From: Zygophlyctis sp. KS116
Lineage: Eukaryota; Fungi; Chytridiomycota
Assembly: GCA_054661495.1 (NCBI GenBank)
Contig: BAAFSQ010000379.1
Coordinates: forward strand, 1 to 8,424
Length of the DNA: 8,424 nucleotides
Direction: 5' to 3'
Shown here: in pieces, positions 1 through 8,424 of the stretch
Layout: every line of letters starts with the position of its first letter
Position numbering within the stretch: the stretch's first letter is position 1
Notes under the pieces: model-generated
The model's input: the letters and a program-made list of their open reading frames with translations, nothing else
Databases searched by the model: none
What the model was told of the DNA's origin: nothing
Position numbers and translations under genes: made by a program

Positions 1-366
1 TTAAAGGTATTATATGTAATATTAAAAATTGTAGGTAGGCTGCCCTGTTATTCTACTTCGCAACCTGAATTCAGCAGGAGGTTTATGTAAATGGGACCAG
101 ACTTATGATATTGTCTTAGAAATCTAATGTGGTAGAAGCTCAAATATTGGTTGGGCCTAACCAGAATCAAAAAGTTTTGATTCCAATGATAGATTTTATT
201 CCAGATAATAAGGAATTGCATTTTCAGTACAAAAGGAGACAGTTTCCTCTTAGGGTGTGCTATGCCATGACAATAAACAAAAGCCAGGGTAAAACGATTG
301 GAAAGGTTGGGCTCAATTGGTCTCAGGAAGTGTTCACCCACGGACAGCTTTACGTGGCTCTTTCAA
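1..366 (+). pseudogene. Helitron-type Pif1 (SF1B) helicase, C-terminal fragment, disabled
   Basis: Removing intron 7..34 gives LK|VGCPVILLRNLNSAGGLC, then a +1 frameshift (extra A ~89), then NGTRLMILS*KSNVVEAQIL...RRQFPLRVCYAMTINKSQGKT...VFTHGQLYVALS. These are Pif1/Helitron helicase signature, motif V and motif VI sequences. In-frame TAG at 117-119. Similarity ends just before the conserved R of YVALSR. Confidence 0.9.
7..34 (+). other. 28-nt spliceosomal intron
   Basis: GTATTA...TTGTAG; removal joins LK to VGCPVILLRNL, the contiguous Pif1 motif. Confidence 0.8.
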
Positions 367-367
367 T

Positions 368-454
368 AGACTACTCAAGATAAACTTTGTTTATCTTTTG
401 ACAACTAAACCCTATCAGTTCACAGTCACACTTCTGAGGAGTCAAATTTTAACT
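368..454 (-). repeat. Putative 3' LTR remnant (~85 bp)
   Basis: Lies directly after the PPT and ends where helicase similarity begins. Contains a 9-bp-stem hairpin (377-397). No partner LTR is present to confirm it. Confidence 0.5.
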
Positions 455-3400
455 CTCTCCCTGACTCTTGAAGTGTGATACTCCAAAATTCTTCATCATA
501 TCTCTTAATTGACATCCAGAAACTCCTTTTGTGAATACATCTGCAAGTTGATCTTTAGTTGGACAGTAGACAAATTTGATTAATTCTTTTGCCACATAGT
601 CTCTTATTACATGGAATCTAACTTGAATATGCTTGGTTCTCTTATGATCTTCAGGATTTTTGGTTAGAGATATACATGCTTGATTATCTTCGAAAATAGT
701 GACAGTCTTCTGAGGAAATCCCATATCATCTAGTAGCTGTCTTAACCAAATTGCTTCATTTCCAGCTGATACTGCAGCATAGTATTCTGATTCTGCTGAA
801 GATTGAGCAACTATTTTCTGTCTTCCAGAGTACCAACTAATCAGTCCACCAGCCAACATGAATCCATAGCCTGATCTAGACTGATATTCAGTTTCGTTTG
901 CATATGATGCATCGACATAACCTATAATTTCCATACTACTAGTTGTTTGATACCTCAACTTGTAATCCAAGCTTCCAGCAACATATTTTAAAATTTGTTT
1001 GACTAGTTTTATGTGAGTGAGCTTTGGCCTTTCTAGAAATTGACTGACGACCGAAATTGAACATGCTAAATCTGGTCTTGTTCCCAACATTGCATACATC
1101 AAACTGCCAACTATTCTTCTATATGGGAACCCAGTGGTATCACAGGTTTCTGACTCAGCATCTTGTAGAAGTTTTTGATAGTTAGATGGCAGTGGGCTTG
1201 AGGCTTTTTCTTTACCAACGTAGTCTTTAAATTCTTCCAGCTTCTGTTTGAGATAAACTGTCTGATCTAGGTCAATAACTCCCTGAGTATCCTGATGGAA
1301 GGCGATTCCGAGATACCACTCTAGTAGTCCTCCTTCTGCGATTGAAAATTCTTTTCTTAACTCATTCCTAAATGGTTCGACGTGATGTGGTAAACCAATT
1401 GTCTTTATATCATCAACGTAGACTCCTACAATCAATCTCCCCTTATATATCTTCTCTGTATTGATATATATGCAAGGATCTGCCTTAGATTGTACAAATT
1501 CTTTTGAAACAAGATAATTGTGAATAACTGCATTCCATTCTCTTGGTGATTGTTTGAGACCATAGATAGTCTTATTCAAGAGACAAAATTCATTTGATTC
1601 ATTTGATTCATATCCCTCTGGCTGACTCATCCAGACCGTTTCCTTCAGGTCCCCTTGCAAGAAGGCTGACGGCACATCATCTTGATATGCTGTAAGTTTC
1701 AGTTGGGCACAGACAGCCGCTAAAGTTCTCATGGACTTGAACTTTAGGACCGGAGCATATGTCTCTACAAAGTCAATTCCTTCGATTTGACTAAAACCTT
1801 TTGCAACAAACCTGGCTTTGAGTTTTTTCACATTTCCATATCTATCATATTTCTTTGTAAATACCCATTTCGATTTGACTGCCTTTACATCTTTAGGTTT
1901 AATTTTGATGTCCCAAGTATTGAAACGTTTCATTTGGCTCATTTCTGCGTCCATTGCTTCTCTCCATCCATCTTTGTCTTCTGATTGAATAGCCTCTTGA
2001 TATGTACGTGGGCAATCATTATGCATTGCCGCACTCATACACATAAATTGACTGATTGATAATTCGGTATTGCGACAGAGATTTACAAGTGATTCAATTG
2101 AAACTATTGAGGTATTGTTTGTCTGTCTGGTTTCTATATGTCCAAGATTTATTGCATCATCTAATTTCTTGTATGGATCAATCTCCTTGGATTCCTCCAT
2201 TTCATCATCAGAGTCAACTTCATGCCCTTTATTATTGTTCACTGTATCTTCATGATCCTTATCCAGAGATGAATAAAACTTATCTACATTATCCACTGGT
2301 TCTTCAAGGAATGTGATTTCGCTATTTTGCAGAAATGTAACATCCGGACTAAATATGATCTTTCTATCTAATTCTCTTAGTAATTTGTATCCTAATTTAT
2401 GCTCAAGAACAGAATCATCGTCTCCATATCCCAGAAATCTGCATCTCATTCCAGAATCCATGAGTTTACCTTTGAGCCTTTTTGCCTTCGGAACATGAAC
2501 ATAGCAGATTGATCCAAATGTCTTCAGTTTATTCAAATCAGGAGCCTTGCCATATATATGTTCATAAGGCGATTTTTCCTCAGAGTCCCTAATGATTCTA
2601 TTGATAGTATACACCACATATCTCTGTGCATCTGAGTAATATTTCAACGGCAATTTTGAGTCTGAATGACAACTCCTAGCCAATTCGGTGACCGTCCTGT
2701 GGGCTCTTTCTGCCCTAGCAGGTAGATGTTTGTGGGTAGGAGATGTGATCTGTTTGACTATTCCATGCGAAGTTAGGAAATCCTGAAAGACATTTTTATA
2801 TTCACTGCCTCCATCTACTCTTATACAGCGAATCTTTCGAGTCGTAACATTTTCAAATCTTGTTTTAAATATTTTGAAGGCTTCACATGCTGTAGCAGAG
2901 TTTAGTCTTTTAACAAAAACAGATGAAATCCAACCACTCTTTCTATCAATAAATTTCAGACTATGACTGAATCCATCATATGATTCTACAGGAAAAGGTG
3001 TTGAGTCTGACTCGATCATTTCCAATATATCATATGATTTCTTTGAATTTGATTGGCTTTTTCTAGAAACTGTCAGTTTACCACTTATACATTCCTCGCA
3101 ATCCTTAGAAACATTTTTGAAAGCAATATTATTTAGATGAAGGTTTCGAGTTATAGTGTTTTTATTGAAGTGTCCTAAACATTTGTGCCATTCATGTAAA
3201 TTCTTTTCCGGGGCTTTTACCAAGAATGAATTTCCAGTCTGCATTTCAATTAGACCACTGAGTGGGTTATATTCTCCTAATGCTAATATCTCGCCTGATT
3301 TGTTCAAAATTTTTAGAATGCCATCTTCAATAATTTGACTATATCCTTCCCTCATTATTTGTATTCCTGAAAGAAGGTTGTACTTGAACTGCGGAACATA

Positions 3401-3616
3401 TACTACATCCTTTAGTTTGAGGTTTCCAATTTCCACCTCACCAACTCCATATGTTGGTATTGTTTCATTTGATGCAGTTAAGACAGATCCGTGTTTGTCA
3501 ACCATATTGCGGGGCTTTTCTCTGAAGTATGATACAGGCGTACATCCGGTATCATATATTATTTTGCTGGGTGAATCAAAGACAGGAAAAGGTAGAAGAA
3601 GATTTATTCCCATCAT
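449..3616 (-). CDS. pol: Copia Pol polyprotein (protease, HHCC/integrase, reverse transcriptase, RNase H)
   Basis: Protease YDTGC; WHKCLGH...CEEC; integrase ESD / VDGGSEY / AER; RT LKARFVAKGFSQIEGIDF, YGLKQSPREW, VYVDD; RNase H YVDAS, AESEY, EDNQ, ADVFTK. 1055 codons with no stop. The true entry point is probably ~3577 by frameshift rather than the ATG at 3616. Confidence 0.96.
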   Translation of the reverse strand: MMGINLLLPFPVFDSPSKIIYDTGCTPVSYFREKPRNMVDKHGSVLTASNETIPTYGVGEVEIGNLKLKDVVYVPQFKYNLLSGIQIMREGYSQIIEDGILKILNKSGEILALGEYNPLSGLIEMQTGNSFLVKAPEKNLHEWHKCLGHFNKNTITRNLHLNNIAFKNVSKDCEECISGKLTVSRKSQSNSKKSYDILEMIESDSTPFPVESYDGFSHSLKFIDRKSGWISSVFVKRLNSATACEAFKIFKTRFENVTTRKIRCIRVDGGSEYKNVFQDFLTSHGIVKQITSPTHKHLPARAERAHRTVTELARSCHSDSKLPLKYYSDAQRYVVYTINRIIRDSEEKSPYEHIYGKAPDLNKLKTFGSICYVHVPKAKRLKGKLMDSGMRCRFLGYGDDDSVLEHKLGYKLLRELDRKIIFSPDVTFLQNSEITFLEEPVDNVDKFYSSLDKDHEDTVNNNKGHEVDSDDEMEESKEIDPYKKLDDAINLGHIETRQTNNTSIVSIESLVNLCRNTELSISQFMCMSAAMHNDCPRTYQEAIQSEDKDGWREAMDAEMSQMKRFNTWDIKIKPKDVKAVKSKWVFTKKYDRYGNVKKLKARFVAKGFSQIEGIDFVETYAPVLKFKSMRTLAAVCAQLKLTAYQDDVPSAFLQGDLKETVWMSQPEGYESNESNEFCLLNKTIYGLKQSPREWNAVIHNYLVSKEFVQSKADPCIYINTEKIYKGRLIVGVYVDDIKTIGLPHHVEPFRNELRKEFSIAEGGLLEWYLGIAFHQDTQGVIDLDQTVYLKQKLEEFKDYVGKEKASSPLPSNYQKLLQDAESETCDTTGFPYRRIVGSLMYAMLGTRPDLACSISVVSQFLERPKLTHIKLVKQILKYVAGSLDYKLRYQTTSSMEIIGYVDASYANETEYQSRSGYGFMLAGGLISWYSGRQKIVAQSSAESEYYAAVSAGNEAIWLRQLLDDMGFPQKTVTIFEDNQACISLTKNPEDHKRTKHIQVRFHVIRDYVAKELIKFVYCPTKDQLADVFTKGVSGCQLRDMMKNFGVSHFKSQGES
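453..462 (-). promoter_or_regulatory. Polypurine tract (plus-strand primer site)
   Basis: AGGGAGAGAG on the minus strand overlapping the last pol codons, the usual Copia position. Confidence 0.8.
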
Positions 3617-4262
3617 TCTCTATCAAATTTGCCTGCTTCTTGTTAAATCCTTCCACATCACCATAAAAGCATTTCTCAGTATCATGACTGTTACTAAGTT
3701 TTTTGCGCCATTTCAAACAATAGTCGCATGTCTTTTTGCTACTAGGTTTAGTTGCATTCAAAGCATTCGCCAGTTTGATGGTAGGATCAAACGGTGTTTG
3801 ATCTACTTTAATCCTTTTGTTTCGTCTAGCATCCCAAAACTTCCAAATCTTTTGTCTTATTTTTGACAAATCCGAAAAAACTTGATCATCTAGCTCATTA
3901 AGTCTTCCTCTCATTTCAGCCCAGAAATCACTATTTTCGACAAAGACAGAGTTTGCTCCTCTAGTACAAGATAGTCCTTCCTCAAAGACATTTCTGAGAA
4001 AGTCAACCGTACTTTTACCATTGCATAATTCTAGAATATCTAACTGTTTACCAAGCCATAGAAAAACTTGATTTGGGTCTTTTCCAATGGGAAATTGAAT
4101 CAACGATATGACTGTTTGTTTTTGGTTTGATGGTGAATAGTTTCCATATCCAAAAATTTCATTCAATCTGTCAAGAACGACATTTATGGACTGTGTAGGG
4201 TCAATGGGGCTTATCGCCTCGTCACTAATATTTCCTATAACCCATTTTTTTGCTGCCTTAGG
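3576..4262 (-). CDS. gag: Copia Gag, N-terminally truncated, with variant zinc knuckle
   Basis: The frame stays open upstream of the track start (4166) as KAAKKWVIGNISDEAISPIDPTQSINVVLDRLNEIFG, with no ATG before it enters the repeat block (stop at 4293-4295). C-terminal CDYC-x10-H-x4-C. Sits immediately upstream of pol. Confidence 0.8.
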   Translation of the reverse strand, partial: PKAAKKWVIGNISDEAISPIDPTQSINVVLDRLNEIFGYGNYSPSNQKQTVISLIQFPIGKDPNQVFLWLGKQLDILELCNGKSTVDFLRNVFEEGLSCTRGANSVFVENSDFWAEMRGRLNELDDQVFSDLSKIRQKIWKFWDARRNKRIKVDQTPFDPTIKLANALNATKPSSKKTCDYCLKWRKKLSNSHDTEKCFYGDVEGFNKKQANLIENDGNKSSSTFSCL

Positions 4263-4266
4263 ATTA

Positions 4267-4515
4267 TATACTCTCTTTATATCTCTTTGACTTTAATGAT
4301 AAACTTTCAACATTCAACTTTTGGAAATAATTAATGTACGATGGTAAACTTTCAACTTTCAACATTAAACTCAACTTTTTATTCCCTTCTTATACTCTCT
4401 TATCTATTATACTCTCTTTATATCTCTTTGACTTTAATGATAAACTGTCAACATTCAACTTTCGGAAATTATTAATGTACGATGGTAAACTTTCAACTTT
4501 CAACATTTAACTCAA
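4267..4515. repeat. Two direct repeats of ~108 bp, period 141 bp
   Basis: 4267-4374 vs 4408-4515, 4 mismatches by eye; internally rich in TTTCAAC units. Confidence 0.93.
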
Positions 4516-4533
4516 ATTTCAACTTTCGGGAAA

Positions 4534-4585
4534 AGTATGATATTATAATAATATCATACTGCATAAATAATATTATTATTTATGC
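4534..4585. repeat. Two abutting perfect palindromes
   Basis: AGTATGATATTAT-A-ATAATATCATACT (4534-4560) directly followed by GCATAAATAATA-T-TATTATTTATGC (4561-4585). Confidence 0.93.
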
Positions 4586-5257
4586 CTGCCTCCGTAGGAT
4601 CCGCTACGCTGCGCTACGTTTCCCCTCGGCAGCGCATTCTTTTTTTCTTGAAATATTGGATGAACGACCCTGGGGATCAATCGTAGGCGTCACGCCATGA
4701 AAGGGACAACGCTATCGCTCAAGGCCCCTTTCTTATGGTCTTCGCTATAGAGATTTGGCTTAAAATTCAAGAAAAAGATAAGTTTATAATGGGATTTATT
4801 TCAATGTTTTTCAAACAAACATATTATACTTATCTAAGTCTTTTCAAGTTCTTGGAATTACTTTCACTGTTTCGAGATCTTCAATTGATTTCGTTTCTAA
4901 TTGCTAATTTTTTAAGAAACATACTTACTGTTATTTTGATCAGCGGTCTCGTTATCCAACGTAATGTCCTTCCTAGTGTTTCTTGAGCAGCTTCAACAAA
5001 AGGGGGGTAATCTCTAACAACAATATCTGAATAATACTTTGGTTTCAAGTTACTGGCCTTAATCAGATGATTGCAAATAAAGAATGTGGAGTGTTTAAAT
5101 TTAACCTAGAATCAGTAATATTTAAATTATCCATCCATTCTCTCATCATTTCCTTGAACCAAAGTGGAGTTCTAATTCTTTTTTCTGTTTCTTTGTATTT
5201 GATAATAAAAGACGGTAGAAGCCATTTGCAAGTTATAAGAAGACACGATTTGATAGT

Positions 5258-5282
5258 CTATAGTTATTTCAGAATATATTAC
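5258..5282 (-). other. 25-nt intron in MULE transposase
   Basis: GTAATA...CTATAG; removal switches to the frame giving RPTIKSCLLITCKWLLP...WFKEMMREW. Confidence 0.75.
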
Positions 5283-5510
5283 TGGCCTTCCAAACATTGA
5301 AAAGTAATCTCTTTTTAATATCCTAAAATGGGATTCCGCAAACATAGATGTTCTATACCTGCATAAAACTCCTGGCCTTGCAGATCGCATCCAAATCTTG
5401 CTATTTTTTAAATTGTAACATTCATTATAAAGATAACATAATGCATCTGAAAGTTTTTTATCCAGGCAATAAAAACTGGGTTGACTTTCAATGATTTTAA
5501 ACAATTGAAC

Positions 5511-5534
5511 CTTTAAATTTAGTTAATAATTTAC
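5511..5534 (-). other. 24-nt intron in MULE transposase
   Basis: GTAAAT...TTAAAG contains the in-frame stop; removal gives IKQW|FNCLKSLKVNPVF. Confidence 0.75.
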
Positions 5535-5845
5535 CATTGTTTGATAGCAAATTTTCTTTGAGTTTCTTCAACTCTTCTTTCTAAATATAAATAGCTGGCT
5601 GGATATCCTTCACCATGAAATAATAAAATTATGACAAAAAGTTCGAAACCTTCACGATTCGACTTAAATGTCGAATCAACAAATAGGTATCTGCAGTTTA
5701 GAGCAATAAAAGAAGTTATGAAACAAACGTGCTTTTGATTGATATTCAGGGAGAAACTGCGATAGTTGTAGTTTTGTAGGATAGAAAATCCATTATCATC
5801 TATCAAATCCTCAGTCCTGTGAACTTTACACCAAATGTAAGAAAT

Positions 5846-5872
5846 CTATTATTAATATACAGTTTTAATTAC
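5846..5872 (-). other. 27-nt intron in MULE transposase
   Basis: GTAATT...TAATAG contains three in-frame stops; removal fuses ORF 5852..6157 to ORF 5531..5806. Confidence 0.85.
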
Positions 5873-6200
5873 CTGGCTAAGAGTTAAATCCAATAACTCT
5901 TCAACAGGGTTTTCAGATTTTAAAAGTTTTAAAATCTGACCAGGAGACGATTTTATACACATTTCCTTAATTCTATTTATCAAACTTTCATCTAAGTTTT
6001 TTTTTACTTTTTGATGGTTCACATCATGTTGAACCATGACTGAAAAAAAAGACTCAGTAGAATTGATATAAAAGCGACCATTGCAATTGAACTTTTCTGA
6101 GCCGTATTTTAGCCTTTTTCTTTCTTCAGGGCCTTGTCTTTCATAATATGTTGACAAACTACAAAAACCGTACCAAGCGACATCCGTTTTTTTGTCGAAT

Positions 6201-6225
6201 CTGATATTTAACTAAATTAATTTAC
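6201..6225 (-). other. 25-nt intron in MULE transposase
   Basis: GTAAAT...TATCAG; removal joins WDKYGYRF in frame to DKKTDVAWYGFCSLSTYY. Confidence 0.82.
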
Positions 6226-6600
6226 AGAAATCTATATCCATACTTGTCCCAAATTAAGTTTGAAAATTCTTGTGCGAAATCTTCGATATTTAGATCCATT
6301 AAACTTCTTTTACTTAATAGCAATTAGGTTTGAGGAAAAAGCTCGGCATGGTTTAAGCTTTCAATATCGTCAAGGTATTGAAACTTAGTAACTGTTTCAT
6401 TTTTTAAACAACGATTACAAAGTTTGTTTAGCTTGGCTTTTGGTCCAATATGCTCAATTGGCAGCGTAAATCTGTTGCACTTTGGACAGTACATTTTAAC
6501 CATACCCCTAAGAGGAAAAGCAATATTCGTTTATCATAGATCTGTTATTTTGTGGATTTTATGGCCAACATTACGAAAACTAAGGTGTTAAGCATTTCAT

Positions 6601-6920
6601 TCACTTACATAGATTTTTTCTACCTTTTTTCTTTGTCGGCCTATATTATTAAACAACAAATTTTACGTTTCTAAACTTATCATTGACATGCTCCTCTTTA
6701 TGACAGGAGAAGATTCATACCCTTCGGAGGTGAGCATTAGGAATATAATTTGTTAGAAAGGCAGACTAAAATAGTTCAATATATCAGCTAAATCGTCACA
6801 GAAACTTATGTTTTCAACTTCCTGATTTCCTAGGCATTTTGAGCATAAGTTATTTATTTTTCCTTTTTCACCAATGTGGGACTTTAGCATAGTGAATTTT
6901 TCACATTTCCGACAATACAT
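6601..6920 (-). pseudogene. Zinc-ribbon mini-gene or fragment paralogous to the transposase N-terminus
   Basis: ORF 6753..6920 reads MYCRKC...LCSKCL (55 aa, absent from the ORF track). The same frame continues past TAA and, after a candidate 26-nt intron (6641-6666), ends ETPTKKKGRKNLCK* at 6601. Confidence 0.65.
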
Positions 6921-7406
6921 CACCAATTTTTTTATACAGTTTAAGATCGTGATTTATTTTTTATACACTTTTAGATCGAAAGCAGCTTCATTCACATAGT
7001 TTCATCAATTACAGTTATAGATTCATCTAACTGATGCTTGTCCAGACGAAAAAGCTTGAATCTCGCTCTACCAGTTGGGGTAGAATTGATTGAGCTAGAG
7101 TTAAGCTTGACCAGTTTTATCACGTTTCCCTTTAATATTATCTTAATATAAAATACCCCTCTGTTTCGGTTAGAGGTACTTGGTGTTTTACTAACTTTTC
7201 CGAGTCCTGCCATTCCAATAAGATCCAAAGTACTTTCAATTAATGAATCAGAGTTGGTAATTATATTCCCAGGAAAATACAATACTCTTTTAACACTCGT
7301 TTCAGGATGAATACATACAATAAAATTTAAGGCAACATTCTTGTTATACACTTGAAATTTCCACCACCGTGGAAATTCAAATACATAGAACGAAATTTAT
7401 TCTCAT

Positions 7407-7432
7407 CTACACTTACTTTAATTATAAAATAC
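7407..7432 (-). other. 26-nt intron in DUF3987-like gene
   Basis: GTATTT...GTGTAG; removal gives LYSLK|DENKFRSMYLNFHGG. Confidence 0.75.
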
Positions 7433-7786
7433 CTTTTAGACTGTATAGCTTGTTGAAAAAGGATTCAGCTTCATTGGCTACTTGAATCATTTCGCCGTTA
7501 TTAATCATGAGCTGGTTGGTGAGCCCTTCTAAGGTCCCCTCCAAGAAAACCAAATCCATATTAGCATCATCAGAACGTCTTAAATATGAGCGAAGTGGAT
7601 CTAAAATAGCTTTCAAAATTGGAGATTTTTTAGTGCCCTTTCTGCCAACTAATAACGAGAACATAATTATCGGTTCTTCCCAGTTAAGAGTAGAGTCGGC
7701 AGCAACAAAAGAATTAGATCCTATTAGAAGGCAAACGACTGGCAATAATACAGTCAATACAGCTATAGGATCTCCCTAAGACATCG

Positions 7787-7811
7787 CTAGAGTTAAACAA
7801 TAAAAAAGCAC
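7787..7811 (-). other. 25-nt intron in DUF3987-like gene
   Basis: GTGCTT...CTCTAG; removal joins LLNTI in frame to AMS*GDPIAVLTVLLP. Confidence 0.6.
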
Positions 7812-8080
7812 CGATGGTATTTAACAAAATAGCAGATTTTTCACCGCATACTGTTTCTATTCCTGGTATCACGGCTAATGAATCGCCTACTCTAGAGTCA
7901 AAACACGTTTTTACCGTTGATTAACCAAGTCTTCCATGTCAGACTTAAAGCTTTCTTTGAGGGACTAACTATTAGTTAAAAAATTTTACGTTTCAAATTG
8001 ACCTGAGGAACTCTTTTTCTGAGGAGTTTGAGGATCTACGGCCATCATTTTGAATAATTTAGAAAAACAATTCCTAGAAA

Positions 8081-8227
8081 ACGCGACACGAAATCGGCGC
8101 GAAATCAATGAATCGTAAAAATTACGTCAGAATCGAAATTTGACCAATCATATTTAATTAAATATTCCGAAATTTGAAAGTTGAAAATTGAAAAAGAAAA
8201 TTTATCGTGAGAGTTGAACTTACGTCA
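8081..8227 (-). promoter_or_regulatory. Putative promoter of the DUF3987-like gene
   Basis: Motifs read on the + strand: ACGCG 8081-8085, CACGAAA 8087-8093, GGCGCGAAA 8096-8104, TTACGTCA 8122-8129 and 8220-8227, CCAAT 8144-8148; all upstream of ATG 8048. Confidence 0.5.
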
Positions 8228-8326
8228 TGAGAAATTTTTTCGGTCCGTTAGGCTCTCTTCACACGTTCTGATGTTGAAAGCTCCTTGAAGAAGATTTTCA
8301 CTGCTAGTAAAGTTATATAATCAACT

Positions 8327-8354
8327 CACTAGGTTATAAGTTATACACCTAGTG
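8327..8354. repeat. Inverted repeat / hairpin
   Basis: CACTAGGT-TATAA-G-TTATA-C-ACCTAGTG: 8-bp outer stem plus inner AT stem. Confidence 0.75.
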
Positions 8355-8424
8355 TCTCCTAACTACGTCGGTAAATAAAAATATGCGTGAGTTTAGCCAA
8401 CCAGTTATTTTTTCTGCAAATTTG

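Follow-up and report, generated by a model that had tools for sequence, protein, structure and literature searches.

A Decayed, Probably Recombinant Copy of a Two-Gene Mutator-Like Transposon Family with a DUF3987 AAA+ Gene in the Chytrid Zygophlyctis

In the prevailing view, cut-and-paste transposons of eukaryotes require the transposase alone. A contig from the chytrid fungus Zygophlyctis sp. KS116, on which a gene for a DUF3987 AAA+ (helicase-like) protein precedes one for a Mutator-like (MULE) transposase, raises the question of whether the two form a single mobile unit and what the ATPase would do in it. The window analyzed here is that entire contig, 8.4 kb (8,424 nucleotides) built of repeats; the source genome is AT-rich and is assembled in 1175 contigs, and many copies of the family discussed below stop at contig ends. 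We propose, with a probability of roughly 85%, that window positions 8259 to 4267 represent a nonfunctional, recombinant relic of a two-gene MULE DNA transposon family.

Anatomy and decay of the window copy

The element lies on the minus strand, with the DUF3987 AAA+ gene first and the MULE transposase gene after it. A sequence-only reading had set its limits at 8227 and 4263; alignment of copy ends, paralogous flanks, and the junction with a Copia-type retrotransposon correct these to 8259 and 4267. The tandem arrangement on one strand, which the same reading had recognized, is borne out by a PF13148 match and by transposase-homologous open reading frame (ORF) pieces downstream of it. The element consists of two parts. 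Part A (8259 to 6753) carries the only terminal inverted repeat (TIR) of the window, a broken helicase gene, and the first exon of a transposase gene. Part B (6752 to 4267) is 97 to 98.6% identical to an environmental full-length element (contig L050). Compared with that element, it is missing the helicase gene, the exon that encodes the second catalytic Asp, and ~107 nt at the 3′ end together with the TIR located there. The features are as follows.

8260 to 8268, minus strand: flank beside the 5′ end, expected 9-bp target site (GAACGTGTG, minus strand), from paralogous flanks and the target duplication length elsewhere
8219 to 8259, minus strand: 5′ terminus of part A, from alignment of 13 copy ends
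8165 to 8176, minus strand: subterminal 12-mer (CAACTTTCGGAA-like), forward, a candidate transposase-binding site that recurs in subfamilies
6992 to 8048, minus strand: DUF3987 AAA+ (helicase-like) gene, broken, from Pfam, PHROG 2373 “DNA helicase,” and comparison with intact copies
6753 to 6926, minus strand: first transposase exon of part A (CxxC...CxxC zinc ribbon), an ORF homologous to the N-terminal transposase exon of intact copies
6611 to 6752, minus strand: start of part B, an L050-type 5′ region (first helicase-gene exons) of 142 nt without a TIR, 98.6% identical to L050 343-484
4811 to 6503, minus strand: MULE transposase gene, broken, from identity to L050 and motif coordinates
4267 to 4810, minus strand: 3′ noncoding and subterminal region of part B
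4035 to 4266, minus strand: Copia-type retrotransposon sequence adjoining the element, from comparison with contigs C723 and C131

Comparison with intact copies locates lesions in both genes, as had been suspected from their appearance. The helicase gene of part A runs from an ATG at 8048 to a stop at 6994-6992 and retains a Walker A motif (7646-7621) and a Walker B motif (NE, 7481-7464); it is interrupted by an in-frame TAG (7778-7776), a small frameshifting deletion near 7339-7318, and an internal deletion of 650 to 700 nt with its junction near 7297. Everything beyond the first exon is absent from the transposase gene of part A, and that exon duplicates 6503-6324 solely at the protein level. 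In part B, the transposase gene extends from an ATG at 6503 to a stop at 4813-4811, is 97.1% identical to that of L050 over 1,142 nt ungapped and then 91% identical with gaps, and keeps the motifs for the first catalytic Asp (5680-5657) and the catalytic Glu (5342-5313). Its lesions comprise a premature TAA (6326-6324), a 373-nt deletion at about 5470 that takes out the exon bearing the second catalytic Asp and shows a short microhomology (TGGATAAA), and three smaller deletions: one of 43 nt, by which the putative SWIM finger loses its CxC half, one of 1 nt, and one of 169 nt at about 4890. At 6611/6610, the segment matching L050 343-484 runs without a gap into L050 2216 onward, upstream of the transposase gene; hence, the helicase gene (1,731 nt) has been deleted from part B. 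Neither the helicase nor the transposase protein can be encoded by the window copy.

The tiny introns claimed earlier are likewise recognizable, with at least nine GT-AG introns of 24 to 27 nt predicted, like splicing and expression, from the letters of the window: 7989-7965, 7914-7890, 7811-7787, and 7432-7407 in the helicase gene of part A and 6225-6201, 5872-5846, 5534-5511, 5282-5258, and 4928-4904 in the transposase gene of part B. The 3′ region of part B contains a conserved G+C-rich block (4642-4583) that folds weakly better than its shuffles (z = −2.0) and a 141-bp tandem duplication (4267-4378 and 4408-4519); an Rfam scan of window positions 4200 to 8424 returned nothing beyond a sub-threshold miRNA match.

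The 5′ terminus of part A begins with 7 nonpalindromic bases, followed by the TIR at 8252-8219, and the boundary at 8259/8260 is fixed by paralogous flank copies in contigs C736 and C815. The core of this TIR is present once in the window, and the same TIR has an inverted partner in contigs C431, C513, C138, and L050. No second TIR was found in the window with up to 3 mismatches allowed, and a search for the missing 3′ end below the Copia sequence (1-480) found none. The inverted similarity once thought to bracket the two genes is not a TIR pair; what stands of it is the subterminal 12-mer, with one forward copy at 8176 and inverted copies at 4531, 4467, and 4326; in most subfamilies examined, it lies 80 to 110 nt from the 5′ end and recurs inverted near the 3′ end. 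The interval from 6504 to 6990, where a separate transposase TIR would have spoken against the pairing of the genes, has none and instead holds the junction of the two element fragments and the 142-nt 5′ piece of the second element.

At the other side, positions 1 to 232 of contig C723 equal window 4035-4266 at 99% and then diverge, and C131 agrees with C723. As other Copia copies extend upstream past the point where the window switches to the transposon, both elements are truncated at 4266/4267. This cut against a 5′-truncated Copia accounts for the absent 3′ TIR; further, as the 3′ end is missing, there is no second copy of the target site GAACGTGTG, a motif that occurs once in the window and is set at 9 bp on the model of complete copies. 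Having one end only, the window copy is immobile, and it is a truncated recombinant relic rather than an intact composite unit.

The helicase of the window shares 60% protein identity with that of L050, versus 93 to 98% for the transposase, and by this measure the two genes belong to two different subfamilies. The idea of a composite MULE holds for the family, but the window copy itself is chimeric: the 5′ part of one subfamily is fused to a helicase-less, internally deleted, 3′-truncated copy of another. A switch of template from one copy to the other, or a deletion spanning both, would have produced the chimera. That part B had inserted into part A as a nested element was also considered and rejected, as part B is missing ~190 nt at its 5′ end and the TIR, and no further part A sequence follows it.

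A single contig, of the kind assembled from short reads, underlies the junctions at 6753/6752 and 4266/4267, each of which could have been created in assembly. A misassembly of two repeat copies and a Copia element, with no real locus behind the tandem, would suit the fragmented assembly, the numerous copies that end at contig ends, a window that is a whole repeat contig, and the different subfamilies of parts A and B. Nevertheless, we consider it improbable: neither junction has a long identical stretch common to its two sides that could mislead an assembler, and microhomology deletions such as that at TGGATAAA fit genuine decayed DNA transposons, of which internal deletions with short microhomology are typical.

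Affinities of the AAA+ protein and the transposase

Searches and folds were run exon by exon, and spliced models were used for lengths, motifs, and substitution counts. The P-loop protein matches DUF3987 (PF13148), as proposed earlier, with 27.3 bits for window positions 7422-7757 and 56.8 bits for an intact relative (L015:622-1218) against a cutoff of 27, and it also matches PHROG 2373 “DNA helicase” (E value, 4.5e-8). A single-exon search of 1.84 billion representatives returned only the protein's own lineage and prokaryote/phage-type proteins; the nearest outside relatives are prokaryote/phage DUF3987 proteins at ≤35% identity, and the distant matches all carry PF13148. No solved structures were found by sequence. 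The AlphaFold model of the AAA+ core exon (pLDDT, 91) finds structural matches among AAA+ proteins only, with MCM, ORC/Cdc6, Clp, and TnsC tied as the best (Z, 7.3 to 8.5; Foldseek E values, 4e-3 or worse). The C-terminal exon model (pLDDT, 76) is a winged helix, and its best 50 matches are all winged-helix domains (Z, 6.0 to 7.3). At the position of the Walker B Asp, 7 of 7 family members examined have Asn, against Asp in 64 of 66 distant DUF3987 proteins; given this replacement, the AAA+ protein may not be a processive motor. The kinship of DUF3987 helicases with MCM is taken from published work (PMC4889955).

The ORF pieces downstream in the window show homology to a transposase, of which the third exon (L015:3132-3353) matches PF10551 (MULE) with 29.1 bits (cutoff, 27.6; E value, 1.3e-6); four other copies score 23.8 to 27.5 bits, and IS256/IS1249 are matched more weakly (E values, 1e-5 to 1e-4). 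As the MULE-domain exon is deleted in the window, the assignment of the window copy to the MULEs rests on its 93 to 98% protein identity to L050. The transposase gene models further show a CxC...CxH pattern, with a weak Pfam SWIM match (E value, 0.084), of which the window has lost the CxC half; a C-terminal SWIM zinc finger is common in the MULE superfamily but not universal.

The two-gene family

Complete copies elsewhere in the genome (C513, C431, and C138) hold both genes within one TIR pair and are about 4.6 kb in length, an intact family member being about 4.6 to 4.9 kb. Alignment of copies, which the sequence-only reading had called for to define the ends, yields TIRs of 22 to 32 bp with a few nonpalindromic bases outside and subterminal 12-mers in inverted orientation. 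The two TIRs are complementary at 23 of 23 bases in C513 and pair at 94% in C431, 95% in C138, and 96% in L050. Target duplications are 9 bp in C513 (CACCAATCC) and C431 (ATCCACAAC) and 8 to 9 bp in C138; in L050, a clean duplication was not found. Contig C815 provides a paralogous empty site for the C513 insertion, with one target copy and both flanks. Independent occurrence of the two genes in other copies, which had been named as grounds for doubt, was not observed: the helicase-to-transposase order recurs on one strand at 12 loci of the genome. We conclude that the family moves as one two-gene unit, making 9-bp target duplications. The proposal of a DDE transposon family with a replication-type NTPase gene, of which no description was found, is thus supported by the 12 loci, the TIR pairs, the target duplications, and the empty site.

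In intact copies, the upstream gene encodes a DUF3987 AAA+ ATPase of 512 to 523 amino acids with a C-terminal winged helix, and the downstream gene encodes a DDE transposase of 711 to 729 amino acids with an N-terminal zinc ribbon, a MULE catalytic core, and a putative SWIM finger. Each gene has 5 to 9 predicted introns of 19 to 29 nt (7 to 9 in the helicase gene). No gene besides these two, and no primase or polymerase partner, was found in the complete elements. The intergenic gap of 37 to 56 nt in 3 of 4 intact copies (about 200 nt in L050) suggests a single transcript for both genes. Word searches that used one exon of each gene as queries returned solely environmental fragments of the same lineage, and a metagenome scan added one short contig with the helicase gene only.

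Across four subfamilies, nonsynonymous differences are 0.19 to 0.39 for the helicase and 0.34 to 0.44 for the transposase, against saturated synonymous values of 0.71 to 0.78, and these counts indicate purifying selection on both genes. They bear on the alternative that the helicase gene is passive cargo, captured once in the manner of Pack-MULEs, perhaps following its horizontal transfer out of a phage or a mobile element of bacteria, and has no role in transposition. In its favor, the Walker B Asp has been replaced, the primase or polymerase that usually neighbors DUF3987 is missing from the element (PMC4889955), and MULEs do acquire extra ORFs and host gene fragments (PMC6446971). Against it, the gene remains intact in four subfamilies diverged to synonymous saturation, with better conservation of the helicase (45 to 68% protein identity) than of the transposase (38 to 49%), a constant position and strand, and close spacing in most intact copies. 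Further, the protein has retained the Walker A Lys, the Walker B Glu, and the arginine of DGLxxR, and inspected copies are all in transposon context or at contig ends. We regard the cargo interpretation as unlikely. That a MULE merely lies beside an unrelated helicase gene or element by chance, for which the differing origins of the two genes in the window might speak, has a negligible likelihood in view of the 12 colinear loci, the single TIR pair round both genes in four complete elements, and the empty site.

Comparison with known systems and a possible role of the AAA+ protein

Two-ORF MULEs include maize MuDR (mudrA and mudrB), Yarrowia Mutyl (mutA and mutB), and Arabidopsis VANDAL/Hiun (vanA with vanB/vanC), and none of these reviewed accessory genes (mudrB, mutB, vanB/vanC) is an NTPase (PMC6446971). 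The present family resembles them in its transposase of the MULE/IS256 DDE lineage, its TIRs, target duplications of 8 to 11 bp, and the presence of a second ORF in the element (PMC6446971). It differs in what this ORF encodes, a winged-helix DUF3987 AAA+ ATPase, and in the position of the ORF, which is upstream of the transposase gene and on its strand. A literature search found no description of a DUF3987 AAA+ gene paired with a MULE transposase. Pack-MULEs have no transposase of their own and contain fragments of host genes; the family shares with them the presence of nontransposase coding sequence in a MULE, but its full-length copies hold an intact transposase and a complete extra gene under purifying selection.

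With the superfamily 6, MCM-related DUF3987 helicases, such as AgaPH, the AAA+ protein shares PF13148, the AAA+ core, Walker A, the Walker B Glu, the conserved arginine, and the C-terminal winged helix (PMC4889955; PMC11724360). Unlike its prokaryotic counterparts, to which it is ≤35% identical, it is encoded by a eukaryotic gene with 7 to 9 predicted spliceosomal introns and has Asn in Walker B, and it has no AEP or DnaG primase as partner or fusion. DUF3987 helicases were not found in eukaryotic viruses (PMC4889955), and ATP-dependent 5′-3′ unwinding has been shown for the bacterial AgaPH only (PMC11724360).

The adjacency of a DDE transposase gene and an AAA+ ATPase gene in one mobile unit also recalls a different set of elements. 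Mu (MuA/MuB), Tn7 (TnsB/TnsC), and IS21 (IstA/IstB) are prokaryotic pairs of a transposase and an AAA+ protein. TnsC (Z, 8.0, 7.4, and 6.8) shares the top rank of structural matches to the AAA+ core with ORC/Cdc6, Clp, and MCM; the likeness to these systems would be one of functional analogy. The AAA+ protein would act with the transposase on DNA during transposition, either by unwinding it or as a switch that depends on ATP and governs how targets are captured or the complex is assembled. One tentative version is that it might be an obligatory ATP-dependent partner of the transposase, a eukaryotic counterpart of these pairs that came from a replication module of a phage or plasmid, in which the family-wide Asp-to-Asn change would have made a helicase into a slow ATP switch; we consider this less likely than not. 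If true, the switch would pick targets or assemble the transposition complex.

The window copy serves as a worked example of the decay of such an element, with a helicase gene lost, a catalytic exon lost by microhomology-mediated deletion, and subfamilies recombined. At the level of the family, a phage-type AAA+ gene under selection points to a transfer in which a eukaryotic transposon received a gene of the prokaryotic mobilome that later acquired introns, and its place beside the transposase points to a possible two-protein mechanism of transposition like those of Mu, Tn7, and IS21.

A two-gene Mutator-like transposon family

A gene for a helicase-like DUF3987 AAA+ protein and the transposase gene downstream of it transpose as a single unit with the hallmarks of Mutator-like (MULE) elements, and both genes are under selection. 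Querying the genome with element DNA and two exons retrieved about 40 loci; the order helicase to transposase, on one strand, is kept at twelve, and among loci with upstream sequence nothing other than the helicase gene stands ahead of the transposase, which bears out the pairing suspected in the sequence-only reading. Three copies, on contigs C513, C431, and C138 of the same assembly, are complete (4.6-4.7 kb each), with a single TIR pair enclosing both genes and target duplications of 9 bp in C513 and C431 and of 8-9 bp in C138. The insertion site of C513 has a paralog on contig C815, with both flanks and one copy of the target, that serves as an empty site. The transposase gene starts only 37-56 nt past the helicase stop codon in the three copies; a second promoter would hardly fit into so short a gap, suggesting that the two genes are transcribed together.

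Gene models derived from intact relatives predict a helicase-like protein of 512-523 aa with 7-9 introns and a transposase of 711-729 aa with 5-7 introns, all introns being GT-AG and 19-29 nt long; the tiny introns noticed earlier are real, nine GT-AG introns of 24-27 nt being recognizable in the window. Database searches and folds used single exons as queries, never joined spliced proteins. The transposase exon carrying the second catalytic Asp scores 29.1 bits in C513 against the Pfam MULE domain (cut-off, 27.6), with 23.8-27.5 bits for its counterparts in four further copies, and it also matches IS256/IS1249 transposases. The models further show the motifs DSTFK(S/T)N, MDKD...CLWH, and AESHFRILK, a CxC...CxH SWIM pattern, and an N-terminal CxxC...CxxC zinc ribbon. 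The domain match, together with the TIRs and 9-bp duplications, places the family in the MULE superfamily.

Substitutions were compared among C513, C138, C431, and L050, the last an environmental contig whose complete element represents a further subfamily. Synonymous differences are saturated (0.71-0.78), against lower non-synonymous differences of 0.19-0.39 in the helicase, the better conserved of the two, and 0.34-0.44 in the transposase; therefore, selection has kept both genes through the subfamily split. In most subfamilies examined, a CAACTTTCGGAA-like 12-mer lies 80-110 nt from the 5' end, with an inverted copy 190-240 nt from the 3' end, and is a likely candidate for a transposase-binding site. 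Downstream of the transposase stop, a G+C-rich block of about 60 nt (window 4583-4642) stands out at 94% identity in C598 and C837 and 82% in C513, against only about 70% for the adjoining DNA of these copies; its RNA fold is weakly better than those of shuffles (z = -2.0), and it may be a cis-acting element.

The probably chimeric copy in the window and its setting

The assembly is AT-rich and eukaryotic (12.7 Mb, 1175 contigs), and the window, one complete contig of 8424 bp, holds the following features.

8259, minus: element 5' end, with seven terminal bases and then the TIR (8252-8219)
8259-6753, minus: part A, with a helicase closest to those of C167 (76%) and C484 (73%)
7872-6992, minus: ORF pieces of the P-loop protein (7422-7757 matching Pfam DUF3987 at 27.3 bits; cut-off, 27)
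7778-7776, minus: in-frame TAG in the part A helicase
near 7339-7318, minus: small frameshifting deletion in the part A helicase
6926-6753, minus: first transposase exon of part A, which ends just past it
6752-4267, minus: part B, L050-like (98.6%, then 97.1% identity)
6503-4881, minus: ORF pieces homologous to the transposase
6326-6324, minus: premature TAA in the part B transposase
449-4266, minus: Copia-type retrotransposon; pol ORF (1055 aa, intact) and gag ORF
129-383, plus: 84-aa ORF with weak matches to helicase C-terminal domains (Herpes_Helicase, E 3.9e-4; UvrD_C_2, E 0.05)

The 5' end had been placed at 8227, but the TIR and paralogous copies of the flank, which set the boundary at 8259/8260, move it outward. 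The part A helicase gene has also lost 650-700 nt internally, and the helicase gene (L050 positions 485-2215) is cleanly absent from part B. The part B transposase carries a 373-nt deletion with the microhomology TGGATAAA at its flanks, by which the second-catalytic-Asp exon was lost, and further deletions of 43, 1, and 169 nt; its 3' region contains a 141-bp tandem duplication. The final ~107 nt, including the 3' TIR, are missing, and at 4266/4267 the element meets the Copia element, likewise truncated there. A TIR between 6504 and 6990, which would have given the transposase an end of its own, was not found. We read this copy as the probable product of template switching or deletion between two copies of different subfamilies, followed by decay; a join made in assembly is a less likely source of the chimera.

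The Copia element ends abruptly on its 5' side at 4266 and has no LTRs in the window; the ~84 nt past its pol stop (367-450) are the only stretch matching LTR-side sequence of the C723 copy (L033 482-565; 98.8%). The ORF at 129-383 probably represents part of a Pif1/Helitron-type helicase that adjoins the truncated Copia. At the other end, the final 70 nt (8352-8424) share 90% identity with a stretch of C914 (L059 1093-1170) located after the 3' subterminal region in a different copy; the stretch opens with a TIR-like CTCCTAAC...CGG motif and possibly marks where an element of a related family ends. The 46 nt beside the element 5' end (8260-8305) come from a further repeat, a fragment of which also occurs in C736 (L058 8-53) and C815 (L057 1239-1285). 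Since C815 holds both this repeat and the C513 empty-site paralog, the elements sit in repeat-rich DNA.

Relatives and proposed role of the AAA+ protein

The DUF3987 assignment proposed for the P-loop protein is upheld by the C513 core exon (199 aa; 56.8 bits), and the window piece also matches PHROG 2373, "DNA helicase." When 1.84 billion representatives were searched, the core exon had 83 matches; those at ≥56% identity are short environmental pieces belonging to the same lineage, and every other match shows ≤35% identity. DUF3987 was present in all ten distant matches sampled, one being a Prim-Pol fusion and one cluster including an Alteromonas protein; the closest clusters in the ESM Atlas consist of DUF3987 proteins from tailed phages and bacteria. 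The same elements occur on environmental contigs of lake-type metagenomes, among them L050 and a scaffold (ERZ28594211 scaffold_4384) that shares 99.5% identity with the C138 element across 4633 nt. A contig in a metagenome-assembled genome labelled Bacteroidota (GCA_039797175.1, JBDKIH010000138.1) consists of two eukaryotic transposons of this family, introns included, that share 99% identity with the C138 copy; the contig is probably mis-binned.

The AlphaFold model of the C513 core exon (pLDDT 91) has structural matches only to AAA+ ATPases. Foldseek gave weak matches to MCM2/5, ClpX, the NrS-1 helicase domain, and E1; in VIA-align, ORC4/Cdc6, ClpA, TnsC, and MCM tie at Z 7.3-8.5, with no preference for MCM, the relationship described for DUF3987 helicases in the literature (PMC4889955). 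The last exon has a predicted winged-helix fold, a domain shared with DUF3987 helicases, for which it has been described (PMC4889955). In an alignment of seven family members with 66 distant DUF3987 proteins, the family retains the Walker A Lys, the Walker B Glu, and the DGLxxR arginine, whereas the Walker B Asp position is Asn in 7/7 members and Asp in 64/66 distant proteins.

No description of the pairing of DUF3987 with a MULE transposase was found in full-text searches of the literature on DUF3987 with transposons, helicases, or fungi and on MULE accessory ATPases, or in MULE and fungal transposon surveys. We propose that the transposase would bind the TIR and subterminal 12-mers and then cut and paste the element, with the AAA+ protein working on DNA together with it. 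A bacterial PriCT-DUF3987 protein is a 5'-3' helicase by experiment (PMC11724360), and the AAA+ protein could likewise be a helicase opening DNA in excision, repair, or copying. A role like that of MuB, TnsC, and IstB, in which the protein would act as an ATP switch that captures the target or assembles the complex, is somewhat more likely: the protein has Asn in Walker B, no primase accompanies it, and its gene is very tightly linked to that of the transposase.
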